The notes under the pieces were generated by a model. That model was not told the DNA's origin. It searched no databases and worked only from the letters and a program-made list of their open reading frames with translations. Made by a program: the position numbers and the translations under genes. A stretch of 63,968 nucleotides of DNA, counting the filler, from Octopus bimaculoides (Eukaryota), in the NCBI RefSeq assembly GCF_001194135.2. It is 6 parts of 6 records of this genome, joined end to end, with 100 filler letters (N's around TTAATTAATTAA, not from the genome) between each part and the next. Parts side by side here need not be neighbours in the genome. Positions count along the whole stretch, not along the records: positions 20,177 to 27,131 come from NC_068981.1; 5 more parts are not named here. One strand, given 5' to 3'. Shown here piece by piece: positions 1-63,968 of the stretch. Position 1 is the first letter of the stretch. The number at the start of each line of letters is the position of its first letter.

Positions 1-108
1 GTTTATGGGGGTGGGACTTGCATAATTGTACAAGATATTTGCAGACCACAAATTTATAAAAATTTTCAACACTGTCCATTTCAAAGTATACAAGAATGGT
101 AAACAGAG

Positions 109-3100
109 GTGGCCATAAGGTCGGGGACCAAAAATTGAACACTGGCCATAAAATGGGGGATCAAAAATCGCACATTGGCCATAAAGTCGGGGACCAAAAA
201 ATTGCACACTGGCCATATAGACGGGGACCAAAAATCGAACACTGGCTATAAAGTCGGGGACCAATAATTGCACACTGGCCATAAAAATGGGGACCAAAAA
301 TTGAACACTGGCCATAAAGTCGGGGACCAAAAGATGCACACTGGCCATAAAGTCGGGGACCAAAAATTGAACACTGGCCATAAAGTCGGGGACGAATAAT
401 TGCACACTGGCCATATAGACGGAGACTAAAAATCGCACACAGGCCATAAAGTCGGGGACCAATAATTGCACACTGGCCATAAAAACGTGGACCAAAAAAG
501 AACACTGGCCATAAAGACGGGGACCAAAAATCGCAAGGTGGCCATAAAAACGGAGACCAAAAATTGAACACTGGCCATAAAAACGGGGACCAATAATTGA
601 ACACTGGCCATAAAGTCGGGGACGAAGAATTGCACACTGGTCATAAAGACGGGGACCAAAAATTGAACACTGGCCATAAAATGGGGGATAAAAAATCTCA
701 CACTGGCCATAAAGTCGGGGACCGAAAAATTGCACACTGGCCATATAGACAGGGACCAAAAATCGCACACTGGACATAAAGTCGGGGAATAAAATTCGGA
801 CACTGGCCATAAAGTCGGGAACCAGAAATTCAACACTGGCGATAAAGTCGGGGACGAATAAATTGCACACTGGCCATAAAGACGGGGACCAAAAATTGAA
901 CACTGGCCATAAAGTCGGGGACCAAAAATTGAACACTGGCCATAAACTCGGGGACCAAAAAATTGTACACTGGCCATATAGACGGGGAATGAAAATTGTA
1001 CACTGGCCATAAAATCGGGGAACAAAATTCGGACACTGGCTATAAAGACGGGGACCAAAAATTGAACACTGGCCATAAAGTCGGAGACCAAAAATGAACA
1101 CTGGCCATAAGATGGGGGATCAAAAATCGCACACGGGCCATAAAGTCGGGGATCNNNNNNNNNNCATAAGATGGGGGATCAAAAATCGCACACGGGCCAT
1201 AAAGTCGGGGATCAAAAATTGCACACTGGCCATATAGACGGGGACCAAAAATCGCACACAGGCCATAAAGTCGGGGACCAATAATTGAACACTGGCAATA
1301 AAATGGGCGATCAAAAATCGCACACTGGCCATAAAGTCGCGGACCAAGAAATTGCACACTGGCCATATAGACAGGGACCAAAAATCGCACAGTGGCCATA
1401 AAAACGGGGACCAAAAATTGAACACTGGCCATAAAGACGGGGACCAAAAATCGCACACAGGCCATAAAGACGGGGATCAAAAATTGCACACTGGCCATAA
1501 AAACGGGGATCAAAAATTGAACACTGGCTATAAAATGGGGGACCAAAATTGCACACTGGCCATAAATTCGGGGAACAAAAATTGCACACCGTCCATAAAG
1601 ATCGGGACCGAAAATTGTACAATGGCCATAAAGTCGGGGAACAAAATTCGGACACTGACCATAAAGTCGGGGACAAGAAATTGAACACTGGTGATAAAGT
1701 AGGGGTCGAATAATTGCACACTGGCCATAAAGACAGGGACCAAAAATGAGCAGTGGCCATAAGGTCGGGGACCAAAAATCGCACACTGGCCATAAAGTCG
1801 GGGACCAATAATTGCACACTGGCCATTAAAACGGGGACCGAAAATTGAACACTGGCCATAAAGACGGGAACCAAAAATTGAACACTGGCCATAAAGACGG
1901 GGACCAAAAATGTAAACTGGCCATGAAGTCGGGGACCAAATATCGCACACTGGCCATAAAGTCGGGTACCAATGATTGCACACTGGCCATAAAAACGGGG
2001 ACCAAAAATTGAACACCGGCGATAAAGACGGAGACCGAACATTGTACACTGGCCATAAAGTCGGGGACGAATAATTGTACACTGGCCATAAAGACGGGGA
2101 CCTAAAATTGAACACTGGCCATAAAGTCGGGGACCAAAAATTGAACACTAGCTATAAAGTCGGGGACGAATAATTGCACATTGGCCATAAAGACGGGTAC
2201 CAAAAATTGAACACTGGCTATTAAGTCGGGGACGGAAAAAAATGCACACTGGCCATATAGACGGGGACCAAAAATCGCACACTGGCCATAAAATCGGGGA
2301 CCAATAATTGCATACTGGCCATAAAAACGGGGACTAAAAATTGAACACTGACCATAAAGACGGGGACCAAAAATTGAACACTGGTCATAAAGTCGGGGAC
2401 CAAAAATTGACCACTGGCCATAAAGTTGGGGACCTAAAATTGATCAGTGGCCATAAAGTCGGGGACCAAGAATGAACACTGGCTATAAAATGGGGGATCA
2501 AAAATCCCAAACTGGCCATAAAGTCGGGGACCAAAAAATTGTACACTGGCCATATAGACGGGGACCGAAAATTGTACACTGGCAATAAAGTCGGGAAACA
2601 AGATTCGGACACTGGCCATAAAGTCGGGGACCAGAAATTGAACACTGGCGATACAGTCGGGGTCGAATAATTGAACACTGGCCATAAAGTCGGGGACCAA
2701 TAATTGCACACTGGCCATAAAGTCGGGGACCAAAAAAAAGCACACTGGCCATAAAGACGGGGACCAAAAATTGAACACTGGCCATAAAGTCGGGGACCAA
2801 AAATTGAACACTGGCCATAAAGTCGGGGACCAAAAATTGAAAACTGGCCATAAAGTCGGGGACCAAAAATTGAACACTGGCCATAAAATAGGGGATCAAA
2901 AATCCCAAACTGGCCATAAAGTCGGGGACCAAAAAATTGCACACTGGCCATGTAGACAGGGACCAAAAATCCCACACTGGCCATAAAGTCGGGTTCCAAT
3001 TGATCTCTGGTTATAAAGTCGGGGTCGAATAATTGCACACTGGCCATAAAGACAGGGACCAAAAATGAGCAGTGGCCACAAAGTCGGGGACCAAAAATCG

Positions 3101-4285
3101 CACACTGGCCATAAATTCGCGGACCAATAATTGCATACTGGCCATTAAAACGGGGACCGAAAATTGAACCCTGGCCATAAAGACGGGGACCAAAAATTGA
3201 ACCCTGGCCATAAAGACGGGGACCAAAAATTGAACACTGGCCATAAAGTCGGGGACCAAAAATTGAACACTGGCCATAAAGTCGGGGACCAAAAATTGAA
3301 CACTGGCCATAAAGTCGGTGACCAAAAATGAACACTGGCCATAAAATCGGGGACCAAAAATCGCACACTGGCCATAAAGTCGGGTACTAATAATTGCACA
3401 CTGGCCATAAAAACGGGGACGAAAATTTGAACACTGGCTATAAAGTGGGGGACCAAAATTGAACACTGGCCATAAAGTTGGGGACCAAAAATTGATCAGT
3501 GGCCATAAAGTCGGAGACCTAACATTGATCTCTGGTCGTAAAGTCGGGGACCAAATATCGATCTCTGGTCTTAAAGTCGTGACCAAAAATTTAACACTGG
3601 CCATGAAGTCGGGGACCAAAAATTGAACACTGGCCATAAAGTCAGGGACCCAAATTTGAACCCTGGCCATAAAGTCGGGGACCAAAAACTGATCAATGAC
3701 CATAAAGTCGGGGACCAAAAATTGCACACTGGCCATAAAGTCGGAGACCTAAAATTGATCTCTGGTCGTAAAGTCGGGGACACACTGGCCATGAATTTGG
3801 GGACCACAAATTGAACACTGGCCATAAATTCGGGGTCCAATCCTTTGCTCACTGGCCATTTAATCGGGGTCTAAACATGTGCACACTTGCCATAAGGTGG
3901 GGGTCCAATCATTTGCACATAGGCCATAATGTAGGGGATCAAAAACTGATCACTGGTCATAAAGTCGGGGACCAAAAATTGAACACTTGCCATGAAGCCG
4001 GGGTCCAAACATTCGCATACTGGCCATAAAGTCGGGGGTCCAAACATTTCCACTGTGACCATAAAGTCGGGGACCAAAAAGTGCACACTGGCCATAAACT
4101 CGTGGACCAAAAATTGAACACTGGCCATAAATTCGGGGTCCAAACATTTGCATACTGGCCATAAAGTCGGTCTCCAAACATTTGCCCAGTGGCCAGAAAG
4201 TCGGAGACCAAAAATTGAACACTGGTCATAAAGTCGGGGTCGAAAAATTGAACACTGGCCATAAAGTCGGGGACCAAAAACTGAT
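109..4285 (+). repeat. 33-bp tandem satellite, left arm (consensus CACTGGCCATAAAGTCGGGGACCAAAAATTGAA), ~125 units
   Basis: ACTGGCCATAAA recurs every ~33 bp (e.g. 141, 174). Six-frame ORFs show an 11-aa period (MASVQFLVPDF). Confidence 0.97.
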
Positions 4286-7200
4286 CACGTTCGTTCGTTT
4301 GTTTTTTCTTTCGTTCGTTCGTTCGTTCCTTCGTTCCTTCGTACTTACGGACGTACGTGCGTTCGTTCGTTCGTTCGTTCGTATGTACGCACGTACGTTC
4401 GTCAGTTCGTTCATTCTTTCGTTGGTTCGTTCGTTCTTACGTACGGCCATTCGTACGTTCGTTCGTTCGCTTATTCGTTCTTTCGTTCGTTCGTTCGTTC
4501 GTTCGTCGATTGTTTTTTCGTTCGTTCGTTCGTTCTTTCGTTCGCTCGTTTGTCCGTATGTACGAACGTTCATTCGATATTTCGCGTCTACGTACATACG
4601 TACGTAAGTACGATCGTTTGTTCGTTCGTTCGTTCGTTCCTTCCTTTGATAATTCGTACGTACGTATGTACGTTCGTCCTTTCGTTCGTGCCTTCGGTCG
4701 TTCGTTCGTTCGTTCATTCGTACGTACGTACGTTTGTTCTTTCTTTCGTACGTACGTATGTTCTTTCGTTCATTAGTTCGTTCGTTCGTTCGTTCTTTCG
4801 TTCGTACGCACGTTCTTTCGTTCTTTTTTTCTTTCGTTCGTTCGTTCGTTCGTTCGTTCTTTCGTTCGTTCATTTGTTCGTTTGTTTGTTACGTTCGATT
4901 GTTCGTTTGTACGTTCGTTCGTTCCTTCGTTCATAGGTTACTTCCTTCGTTCGTTCGTTCGTTCGTACGTACGTAAGTTCGATATTTCGTGCCTACGTAC
5001 ATACGTACGTACGTTCGTCCTTTCGTTCGTTCGTTCGGTCGCTCGTTCGTTCGTTCGTTCTTACGTACGTACGTTCGTTCGTTCGTTCATTTCTACGTAC
5101 GTACGTACGTTTGTTCGTTCGGTCGTTCTTACGTAAGTACGTACGTTCGTTCGCTTGTTCTTTCTTTCGTTCGTTCGTACGTTCGTTTGTTCGTACTTAC
5201 GTATGTACGTACGTGCCTTCGTTCGTTCGCTCGTTCGTACGTACGTGCGTGCGTGCGTTCGTTCGCTCGTTCGTTATTTAGTTCGTTCGGTCGTTCTTAC
5301 CTACGTACTTAGGTACGTACGCTCGTTCGATCGTTCGTTTGTTCGTTCGTACTTACGTACAAACGTTCATTCGTTCGTTCCTTTGTACGTTCGTTCCTTC
5401 GTTCATAGGTTACTTCCTTCGTTCGTTCGTTCGTACGTACGTAAGTTCGATATTTCGTGCCTACGTACATACGTACGTACGTTCGTTCTTCCGTTCGTTC
5501 GTTCGTTGATCTTTCGTTCGTACATACGTACATTCATTCGTCCTTTCGTTCATTCGTTCGTTCGTTCATTCTTTCGTTAAATTGTTAGTTCATACGTTCA
5601 TCCTTTCGTTCGTTCCTTCGTTCGTTCGTACGGACGTACATACGTTCGTTCGTTCGCTCGTTCGTTCTTTCGTTCGTTCGTTCTTTTGTTAGTTCGTTCG
5701 TGCGTACGTACTTACATACATTTGTTCGTTGTATCGTTCTTTCGTTCGTTCGTTCGTACGTACTTACGGTCGTGCATCCATTCATTCATTCGTTCGTTCG
5801 TACGTACGTACGTACATACGTTCGTTCTTTCGTTCATTCGTTCGTTCCTACGTACGGATGGAATGTACGCTCGTTCGTTTGATGTTTTGTTCATTCGTTC
5901 GTTCGTTCGTTCGCTTCGTAATTCATTCGTTCGTTCGTTCGTTCGCTTCGTAATTCATTCGTTCGTACTTACGTACGTACGTACGTACGTATGTTCGTTC
6001 GCTCGTTCGTACGTACGTGCGTGCGTTCGTTCGTTCGTATGTACGTACGTTCGTTCTTTCGTTTGTTTGTTACGTTCGATTGTTCGTTTGTACGTTCGTT
6101 CGTTCCTTCGTTCATAGGTTACTTCCTTCGTTCGTTCGTTCGTTCGTACGTACGTAAGTTCGATATTTCGTGCCTACGTACATACGTACGTACGTTCGTT
6201 CTTCCGTTCGTTCGTTCGTTCGATCTTTCGTTCGTACATACGTACATTCATTCGTCCTTTCGTTCATTCGTTCTTTCGTTCATTCTTTCGTTCGTTTGTT
6301 CGTTCGTTCGTTCATTCTTTCGTTTTTTGTTTCGTTCGCTCGTTTGTTCCTTCTTTTGTTCTTTCGTTCGTTCGTTAATTTCGCTCGTTTGTTAGTTTCG
6401 TTGGTTTATTCCTTCATACGTACGTACGTTCGTTCCATCGTCCGACATACGTACGAACAAACGTTCATTCGTTCCTTCCTTAGTACGTTCGTTCGTTCGT
6501 TCATTCTTACGTACGTAAGTTCGTTCGTTCGTTCGCTCGTTCATTCGTACGTACGTACGTCCGTTCATTCGTTCGTACGTACGTACTTACGTTCGTTCGT
6601 TCGTTCGTACCTACGTTCGTTTGTTCGTTCGTTCGTACGTATTTACGTACGTTCATTCGTTCGTTCATACGTACGTACGTTCTTTTTTTCGGTCGTTCGT
6701 ACGTAAGTACGTTCGTTCTTTCGGTCGTGCTTTCGTTCTTTCGTTCGTTCGTTTGTTCGTTCATTTGTTTGTTTAGTTCGTTCTTTTGTTCGTTCGTTTG
6801 TTCTTTCGTTCTTTCGTTAATTTCGTTCGCTCATTCCTTCGTACGTACGTAAGTTCGTTCCGTTGTCCGGGACGTACGTACGTACAAACGTTCGTTCGTG
6901 CGTTCCTTCGCAAGTTTATTCGTTTGTTCATTCGTTCGTTCGTTTGTTCGTTCGTTCGTTCGTTCGTACGTACGATCGTTCGATATTTCGTGCCTACGTA
7001 CATACGTACGTTCGTTCGTTCGTTCTTTCATTCGTTCGTTCGTTCGATCATTCGTTCATACGTACGTACGTACGATCTTCCTTTCGTTCGTTCGTTCGTT
7101 TATTCCATCGTTCGTTCCTTTGTTCGTTCGTTCATTCGTACGAACGTACGTTCTTCTTTCCTTCGTACGTACGTACGTTCGTTTATTCATTCGTTCGTAC

Positions 7201-8660
7201 GTACGTACGTTCGTTCGTTCTATCGTACGTTCGTTCGCTCGTTCAGTCGTACGTACTTACGTTCGTTTGTTCTTTCGTTCCTTCGTTAGTTTGTACCATC
7301 GTCTGTCCGTTCGGTCTTTTGTTCGTTCGTTCGTTCGTTTGTTCATACGCACGTACGTACGTACATGAGTTCGTTCATTCGTACGTTTCCTTACATGCGT
7401 TCGTTCATTCGTTCGTTCGTTCGTTCTTAGGTACGTGTCTACGTACGTACTTTCGTTCGTTCATTCCTTTGTTCTTTCGTCCGTTCGTTCGTTCGTTCGT
7501 TTGTTCGTACGTACATTGGTTCGTTCGTTCCTACGTATGTACGTACGTTCGTTCGTTCGTTCGGTCGGTCGCTAATACGTAGGTACGTACGTACGTACGT
7601 ACGTACGTACGTTCATTCTTTCGTTGGTTCGTTCATTCCTACGTACGGACGTACGTACGTTCGTTCGTTCGCTCGTTCGTTCTTCCGTTCGTTCGTTCGT
7701 TCTTTCCTTCATTCGTTCGTTCATTCTTTCGTTCGTTCGTTTCTTCGTTTGTTTGTTTCGAACGCTCGTTTTTCCTTCGTTCGTTCTTTCATTCGTTCGT
7801 TTGTTTCTTTCGTTCGTGCGTATGTACGTACGGACATATGTTCGTTCGTACGTACGTTCGTTCTTTTGTTCGGTCGTTCGTACGTACGTACGTTTGTTCG
7901 TTCGTTCGTTCGTTCGTTCTACCGTTTTTTCGTTCGTTCGTTTGTTCCTTCTTTTGTTTTTTCGTTCGTTCGTTAGTTTTGTTCGTTCGTTAGTTCCGTT
8001 CGTTCCTTCGTACGTATGTACGTTCTTCCCATCGTCTGGACGTACTTACATACAAACGTTCATTCGTTCGTTTGTTCGTTCGTCTGTTAAGTCGTTCGTT
8101 CGTTCGTTCATTCTTACGTACGTACGTTCGTTCGTTCGCTCGTTCATTCGTACGTACGTTCGTTCGTTTTTTCCTTCGTACGTACGTACGTTCGTTCGAA
8201 ACTACGTTCGTTTGTTCGTTCGTTCTTTTGTTCGTTCATTAGTACGTACATACGTACGTTCGTTCTTTCGATCCTTCGTAGTTCGTTCGTTCGTACGTAC
8301 GTACGTATGTACGTTCTTTCGTATGTACGTACGTACGTTCGTTCGTTCGTTCGTTCGTTCGTTCATTCTTTCGTTCGTTGGTTCGTCGTTTGTTCTTCGT
8401 TCGATCGTTCGTTCGTTGTTTTTCACGTACGTGCGTCCGTTCTTTCTCGTCCATAGCGTACGCCCGTTCTGAACGTAAAGGCACGTACGTGCGTCCCTTC
8501 TTTTCGTACATAGTGTACGTTCGTCCATTATTTTTCGCCCGCACGTACGCTCTTTCGAACCCAAAACGAACAAACGGACGTACCTGCACACGCACTTTGT
8601 TCGTTCTTTCGTATATATGCGTACGTACGCCCGTTCGAAAAGAAATGGACGTACGTGCCC
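4286..8660 (+). repeat. Compound tetranucleotide satellite (TTCG)n/(TACG)n with internal higher-order duplications
   Basis: Continuous ttcg/tacg runs with ttca, tttg, taca and tatg variants. Landmark ttcgttcataggttacttcc recurs at ~4927, 5398 and 6108. Confidence 0.97.
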
Positions 8661-10384
8661 AGTCTCCGACTTTATGGCCGGTGATCAATTTGTGGTCCCC
8701 GACTTTATGGCCAGTGTGTAAATGTTTGGTCCCCGAATTAATGGCTAGTATGCAATGTTTGATCCCGAATTTATGGCCAGTGTTCAATTTTTGGTCCCCG
8801 ACTTTATGGCCAGTATGCAATGTTTGGACCCCGACTTTATGGCCAGTGTTCAGTTATTGGTCCCCGACTTTCCGCCCAGTGTTCAATGTTTGGACCCCGA
8901 TTAAACGGCCAGCGTGCAAATGATTGGACCCTGAATTTATGGCCAGTACTCAATTATTTGTCCACCACTTTCCGCCCAGTGTTCAATTTTTGTCCCCGAC
9001 TTTATGGCCGGTGTACAAATATTTTGACACCGATTTTATGGCCAGTGTTCAATTATTGATCCCCGTCCTTATGGCCAGTGTTGAATTTTTGGTCCCCGAC
9101 TTCATGGCCATTGTTTAATTTTTGGTCTCCGACTTTATGGCCAGTATGCAATGTTTGGACCCCGATTAAATGGCCAGTGTGCAAATGTTTGGACCTCGAT
9201 TTTATGGCCAGTGTTCAATTATTGGTCCCCGACTTTATGGCCAGTGTTCAATTTTGGGTCCCTGACTTTATGGCCAGTGTTCAACATTTAGTCCCCCGAC
9301 TTTATGGCCAGTGTTGAATTTTTGGTCCCCGACTTCATGGCCAATGTTTAATTTGTGGTCCCCGACTTTATGGCCAGCGTGCAAATGTTTGGACCCCCGA
9401 CTTTATGGAGAACGTGCAATTATTTGGACACCGACTTTATGGCCAGTGTGAAAATGTTTGGTCCCCGACTTTATGGCCAGCGTGCAACTGTTTGGACTCC
9501 TGACTTTATGGACAGTGTGCAATTGTTTGGCCTCCGACTTTATGGATAATGTGCAATTGTTTGGACACCGACTTTATGGCCAGTGTGCAAATGTTTGGTC
9601 CCCGACTTCATGGCCAATGTTTAATTTGTGGTCCCCGACTTTATGGCCAGCGTGCAACTGTTTGGACTCCTGACTTTATGGACAGTGTGCAATTGTTTGG
9701 CCTCCGACTTTATGGACAATGTGCAATTGTTTGGACACCGACTTTATGGCCAGTGTTCAATTTTTGGTCCCCGACTTTATGGACAGTGTTCAATTTTTGG
9801 TCCCCGACTTTATGGCCAGTGTTCAATTTTTGGTCCCCGACTTTATGGCCAGTGTGCAAATGTTTGGACTACGACTTTATGGCCAGTGTGTAAATGTTTT
9901 GACTCCGACTTTATGGCCAGTGTGCAAATGTTTGGACCACGACTTTATGGCCAGTGTTTAAATGTTTGGACCCCGACTTTATGGCCAGTGTGCAAATGTT
10001 TGGTCCCCGACTTATGGCCAGTGTGCAAATGTTTGAACCCCGACTTTATGGCCTGTGTGCAAATGTTTGGTCCCCGACTTTATGGCCAGCGTGCAAATGT
10101 TTGGACCCCCGACTTTATGGAGAACGTGCAATTATTTGGACACCGACTTTATGGACAGTGTGCAAATGTTTGGACCCCGACTTTATGGCAAGTTTTCAAT
10201 TTTTGATCCCCGACTTTATGCACAGGTTTCAATTTTTGGTCCCCGACTTTATGGACAGTGTTCAATTTTTGGTCCCCGACTTTATGGATAGTGTTCAATT
10301 TTTGGTCCCCCACTTTATGGACAGCGTTCAATTTTTGGTCCCCCACTTTATGGCCAGTGTGTAAATGTTTGGACCCCGCCTTTA
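8661..10384 (-). repeat. 33-bp tandem satellite, right arm, inverted relative to the left arm, ~50 units
   Basis: Units read ccccgactttatggccagtg..., the reverse complement of the left-arm unit. Confidence 0.96.
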
Positions 10385-10390
10385 GTGCAA

Positions 10391-10553
10391 TTGGCGATAA
10401 AGTCGGGGTCCAAACATTTACACTCTGTCCTTAAATTCGGGGTCCAAACATTTACACAGTGTCCATAAAATCGGGGTCCAAACATTTACACAGTGGCTAT
10501 GAATGCGGGGTGCAAATATTTGCGTAAATATTTGGACCTCGACTTTATGGCCA
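10391..10553. repeat. Satellite end with local orientation flip: ~4 units in + (10391-10522), then a final partial unit in - (~10523-10553)
   Basis: ataaagtcggggtccaaacatttacac units (+) followed by ttggacctcgactttatggcca (-). Palindrome gcaaatatttgc sits at the switch. Confidence 0.85.
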
Positions 10554-11160
10554 GGAAGAAAATGGAGTTGGTCGCGAAACTCAACGGGATAGACGATTTA
10601 GCGAGTTCTATACCGCTGTACCTAGATGGTTCGGCGTTGGTGCTATATCTAGAAATGCGAATAAAAAACCAACTGAGCGCAGAAAAAATTGAAATCAGTT
10701 TGATGGAGGCCTTTGTAGAAGGAATGTTCGAAGCGTACGCTCACCTGTGGAAAACAAAGTGAACCGACTAACACGTCGTCATGTTTGCCAATGAACTCAG
10801 GAAATTGGCTAAACTGGCGGGATATGAAGGTGAATCACTAGACCGAACGGTTAAGTTAACGTTTGTGACTAGCCTTCCTGACCACAATATTAACTCTATG
10901 GCGATGGAAGACATTATATTTCGGGCTCACGTGCCGAAAAGTGCCGAGCAAGGAGTAGCGGAGAGGGGTCAAACAAGGAACGTGTGCGACCATTCAAAGG
11001 ACAATGTTTCCGGTGTCAGGGCCCGCATATGGTGCGAGACTGCCAGTCACCCAAGCCTGAGGTCATTTGCTACTGGTGTCGAGAAACAGGACATATAGCC
11101 AGCGAATGTCTGCGGGGAAACGGTCTAAGGGAGACTACTGCGCTGGTAGCTATCCCTTTG
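10554..11160 (+). pseudogene. gag: Retrotransposon gag remnant with two zinc knuckles
   Basis: ELVAKLNGIDDLASSIPLYLDGSAL...FANELRKLAKLAG...FVTSLP, then CFRCQGPHMVRDC and CYWCRETGHIASEC. Interrupted by stops and frameshifts. Confidence 0.85.
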
Positions 11161-11939
11161 GACCAATAGAGGCGCGTTTGTTGCNNNNNNNNNNNNNNNN
11201 NNNNNNNNNNNNNNNNNNNNNNNNNNNNNNNNNNNNNNNNNNNNNNNNNNNNNNNNNNNNNNNNNNNNNNNNNNNNNNNNNNNNNNNNNNNNNNNNNNNN
11301 NNNNNNNNNNNNNNNNNNNNNNNNNNNNNNNNNNNNNNNNNNNNNNNNNNNNNNNNNNNNNNNNNNNNNNNNNNNNNNNNNNNNNNNNNNNNNNNNNNNN
11401 NNNNNNNNNNNNNNNNNNNNNNNNNNNNNNNNNNNNNNNNNNNNNNNNNNNNNNNNNNNNNNNNNNNNNNNNNNNNNNNNNNNNNNNNNNNNNNNNNNNN
11501 NNNNNNNNNNNNNNNNNNNNNNNNNNNNNNNNNNNNNNNNNNNNNNNNNNNNNNNNNNNNNNNNNNNNNNNNNNNNNNNNNNNNNNNNNNNNNNNNNNNN
11601 NNNNNNNNNNNNNNNNNNNNNNNNNNNNNNNNNNNNNNNNNNNNNNNNNNNNNNNNNNNNNNNNNNNNNNNNNNNNNNNNNNNNNNNNNNNNNNNNNNNN
11701 NNNNNNNNNNNNNNNNNNNNNNNNNNNNNNNNNNNNNNNNNNNNNNNNNNNNNNNNNNNNNNNNNNNNNNNNNNNNNNNNNNNNNNNNNNNNNNNNNNNN
11801 NNNNNNNNNNNNNNNNNNNNNNNNNNNNNNNNNNNNNNNNNNNNNNNNNNNNNNNNNNNNNNNNNNNNNNNNNNNNNNNNNNNNNNNNNNNNNNNNNNNN
11901 NNNNNNNNNNNNNNNNNNNNNNNNNNNNNNNNNNNNNNN

Positions 11940-13764
11940 CTTGTCAGGTATAAGGGCCGGACATACTGTTTGACCAGGCTGGGGTTTGGGCTAAATTCAG
12001 CACCAAAGATTATGGCAACAATTCTCAAGGCCATCCTGGGAAAAGTGGACAGAGTAAAAAGGACCACCAATTCGTACATTGATGACATCCTTGTAGATGA
12101 AACCATAATGCCAGCAACGGAGGTCATAGGCCACCTGAAGAATTTCGGGACTGGTCGCCAAGCCATCAGAGGCGATGGAGGGAGGCGCTGCACTGGGTCT
12201 CAAGCTATGGAGAGATAAGGCTGGCGCGTTGGTGTTTCGGCGAGGGAACGAGATCCCCGAACTGGGCACCAGCATGAGTAGACGGGAACTGTTCTCGGTG
12301 TGTGAGAAACTGGTGGGACACTACTCGATTGCAGGATGGCTCCGGACAGCATGTAGCTTCATCAAGAGACGAGCCGAAGGAGCGAAGTGGGGGAGAAGAT
12401 GACCGACTAGATGCAGGAAGTCTTGGTCAGAATGAGAGCAGAGGATCCAGTGAGGGGTGGTTGGTATGTTCCCAAATCAAAGAGCGGGATCGTATGGTGT
12501 GACGCCAGTAGCATCGCAATAGGGGTTGTCTTGGAAATGGGAGGCGTCGTGGTGGAAGATGCTGCCTGGATCAAGAAGACGGATGTCTGCTACCATATCA
12601 ATGTGGCGGAGTTAGATGCCGTGTTGAAGGAGTGAATCCTGCCTTAAAGTGAAGGCTGCGCACCATAGAAATGTGGACTGATTCGGCCACTGTGCTTGGT
12701 TGGGTGATGGCAGTCGTCACCAATGAGCGGAGGGTGCGAACCAAAGGGGCCGCAGAGATTTTGGTAAAACGTCGATGGGAGATACTGCGTGAACTAACCG
12801 CTGAGTTCAACCTGAAGCTGAGCATGATCTTTATGCCTTCTGAGAACAGGACAGGCGTCCTGACCAGGATAAAGCGAGCCTGGTTGCAAGTGCCAGAGGA
12901 TGCGGAGCAGGCTGTGGCTGCAGTATGCCGTCTGAGTGGCTCGGAGTTGAGGAGATTGTATACCATGCATCACATGGGGGTGGACAAGGGCGTTGTTCCT
13001 AGCCAGGAAAGTCGACTCCGATGTAACAAGACAGATCGTGCAGAGAGTGGTTAGCAGCTGTGACAGGTACCAGTCCATCGACCCTGCTCCGGGCGTACAT
13101 GAAGCAGGAAGTATTCCAGTGGACCACAACTGGAAACGACTCGGAGGTGCTGAAAGAAATGCTTGACGGGTGGCAGGTCAGCCGCTTCTTCAGGGCGGCA
13201 TACCGGCCAAGTGGACATGGGGTGGTGGAAAGGCATCATCGTACCTAACCCTAACCCTCAAGACCATGGCAGAGAGGGGCCACATTTCACCAATCGAGGC
13301 CGTATTTTGGTACAATATGTCACGCAGGTCAGTACAGGCTGAGGAGTCGGTGCCTCACACGGCAATAGTCAGGCACGAGTGGAGGCATCCGTGTACTGCA
13401 TCAATGCAACTCGGGGGAGAGGAAGAGCACACCTTTGTGCAGGTCGGGGAAGAAGTTTGGGTAAAACCCCCAAATGCACGGTGCACATCACGATGGGGAA
13501 AGGGAACAATAACCTTCATCAATTCGAGGAACAACGTCTCTGTTAATGTTATTCCACGCCATGTTTTGGACGTGCGGAAGATTGTCAATGCCTCAGAGGA
13601 AGGAACCAACAGCAGTGGGCAAAGAAGATGAAGACAGTAACAGTAGGCAAGATGATGAAGCCAACAGCAGCATGCCAGGAACTCAGGCCAGTCCCGGGGT
13701 CGCACGGCGACCACAGAGGGAGCAGCACCCTCCTCCCTGGTTGGCTGATTATGAAACCAATTAA
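11940..13764 (+). pseudogene. pol: Retrotransposon pol remnant (RT, RNase H, integrase)
   Basis: RT: LTRLGFGLNSAP...SYIDDILV. RNase H: WCDASSIAIG...HINVAEL...WTDS. Integrase: HHMGV...CDRYQ...AYRPSGHGVVERHHRT.LKTMA. C-terminus PPWLADY. Protease and RT N-terminus fall in the N-gap 11185-11939. Confidence 0.9.
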
Positions 13765-13821
13765 GGTGTGAGTTCGGGGAGCGAGGAGTGAGTGGGAAAA
13801 CCGGTTGAATGATCTGTAGAT

Positions 13822-13832
13822 CAGGGGGAGCG
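13822..13832 (+). other. Polypurine tract
   Basis: agggggagcg immediately 5' of the TGTGG LTR start. Confidence 0.65.
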
Positions 13833-14202
13833 TGTGGTGTTATGGGCTGTGATGAGTTATGTGGTGTTGGTGAAGAGGATTGCAGATGAGGTAAACAGAA
13901 GTGAAGACTGCAGGGGCCGGTGGAAGAGCCACGGGGGCGTGCGCGGGCAGGAAGCACGTGGGGCAGTTCGAGGAGAGACGGCGAGTGTGGAACGACGTGT
14001 TTTTCTTCACGATAAGGACAATGATCGCTCACCCCGCCTCGGTCAACAGGCAAGGTCTCTGTATTTCTTTCTCCCTTTTGCTTCTTTTTCTGTTGTCTTT
14101 TTCCTCCATCACACAACAACCTTCATGCACATACATACGTGTACATATTTATACAGAACACATACATGTCTATATATACATATAAGCACACACAACTCCA
14201 CA
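13833..14202 (+). repeat. 3' LTR (~370 bp)
   Basis: Starts TGTGGTGTT and ends AACTCCACA (8/9 inverted match, TG...CA). Follows the PPT and the pol stop. Confidence 0.8.
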
Positions 14203-15182
14203 TAGGGATAATTTAAGTAATACAAGGGTTCTCACAAAAAAGTTCCTTTAGTGGATCAGGCTACAAACCACATTAGTAAACCAAAGTATAGTGTTGTAAT
14301 GTATAGTCCTATGCAGTTGAATTCCAGTAAATCAAATCATTTCATGAGGAGTATATAAAATATAAAGAGAGGTAGAAGATTAATATATCTATTTCAACAG
14401 TTGATATCCTTTATATCCATGTGATTACGATCGTTTCGCAACCATTATCATAGAAAAATAATTTATTTTAGTGTATAATGAATTATTTTGCATGTCTGTA
14501 TTAGCGTATATGCTATAAATTATATAGTACTATTGTACAATTTATAATGTAGTACAGGTAAAGAAGGCCTGCTCTTCAGATCAAAAAATATCATGGTTAC
14601 ATCTAGTCATCAACTCAATATTGACATACAAAAGCAGAAAGACATCTTCGAAATATTGGTGTATAGACGACAATAATCAATAAAACAGTTTTCTATAGGA
14701 GGGAGGAGTGAGATTTAGTAAGATATTAGAAAGTAAACAGTGGATAGAGGTAGTGGAAGAGATTTTATGTAATATGATATTAAGAGATAGTCATATATAT
14801 TTTACCGTTAATAACCTAGAAGTTATAAGACATTCTTTTAATAGCAGTCGCATAACTGTTATTGATCAAGAATGCCAGTAAGGTATCGGCTATCAAAAGA
14901 ATACCAGTCATAGTGCTAGAGAGGGTTGAAAAATGAAATATGAGAGGAGTTTGTTGATATTGTATTTACGAAATATAGGGATTAAAATCAACGAGAAATA
15001 AAATGAAAGGGTTAGGGTTAATGAAATTTAGGATGAGAAAAAGGAAAACAGGGTAATCGCAATATATGTCAGTATGGCAGAAGGAAAGATATTGAGCTAC
15101 ATAAGGTAAGCAAATAGGAATAATAATGGGATGCATTAATCAAGATAGCGTTTAGAAATATGTAATTAATGGTATAGGACAG

Positions 15183-15216
<34 letters not shown>

Positions 15217-15226
15217 NNNNNNNNNN

Positions 15227-15263
<37 letters not shown>

Positions 15264-15420
15264 TATAAAATGTACTCGCAGATAATTTGTAATTATTGTT
15301 AGTATGGAAAATAGGGTAGAAATATTAGACTTAAATATATACTTAAGAGTGAGAAAAGAAGAAAAAAAAAACACAATTCACCAGCTTATGTTGAAAATTT
15401 TGGGGCGTTGTGAAAGCTCT

Positions 15421-15950
15421 CTAAGGACTATCGAGGCACGCCAGCATGCCTGTAACGTTGCCGCGGGTGATGGCGATGCTGATGCACTGGAACAACCAAG
15501 CACCACCACCAGCTTCACCAGTTACCTCTGCTAGGCGAGCTGCCAGTGAAGACAGGAATCTCTTGGTCAGAGGTCCGACCTCACCAAACGTCTCGAACGC
15601 CACAGGATGAAAAATGTAGTTGGTCGATAGATCGCCGTACTTCAGGATTTCATTCCGCTCGGCCACAGAAGTTGTGGATCTCGCCCTGGCCGCAGCATCC
15701 AGGATGTGAGAAGAAGTAAAGGAGTCGCTGTGACGTCACAGACACAGCATCTTCCTCTCGACTAGGAGCACAGGGTGAGGCCGTCAGGTCTTTTCCCATC
15801 ACATCTGGACAACCCAGATGGTTCCAAGATGGAGGGGATGTTTGCCCGGGCCAAGCTCCTCTTGAGTATAAGGTTTAATTCCGTTTGACGAGGAAAGCGA
15901 CCAGCATTCAGGCGACAAGAAACACCGTGGAAGCTTGTAGAGCTTTCCAC
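15421..15950 (-). mobile_element. Non-LTR retrotransposon 3' fragment, restriction-like endonuclease domain, CRE-like
   Basis: LNLILKRSLARANIPSILEPSGLSRCDGKRPDGLTL...DVT...KYGDLSTNYIFHPVAFETFG...ISIAITRGN, broken by stops and frameshift. Confidence 0.75.
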
Positions 15951-18400
15951 GACGACAGCCGAAGCCCTAAAATTTAAATGGTCAGGTGGTCGAGTAGACT
16001 ATATAAACATAGCAACTTATCCGACCTCTCCCTTTTTAACACTCACAGAAAGTTTACGGTCCTCAAAAAAAATATAAAGAAAGACATATTATCTAATGCT
16101 TGAATGCAATATATCTGAAATAAAAAGATGAGATGGTTACAAGTGGAATACGAGTGAACAACGCTAAATAACAATATAATGGACAAAAGATTTCAGTACA
16201 TGAAAGTACAATGCACCGATTTGTTTCTCAATATTTTCCCATTTTTTTAATTCTCAAAACTGAGAAACCGAAAGATCAAAAAATAATTCAGAAAAAAGAA
16301 ATTCAAAGATTTGGATAGTCCAATTTTAGAGGGTTCGGAAGTAGCCTAAAATTGATCTCTTGTGTGTTAGTAGTTGATGTAGGGTTGACAAGTTTTTATG
16401 TTATTAAGAAGAAAAGTTAATATCGGTAGATTCAATATTGATTCTGTATAGCACTGACATTCATTTTAACGATTCTCAGATTTTTTTTTTTTACTGACCC
16501 TCAACTAGATTTCAAGTTTCAAACATCATAATGGTCCCCGGAGATTTGTAACTTCATACAAGTCGTGTAGAGGTTATGGGGCGGCCCCACCTCTCTTCAC
16601 CGGTTTTGATTTTAGAAATTTGAAGAATCGTCTGCACTACTTTCTCACAGTCTTTCAAGGAAAAGAAAAACTCATCAGGTTCGAAGTAACTAATTCTTTT
16701 GTTTCAAATTAGCGGGAATAGACATATATATTTCTATTCCCTCGAAAGTATATATTAGCTTCGAGTAGATGTCGTAAAACTAGAAGGGAGTTAATTGACA
16801 TTGAGTTCAGGTGCGAGGGATATAAATGTTCTATCAACGAAACTTTATATAAAAGCTTTATGTCGTTCAAGTAATTCACCTGTCTCTTTATCTAAACATG
16901 AAAACTATCAATAAAATTAAAATCTATTTCAACAAGGGGAAAACAGAGTGTAAACAAAAGGTGCGTATGGAATATCTGGGTCTAAATTTAATCAGGGATT
17001 CATTTACGTGTAACACCTAATGGCAGCTCTTAACTCGTTGTCTTTTCTCTCTAATGGTAAGATTTCTTTTAACTTCTCCGTTTACATTTTTAAAAATGTG
17101 TTGCTAATTATAAATATTTACATATCCGTATGCCCTTTATGCGATATATATATGTATGTATGTATATGCTGACAAATCTTTATAAATATTGAAATTACGT
17201 CAACGTGAAATCTATTTACCTTTTTTTTTTTAATAAATTCCTTTTCAAATTATTTTTTATCAGAATCTCTAATGACAAGAACTGACTTGGACAATAGTGA
17301 AAGATTAATGCAGCTGTTCTAAGATCGTTGTTATTGTTTGTTGCAAGTATTTGATGTTTGTTGGTTGTTATGTTTAGAGGAAACATTGACACTCGAGAAA
17401 GGGTAGTGTGTGTGTGTGTATATGTGTTTCTGTGTATAGTGAAAGGAGTGTATACATATGTAGATGTCTTGCTAATTAATCGACAGTTTCGAAGTAAAGT
17501 TGATGCCTATATAGACTAACGTATTACTAATATTTACAAAACCTATAAAATAATCCGTTACTAACTGAAGAAGCACAACTATTACACAGATGAACATTAT
17601 TGTATTTTAATAATTTTTTATTGCTTACAGTTGTATCACTAATGACGGCTACTGACCTAAACATTCAATTCTACTTTGTTCAAATTAAATCGACAAGTTT
17701 TTGTTTTATAACAAACGTTGAAGGAAATTAAAGTGTATGGTGATAGTTTTTCTTATCCCACATTCTGAGAAATCTGTTTCAGTTTAACAAACTTTTACTT
17801 GGTAATTTCTTTATAACAGCGTGATTCTGGTGACAGCCGTGGTTACCTTGGTTTAAAGTACCCCTTTCTGCCTTTCATCTCTAAATAACCCTTGTACTAA
17901 AGAAGAATGGTTGTTAGTCTTCCTGTAGCTTTTTCAACCTTTTCTGGACACTTCCCTCAATATAACTAAGAATACTATCAAAGAAATTGATATTTCTATT
18001 AATGCAACATCTACTTTATATGTCTAACATTCGTATATTCACTTTATCTAATTTGTGTATGAAAACGTCTGGCTGTGTTTTTAGTAGTGAAGTCAGTTAT
18101 ATTTGTACTCAGATATTTGACTTAAACTTCTTGTAAAATATTCCCCAACTCAGAGATATTATGTCAAATATACTAGGTTCACTCTTTACTGTGTTAAGAC
18201 ATGATTGTTTTTTGACTCTGAGCAAGGGTTGTATCCCTAACCAGCTGAAGTTCATTTACCTTGTGTTTGTTATCAGATGAGAGACAACTTGAGCTGAAAT
18301 GGAATACTTGAAAGTAGTTGTTGGGGAAATAAGGAAGAATAGAGTTGATAAAATCAGGGAAAGTAAATACTTGAAGTCAGTTTAAAAGGAGGTGACATAA

Positions 18401-18690
18401 TCATCATCATCATCGTTTAATGTCCGCTTTCCATGCTAGCATGGGTTGGACGATTTGACTGAGGACTGGTGAAAACGGATGGCAACACCAGGCTCCAATC
18501 TGATTTGGCAGAGTTTCTACAGCTGGATGCCCTTCCTAACGCCAACCACTCAGAGAGTGTAGTGGGTGCTTTTACGTGTCACCCACATGAAGGCCAGTCA
18601 GGCGGTACTGGTAACGGCCACGCTCAAAATGGTGTCTTTTATGTGCCACCCACACAAGAGCCAGTCGAGGGGGCACTGGCAACGATCTCG
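18401..18690 (-). mobile_element. Interspersed repeat ending in (GAT)n (SINE or RTE-type 3' end, family G)
   Basis: catcatcatcgtttaatgtccgctttccatgctagcatgggttggac...ggatgcccttcctaa, shared with ~19010, ~48910 and ~51990. Confidence 0.7.
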
Positions 18691-19007
18691 CTTGAAAATC
18701 CTAATATATGTGGAAATGTCTAGCATGGGAATCTTCTAAGCAAATTACTTTCCTGTGGGCTCCATTCCTCTCCCTTAGATTGGTGGTATTCTATCAGATC
18801 ATCCTATCTCAGTGTATGCTGAGGGAGTCTTAGTCTAACACCTCTCATACAACCTAGACCATGAACAGAGATTTCAACTACACATTCAAAGACACTTCTC
18901 CTCCTCTCCTAGTCAGAAACACTACACACACACACCCCAAACACAGTCAGAAAATATTTCACCCTTTTCAAATCTTGTGTAAGACCCACAAAGTTTTACA
19001 ACCACAT

Positions 19008-19350
19008 CTTTTAACATCTGCTTTCCATGCTAGCATGGGTTAGACAGTTTGACATGGAGCTGTCCAGGCTCCAGCTATTTGTTGAGGCATGGTTTCTACT
19101 GCTGGATGCCCTTCCTAATGCCACCCACTTAACAGAGTGTGCTTGGTGCTTGTTACATGTCACCAGTATGGGTGCATTGACACAGCACTGGTGCGGGTGC
19201 ATTAACACAGCTCTTGCATGGGTGCTTTTTAAGCGGCCCTGACACCTAAAAGGCCAAGCTTGACATGTCTTATCAAGTGCAGCAAATTGCCACATCTCCT
19301 GGTCCCTTGTTATTTCTTCAGTGATGTCCAATTCTGAGGATCCTTTCTTA
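19008..19350 (-). mobile_element. Family G repeat copy
   Basis: tttaacatctgctttccatgctagcatgggtt...ggatgcccttcctaatgcca. Confidence 0.65.
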
Positions 19351-19351
19351 C

Positions 19352-19810
19352 GATCTGTGCAAGATTGGTGCCAAGAGAGCTCACTGCAGAGCACAAATGC
19401 AAATGTCTTGAGGTCTGCCAATGTTTACTCGATCACTACAACAATGAGGGCAAGGAATTTTTCAGCAGAATAGTCATAGGAGATGAAACTGGATCCAAAA
19501 GACAGAGGATAGAGTGGAAACATCCTGGCTCGCCAGTGACACAAGAAGTCAAGATTCAGTCTCGCATGGGAAACGTGATGCTAATCCTATTTTGAAACTC
19601 AAAAGGGCCCATACTGGAAGACTACCTGGAAAAGAGGTGTCTGATCAACAGTGCAAGTTACAGTACGTTGCTGGCCAACAAACTGAAGCCAGCAACACAC
19701 CTCAAATGCCAAAGCCTATAGTCAAAGAAGGAAGTATTTGTTGTTGCATGACAGTGCACGCCCAGGCTATTGAAACCATTCACCAACTGTGCTACCCAAG
19801 CCTCCAATGA
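19352..19810 (+). mobile_element. Mariner transposase fragment (pseudogene)
   Basis: VPRELTAEHK...FFSRIVIGDET...EWKHPGSP...GNVMLILF, then ILEDYL...INSASYSTLL...KLKPA. Confidence 0.85.
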
Positions 19811-20440
19811 ATTTCAGCACCTGACACACCTTCCAACCTGATCACTGCTCTTTGTTTTCCAGTCAGGCTCAAACTTTAATCACATGACCACAATAGTACC
19901 AACTATAAGTATGCACGCACAAAAGGCAGTGTGACAATAATAAAGATATGTCATAGCAAAAGGGCAGATAATTTTTGACTTTCCCTCATTTATTTACATA
20001 AGTAATACTAACATTACATTGCTATTATATATTTTCATACCAGCTTGCTTTGCTTCACTTTCATTTTGTATGTGACNNNNNNNNNNNNNNNNNNNNNNNN
20101 NNNNNNNNNNNNNNNNNNNNTTAATTAATTAANNNNNNNNNNNNNNNNNNNNNNNNNNNNNNNNNNNNNNNNNNNNTGTAGCTGGTCTTCTCTTGGAAGA
20201 GCCCTGCTTCTCACATGGACAACTGTATGTTGGCTGCTCAAGAGTGGGCAGCAAAAAATACCTATTTGTATATGCTCCACAAGGGAAAACAAGGAACATT
20301 GTTTACAACGAGGTGTTATAATCACAACAGCAAGAAAGTATGTACATGATCACCTTCTTTTACGAAACTTCATTGACTTTCATATATTTATATTGATATA
20401 CATATATATACGTGTGTTTGGGTGCGTGTGTGTATATACA

Positions 20441-20531
20441 TCTCTATATATAAAGATGATGCGTAGTCTAGACGGCGTTTTTAGATTTCATTATTCTCTT
20501 TAACCCGGGCAACGCCGGGTATTTCTGCTAG
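20441..20531 (+). mobile_element. Miniature non-autonomous Helitron (91 bp)
   Basis: 5' A|TCTCTATATATAAAG, subterminal hairpin ACCCGG-GCAACG-CCGGGT, 3' CTAG|T. Inserted between A and T without a TSD. Confidence 0.75.
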
Positions 20532-20879
20532 TATATATTAGTTTTGAATTGCTAATCCAATACTATATCAGCTCTGCTAATATGGTCCCTTATTTACAAG
20601 AAATACAGGATGGCTATAACTGAAACACCCTTGGTTACATGTCTGCTCGATCGAGGTCAACTTGTCATTAAGCAACAATAAAAATAACCTTCTACGATAG
20701 ATCTTTAGTAAAGATATGGTTTTCATTTCTATTTTATCATTACAAGTGTCCTTAAAACTTTTTCCTTTTATCAGAATTTCATCTCGACCCTCATAAACCT
20801 TGACTTCTCTGTATTTGACCTAAATTACATTCTTATTAATTAAACGTCCTTGTTACTCATTTATTTCAATTCTTCTCTC

Positions 20880-21288
20880 TTTTACTCTTTTTTACTTGTT
20901 TCAGTCTTTTGACTGTGGCCATGCTGGAGCACCGCCTTTAGTCGAGCAAATCGACCCCAGGACTTATTCTTTGGAAGCCTAGTACTTATTCTTTCGGTCT
21001 CTTTTGCTGAACCGCTAAGTTACGGGGACATAAACACACCAGCATCGGTTGTCAAGCGATGTTGGGGGGACAAACACAGACATACAAACACATACACACA
21101 TACATATATATATATACATATATACGACAGGCTTCTTTCAGTTTCCGTCTACCAAATCCACTCACAAGGCATTGGTCGGCCCGACGCTATAGTAGAAGGC
21201 ACTTGCCCAAGATGCCACGCAGTGGGACTGAACCCGGGACCATGTGGTTTGTAAGCAAGCTACTTACCACACAGCCACTCCTACGCCT
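20880..21288 (-). mobile_element. tRNA-derived SINE family A, full length
   Basis: On - strand: A-box TGGCTGTGTGG, B-box-like GGTTCAGTCCC, central gccttgtgagtggatttggtagacggaaactgaaagaagc, internal (TA/TG)n, tail gactgaaacaagtaaaa. Many copies in the window. Confidence 0.85.
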
Positions 21289-21757
21289 CTGTTTATTTTA
21301 CTTTTAGATCTTCTTCTAAACAGTATTGTGTTGTTTCATTTTTGGACGATTATTCAGAAAGCCGAGTTAATTTTTGTATTCTTTCTTCTTTCCTTTTTAA
21401 TTTTCAGTGAGAAATATGAAAATGAAACTAGCTTTTTTATGGGCTTTGTCCATAGCCCTATTTGCAAATGCGCAAGCAGATGAAACGTATTTATCAAACT
21501 TTTTATCACTTTTTCTTTTCCCTTAACACATTATTTCCATCTATCAAGTGCTAGTATTTGCGAATGATACTATTCTTTCAACATTCAACGTTCTAATATC
21601 TGGAACTTATAAATATCCATACAATACCTACTCATCTTAATTTTGTAGAAGTGCTTTAAATGTATGATTAAGGATAAATCAGTACAGTTCATGTTATCAA
21701 TCAACCAATATAAACTATGTTTTAGCAGACAATATCTACCCATTAATCTTAAAAGGT

Positions 21758-21975
21758 GGCTAAGGCGGCGAGTTGGCAGAATTGTTAGCATACTGGGCAA
21801 AGTGCTTAGCGTTATTTCGTCCGTCTTTAAGTTCTGAGTTCAAATTCCACCGTGGTCGACTTTGCTTTTCATCCTTTCGGGGTCGATAAAATAAGTATAA
21901 AATAAGCTTTGGGATCGTTGTAGTAGACTTATCTCTCAGCGAAATTACTGGCCTTGTGCCAAAATTTGAAGTCAA
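21758..21975 (+). mobile_element. tRNA-derived SINE family B
   Basis: ggcggcgagttggcagaat...gagttcaaattcc...ctttgcttttcatcctttcggggtcgataaaataagta. Homologous to ~36.7-37.1 kb, ~46.5 kb and ~54.7 kb. Confidence 0.8.
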
Positions 21976-22339
21976 TCTTAAAAAATGGCGAAATCTTTCA
22001 TGTATAAGGAAAAAAATCTGAGAGAAAGACGACAACAACAAAAGAGGAAAGTGTATTTGTCTTTGTGAAGGCGACGGAGATGGTGCTAACAGTTGAGAGT
22101 CGAACGAAATTCTTTTTCTCTTAATATCACCATACTAACTAAAAAATCTGTTGAGTTCGACATTTCAGCCATTGTCACTTATTTAGGATATAAGATTCAT
22201 AAAATAATCAACCAATTGTACATTAGAATCGATTTCAATGAAATAATTATTTCTAACACTAATGGCATTCAATACTCAAACTATGGTGGTGTAAAGCAGG
22301 GCAATAGATTAAGGCTACTTACTATTAGAGAATAAGAAA

Positions 22340-22505
22340 GCTTCCACCGACAGGCTTTCATACATGCTTTGCACCCATCAAAGATCAATCACAAGATTTT
22401 GAGCGACCTGTGACAGCAGTAGGCGTCACTTTTTCGAAGTACTGCCCAATGACATCGAACCTGAAGCCACGTAATTGTGAAGCGAAAATTTTAACCATAC
22501 AGACA
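22340..22505 (-). mobile_element. Degenerate SINE family A fragment
   Basis: aagctt...caaagatcaatcacaagatttt...atcgaacctgaagccacg resembles the family A head and centre in reverse. Confidence 0.45.
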
Positions 22506-22891
22506 AACATGCCAGTGTCAGTCTTTAAAAGAATTATTAGTTTGTATTTAATTTAGTTCAAATCCCTAATTTTTAGAGAAAGGAAACACGGGATAACTTG
22601 ATGCTTTGTTGTGATTTCTTTCTTTTTCAATTATATTATCCAAGCAACAATCTCTTCATACTCACACCAAATGGCAAAACCAAGAATGTTGCTTATCATG
22701 TTACTTTAATGTGATCGCCAAATGTCACAGTGATACTAAAAATTATTTAAATGTGATACTCTGTGATAAAAATTTGAGATGATAGGGTACCAATAAACGC
22801 TTTACCATTGTTATTCTCTTTAGTTTGGGGTCGCAGGCCCAATTAACCCTCCGCAGGAGCCAGCTTAAAGTCCGCACGGAGTGTGGATTTT

Positions 22892-22922
<31 letters not shown>

Positions 22923-23337
22923 CAATGCAAGCATCATCAGCGTGGTAAAATTAATAATTAAATCATTCATTTTTTCTGCTGATTTCGGTCATAGCAAATC
23001 AGAAAAGTTACATTTAGTAGACGAACGTTTTCACTAGGTAAGAGATACTGCTCTCGACGCTGTATGATTTGGATTATTTGTTCAATTGTAGTTTTCTGTA
23101 GATCTTTATCTTTACTATTTTCACAAAATTCTACAACAGATCAAAAATAAATAAATAGATAAATGTATAAATATATGTTTTTGAGACTGTACACTACTTT
23201 CAATATTCTAAATAGATTTCTTATTTAGGCACAAGGTCAAAAATATTTGGTGAACGAATGCTAAATATATATCTATATGATGGATAGAAAGTAGCATAAA
23301 TATTTTGTGAACAATGATTGAATTCTTTTTATTGCAG

Positions 23338-23501
23338 AGATGAAGGGCACTATATGATTTTGGTCCCAAGAAATTTTGTTTTCGGCAAGGGTAACAACAT
23401 CAGTGTTACGATGTATAAAACTACAGAGGATGAAATATTAACGTTCGAAGTTTTTAAACAGAATGAAACTTATCTTACAGTTGAAACAACAGTTAATCCA
23501 G
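23338..23501 (+). CDS. Exon of an alpha-2-macroglobulin/TEP (CD109-like) gene, MG1 domain start
   Basis: ttttattgcAG acceptor and GTaaat donor. Encodes DEGHYMILVPRNFVFGKGNNISVTMYKTTEDEILTFEVFKQNETYLTVETTVNP; phase 2 in, phase 1 out. Confidence 0.7.
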
Positions 23502-23974
23502 GTAAATATAACTAAAATATATTGCGTTCATAATTTCATTGCCATTATATTTCAATAAAATATTAGAATAAATCTGTTTCATAAAAATGACTAAAGAGTG
23601 TTTTTGTAAAGAATCTGGAATAATGTGGAATATGTTCATCAACAGCTCCTCTTTATACGTGCTTCTGTACATATAGTTTTCAACTTCTCTGTTTTTGATA
23701 GTTTTTTAAAAAATTGTTAGGTTGTATTTTGAATAAGAACGTGAATTTTTTAATGGAGTTACATAGAGTGCTTTTTAGTGTACTCCTAGGTGATGTCATT
23801 TTGTAAATTCAGAGTACAAGAACTGCTTGGACATTCTTCTCTGTGGTATCCATTATGCATGTCCAATCCTATGTTTTGTAATGATTTGGATTCTCACGGA
23901 TTTCGCTGTGGACAATCTTTTCTTTTTAATGAGGCTTCACATGCTAACATAATTTATGTCGATATGCTGCCCAA

Positions 23975-24232
23975 TTAGGCGCGTTGTGTTCTTGAGAAAG
24001 ATACTTTATTTCACATTGCTCCAGTTCACTCAGCTTGCGAAATTGAATAGTACCTGTATTTCAAATGGTCAGCCTTGTTACGTTCTATATCACACGGAAT
24101 CTCCATGAGAATTATATTAAGGATGCACGTGTCTCTGGAGTGCTCAGCCACTTGCATGTTAATTTCACGAGCAGATTGCTTCGTTGATCGGATGAATTGT
24201 AACCCATATCGTCGTAACCGATGGAGTGCTAG
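23975..24232 (+). mobile_element. SINE family D, 5'-truncated
   Basis: ttgtgttcttgagaaagatactttatttcacattgctccagttcactcagct box plus a tail homologous to 45222-45541 (-). Confidence 0.7.
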
Positions 24233-25080
24233 TTGTTTTTAAGTAAAAATATAATACAATAAATACGACGCGCATACACACTCATACACACACACACACA
24301 CACGCATACACACACTTACAAATGTTTGTTTTTATGTTATATAAAGTCAAATGTTAATTGAAGTATCACCCAATAAATACAAATTAAGTAGCAATCAAAA
24401 GAAAGCTCTTTCACGTCATTTCTTCATGATAGTTTATTCTTCAGAGATGAAGCAATACCTCTGTTGAAAGGGGCGTAAATATCACAGAATCCCATCTGCA
24501 TCTTCTATATATTTATCACTGTGTAGTTAAGTGATAAATTAATGTATTTATCACAGTGAGTCAATAATCAAAGATAAGCTCTCAGTAACCTTAGTCTACG
24601 AGTTAGATTAGATTCCCGATTGATACTCTTTTCTTCTTTCATTCGCGAGAAATGATTCTTGAAAACAGTGAATATCACGAGTTTACATTAAGCATTAACT
24701 GATAACTTTAGACATTGAATTTATTCAGAAAATGTTTCCAGTCTTAATTTTAAATTGCTTAAGCTAAAAACTCTATGAGCCGAGTTGGTTTTATTTGATC
24801 ATTGAAGCTATATTTTTCCCACATACATGCATTTTACTTACGTTCTTGGAGAAAAAAAAAGAGAACAAACGGCATTATTAACAAGCATAAATATTATGTT
24901 TCATGCCTACTGATGGAAATAAACAGAAATTCACTCCTGTGTACTTTCCTTGTATATAAGTGTCAGTGTCAGCTGAAGCTGACTGGAAAAATAAATATTA
25001 TTGTATTGAAATGTCACATGAATAAAAGCATGATATGGAATGTGATCAAAATAATCTGTATGTGTTACTTCTATTTTCAG

Positions 25081-25103
25081 ATAGTTCTAAGTTCGTGGAA
25101 CTG
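25081..25103 (+). CDS. 23-nt micro-exon of the TEP/CD109-like gene
   Basis: ctattttcAG acceptor and GTaagt donor. Encodes (D)SSKFVEL; phase 1 in, phase 0 out, which exactly bridges the flanking exons. Confidence 0.6.
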
Positions 25104-25429
25104 GTAAGTTTATATGTTACTTCTATTTCTTCATACCGCTGCATTCCTTCTATTACTTAGCTTAACTTTTTTAAAATTGCATTTACTTTCTAAAAGCATT
25201 TGAATCAAAAATTATTTTTGTTTTAGCTACTTTTTAAATTTAAAATTAAAAAATTATTGTGGTTTAAAAACATTTATTTGTGAATTTAGCACTTTATAGT
25301 CCGATGTCCGATAAAACAAGTAACAACAATTAATTACCTAATCCCTTCATCTCATAAACTACAGGAAACAAAAAAAAAAAGGAAAAAATTCACTCTCTCA
25401 CCTTAATTTTGAGAACTGATCTCATTTTT

Positions 25430-25607
25430 CAGTTCTATATTTAAGAGATGAGGAATTATGTACATTATTTACATTATGTACATTTGACGGATATTTGTCC
25501 TCATCTTGCTTGTTAACACAACGTTTCGGCTGGTATACCCTCCAGCCTTCATCAGGTGTCTTGGAGAAATTTCGAACCTGGGTTCTCATTCTTAAGGTAT
25601 TTTTCGA

Positions 25608-25661
<54 letters not shown>
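25430..25661 (-). mobile_element. Hammerhead-bearing SINE-like element, inverted copy (tail plus (AAT)n; head presumably in the N-gap or absent)
   Basis: Reverse complement of 25897-26039 with ~5 differences, followed by (TAT)n. Confidence 0.8.
25515..25560 (-). ncRNA. Minimal type I hammerhead ribozyme motif
   Basis: GACAC-CUGAUGA-A-GGCUGG(agggtata)CCAGCC-GAAAC-GUU-GUGUU: intact core, 6-bp stem II, 5-bp stem I, palindromic ACGU stem III. Confidence 0.72.
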
Positions 25662-25722
25662 NNNNNNNNNNNNNNNNNNNNNNNNNNNNNNNNNNNNNNN
25701 NNNNNNNNNNCCATATACTCAC

Positions 25723-25799
25723 GGGCATATGGCGTAGTGGTTAAGAGCACAGGCTACTAATCCCAAGATTCCGAGTTCGATTCCAGGCAGTGACCTGAA

Positions 25800-25859
<60 letters not shown>

Positions 25860-26039
25860 TGATGATGATGATGATGATGATGAGGATGATGATGATGAAC
25901 ATCGAAAAAATACCTTGGGAATAAGAACCCAGGTTCGAAATTTCCCCAAGACACCTGATGAAGGCTGGAGGGTATATCAGCCGAAACGTTGTGTTAACAA
26001 CAAACAAGATGAGGACAAATATCCGTCAAATGTAAATAA
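25723..26039 (+). mobile_element. tRNA-headed SINE-like element: head, (AAT)n(GAT)n linker, hammerhead-bearing tail
   Basis: A-box TGGCGTAGTGG (~25730-25740), B-box GAGTTCGATTCC (25773-25784), microsatellite 25798-25897, tail with hammerhead motif. Confidence 0.8.
25950..25995 (+). ncRNA. Minimal type I hammerhead ribozyme motif, predicted cleavage after U25990
   Basis: GACAC-CUGAUGA-A-GGCUGG(agggtata)UCAGCC-GAAAC-GUU-GUGUU. Confidence 0.72.
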
Positions 26040-26085
26040 TGATCTCATTTTTGATAATTAATGAATTATTTTGCCTTTCTCATAG

Positions 26086-26266
26086 ATGCTGCCTTCTGAA
26101 CTAAAAGACCACTATTCAGTAAAGTTAAGAGTTACTGGAAGAGGCGCTGTTGGCTTTAATTCAACTACCTCTATATGGATATCTAAACAAGATGACGTAT
26201 ATACATTGAATACGCAGGCAATTCAGGCACAATTGGACAGGCCTTTCTACAGCAGCAACGAGTTGG
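26086..26266 (+). CDS. Exon of the TEP/CD109-like gene, MG1 end and MG2 start
   Basis: tttctcatAG acceptor and GTaagt donor. Encodes MLPSELKDHYSVKLRVTG...FNSTTSIWIS...AIQAQLDRPFYSSNEL; QLDRPFY matches the A2M-family QTDKPIY motif. Confidence 0.75.
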
Positions 26267-27246
26267 GTAAGTAACATTAAGTATTTCTATATTTAGATAT
26301 TGCTTGCAATTCTGGATAAAAAATGTCACTTTTGTTTCATATACAATAGAGAAGTCAGTTAACCTGACATAAATTGTAGATTTTTCTGAACCCCAAAAGG
26401 ACAAAAAAAAGAAAGGAAAAAAAGAAATTATCTTTAATTTTTTATGCTAAAGTCTGGTGCACATTCTGTCAGGTTGTTTTGCTGAACCTCTAAGTTACGG
26501 GGACTTAAACAAACCAACACTTGTTCTGATATTAGTGTACGCAGGCATCCCGACATCTGCATACACAAATATCAAAACAAGTCTAACATCACCACACATT
26601 TCCCACTCTCCTTTATCATTACCATTCCTTTCTTTCTTTCCATCACCTTCTACTCCTCCCCACGAAATACACACAGAACTATCCACATACCCCAATCAAC
26701 CTTTTCATAAATGAAAATTGGCAAACAACCTTCAGGTATACATTCGCTGTTTCCAACGTTAATACCATATCGCCTGAGGAAATGAACACATGAATATGAT
26801 CCACCCGATGTCCATGGACTATAATCATCCATCGAATACGGACTATGATCATAAGAAACATGTATTTTTTGGAAACGCGCATAGTGATGCTTTGAAATTT
26901 TAATTAACTCCATCCAAGGATTACTACTACTACTTTTATTACTATATTTATTCTACATTATATCGGTGCAGCTCAGTACAGCCCCATAAAACTGTTATTG
27001 CTAGTTGATATCATTAGGCAGTAGCCGGCATAATAAAATTGGGACTTTTATTTGCATACTGAAAAACGTTTCCCGTAAACGAACTTAAAGGACTACATAC
27101 ATACATACATAGATACATACATATATATATANNNNNNNNNNNNNNNNNNNNNNNNNNNNNNNNNNNNNNNNNNNNTTAATTAATTAANNNNNNNNNNNNN
27201 NNNNNNNNNNNNNNNNNNNNNNNNNNNNNNNGTGTGTGTGTGAACT

Positions 27247-27576
27247 CGCATGGCTCAGTGGTTAGAGAGTCGAGCTTGCGATCGTGAGGTTGTGAGTTCG
27301 AATCCTGGACCGGGCTGCGTGTTGTGTTCTTCAGCAAGACACTTTATTTCACGTTGTACCAATTCACTCAGCTGTAGAAATGAGTTGCGACGTCACAGGT
27401 GCCAAGCTGTATCGGCCTTTGCCTTTCTCTTGGATAACACAGGTGGCGCGGAGAGGGAAGCCTGGTTGCATGAGCGACTGCTGGTCTTCTATAAACAACC
27501 TTGTCCGAACTTGTGCCTGGGAGGGTAACTTTCTAGGTGCAATCCCATGGTCATTCATGACCGAAGGGAGGTCTCA

Positions 27577-27577
<1 letters not shown>
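27247..27577 (+). mobile_element. tRNA-derived SINE family C, full length
   Basis: A-box TGGCTCAGTGG, B-box GAGTTCGAATCC, central ttcagcaagacactttatttcacgttgtaccaattcactcagct, ends at (TA)n. Confidence 0.82.
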
Positions 27578-27614
<37 letters not shown>

Positions 27615-28069
27615 TTTATGCAATCCAAAACCGAGTTAGTTACCGATTTTGACGTATGGTGTATCAAAAGATTCAGTACTATTTCGGCTACAAACTAAAC
27701 TTAATTTCCATTCACATATTTGTATTTCAAAAATTTAACATCATAATCTTTTCCATAAATCAACTATCGTAAACATTTTATACGATGACGACGATGACGG
27801 GACATTTTCTATATGTGTGTACTTTAAAAGACATCAATCATCACGACACTCACCTTCACTCACTGATTCTATCTCTCTCTCTTCCTCTTTGTCTCTCTCT
27901 ATTTCTCTCTGTCTGTCTCTCTATTTCTCTCTGTCTGTCTCTCTCTCTTTCTCTGTCTCACACACACGCGTGCACGCACGTACACAGATACACATCCATT
28001 TCATATGCACGTACATACATCTTTCACTTTCTTATCTCCTTCGCTTTCTTTCTCTCTGTCCTTTTCGCT

Positions 28070-29139
28070 TTCGAATGGAATAAGGAGGAAATATCAACAC
28101 TGGATAGAAGGACGAGAAAGTTGATGACGTTGCATGGGGCGCTACACCCTAAAGCGAACGTAAACAGACTGTATATGAAAAGAAAGAATGGTGGCAGAGG
28201 ACTAATTAGTATAGATCATTGTATAAGGAATGAAGGTATTTGATAAATGGTAATGAAGACCTCCTGCAATATCCCGCGAAAGATATGGGTGTAAATGCAG
28301 ATGAAATGATATGCAAGGAAGAGTTTAACCAAAGAGCTGAGGGGAAGAGGAAAGAAGACCTTCTAGAAATGAGAATGCATGGACAGTTTGAAAGGAATAC
28401 ACAAGACGTTAAGGATAATACAGCATCATGGGCATGGCTTGAGCGAGGTGATTTGAAGCGTACCACCGAAAGCCTGATCATTGCTGCACAAGACCAGGCC
28501 CTCGCTACCTATTCAGTGAAGTATAACATCTATAAAACTTCTGACACACAGAAATGCAGACTCTGTGGAAAGAGTGTGGAAAATGTGACCCTCTTGGTAA
28601 GTGGATGTGAGAGCTTTGCACAAAAAGAATACAAACGCCGCCACGATAAAGTGTGTGTGTATCTTCATTGGCTCTTATACCGTAAATACCAATATGAAGT
28701 AAGAGAGAACTGGTATGAGGATGTACAAAGTAAAACTATACAGGAAGAAGGAAAAAATAACGATACTCTGGTACTATGATTTTCAGACGGATCGTGTAAT
28801 CGAACACCGTCGGCGGATATTGTCATATTGAGAAATACTGTCACATCATTGATGTAGCCGTACCAAATGACATGAATGTTATGAGTAAAGAAGTTGAAAA
28901 TATCACCAAGTTCTCCTTATTGAAAGTGGAAATGGCAAGACTTTATAGAATGTGAGAGGGTAATGTAAAAGAGATACCAGTGGTGATCAAGACTTCTTAA
29001 GGCAATTAGAAATCCCATACAAAATTGTTGTCTTGCAAAAAGCAGCCTTATTGGGCACAGCGCAGATATTAAGGAAAGTATTACCTGTCTGATAACTAAA
29101 GACTCCGGTGCATTTTTACCTACACTGTGTTACGAAGGG
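28070..29139 (+). mobile_element. R4/Dong-like non-LTR retrotransposon, 5'-truncated 3' part (zinc finger and restriction-like endonuclease)
   Basis: WNKEEISTLDRRTRKLMTLHGALHPKANVNRLYMKRKNGGRGL; HGQF; QDQAL; CRLC...SGC...YKRRHDKV; decayed DFQTD...IIDVAVP. Followed by (TAA)n. Confidence 0.85.
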
Positions 29140-29207
<68 letters not shown>

Positions 29208-29208
29208 T
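29140..29208 (+). repeat. (TAA)n tract between two R4/Dong-like fragments
   Basis: Direct sequence. Confidence 0.95.
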
Positions 29209-29214
29209 TAACAT

Positions 29215-29706
29215 TCAGTCTGACAGAGTAATAGAAGCTAGAAGGCCTGATTTGGCAGTAGTAATTAAAGAGAATAGAAAGTGCCAGATAGTTGATTTTA
29301 CAGTCCCAAATGATGAAAAAATTAATACCTCGTATCAGAGATATAAAAAAATAGCAAAGAACCAGGACCTAGCCATTGAACTACAGAGACAGTGGAAAGT
29401 GCGAGTAAACTGTATCCCAGTAGTTATAGGTGCATTAGGAACTATCCCTAAAAATCTGAACAGATGGATTCAAGAAATAGGCATAAAACTCAGTTTAGTA
29501 CAGCTTCAGCAAATAGTGTTACTAGGGACAACTAGCACACTTAAGAGGCTTATTGGCATCTAAGGTAACTTGTTGTAACCCAATAGGAGGGTTCTTGGCA
29601 TCTAAGGCTACTTGTTGTAGACTGATGTTAGGGTTCTTTTCTTTTCCAACAATCTAATCTTTTGAGTGTATATTAAAATAATAATAATAATACTAATAAT
29701 AATAAT
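29215..29706 (+). mobile_element. Second R4/Dong-like 3' fragment with 3' UTR and (AAT)n tail
   Basis: EARRPDLAVVIKENRKCQIVDFTVPND...DLAIELQRQWKV...IPVVIGALG...LQQIVLLGT (PD-(D/E)xK-type REL). Confidence 0.85.
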
Positions 29707-29930
29707 GGAGCGGGATGGGCTACTCGACCAGAAGAAAATTGTAACTGGGCCCCACCTGCGAGGTCATGCGCTGTTTATCTTGATATGAGATCATATCGCG
29801 CACATATGGTTGTGATGCATGTGCCTGGTGTACCCTTATCTGACGGGTAGTCATGATGGGTATAATGGGCTTCGTATATTTTACCCCAGTGTCACTTTGA
29901 TGGCATGGACTGCTCTCTCACTCAATAATA

Positions 29931-30019
<89 letters not shown>

Positions 30020-30084
30020 TGCCCGGATGCAGCACCAGGCAGTGGCTCTCATGGCTTCTGATCTTAATTGATTGGAAGTGTTAT
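29707..30084. mobile_element. Unclassified interspersed repeat pieces separated by (AAT)n
   Basis: GC-richer segments bounded by AAT tracts. No family assignable from the window alone. Confidence 0.4.
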
Positions 30085-30184
30085 NNNNNNNNNNNNNNNN
30101 NNNNNNNNNNNNNNNNNNNNNNNNNNNNTTAATTAATTAANNNNNNNNNNNNNNNNNNNNNNNNNNNNNNNNNNNNNNNNNNNN

Positions 30185-30286
30185 TCCCACTGCATGGCGC
30201 CTTGGGCAAGTGTCTTCTACTATAGCCTCAGACCGACCAAAGCCTTGTGAGTGGATTTGGTAGACGGAAACTGAAAGAAGCCCATC

Positions 30287-30318
<32 letters not shown>

Positions 30319-30519
30319 TTGTGTGTCTGTGTTTGTCCCCCCAAAATCGCTTGACAACCTATGCTGGTGTGTTTATGTCCCTGTAACTTAACGGTTAAGC
30401 AAAAGAGACCGATAGAATAAGTACTAGGCTTACAAAGAATAAGTCCTGGGGTCGATTTGCTCGACTAAAGGCAGTGCTCCAGCATGGCCACAGTCAAATG
30501 ACTGAAACAAGTAAAAGAG

Positions 30520-30520
<1 letters not shown>
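30185..30520 (+). mobile_element. SINE family A (head lost in the gap)
   Basis: cttgggcaagtgtcttctactatag...gccttgtgagtggatttggtagacgg...gactgaaacaagtaaaagag. Confidence 0.85.
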
Positions 30521-30552
<32 letters not shown>

Positions 30553-30704
30553 ATGCAAAGTTTAGGTTAGTTTAGAATATATTTATGACATAGTTCAACT
30601 GCTAAAAAGCAAATTCACTGCAGTTACCACAGAGAAAATTTTCTTTTATGGTAAAATATTTAAAAATACCACATCTGTCTAGTGTCATGGTCTATCAGCA
30701 TTCT

Positions 30705-30810
30705 CAGACACATTGAAAACATGTGGTATTTTATGCTTTACAAATCATATACATTCTCTAGAAACATCGAAAACATGTGGTATTTTATGCTTTACAAATC
30801 ATATACATGT
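30705..30810 (+). repeat. ~56-bp direct tandem duplication
   Basis: gaaaacatgtggtattttatgctttacaaatcatataca occurs twice. Confidence 0.85.
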
Positions 30811-30913
30811 TTTGTCAAATTATTGCCAAGATTACATACTTGTTTGTTGAAACATGTAATCTTGAAAAGTTACTTCTTCAGTCTTCAGCAATATATATAC
30901 TGGAAGAAAATGG

Positions 30914-31240
30914 AAAAGATAATTAATTGACAAACATCACCTTCTAAGCATCAGTTAGATCCATTTATTAATTCATTACAATCATATGAATATGAATAAA
31001 TAAGAATAAATGAGTGAATATGACGCTACTCTTACAGCTGTTTTTTGTACAATTTTTATACAGTTTTTGTATAACATTGGTATGATGTGTCAACTTTGGC
31101 ATGCTGGATCCCCAAAGTAGAAACAGCTGTAAGAGTAGAGTTATATTCACCCATTTATTCTTATTTATTTATTCATATTCATATTATTGTAATTAATTAA
31201 TAAATGGATCTAGCTGATGTTTGTCAATTAATTATCTTTT
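30914..31240. repeat. Imperfect ~125-bp inverted repeat, MITE/foldback-like
   Basis: aaaagataattaattgacaaacatca...ctcttacagctgttt pairs with aaacagctgtaagag...tgatgtttgtcaattaattatctttt. Confidence 0.8.
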
Positions 31241-31414
31241 TCGTTTTCTTCCTTGCCTTATAAATTCTGGTAAAACTTCTGTTTATCTCCACACATACCT
31301 TATCATTCAATTGCACTATTGCCTTGCAAGAGTAAGCATTTGGATATATATAGGTATACATCCAGTAGTATATTGGATATTTATTATCCCTTAGATGGTT
31401 GTCTAACCTCTAAC

Positions 31415-31894
31415 TCATATATATGTGTGTGTGTGTATGTATATGTGTATGTATATATATGTATGTATATGTGTATGTATATGTATGTATATATATGTAT
31501 GTATATGTGTATGTATATGTATATATATATATGTATATGTATGTATATATGTATATACATGTGTGCATATATATATATATATATATGTGCGTGTCTGGGG
31601 AGAGTCATTCTCTTTTAGTGTCTTATTAATTTAACACACTCACTGGTCTGACTTCCACTCATTTATTTATTTTTACTGAAATTTTCATCGTGTCCTGCAA
31701 CCTTTTCAATAGTAGTTGACTCTGTCTATTATTGGAACTGCGTTCATTTTTATTTTTTGTTTGGTTGTTTGTGCTCACGTCTGTGCATCAGTGTGCGTGC
31801 ACATGCAAAAATAAAACATGTATATATATATATATATGTATATGTTTATATATATATATATATATGTATATGTATATATATATGTATATATATG

Positions 31895-31927
<33 letters not shown>

Positions 31928-31960
31928 ATATATATACATATACACACACATACATATGCA
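31415..31960. repeat. (TA)n/(TG)n compound microsatellites
   Basis: Direct sequence at 31415-31590 and 31820-31960. Confidence 0.9.
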
Positions 31961-32519
31961 TATATGCGTGTGTATTCTGTGGTACCTATGCTTCACGATG
32001 ATATTTTTATGTTCCATTTCTGGTGCATGTGCTGCCCACCTCCCACTTCAGAAAAACTGGTGTAGTGTTTTGTTGACTCACACTGCCAGCTGAGTTCAAC
32101 GTTTTGTGAAAGAATATCTTTTAATATACATACAAGGTAAACACATACGCTGCAGACATTATATAGTCAGTCATTATCACAAATTAAACACACCAAATCG
32201 AGATATGACTGAATACGTGTACCCACTCACATTTCCACCTCATCAGAAGCTAACACATCACTACAATGACAAGCTGGACATATCACAAAGTAAACTCATC
32301 ATTACCTAAACACTCGGAAACCAAATGTTACAGCTGAGAAGCAGGGCTATCTTGAGGTATGGGCACACTGGGTAGTTACCCAGTGGCTCCACAGATCTTG
32401 GGGTCCAATTCAGACCCATGTATGTTGTGGTTTGCTGTCAGTAAATAGGTACTATAGGGCACAGTCCATCGATTTGCTGCAGGGCATTCATTTGCCACGG
32501 TGAATTGGTTTGCCTACAA

Positions 32520-33080
32520 TGCTACTAAAGCAGTTCTGTGGACAAGCTAAACATATCACTGACATTATATACTGTTTATTTCACTAACTAAACACATCCA
32601 AACCTTTTGTTTATTGTCCCTAAAACAGCTAAACACATACCAACTTGTAGTATGTAGTTCTTATGACAACCCAAACACGTGTGAATTCACAATATGTTGT
32701 CCATTTCACAAGCTAAACTCATCACAGCTTGCAGTTTATAGTCACCCATTTCACAAGCTAAACATGTCTCACAACCTACAGCTTATAGATGTCCATTTCA
32801 TGAGCTAAACACTTTATTCCTTATAGTTTATAACTGTCCATTTCAGAGACTAAACACAACACACAACTTGAACTTTATGGTCACCTATTTCACTAGCTAA
32901 ATACATTGCTATCTACAGTTTATAGATGTTTAGCTTTTCGCAAGAGCTAAACACTTCACACAGCCTACAGTTTGTCGTTGTCCATTTCACCAGCTAAACA
33001 CATCACACAACTTACAGTTTATAGCCGTCCATTTCAGAGGCTAAACACACCACAACTTTATATTTATACAGTCCATATCA
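32520..33080 (+). repeat. Degenerate ~45-50-bp minisatellite
   Basis: Recurring gtccatttcacaagctaaacac...cagtttata units. Confidence 0.7.
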
Positions 33081-33321
33081 CACACCACAGAAGAAATAAT
33101 ACATGACAGTTAAAAATAAATAAGAAAAAAAAAGTAAGGAAAAAAACCCCAAATAAGTAAATAAATAAATGAGACCCGTCTTTATAGATCATAAACAAAA
33201 GCAACATCAGAGAAGATTACATTATGTAGGAGTTCAGTCTTAGACCATTTAACAGATAAAACATATTTTTTCACTGCTTGCAGTGACTATATAGTTCGCT
33301 AATATATATATATATACATAC

Positions 33322-33431
<110 letters not shown>

Positions 33432-34762
33432 ATATATATATATNNNNNNNNNNNNNNNNNNNNNNNNNNNNNNNNNNNNNNNNNNNNNNNNNNNNNNNNN
33501 NNNNNNNNNNNNNNNNNNNNNNNNNNNNNNNNNNNNNNNNNNNNNNNNNNNNNNNNNNNNNNNNNNNNNNNNNNNNNNNNNNNNNNNNNNNNNNNNNNNN
33601 NNNNNNNNNNNNNNNNNNNNNNNNNNNNNNNNNNNNNNNNNNNNNNNNNNNNNNNNNNNNNNNNNNNNNNNNNNNNNNNNNNNNNNNNNNNNNNNNNNNN
33701 NNNNNNNNNNNNNNNNNNNNNNNNNNNNNNNNNNNNNNNNNNNNNNNNNNNNNNNNNNNNNNNNNNNNNNNNNNNNNNNNNNNNNNNNNNNNNNNNNNNN
33801 NNNNNNNNNNNNNNNNNNNNNNNNNNNNNNNNNNNNNNNNNNNNNNNNNNNNNNNNNNNNNNNNNNNNNNNNNNNNNNNNNNNNNNNNNNNNNNNNNNNN
33901 NNNNNNNNNNNNNNNNNNNNNNNNNNNNNNNNNNNNNNNNNNNNNNNNNNNNNNNNNNNNNNNNNNNNNNNNNNNNNNNNNNNNNNNNNNNNNNNNNNNN
34001 NNNNNNNNNNNNNNNNNNNNNNNNNNNNNNNNNNNNNNNNNNNNNNNNNNNNNNNNNNNNNNNNNNNNNNNNNNNNNNNNNNNNNNNNNNNNNNNNNNNN
34101 NNNNNNNNNNNNNNNNNNNNNNNNNNNNNNNNNNNNNNNNNNNNNNNNNNNNNNNNNNNNNNNNNNNNNNNNNNNNNNNNNNNNNNNNNNNNNNNNNTAT
34201 AGATAGATATAGATGTATAGATTTCTTCTCATCTAAAAACACACACTCTTCCTTCTTGTTGTTGCCGCCGGCGTCTCCCCGTCGTCGTCACCTTAGCCGA
34301 CAGGACAGCGTCATCATTCAGATTAAACAGAATGTTTTTATGGCCTCCACCAGCAAAGACAATAAAAGCTAACTGCATAGGGGTTTATAGATTTAGAGTG
34401 TGATAAAAAGTAGGTGAGGTGGTGGTTTTTTAGCTGCGGTGGTGGTGATGGTATGGATGCTGGTGGTTGCGGTGAGATGGTTGGGGGTGAGGAAGAGGAG
34501 AAGAAAACATGGCGGATATTATTGAGTGAATACACATAAAACATTTATTTATACCGCATGTACGCATATAGACGTGCGCATATATACATACATATGCATA
34601 CACATACTTATCTGCCTACCTTTACTCACATACACACTCACACATGGTATTCGACACCATACATACATACATACATACATACATGACACACACACACATT
34701 TCTTATAAATAAATATATAGATATATGCACAGATAAACATGCATGGTATACAACACCATACA

Positions 34763-34864
<102 letters not shown>

Positions 34865-48391: not shown

Positions 48392-48904
48392 ACAATGATC
48401 CCAAAATAACGGTTTCTGTTTTTAAATTCTTTGTGAAAAATATTCTATTGTTAGCAATGTTTAATTATCTGCACCAGTGAGTGGAATGTTCTGGAAAGAA
48501 GGAGGCAAAAAAAAAAAAGAAAATGAAAAAAGAAATGAAGAAAAAAAAAAGAAAAAGAGGGAAATAAATGATAAAAGGAAAATATAAAGAAAAGAAACTA
48601 CAAAAAAAGTTATTGAGAGAGAAAGAAATATGATTTCNNNNNNNNNNNNNNNNNNNNNNNNNNNNNNNNNNNNNNNNNNNNNNNNNNNNNNNNNNNNNNN
48701 NNNNNNNNNNNNNNNNNNNNNNNNNNNNNNNNNNNNNNNNNNNNNNNNNNNNNNNNNNNNNNNNNNNNNNNNNNNNNNNNNNNNNNNNNNNNNNNNNNNN
48801 NNNNNNNNNNNNNNNNNNNNNNNNNNNNNNNNNNNNNNNNNNNNNNNNNNNNNNNNNNNNNNNNNNNATATATATATATATATACATATATATATATGTA
48901 TATA

Positions 48905-49110
48905 TATATCAGCATCATCACCATTTAACGTCCATTGTCCATGCTGGCATGGGTTGGACGGTTTCACTAGAGCTGGCAAGGTGGGGAGCCGTACCAGGAT
49001 CCAGTCTGATTTGGCATGGTTTCTATGGCTGGATGCCCTTCCTAATGTCAACCACTTTAAGAAGTGTGCTGGGTGCTTTTACATGGCATTGCACAGGCAC
49101 TTTTACATGG
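48905..49110 (-). mobile_element. Family G repeat copy
   Basis: catcatcaccatttaacgtccattgtccatgctggcatgggttggacg...ggatgcccttcctaa. Confidence 0.7.
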
Positions 49111-49972
49111 AACTGCCATATATATATGTATTGTGGTTGTTGCTGTTGTTGTTAAATCTTAGGTTAGCTTTGATCAAATAGACAGACTTATGATACCTGA
49201 AGGTGTTCCCAGGTGTGACTGATGACTGACTATCCAATCATATATATATATATGTATGTATGTATATATATACATGCATGCATATATAAATACATACATA
49301 TATGCCTAGATATGTGTTATGTCTATCTACCACTCTTCTCTCCCTATATATGTATAGTCAATCCATACATGAACAAGCAAGAAAAAACACGAAAAAACAA
49401 CAATGCAAGCACGTGGAATAAGTACAGTGTTATTGGACGCTCAGGAAAGGAAAGAAAAGATATTTATATATATATATNNNNNNNNNNNNNNNNNNNNNNN
49501 NNNNNNNNNNNNNNNNNNNNNNNNNNNNNNNNNNNNNNNNNNNNNNNNNNNNNNNNNNNNNNNNNNNNNNNNNNNNNNNNNNNNNNNNNNNNNNNNNNNN
49601 NNNNNNNNNNNNNNNNNNNNNNNNNNNNNNNNNNNNNNNNNNNNNNNNNNNNNNNNNNNNNNNNNNNNNNNNNNNNNNNNNNNNNNNNNNNNNNNNNNNN
49701 NNNNNNNNNNNNNNNNNNNNNNNNNNNNNNNNNNNNNNNNNNNNNNNNNNNNNNNNNNNNNNNNNNNNNNNNNNNNNNNNNNNNNNNNNNNNNNNNNNNN
49801 NNNNNNNNNNNNNNNNNNNNNNNNNNNNNNNNNNNNNNNNNNNNNNNNNNNNNNNNNNNNNNNNNNNNNNNNNNNNNNNNNNNNNNNNNNNNNNNNNNNN
49901 NNNNNNNNNNNNNNNNNNNNNNNNNNNNNNNNNNNNNNNNNNNNNNNNNNNNNNNNNNNNNNNNNNNNNNNN

Positions 49973-50026
<54 letters not shown>

Positions 50027-50084
50027 CAATATACACAATATTTAAGTATGAGTCACTAATAATTTCATGCTGTAGAAACAAAAT

Positions 50085-50450
50085 TGTTTGGCTTCTCAAC
50101 CACTTGGTTTCAGGTTCAGTTCCACTCTATGACTCCTAGGGTCAACCAAAGCCTACTGTTTGGACTTTTCAAGATGGAAACTGAAAGAAGCTTGTCATGT
50201 ATTTATGCGTGTATGTATGTGTGTCTTTTTTGTTTGTGTCTGTTTCCCCAACCACTAAACAACCAGTGTTGGTTTGTTTACATTCCTTTAACTTGGCAGT
50301 TCAGCTTTGGAGTCTCATTGAATAAAGTACCAAACTTTGAAAACAAAATAAGTACTGGAGTGAATTTGTTCAACCAAAAGCCTTTGAGGCAGTGCTCCAG
50401 CATGGCGATGACGGGGGGGGGGGCAGTGACTGACGATAAAAGATAAAAAA
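50085..50450 (+). mobile_element. SINE family A, diverged
   Basis: caggttcagttccact...ggaaactgaaagaagc...gcagtgctccagcatggc. Confidence 0.7.
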
Positions 50451-50869
50451 GTACTTTGGTGTGTGTGTGTGTGTGTCTACTTATATATAATTATATATGT
50501 ATTTGTATGTATTATTGTTTGAGTGTCAGCACACAATCATATACATGTATCATACACACACACACACGCGTACATATATATATACATACATATATATATA
50601 TATATATGTATATATACTGTAGTTAATTGTTTCTACTTAGTGTAATTGTTGAGGTTCCCTTCCCTCTAAGTTATCATGAAGGAAACAAAGGAAAGGTCAA
50701 ACTGCTAGGTGAACTTTTGTTGCCTCTATTCATTACCAAATTTATTCTGAGCCAAGGCGGGAGTCTCCTCTACAGGGTTGCATTGCCTGCTAGAAAACAC
50801 AGTCAAATCTCCCTCCCCCCTGCTCCATTTCATAAGCATATTTTTATGCTTTTGTTACCATATTTTCAC

Positions 50870-51330
50870 TGGAGTACACTGCCTTTGTTTCGGTTAATTG
50901 TGAATATAATGACGATTTTAGTAAAATAACTTTGTCATTATTAATCTAGTATTTGGAACTTGAATTAGCATGAAATTTTGATGAAAGGTTTTCATTTAGG
51001 TCACATTAACCCCTTGGTTATCATATTTCTGTTGAAATACTCTGCCTTTGTTTCAATTATTTAAAAAAATAATGAAGAATTTGGTTATTACTAGGCTGGT
51101 ATTTGGAGCCTAAATTAGCTTTTTAATGATGAAATGTTTTGATTTAAATCAACACCAGTCCCTTTGTTACCTTATTTCTTTCTGCTGATATATACTGTGT
51201 TTCTTTGGATTAATTTTGAAGAAAATGAAGAATTTTGGTAAAGGAACTTTGTCATTATTAAGCTGAGTTTTGGAACATAAATTAACATGAAATTTTAGAG
51301 AAAGGTTTTAGTTTTGATTACTTTAAAATG
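50870..51330 (+). repeat. Three degenerate ~155-165-bp tandem units
   Basis: ctgcctttgtttc...aatgaagaattt...actttgtcattatta...tttggaac...aattagcatgaaatttt. Confidence 0.65.
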
Positions 51331-51394
51331 GGAAGATTGAATCACAGAACCAGGTATAGTCTCATGTAGGTTGGCATCAGAAGGTAGAGGTAAA

Positions 51395-51640
51395 AGTAAC
51401 CTTCTTGAGTCTTGCTAGCACATAAGGGCTGGTTTCTTGGTTTCTATGGTGTATAAATTCTCCACCTAGACGGGACGCCAGTCCATCGCAGCGTTACTCA
51501 TTTTCGCCAGCTGACTGGACTGAAGCAATGTTAAATAAAGTGTTTTGCTCAAGGATACAACATGTCGCCTATTCCAGGAATTGAAACCACAGTCTTACAA
51601 TCATGAGTCCAACACCCTAACCACTAAGCCATGTGCTTCT
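51395..51640 (-). mobile_element. SINE family E
   Basis: gccagctgactggactgaagcaatgttaaataaagtgttttgctcaagg box and a tRNA-like head (rc of ggaattgaaacc...ccactaagccatgtgc). Confidence 0.72.
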
Positions 51641-51687
51641 ACCCTAAATATGGGAGAAAATGTGTTGAATAATGTTGTCCTAGACAT

Positions 51688-51725
<38 letters not shown>

Positions 51726-51984
51726 TAAAAAGAGCAAGGTGGTCACTTCTGGAAAGTTTGTGATTATCCATACATTGCCTTTAGTAACAAATCGTATTTG
51801 AGCTGACTGAAGTTATAATAAATAGATGCCTTAACTCATCTTTCACTTTATTGTTGTTCATGATATCTGCAGATATTTTCTTATTAATTTTGAAAAATAT
51901 AACCTTATCTTTTATTACAGAGACATTTGTGTTTTTGAGAATCTAGCTCTTGCAGGGAATTCCATAATCATGTGTCATCATTAC

Positions 51985-52200
51985 ATCATTTTAACATTCA
52001 GTTTTCCATGCTTGCAAAATGGGTCAGATGAAGTTTGTTGAAGCAGATTTTTTTCTATGACTGGATGCTCTATCTGTCACCAACCTTCATCTGTGTTTCC
52101 AAGCTACGTTATATCTCTCCTTGTTCTCTGAAAAATAATAACCTGCTCAGTGAATGGTCAGACATGTTTTCAAGGAAGATTGCAAATGAATGATATTAAT
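51985..52200 (-). mobile_element. Family G-like degenerate copy
   Basis: catcattttaacattcagttttccatgcttgc...ctggatgctct. Confidence 0.5.
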
Positions 52201-52561
52201 TGAATAATATGTGTTTGAAGAATATAGCAGAAATGTTCACCTTCTTTGGAAACAGGTGACTGTTGGCTAAGAAAGAATATCCAGCCCTAAGAAATCTGTC
52301 TCAGTGAGTTTTTGTCTGACCCAAGCAACATTGATAATCAAAGTAGTGATATCTGTCTGTCTGTCTGTTTATCTGTCTATCAGTCTATCTATCTGTCTGT
52401 CTGTCCAACTATATATCTATCTGCCTATGTGCTTATCACTGTCTTTCTCATACTATATATATAAATATTCTAATGTTTATTACATACACAATTGAGCATG
52501 TATACAAATGTGTGTGTGTATGTATGTGTTTACATATAATATATGTGTGTGTGTGTGTATA

Positions 52562-52646
<85 letters not shown>

Positions 52647-53290
52647 TATATACATATATTATGGATTCTCCTGTCATTTGATAACATATGAGAGATCTTC
52701 ACAGAAAGCCTGAATGTGTATACATAATTTTATATATACTCAATATAAATTGTAATACCCCTATTTGTGTTAAATCTCAATTTTATACTTTTAAGATTAT
52801 ACTTAGAGAGAGTAATGTTTGTATGTATATATGTGTATGTATATGTATGTATGTATGTCTGTATGTATGTATGGCTCAACAGCCCTCGCCGTTTGTTTTT
52901 ACTACCTTGTTCCCACTGTCCTGTTCTTATTAACACTTTCACCCTCCGCAAAAAAATCCTGAATTTTATTTAATTTGCTTTGCGGGAAGGACTGTTCCAA
53001 CGAAGTCGNNNNNNNNNNGTCTTCGAAACGCGGAGTAGATAGAACAGGGACAACTGATGAAGGGGAATGTTCTTTATGTTGCATGTCTCGTTTCTCTGTT
53101 TTTTTTGTTGTTCGAAAAAAAGTTCGTTTTCTGTCCTCGTCTTTATGTTTTTGTTTCTCATTTGTGTTTAACGTTTTTTTATGTCCTGTACCCATATATG
53201 CATGTATGTATACATATAGATGTAAGTATGTACATATATGCATAGATATATGCATATATTTATATATTATTCATATTATGTATATGTATG

Positions 53291-53367
<77 letters not shown>

Positions 53368-54193
53368 AGGTTATATGCTTCCAGCTGGTGATCTGATGAG
53401 TCCGATATTGTTAAGAGCATAGCTGCAAAACCAACGGTAACATTCTGACTGGCCATGACCAAAGACTACATTATATATATGTACATATGTATGTATGTAT
53501 GTATGTATGCATGCATGCATATATATGTATGTGTCTGTGTAAGTATGTGTCTGTGTAAGTATATATATATATATATATATATAAATATATATATGTACAC
53601 ACACAGACATATATATATATATATATATGTATATATGCACACATGCTCGCACACACACACATACATACATACATACATACACATAGGACACATGTACATA
53701 CATATATGCACACAAACATAACTATGTAGAAACTGGCATCATGCTGAATGATAATGTTTTCCTGTCTATCTCAGTTTCTTTCTCTCTCTATCTCTCTCTC
53801 TCTCTCTGTCTCTCTAATATATACATCTCTCTAATATATACATTCTTCACTGTAATCTCTCTGTTAGTTCCATCCATTTTATCTTTTCTCTCTCAGCCAT
53901 CTTCCCTCCCTCCCTCCCTCCTGACATTACCCTCTCAATTCCACATACCCACTAGGCATTGACACATACACATGCACATACACACACAAAAGGAGGTAAC
54001 AAGTTCTCTTCCNNNNNNNNNNNNNNNNNNNNNNNNNNNNNNNNNNNNNNNNNNNNNNNNNNNNNNNNNNNNNNNNNNNNNNNNNNNNNNNNNNNNNNNN
54101 NNNNNNNNNNNNNNNNNNNNNNNNNNNNNNNNNNNNNNNNNNNNNNNNNNNNNNNNNNNNNNNNNNNNNNNNNNNNNNNNNNNNNNNNNNNNN

Positions 54194-54252
<59 letters not shown>

Positions 54253-54704
54253 TATTGTATGTAAAATGTATAGTTTATTTGCCCCTAGTGTATACATGTT
54301 TGTGTAATTATATGCGTATATAGGTCTCTTTGTGGAAGTGTGAGTATATTATGTGATTATGAATATATGTATGCGTGTTTATGTGTGTGTGTGTGTGTAT
54401 AAACTATATATGCATGCACCTGTGTTTATGCACGTGTGTGTGTGTGTGTGTGTGCCATTGTGCCTCCATCTTTATATATCACAATATATCTAAGAAAATG
54501 TATGCAAGTATGTTCCTGATATATATATATATATATATGTATATATNNNNNNNNNNNNNNNNNNNNNNNNNNNNNNNNNNNNNNNNNNNNNNNNNNNNNN
54601 NNNNNNNNNNNNNNNNNNNNNNNNNNNNNNNNNNNNNNNNNNNNNNACGTTATAAAAATAAAACTACTGAACAATAATAATAATAACAATAATAATCCTT
54701 TCTA

Positions 54705-54915
54705 CAATAATGATTTCAAATTTTGACACAAGTCCAGCAATTTCGGCGGGTAGGGGTAAGTCGAATATACCAAACCCAGTGTTCAACTGGTGCTTATTTT
54801 ATGAATCTAGAAAGGATGAAAGGCAAAGTCGACCTCGGCAGAATTTGATCTCAGAACATAAGAAGAACTGAAATGCAGCAGATCTTCAGGGAAGATGCTC
54901 CCCACCCTTCACCGT
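54705..54915 (-). mobile_element. SINE family B
   Basis: tttcaaattttgacacaag...gaaaggatgaaaggcaaagtcgacctcggcagaattt. Confidence 0.78.
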
Positions 54916-55153
54916 GCTGGTGTTTTGGTCCTGAACTCCTTATATAAATATATATATGTATACATGTGTATATGTATATATATATGTGTATATGTATATA
55001 TATGTGTATATGTGTATATGTATATATATTTATATATGTATATGTATATTCATATATGTATATGTAGGTATATATGTCTATATATATGTATGTATATAAA
55101 TGTATATATGTATGTTTATATATATGTATATATGTATATTGATATATATATTC

Positions 55154-55198
<45 letters not shown>

Positions 55199-55759
55199 NN
55201 NNNNNNNNNNNNNNNNNNNNNNNNNNNNNNNNNNNNNNNNNNTTAATTAATTAANNNNNNNNNNNNNNNNNNNNNNNNNNNNNNNNNNNNNNNNNNNNCC
55301 ATTGCTTCAAATTGTCCGCCTACGGCGGAAGAAAAACTGCTGGCCTTTTTCTCTTCCTTGGTTACTTCTGGGTCTACTTGAAATACATGTGTATTATTAA
55401 AACAAATTTCTTCTTGTAAAAGAAGAAAGTCCTCATCACACAGTAGAAAGGTCATTTCATTATCCATATTGAAAAAGTTTTCGTTTTACACGATGGTAGT
55501 TTGCTATCTCTCTAAAAGAGAGCAGCAAAAAAGAAAATTTTTGCCCCGCAGGGCGCAATTCAGTAGGAACAACAGTTGAAACTTGACAGAAATCACACCA
55601 AACAGCAACAAAAAGGACAGAAACAACTCACTAAACTAGGCAGAAGCAATTCAAAGCAGTACGACGAGCCGGAAGTAGCTCACCAGCTGGATAGGGTAGC
55701 CTGTTTCGCCTTCACAAACTTATGTAAAACATAGTGAAGTTCATTTACTGATCAGCAAA

Positions 55760-56151
55760 ATTAGAAATATAATATTTCTAAATCTCTCAGAGAGATTTAA
55801 GCAGTAGTGGAGCGATAAAGTTGTAATATATTGTCAACTTAATGTGACAATCCCAATAAGGGAACACACTACTGCCGTTTAGCCCTAGGAAGCTGGACCG
55901 CTTCCTGTCGGCCTTGACACAATTACTGTGTCCTTAAGTTTGTGAAGGGGAGACAAGCTCCCCCACCCAGCATTCAGGGACATGTTTCTGAGTCTTTGCT
56001 TTCAAGGCCGACAGGAAGCGGTCCAGCTTCCTAGGGCTAAACGGCAGTAGTGTGTTCCCTTATTGGGATTGTCACATTAAGTTGACAATATACTACAACT
56101 TTATCGCTCCACTACTGCTTAAATCTCTCTGAGAGATTTAGAAATATTATA

Positions 56152-56159
<8 letters not shown>
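55760..56159. repeat. Near-perfect 158-bp inverted repeat with 84-bp spacer and nested palindromes
   Basis: Arms 55760-55917 and 56002-56159 differ at one position by eye (gttgtaat vs gttgtagt). Confidence 0.92.
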
Positions 56160-56182
<23 letters not shown>

Positions 56183-56394
56183 AGTAAACACACACACATA
56201 TATATATATATATTCAGTGAGAGAGACAGAGAGAGAGGGAGAAAGAGAGGGAGAGAGAGAGAGCATTTAGACTAAAACATATTGAGGATGATGTATAACT
56301 GTATACTTAATAAACCTAACGTTTTATTAATCTACCCTTTACACTTATCTAATAAAATATCGTAATAAATATAATAGTTTTCACATAATGAAAG

Positions 56395-56695
56395 GCGCAG
56401 GTGTAAGAAGCTTGTTTCTCAGCCACATAGTTCCAGGTTCAGTCCCAGTGCGTGGAAACTTGAGCAAGTGTTCTCTAATATGGCTTAGAGCCGACCCAAG
56501 CCTTGTGAGTATATTCGATAGACGGAAACTGAAAGAAGCCAGTCGTATATATTGTATGTATGTGTGTTTGTTCCCCCCCCCCCATCGCTTATGCTTACAA
56601 AGACTTACAAAGTCTTGTGATCGATTTATTCGACTAAATGCGGTGCTCCAGCATGGCTGCAGTCAAATGATTGAAACAAATAAAAGAATAAAAGT
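56395..56695 (+). mobile_element. SINE family A
   Basis: ggcgcaggtgtaagaagcttg...ggttcagtccc...gacggaaactgaaagaagcc...gcggtgctccagcatggctgcagtc. Confidence 0.78.
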
Positions 56696-57126
56696 ATAAT
56701 TCCATTACCTGGGTTTAATATTAATGCCTATGTCCCTTCTTTTGATTGAACCAAACCCATTTACCTCCTATATAACATAAAGAGTTTTAACGTCTTGACT
56801 AATCGTTAATGAATTCTTTAACAACCGCACCTTATTTAATTCAATTTAAGTTAATTTTATTTAGTTCAACTTAAATATTGTAAACCTGATAGGTCCAAAA
56901 TAGAGAACAGAGGTTGGCATTCATTTATGATTATGTTATACATCAAGTTGCGCTCCGCTACGCTTCATTTAGTTAATTTCAAATCCTTTCTCTGTATTAA
57001 CTTATGTGCTTACTTTCTTCTCATTGATTAAAGTAGTGGATACATTGGAGTAAATTACATTTTTCTTTTTATTCACTGTACTAGCATACTTTAAAACCTG
57101 ATGACATCTTGATCTACTTTCTTTTA

Positions 57127-57170
<44 letters not shown>

Positions 57171-57599
57171 ATATCGATTATTCTTATTATCTCTCTCTTT
57201 TTTTATATGTATGCGTGTGTATATATTTATACGTGTATATGTGTGAGTGTGTTTGTGTTTGTGTGTGTGTGTATATGTGTGTGTGTGTGCATGTGTGTGC
57301 GCGCGCGCGTGTATGTGCGTGTGTGTACCTCGTCAGCTAGTTTTCGGATGTTGCATTTTTCTCAGTGCTATTGCCCGGCATATTTATCAAACTGCTTTAA
57401 CAAGTTTTATTTCATGGTCCTCCAACTGACTGTATCCTTTGTATTGTTTTAAAGTTTACCCATTCATAATGTATTTTTAATATTGTAGCATTTAACTTGA
57501 AGAATGGCTTCAAGTGAAGATGCACTCTTTTTGTTGGATGGAAATTATTTTCTGCCCAGCTGTAAATTGTTGATCGCAAACAATAACAATTAATTCAAT

Positions 57600-58740
57600 A
57601 TTGACGATGGAGTTGTGTACGCACATAATAATACCATGCTGGCTCCCGATTTTCAAAGTACAAGATCGCCCTATTCACAGGACGACTATCAATTATGATG
57701 CTGAACTTCACATGAAACAGTTTTCGGATATTAGAATTTTTCCCGATCAACAAGTTAAAGTACTTCGATATACATGACCATACCATATTGTTTATTGCAA
57801 GATATTCCTAAGGAATATTGATATGAATGGGCTTAGGTTTGTCTTTTGTAACATCAGGAAAATCTTTCCTCTTCGATTGTAATGTTAACGGTTAGAGAGG
57901 ACGAATTGTAGAAAAGTAAGAGCTTTGGAAGTCCAAAATCATCATGAAATCTGGCACGATATACACAGTATTTCTCATGGTTGGTGAAGACTAATTTTTT
58001 AAACATTTCTAAGTCAGTTGTAAAATGTTTCTAACTCTATTCTTTCGAGTGAGGGTTTATTTTCTACACGTTATCAATGTCTTTCTATAACAACAGATAT
58101 TTTGCGATCGAGAGAGAATGCTCTTTTCTCAGGCGTACATCATTTGCATAATTTATTTTTGTTGCGATTTTGCTGAATTTTATCTATTCATTTGCTTGAT
58201 TGATGTTGCGTCGTTATCCAATTCTAAAAGACTCAGAGATATTATGTAGTTTCTTCGAAAATTTACTTTCTATGCTCTTTGCTTCTAATTAAATAGTTTT
58301 ATACGAGTTTACCATAAGAATACAGACATGTGTTTCAGATAACGTTCTCCTATTGATGTCTCTTCCTTAATTACATCTGCTGGTGTAGCTTTTAATGCTG
58401 ATATTATAGTTTCGAACTAAGTTTCCTTCTGCTCTCTTTTTATCACTAATTCCTTACTAAATATAATACAGTCATTAATTAGCATTAAAGTTCCAGATGT
58501 TTCCCCAAAAACCTCCAGGCGTATGAAGAAATCCAGTTGTCCTTTCCCTGTCGGAGCATAGATGGACACCAATCTGAAAGCATCTCCGTCACCACTGTTC
58601 CGATATAGGCCCAACAGCTTACCTTCTGAATTCAGGAATATGATCATTATCGTGAGATTCAAACCATTTTCCGGATGATATGAAGATATATCCAAAAGTC
58701 TGGTCTCAAACATAGCCATGACATTTGAACTTAGTGAACT
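57600..58740 (-). mobile_element. Highly decayed L1/Tx1-like LINE, apurinic-endonuclease region
   Basis: DGDAFRLVSIYAPTGKGQLDFFIRLEVFGETSGTLMLIND resembles the APE motif FRLVxVYAP...LVLxGD. Confidence 0.55.
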
Positions 58741-60764
58741 CAGGTCATTGAGTAGGTGGCCCTGTATTTAAAGCGACTCCAAATCGTATGCATTTTCACA
58801 GTTTATTCTGAACATGTATATTTTTTTTTCAAAGTGAAGCAGACTGAAGAGAATGGAGACAGGCGTTCTGTTCTTCTGGTTAATTGTGTGTGTGTCCACA
58901 AGCATTTTATGTACGGAATCTTACTTTTATTGTCACAAGGGAGTATCCCATTCCTCTACGATATTTTGCTTTAATTTCTTCAAAATTTTGTTGTGTTGCT
59001 TTTATAATTTTTTTTAAACAGGGGTTTCATGGATGTATGACGTAATCACTAAGAGTAATGTCTCTGTATTTTTGAATAAATTTTGTTAAGTTCTTGCTGT
59101 TTACATCTATGACTGTAACCGATGATGCATTAGAAGTGCACTTAATATTGATGTTCTGGATTGTGCTTTTGTTTGTTGAGTTATTTCTAATGATCGAGGT
59201 TTTTGTAGTGTTGGGGATGTTTGTAATTGTGTTGGTGAAGACAGGGTAAGTGTATGATGGTTCGTTGGTTTCGTGTATCTCTTCTGCTGATCATTTCCTT
59301 TTCAGTCTTGTACCACGCTTTTCATTTTGTAATTTGTTTCATTTCCTTGCAGCATGGTCCATGGCTGTTTTACCAAAGTCTTTTTCTTCTCTAGACGAGT
59401 TTTTCCAGTCAGAGGAATCGATAGGAGTGCGATGTGTCATGTCTGAACAGTCGTGCAGTTCTAAGCTGGTGGTTTGGTCGACAGGTGTGGGTGAGGTTAC
59501 TATAGTACAGTTGATGTTATTGATTTTCGTGGGGGTGGTACCGGTAATTATTGTTGATGTTGTTGAATGGATTTCTCCTGCTGCTCCTTCTGTTGATGCT
59601 GTTGTGGTTTTGGATGCTGCTGGTCTTGGCACTGAGGCTATTGGTGCCGTCACACACACACGCACGCACACACACAAACAAACGCACACACACAGACGCG
59701 CGCACACAAATACATAATAGATAAAAGTCAAAGTAAGACAAAAATGAGAGACATATAAAGATGTAGTTCGTCTTGATAACATCCATAAAAGCTGTTATAT
59801 CAAGTGTGCTACTAAATATGTAATTCGTTTGTATGCTGCCAATGTGATGAATTGTTGCAGAATTATTTATATTGCTCACTATGCATTTTGTAAATATACC
59901 TATTATGTGAAAACGATGGATAGGGATAAAGGAAAAGGTTTAAGTCAGTGAAGGACGCGTGGAGAAATACAGATCTAGAGTTTCAAACGTTGACGATAGT
60001 TATGAAAATAAGGTTATGCTGCTGGACACCTTAAAATGAACGAACTATATCTTAGCATATTGAAAAACCAGCATGTACTCACATAACTGCATACGCACAA
60101 ATTCACTCATAAGAATGTGGGACAAACACATACACCCGTACTCATGTCCACATACACACATAAGCACATGCCCACTCGTCTACGTATACATGCGAACATA
60201 CACACGCATCCAACCTCACCCATTCACACGCATCCAACCTCACCCATTCACACGCCCTTCAGACTGCCTCTCAAACACCTTTCAAACTGCGACGACTCAC
60301 TACCGACCATCCCATCTGCGCACAATTTAAAAAAAGACATATACACTCACAGCTACCCTTCCATACACCTGTCCCCAGAGCTGCTGATCTTTCGCTACAA
60401 GATTAACAGACATACACAGACCACTCACACAAACACATGTTAGCAGCTGGTACCATACACACTACACGCAATACTTACACAGTTACCACCATATACATGC
60501 ACTCACTCACGCACTTACACGCGCTACCAAGCACACACACAACCATCACCACACATACACACACACACAGTTACTGCCAAACACACACGCTGCCATACAC
60601 ACACATGCCACCACACGTCACACGCGCTCCCACCCACACGCTCATACACTCACACATGCACACAGATACCAACCATTCTTTGCACTCTCCTGTCCCAGAA
60701 AGGACTCTCTCTTTATCCATCTACTTCCATTCATTTCAAAAAAGTAACTAGATATGAACGGTTG

Positions 60765-60870
60765 GCGATTTCTTTCCCTCTATCTACCTTTTTCTTTTGC
60801 AATTTCCTACGTCTCCTGTTTCTGAAGTAGAGCTATGCTCGAAACGTTAAATAACCACACTTTATTTCCG
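60765..60870 (+). mobile_element. Penelope-LTR-like repeat with a degenerate minimal hammerhead (60817-60853)
   Basis: tgttt-CTGAAGT-A-GAGC(tat)GCTC-GAAAC-GTT-aaata. Flanks are homologous to 39005-39150. Confidence 0.55.
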
Positions 60871-62002
60871 TCTTTGAGCATCTTACTTTGCATGTGCCAC
60901 GCTTTGTTGTTAGTACTCGGCTTTTTTTTATCTGTTCTTTAATTAAGTACACACGCACACGCATTCACACACACACACATATTATTAACAATGAAAAAGA
61001 AAACTGAGATTTATCTCATTCATAACTTTATTTACAGAATCTTCTCCCGGAAAGGAAATGCAAATAACAATTAAAAATGTGAAAATCCCGTTCTCCTAAT
61101 TAATATTAATATTATTACATGCTCTACGTAACATATGCAGTCCTGAACAAGAAATTCAGATTTACCCAGCGAGAAAAGCTACCCGAGCCTAACAATTTAT
61201 TGTTAGATAAGATACCATATAAAGAGATTTATGGGTAGCCACTATCTGAAACCGACTGGAGAGAAAACACGGTAATCGTCAGGATAATACTTCCTTTTAA
61301 ACACGTTTTTAAATTATATATATATTATATATATATATANNNNNNNNNNNNNNNNNNNNNNNNNNNNNNNNNNNNNNNNNNNNNNNNNNNNNNNNNNNNN
61401 NNNNNNNNNNNNNNNNNNNNNNNNNNNNNNNNNNNNNNNNNNNNNNNNNNNNNNNNNNNNNNNNNNNNNNNNNNNNNNNNNNNNNNNNNNNNNNNNNNNN
61501 NNNNNNNNNNNNNNNNNNNNNNNNNNNNNNNNNNNNNNNNNNNNNNNNNNNNNNNNNNNNNNNNNNNNNNNNNNNNNNNNNNNNNNNNNNNNNNNNNNNN
61601 NNNNNNNNNNNNNNNNNNNNNNNNNNNNNNNNNNNNNNNNNNNNNNNNNNNNNNNNNNNNNNNNNNNNNNNNNNNNNNNNNNNNNNNNNNNNNNNNNNNN
61701 NNNNNNNNNNNNNNNNNNNNNNNNNNNNNNNNNNNNNNNNNNNNNNNNNNNNNNNNNNNNNNNNNNNNNNNNNNNNNNNNNNNNNNNNNNNNNNNNNNNN
61801 NNNNNNNNNNNNNNNNNNNNNNNNNNNNNNNNNNNNNNNNNNNNNNNNNNNNNNNNNNNNNNNNNNNNNNNNNNNNNNNNNNNNNNNNNNNNNNNNNNNN
61901 NNNNNNNNNNNNNNNNNNNNNNNNNNNNNNNNNNNNNNNNNNNNNNNNNNNNNNNNNNNNNNNNNNNNNNNNNNNNNNNNNNNNNNNNNNNNNNNNNNNN
62001 NN

Positions 62003-62042
<40 letters not shown>

Positions 62043-62671
62043 TATACATACACACACATACATTTTGTTTATCTTCACGCACTTCGAGCGTATGTACGAG
62101 TTTGTGCTTCAGTCCTTAAATTCTGTATGAGAATTGATGTACGTACATCTAAAGCATCTAAATAAAAACATAGTGTATAACAATCGACAAACACCTCTGT
62201 CTCTAACAATATAAATTACACATTGAATCTTTCGTAAAGCATTTATTTTCAACTTGTCAATGTCTGACATTAATCAGTTACACACAAGTAATTACACACG
62301 CACGTGCGCGCACACAGACAGACAGACAGATACACATACACACACACAAACACACGCGTGCGCACACATATATTTACACATTTGTGGATGTCTATTCGCC
62401 TATTCCAGCGTAGAAAAGATATATCTGAAACGTGCTTGTAATACATAAGGTACGGTTTACGATAATTTTCATTTTCCCTCATAAACTTTGCCAATCGTAG
62501 ATCTAGTAGCTGAACTAATTACTGCTCTAATCACCCAAGCAGAATAGAAACTTAAATTCCAAAGAACATTAAGCATTATAGTTGCCAAATATCTCTCAAA
62601 CAACACAACTAAAATATAAATGCATTCTTCGAACATGAGAAATAAAAGAAACACTAGCTTTCGGATATATA

Positions 62672-62734
<63 letters not shown>

Positions 62735-62856
62735 NNNNNNNNNNNNNNNNNNNNNNNNNNNNNNNNNNNNNNNNNNNNTTAATTAATTAANNNNNNNNNN
62801 NNNNNNNNNNNNNNNNNNNNNNNNNNNNNNNNNNATATATATATATATATATATAT

Positions 62857-63285
62857 ACGAGGGGAAGTCAAAAATTATGCGCACTTATCTCTATAATTGT
62901 TTCACTGCCTTCTACGCATGCGTGCTTATAATTGGTACTATTGTGGTTACGTGCTCGAAATTTGAGCCTGATCGCGCCATTTTTCTTTCTGGTTTTACAG
63001 TGTAAGCATGGCCGCTCCACTAGCAATGTGCACCAAAGAAGAACAAAGGGCAGGTATCCGATTTCTCTATTCGGAAGGTGACACGTGCTGAGGTTCACCG
63101 GAAGCTTTTAGCGCAACCGGGGACTACGCTACAGCGTAATAGTGTGTATGACTGGATCAAGAAGTTTAAAAGTGTCCTGACAAGCGTAACGCACGAAGAG
63201 GGAACAGGACGCTCGTCAACCTCAACTACTAACGAGAAGATTCAGCAAGCTCGAGAGATGGTATTGGCGAAAGTGCGGATAATTT
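62857..63285 (+). mobile_element. Mariner element 5' end (TIR plus transposase N-terminal HTH remnant)
   Basis: TA|cgaggggaagtcaaaaatta; MCTKEEQRAGIRF...AEVHRKL...SVYDWIKKFK...GR.STSTTNEKIQQAREMV. Confidence 0.82.
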
Positions 63286-63439
63286 TTGACTCCCCTCGTA
63301 TATGTATGTGTGTGTGTATTATCTAAAACTGTTTGATCCGGCTACATGCGACTTAAAGTTTCCCAGTCCCTAACATAAACCCTTCTCTTTCAGCCATAGA
63401 TTACCGAATGGAGGAGCACACGTACACACACGTACTCAC

Positions 63440-63601
63440 CATTTTGGAAACGAGTACCGACACTTTCATGTACATGTGGCACACTCGAACAATTGTGAAG
63501 GTTGCTGTACATGAAATCATTGCTTGCATTCCTAACCCACGAATAAAGAATATTTATCCACCATTGCAGCCTTGAGCACTCGTACAGGAGTAGAATGATA
63601 A
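63440..63601 (-). other. Possible orphan exon (162 nt)
   Basis: Acceptor cattttgtttttcAG and donor ATG|GTGAGT. One phase-1/1 frame is open; the peptide is not recognised. Confidence 0.3.
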
Positions 63602-63936
63602 CTGAAAAACAAAATGCGAGCAGTTTCTAACAATGTATGCCTATGCAAATGCTGCCATTTGGAAAACCGAATAGGTAGTGACCCCGTTTTAGTCCGGTGA
63701 TTGTGCTAATAGCAGCGGACTAAAGCATCACTTCCCATTCGGTTATTCAAATTGCAGGATCTTCGCAGGCACACATTTCATGTATTGCATCCTTCTGAAG
63801 ATGAGCCTTTGTACCTGAATTATATAAAGTTTTTTTTTTCAGTTTTGATCTCTGCATTGTAAGAAGCTTCTCTCATTTCCCTCTCCTCAACACACACAGG
63901 CACAAGCGCACACACACCACACACACATACATATGC

Positions 63937-63968
<32 letters not shown>

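What the first reader, a model, noticed from the sequence alone, without database searches (positions are those of the whole stretch)
25417..26052. tRNA-headed SINE-like element carrying a hammerhead ribozyme, inserted as an inverted pair with a 13-bp direct repeat
Seen: a Pol III-type head (A-box TGGCGTAGTGG, B-box GAGTTCGATTCC), an (AAT)n(GAT)n linker, and a ~140-bp tail with a full type I hammerhead core: GACAC/CUGAUGA/A/GGCUGG-loop-(U/C)CAGCC/GAAAC/GUU/GUGUU. A second tail copy lies upstream in inverted orientation. The only difference inside the motif is G.U versus G-C in stem II, which keeps the pairing. The composite 25430-26039 is flanked by tgatctcattttt (25417-25429 and 26040-26052). 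Known: minimal hammerheads with palindromic stem III occur in Penelope-like element LTRs and cleave mainly as dimers; PLEs make inverted repeats; Schistosoma Sm-alpha combines a tRNA-derived head with a hammerhead. Inference: a Pol III-transcribed, self-cleaving non-autonomous retroelement borrowing PLE machinery, which I do not recall being described for cephalopods.
Basis: partly seen in the sequence, partly recalled or inferred. Interest (0 to 1): 0.9.

Follow-up and report, generated by a model that had tools for sequence, protein, structure and literature searches.

The report
Octopus SINE with Penelope-type hammerhead tail
This is a real, fairly recent insertion of a short non-coding mobile element in an octopus intron, joining a tRNA-like promoter head to a tail that carries the minimal hammerhead ribozyme typical of Penelope-like retrotransposons, and its inverted-pair layout suggests that Penelope enzymes can copy such small elements.

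Summary

- **One insertion:** Contigs of a related species cover the same intron and exon. They lack 25430-26039 and carry the 13-mer once, so the whole inverted composite is one insertion with a true 13-bp target-site duplication.
[quoted passage not shown] - **Family:** About 45 of 149 ORF clusters are octopus-type copies; most of the rest are a related family that forms 129-nt tandem arrays. Head and tail are linked in two further loci and one annotated Octopus bimaculoides protein.
- **PLE signature:** An inverted 5'-truncated copy abuts a full copy in three TSD-flanked composites. A conserved 27-nt terminal extension sits only on the inverted arm.
- **Not shown:** Pol III transcription, self-cleavage and the autonomous partner in octopus. 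Rfam and ARAGORN recognise neither the head nor the ribozyme. Seven copies in the relative all have broken cores.

Best reading: a tRNA-derived SINE mobilised in trans by a PLE, a new variant of known kinds.

The parts
25417..25429 (.). Left copy of the 13-bp target-site duplication TGATCTCATTTTT
   Evidence: Exact direct repeat (D16). The related species has it once at the empty site, L001 1110-1122.
25430..25456 (-). 27-nt terminal extension (sense ATTCCTCATCTCTTAAATATAGAACTG), present only on the inverted arm
   Evidence: Alignment of copies. It is present on the inverted arms of the window, L007 and L132 and absent from their direct partners. It is conserved in O. bimaculoides P0001 (...NSSSLKYRT). 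It matches the PLE 'extension at one end' described in PMC8557442.
25457..25483 (-). Three 9-nt repeats (ATGTAMATA) near the 3' end of the inverted arm
   Evidence: Direct copies end inside this repeat.
25430..25609 (-). Inverted tail copy, 5'-truncated relative to a full element as far as the sequence can be read
   Evidence: 95.4% identical to the right tail over 130 nt.
25515..25560 (-). Minimal type I hammerhead, left copy. Predicted cut between 25520 and 25519 on the minus strand
   Evidence: Descriptor hit and core pattern.
25610..25661 (-). (ATT)n, the reverse complement of the (AAT)n linker of the inverted copy, running into the gap
   Evidence: I2-I8.
25662..25710 (.). Assembly gap (N) inside the insertion. 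It hides the junction between the inverted arm and the 5' leader
   Evidence: Order and orientation across the gap are supported by the collinear empty site. In ungapped relatives (L007, L132) the inverted fragment abuts the leader directly.
25711..25722 (+). 5' leader ccatatactcac of the full-length copy
   Evidence: Similar leader CCATAATTACCGAA before GGGCATATGGCG in L007.
25723..25797 (+). tRNA-like head with A box 25730-25740 and B box 25773-25784. The T8-G53 spacing is 45 nt, as in a tRNA
   Evidence: Pattern unique, 0.00 expected. The same head is present in L132 at 1494-1560 and partly in L007. Not recognised as a tRNA by ARAGORN or Rfam.
25798..25899 (+). A-rich microsatellite linker (AAT)n(GAT)n
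   Evidence: Linker remnants are present in L009, L131, L132 and L133.
25900..26039 (+). Direct tail copy. It ends within the first ATGTAAATA unit and lacks the terminal extension
25950..25995 (+). Minimal type I hammerhead, right copy: helix I 5 bp, unpaired A25962, helix II 6 bp, no helix III (ACGU palindrome). Predicted cut after U25990
   Evidence: Features compared with PMC4209133.
26040..26052 (.). Right copy of the TSD. Its T5 (26048-26052) is the first T run of 4 or more after the direct copy, a possible Pol III terminator

Best explanation
The composite is one retrotransposition product of a non-autonomous, tRNA-derived SINE of octopods.

Anatomy of a full element: a 5' leader; a tRNA-like head with A and B boxes; an (AAT)n(GAT)n linker; a tail of about 140 nt with a PLE-type minimal hammerhead; (ATGTAMATA)n repeats; and a 27-nt terminal segment.

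Inferred mechanism:
1. RNA polymerase III starts just upstream of the head and runs to the first T run in the flank. In this copy that is the T5 of the right TSD.
2. The tail imitates the terminal-repeat module of a Penelope-like element, so that element's reverse transcriptase and GIY-YIG endonuclease act on the SINE RNA in trans.
3. The endonuclease nicks the two target strands 13 bp apart, and both 3'-OH ends prime cDNA synthesis.
4. One primer starts at the extreme 3' end and aborts early. This gives the inverted, 5'-truncated arm that carries the terminal segment.
5. The other primer starts inside the 9-nt repeats and reaches the head, giving the full direct copy.
6. Joining and fill-in produce the 13-bp TSD.

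The hammerhead lacks helix III, so a single RNA should stay uncut and remain a full-length template. Cleavage after U25990 would need two tails paired through the ACGU/AACGUU palindrome.

Shown here: the anatomy, the single-event insertion, the recurrence of the layout, and the family. Inferred: Pol III transcription, the PLE partner, dual priming and catalysis.
For: Single event:
- Empty orthologous site with one copy of the 13-mer.
- Two further composites (inverted 3' fragment, then head, linker and tail) are flanked by their own direct repeats: L007 ATACA(CG)ATAAATAGTA and L132 GT(GA)AGAAACA (read).

Family and head-tail linkage:
- 149 ORF clusters match the tail profile, about 45 of them octopus-type.
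- Head plus tail occur together in L132 and L007 and in O. bimaculoides XP_052825882.1.
- 5'-truncated single copies exist (L136).

PLE signature:
- The inverted arm varies in length: 45, 78, 108 and at least 232 nt.
- The terminal segment sits only on the inverted arm in all three head-bearing composites.
- This matches the published PLE layout: an inverted 5'-truncated copy at the 5' end, a 30-40 bp extension at one end, and assembly trouble (PMC8557442).
- 'Dual min-HHRs 100-700 bp apart on opposite strands' are reported for S. mansoni (PMC4209133).

Hammerhead:
- It occurs far above chance.
- A minimal hammerhead with the same ACAC-CUGAUGA-A...C-GAAACGUU-GUGU frame lies upstream of a GIY-YIG ORF in L040. 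Hammerheads also flank RVT_1 and GIY-YIG ORFs in L082.
- A related family (L010) forms a 129-nt tandem array with an inverted truncated unit at one end, and 14 of 99 ORFs of that family read across an inverted junction.

Pol III compatibility: the sense strands have no run of four or more T but do have A5 and A6 runs.
Against: - No octopus PLE was available, so identity between the tail and a PLE terminal repeat is untested.
- The only RT gene next to a relative (L010) belongs to an APE-type LINE, not a PLE.
- A 3' end made of short tandem repeats is also typical of SINEs that depend on CR1/RTE-type LINEs, which are abundant in octopus.
- The head is not recognised as a tRNA by ARAGORN or Rfam. 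Only at a 70% threshold does ARAGORN return an implausible fold.
- No Rfam hammerhead model matches.
- All seven copies in the related species have core mutations. The core (81.8% kept) is only slightly better conserved than the flanks (70.9% and 77.4%).
- The helix II W/R...Q/R counts in the related family fit neutral CpG decay, not covariation.
- PLE minimal hammerheads cleave poorly in vitro.
- Absence of T4 in about 560 nt is not statistically compelling.
Confidence: 0.7

Rival explanations
1. This is an ordinary LINE-dependent tRNA SINE with a CR1, RTE or Dong-type partner. The inverted arm comes from twin priming, and the hammerhead-like tail is an inherited relic with no link to Penelope enzymes.
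For: Direct copies end in short tandem repeats (ATGTAAATA)n, as in stringent LINE/SINE pairs. LINEs and SINEs are the most abundant octopus TE orders. An APE-LINE lies near a related array in L010. 5' truncation and TSDs of 7-17 bp fit any target-primed reverse transcription.
Against: Classical twin priming copies non-overlapping parts of one RNA (my own knowledge of L1 twin priming, not checked here). In this composite both arms cover the same tail of about 135 nt. Twin priming does not explain a conserved 27-nt segment found only on the inverted arm in 3 of 3 head-bearing composites. The minimal helix-III-less hammerhead with the position 9/10.1 insertion has so far been reported for PLEs and Terminons, not LINEs. 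The same frame was found here in a GIY-YIG element.
Confidence: 0.16
2. This is a chance neighbourhood. A pair of truncated Penelope terminal-repeat fragments happens to lie beside an unrelated tRNA-derived SINE or tRNA pseudogene.
For: Cervera & de la Pena interpreted most dispersed minimal hammerheads as truncated PLEs, some in opposite-strand pairs.
Against: The whole block is absent from the empty site and is bounded by one TSD. The same head-linker-tail order recurs in L132, in L007 and in the ORF of P0014.
Confidence: 0.04
3. This is a foldback or MITE-type DNA transposon whose terminal inverted repeats happen to contain the hammerhead motif.
For: Inverted arms of about 95% identity flanked by a direct repeat.
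Against: Arm length differs in every locus (45, 78, 108 and at least 232 nt) and the ends are asymmetric. Single 5'-truncated copies exist (L136). TSD length varies between about 7 and 17 bp. The internal Pol III head and the A-rich linker are polar features of a retroposon.
Confidence: 0.04
4. This is an assembly artefact: a palindromic chimera or a misjoin at the N gap.
For: A gap sits at the centre of the inverted structure, and PLE-type structures are known to trouble assemblies.
Against: The arms differ by 6 substitutions, two indels and about 45 nt at the 3' end, so neither is a mechanical copy of the other. Both outer junctions are collinear with the related species. The same layout occurs in ungapped contigs from independent runs.
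Confidence: 0.02

Closest known systems
Sm-alpha / Sj-alpha SINE-like elements of Schistosoma (Ferbeyre et al. 1998; Laha et al. 2000; summarised in PMC6765202)
   Same: A short non-coding retroposon that combines a Pol III-type promoter with a type I hammerhead. It is dispersed in many copies.
   Different: As far as I recall, the schistosome ribozyme is a canonical type I hammerhead with loop-loop contacts and a short capped helix III, and it is efficient in vitro. The elements are often tandem, with cleavage thought to release units. The octopus element has the helix-III-less minimal variant, a microsatellite linker, an open helix I, and inverted rather than tandem composites.
Minimal hammerheads in the pseudo-LTRs of Penelope-like elements (Cervera & de la Pena 2014, PMC4209133)
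   Same: Same ribozyme architecture in every described detail. Also the same genomic habit: mostly single copies, with some opposite-strand pairs 100-700 bp apart.
   Different: Those motifs were assigned to full or truncated PLEs. Here the motif is the tail of an element with its own tRNA-like Pol III head and no PLE coding sequence.
PLE insertion architecture (Evgen'ev & Arkhipova 2005; Craig et al. 2021, PMC8557442)
   Same: An inverted 5'-truncated copy at the 5' end of a full copy, a short extension at one end only, a TSD around the whole unit, and assembly gaps.
   Different: The element has no RT or GIY-YIG ORF and no partial tandem (pLTR) in the window copy. The unit is under 0.7 kb.
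Animal non-LTR retrozymes (Cervera & de la Pena 2020, PMC7229834; Li et al. 2026 preprint 10.64898/2026.07.22.740005)
   Same: Non-autonomous, hammerhead-bearing and proposed to depend on PLEs. The related 129-nt tandem family in L010 looks like this kind.
   Different: Retrozymes are tandem arrays of 170-400 nt units with canonical type I hammerheads that give circular RNAs. They have no tRNA-like head. The window element is dispersed, not tandem.
LINE-dependent tRNA SINEs that share the partner's 3' tail (the UnaSINE1/UnaL2 paradigm; octopus OK/OR SINEs of Ohshima & Okada 1994, recalled from memory and not read)
   Same: tRNA-derived head, unrelated body, 3' tail presumed to be copied from the autonomous partner, 5' truncation and TSDs.
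   Different: The presumed partner is a PLE rather than a LINE, and the tail contains a ribozyme motif. Whether this family equals one of the 1994 octopus SINEs could not be checked.

Membership tests
PLE-type minimal hammerhead ribozyme (type I, min-HHR) | Catalytic boxes CUGANGA and GAAA with H17 not G | tested here: met
   CUGAUGA at 25955-25961, GAAA at 25983-25986 and U17 at 25990. The inverted copy is identical.
PLE-type minimal hammerhead ribozyme (type I, min-HHR) | [quoted passage not shown] | tested here: met
   A25962. The feature is listed in PMC4209133. All descriptor hits in other loci also have it.
PLE-type minimal hammerhead ribozyme (type I, min-HHR) | G10.1-C11.1 pair, long helix II (6-8 bp) and short open helix I (4-5 bp) | tested here: met
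   G25963-C25982. Helix II is 6 bp (GGCUGG with U/CCAGCC). Helix I is 5 bp (GACAC/GUGUU).
PLE-type minimal hammerhead ribozyme (type I, min-HHR) | Helix III absent or 1-2 bp, with palindromic 15.2-16.2, so that only a dimer can form helix III | tested here: met
   A15.1 C15.2 G16.2 U16.1 are contiguous (ACGU, within the palindrome AACGUU) at 25986-25989.
PLE-type minimal hammerhead ribozyme (type I, min-HHR) | Self-cleavage, as a dimer | not testable with these tools
   Needs transcription and cleavage assays. The dimer topology is a pseudoknot in concatenated notation and could not be scored.
PLE-type minimal hammerhead ribozyme (type I, min-HHR) | Structure supported by covariation across copies | tested here: inconclusive
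   Helix II U-A in the octopus family against C-G in the related family is a compensatory difference. Within the related family, however, the four codon combinations fit independent CpG decay. The decayed copies show no compensatory changes.
Rfam hammerhead families (type I, II, III, HH9, HH10) | Score at or near the gathering threshold of a hammerhead covariance model | tested here: not met
   No hammerhead hit even at E<=10 on a 181-nt slice. This is as expected, because these models require helix III.
tRNA-derived SINE | Internal Pol III promoter: A and B boxes at tRNA-like spacing | tested here: met
   TGGCGTAGTGG, then 32 nt, then GAGTTCGATTCC. The pattern is unique with 0.00 expected. 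T8-G53 spacing is 45 nt.
tRNA-derived SINE | Recognisable tRNA cloverleaf or tRNA homology of the head | tested here: inconclusive
   ARAGORN and the Rfam tRNA model find nothing. At a 70% threshold ARAGORN returns an implausible tRNA-Leu fold. Resemblance of the 3' half to tRNA-Arg is only recalled from memory.
tRNA-derived SINE | Short, non-coding, dispersed in many copies with 5' truncation and TSDs | tested here: met
   About 45 ORF clusters and 7 loci in a related species. TSD and empty site. Truncated copies L133 and L136.
tRNA-derived SINE | 3' tail shared with an autonomous partner in the same genome | not testable with these tools
   No octopus genome or PLE sequence could be searched. 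The only DNA request for O. bimaculoides returned none.
tRNA-derived SINE | Transcription by RNA polymerase III | not testable with these tools
   Compatibility only: there is no run of four or more T on the sense strand, and a T5 follows in the flank.
Element integrated by Penelope-like (RT + GIY-YIG) machinery | Inverted 5'-truncated copy adjacent to the 5' end of a fuller copy, as one TSD-flanked unit | tested here: met
   Window, L007 and L132. L005 and L133 are inverted pairs without a head.
Element integrated by Penelope-like (RT + GIY-YIG) machinery | Short (30-40 bp) extension present at one end of the unit only | tested here: met
   The 27-nt segment (36-45 nt with the extra 9-mers) is on the inverted arm only in 3 of 3 head-bearing composites. 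Criterion from PMC8557442.
Element integrated by Penelope-like (RT + GIY-YIG) machinery | Hammerhead of this type physically associated with RT/GIY-YIG ORFs | tested here: met
   Met in other animals' contigs only: L040 (GIY-YIG) and L082 (RVT_1 + GIY-YIG). Not shown for octopus.
Non-LTR retrozyme | Tandem array of hammerhead-bearing units able to give unit-length circular RNA | tested here: not met
   The window has one sense hammerhead per strand and no tandem. The related family in L010 does form a 129-nt x 2.8 array.

The most novel reading that the evidence does not exclude
SINEs are textbook parasites of LINEs. This family would be a SINE that parasitises Penelope-like elements. Its palindromic, helix-III-less hammerhead may act mainly as an RNA-RNA pairing device. 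Two tails paired through AACGUU would present two templates to the two nicked target strands. That would explain why PLE-type insertions are so often inverted or tandem pairs. As a by-product, each such insertion places a ready-made hairpin with arms of about 210 nt in host transcripts. Here the hairpin lies 46 nt upstream of an exon, a possible substrate for the heavy A-to-I editing of coleoids.
Probability: 0.2. Interest if true: 0.8.

Novelty: new variant of a known kind. Interest (0 to 1): 0.62.

Why it matters
- **PLE biology:** How PLEs integrate, and what their hammerheads do, are open questions. A 0.4-kb Pol III-driven passenger that reproduces the PLE insertion signature would be a compact reporter for that mechanism. 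The signature is the inverted truncated arm, the one-sided extension and the TSD.
- **SINE definition:** A PLE partner would widen the definition of SINE partners beyond LINEs.
- **Octopus genomes:** SINEs make up about 12% of the Octopus vulgaris genome, and about 900 families are unclassified. Recognising a PLE-dependent class would help annotate them.
- **Host effects:** Each insertion creates intronic hairpins that may affect splicing or RNA editing.

Tried and rejected
- **Rfam:** scans of the whole piece and of narrow slices gave only low-complexity noise (mir-297, SCARNA7) and no hammerhead or tRNA hit.
- **ARAGORN:** default and relaxed runs gave no credible tRNA.
- **Protein search:** a concatenated six-frame query of head and tail found nothing.
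- **Metagenome scans:** a family-specific hammerhead pattern had 0 hits in the metagenome collection. A looser pattern returned mostly unrelated contigs, useful only after filtering with the descriptor.
- **O. bimaculoides DNA:** none could be fetched for P0001 or P0014 (gene range too long).
- **L010 neighbour:** the RT ORF beside the related array is an APE-type LINE, not a PLE.
- **Spurious profile hits:** P0009, P0039, P0071 and P0092.
- **Helix II test:** the covariation test on codon pairs is consistent with neutral CpG decay.
- **Dimer energy:** it could not be evaluated, because the double hammerhead is not nested.
- **Snap-back synthesis:** rejected as the source of the inverted arm. 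It would duplicate the head, whereas the inverted arms contain the 3' end.
- **Head-like hits in L061:** they are another SINE, not linked to the hammerhead pairs there.
- **Host gene:** Pfam gave no name for it.
- **Papers not held:** Lunse et al. 2017 could not be read.
Full report
**1. What is in the sequence**

Reading left to right, the region contains:
- TGATCTCATTTTT at 25417-25429.
- An inverted tail at 25430-25609 (minus strand).
- (ATT)n at 25610-25661.
- An N gap at 25662-25710.
- A 12-nt leader at 25711-25722.
- A tRNA-like head at 25723-25797, with A box TGGCGTAGTGG (25730-25740) and B box GAGTTCGATTCC (25773-25784).
- A linker (AAT)n(GAT)n at 25798-25899.
- A direct tail at 25900-26039.
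- TGATCTCATTTTT again at 26040-26052.

The 13-mer is an exact direct repeat (D16). The A/B-box pattern occurs once in the window with 0.00 expected. The distance from T8 to G53 is 45 nt, as in a tRNA.

The tails align over about 130 nt with 6 substitutions, all transitions, and two small indels (95.4% identity).

**2. The hammerhead**

Each tail contains GACAC-CUGAUGA-A-GGCUGG-AGGGUAUA-(U/C)CAGCC-GAAA-CGU-U|GUGUU. The sites are 25950-25995 on the plus strand and 25515-25560 on the minus strand.
- The only difference between the two is G.U versus G-C at the last pair of helix II.
- The simple core pattern is found twice, against 0.04 expected.
- A structural descriptor requiring helix I, an optional bulge, helix II, GAAA and H17 finds exactly these two sites. 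It gives 0.002 hits per random piece of the same composition, and none in 3000 random pieces at the observed stem lengths.
- The predicted cut is after U25990. On the minus strand it falls between 25520 and 25519.
- Rfam has no matching model even at E<=10. This is expected, because helix III is missing: A15.1, C15.2, G16.2 and U16.1 are contiguous (ACGU, inside the palindrome AACGUU).

This is the 'min-HHR' that Cervera & de la Pena (2014) described for Penelope-like elements. Their features are:
- helix I of 4-5 bp;
- a long helix II;
- a conserved G10.1-C11.1 pair;
- palindromic 15.2-16.2;
- activity expected only as a dimer, and low in vitro.

All of the sequence features are met here.

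**3. The gap and the insertion**

The exon at 26086-26268 led, through a Logan ORF (P0002), to four contigs (L001-L004) from sequencing runs of a related species.
- L001 1-1122 aligns to window 24297-25429 at 82% identity.
- L001 1110-2042 aligns to window 26040-26976 at 77% identity.
- The 13 bases L001 1110-1122 (TGATCTTATTTTT) align to both copies of the repeat.

The relative therefore has the empty site. Everything between 25430 and 26039, including whatever the gap hides, is one insertion, and the 13-mer is a genuine target-site duplication. This also settles order and orientation across the gap. The length and content of the gap remain unknown.

The arms differ from each other, so neither is an assembly copy of the other.

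**4. A family, with head and tail linked**

The tail is open in one frame.
- A word-indexed search found one annotated O. bimaculoides 'protein' that is a translated copy (P0001).
- A profile search of 1.84 billion representatives found 149 clusters.
- About 45 of these are octopus-type (MRTQVRNFPKTPDEGWRVYQPKRCVNNKQDEDKYPSNVNN...). Most of the rest are a second family (...RQTPEEGRRTYRPKRCGNNNKDEDNSPKTLNDKNHQASSQKFRQ), often in tandem.

DNA for several copies was fetched from the same runs that gave the empty site:

| Locus | Content |
|---|---|
| L132 | 45-nt inverted fragment of the tail's 3' end, then head, short linker and tail |
| L007 | 78-nt inverted 3' fragment, the leader and start of the head (GGGCATATGGCG, the rest deleted), a degenerate linker and the tail |
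| L005 | Inverted pair of tails without a head |
| L133 | Inverted pair truncated in the linker |
| L009, L131, L136 | Single copies, or copies cut by the contig end |

An annotated O. bimaculoides isoform (XP_052825882.1) starts with a translated A-box-to-tail fusion.

So head and tail are linked in independent copies, and 5' truncation is common.

L007 and L132 have their own flanking direct repeats, ATACA(CG)ATAAATAGTA and GT(GA)AGAAACA. I read these.

**5. The asymmetry that points to Penelope**

Aligning all copies shows a rule.
- In the three composites that contain a head (window, L007, L132), the direct copy ends inside the 9-nt repeats (ATGTAAATA)n.
- The inverted arm carries a further conserved segment, ATTCCTCATCTCTTAAATATAGAAC(TG).
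- The inverted arm has a different length in each locus: 45, 78, 108 and at least 232 nt.

Craig et al. [quoted passage not shown] Cervera & de la Pena noted dual min-HHRs 100-700 bp apart on opposite strands.

Snap-back synthesis would duplicate the head, not the 3' end. Classical twin priming copies non-overlapping parts of one RNA (my own knowledge). Neither fits.

Priming of cDNA from both nicked target strands fits all loci. One cDNA starts at the extreme 3' end and aborts. The other starts in the 9-mer repeats, with 2 nt of microhomology (TG) at 26040-26041, and reaches the head.

**6. Direct link of this hammerhead type to PLE genes**

No octopus PLE could be searched. A pattern scan of metagenome contigs, which include animal host DNA, was filtered with the descriptor. 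It returned many minimal hammerheads, all with the one-nucleotide bulge.
- In L040 the motif ACAC-CUGAUGA-A-GCCC...GGGC-GAAACGUU-GUGU lies about 200 nt upstream of two long ORFs. The second ORF ends in a GIY-YIG domain.
- L082 has hammerheads flanking RVT_1 and GIY-YIG ORFs.
- L061 has two inverted pairs with a hammerhead in each arm.
- The related family in L010 is a 129-nt x 2.8 tandem array preceded by an inverted truncated unit. 14 of 99 ORFs of that family read across an inverted junction. The RT gene near that array is, however, an APE-type LINE.

**7. What is not shown**

- **Transcription:** Pol III transcription is inferred from the boxes and from strand asymmetry. The sense strands have no run of four or more T, they do have A5 and A6 runs, and a T5 follows in the right TSD. 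This is not statistically strong.
- **tRNA origin:** the head is not detected as a tRNA.
- **Catalysis:** untested.
- **Conservation:** in seven copies from the relative, every core is mutated. Identity to the window copy is 81.8% for the core, 82.9% and 85.7% for helices I and II, and 70.9% and 77.4% for the flanks. That is only a slight excess, as expected for dead copies decaying neutrally.
- **Covariation:** the U-A versus C-G difference in helix II between the two families is compensatory. Within the related family the codon combinations fit independent CpG decay.

**8. Comparison with known systems, and novelty**

- The closest known element is the schistosome Sm-alpha/Sj-alpha SINE-like family. 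To my recollection it has a canonical hammerhead and tandem habit.
- The ribozyme and the insertion layout are those of PLEs.
- Animal retrozymes have recently been proposed as non-autonomous PLE derivatives, but they are tandem and headless.
- Recent octopus repeat surveys list about 900 unclassified SINE families and active Penelope families and do not mention ribozymes.
- I found no paper describing a tRNA-headed SINE with a PLE tail in cephalopods or elsewhere.
- Repbase/Dfam and the 1994 octopus SINE paper could not be consulted.

I rate it a new variant of known kinds, of solid interest to transposon and ribozyme specialists.

**9. Context**

The insertion lies in an intron of a plus-strand gene, with its right end 46 nt upstream of the acceptor at 26085/26086. 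The direct copy is sense to the gene. In the pre-mRNA the two arms would pair into a long hairpin.

Noticed in passing
window 20893-21290 (minus strand) and fragment 26440-26530: A different and apparently older tRNA-derived SINE family. It has an A box in GGCTGTGTGGTAAG, a B box GGGTTCAGTCCC, an internal TG/TA microsatellite, and a long tail ending ...GGCGGTGCTCCAGCATGGCCACAGTC. The 26450-26519 fragment lies in the region shared with the related species. The same tail motif appears at the end of L005.
   Followed up: partly
P0014 = XP_052825882.1, Octopus bimaculoides 'dystrobrevin beta isoform X1' (94 aa): The first 33 or so residues (MPMGIWHSGEGWRVYQPKCCVNNKQDEDKYPS) are a translated copy of this SINE, with the A-box region fused to hammerhead helix II and the tail. 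This is either exonisation of a SINE copy or a gene-model artefact.
   Followed up: partly
L010 10080-10530 (ENA ERZ21867824, contig ctg122172l) and about 100 ORF clusters: A related hammerhead family forms 129-nt tandem arrays with an inverted truncated unit at one end. It resembles a very short retrozyme. The host organism is unknown. Many ORFs start MANGIRTGDPRGF..., which may encode the reverse complement of a tRNA 3' end (GGATTCGAACC).
   Followed up: partly
window 25430-25661 versus 25798-26012, relative to the exon at 26086-26268: The inverted arms would form a hairpin with arms of about 210 nt in the pre-mRNA, 46 nt upstream of the 3' splice site, with a sense-strand hammerhead 95 nt upstream of it. 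All six arm differences are transitions, four of them A/G. The number is too small to call an editing footprint.
   Followed up: no
window 23337-23515 and 26086-26268 (plus strand): Two apparent coding exons of an unidentified host gene. Pfam gave no significant family, and the only relative found was an ORF on the orthologous Logan contigs at 72% identity. My first impression of a macroglobulin-type domain was not supported.
   Followed up: partly
L061 1130-1412 and 5598-5966; L017 5694-5999: Contigs in metagenome collections that are probably animal host DNA carry inverted pairs of 140-145 nt arms, each arm with a minimal hammerhead (ACAUGU-type palindrome). The opposite-strand pair therefore appears to be a general footprint of these elements.
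   Followed up: partly
window 20382-20454, 24236-24424 and others: The Rfam sub-threshold hits to mir-297, SCARNA7, mir-3149 and similar families all fall on TA/TG/CA microsatellites and are low-complexity noise.
   Followed up: yes
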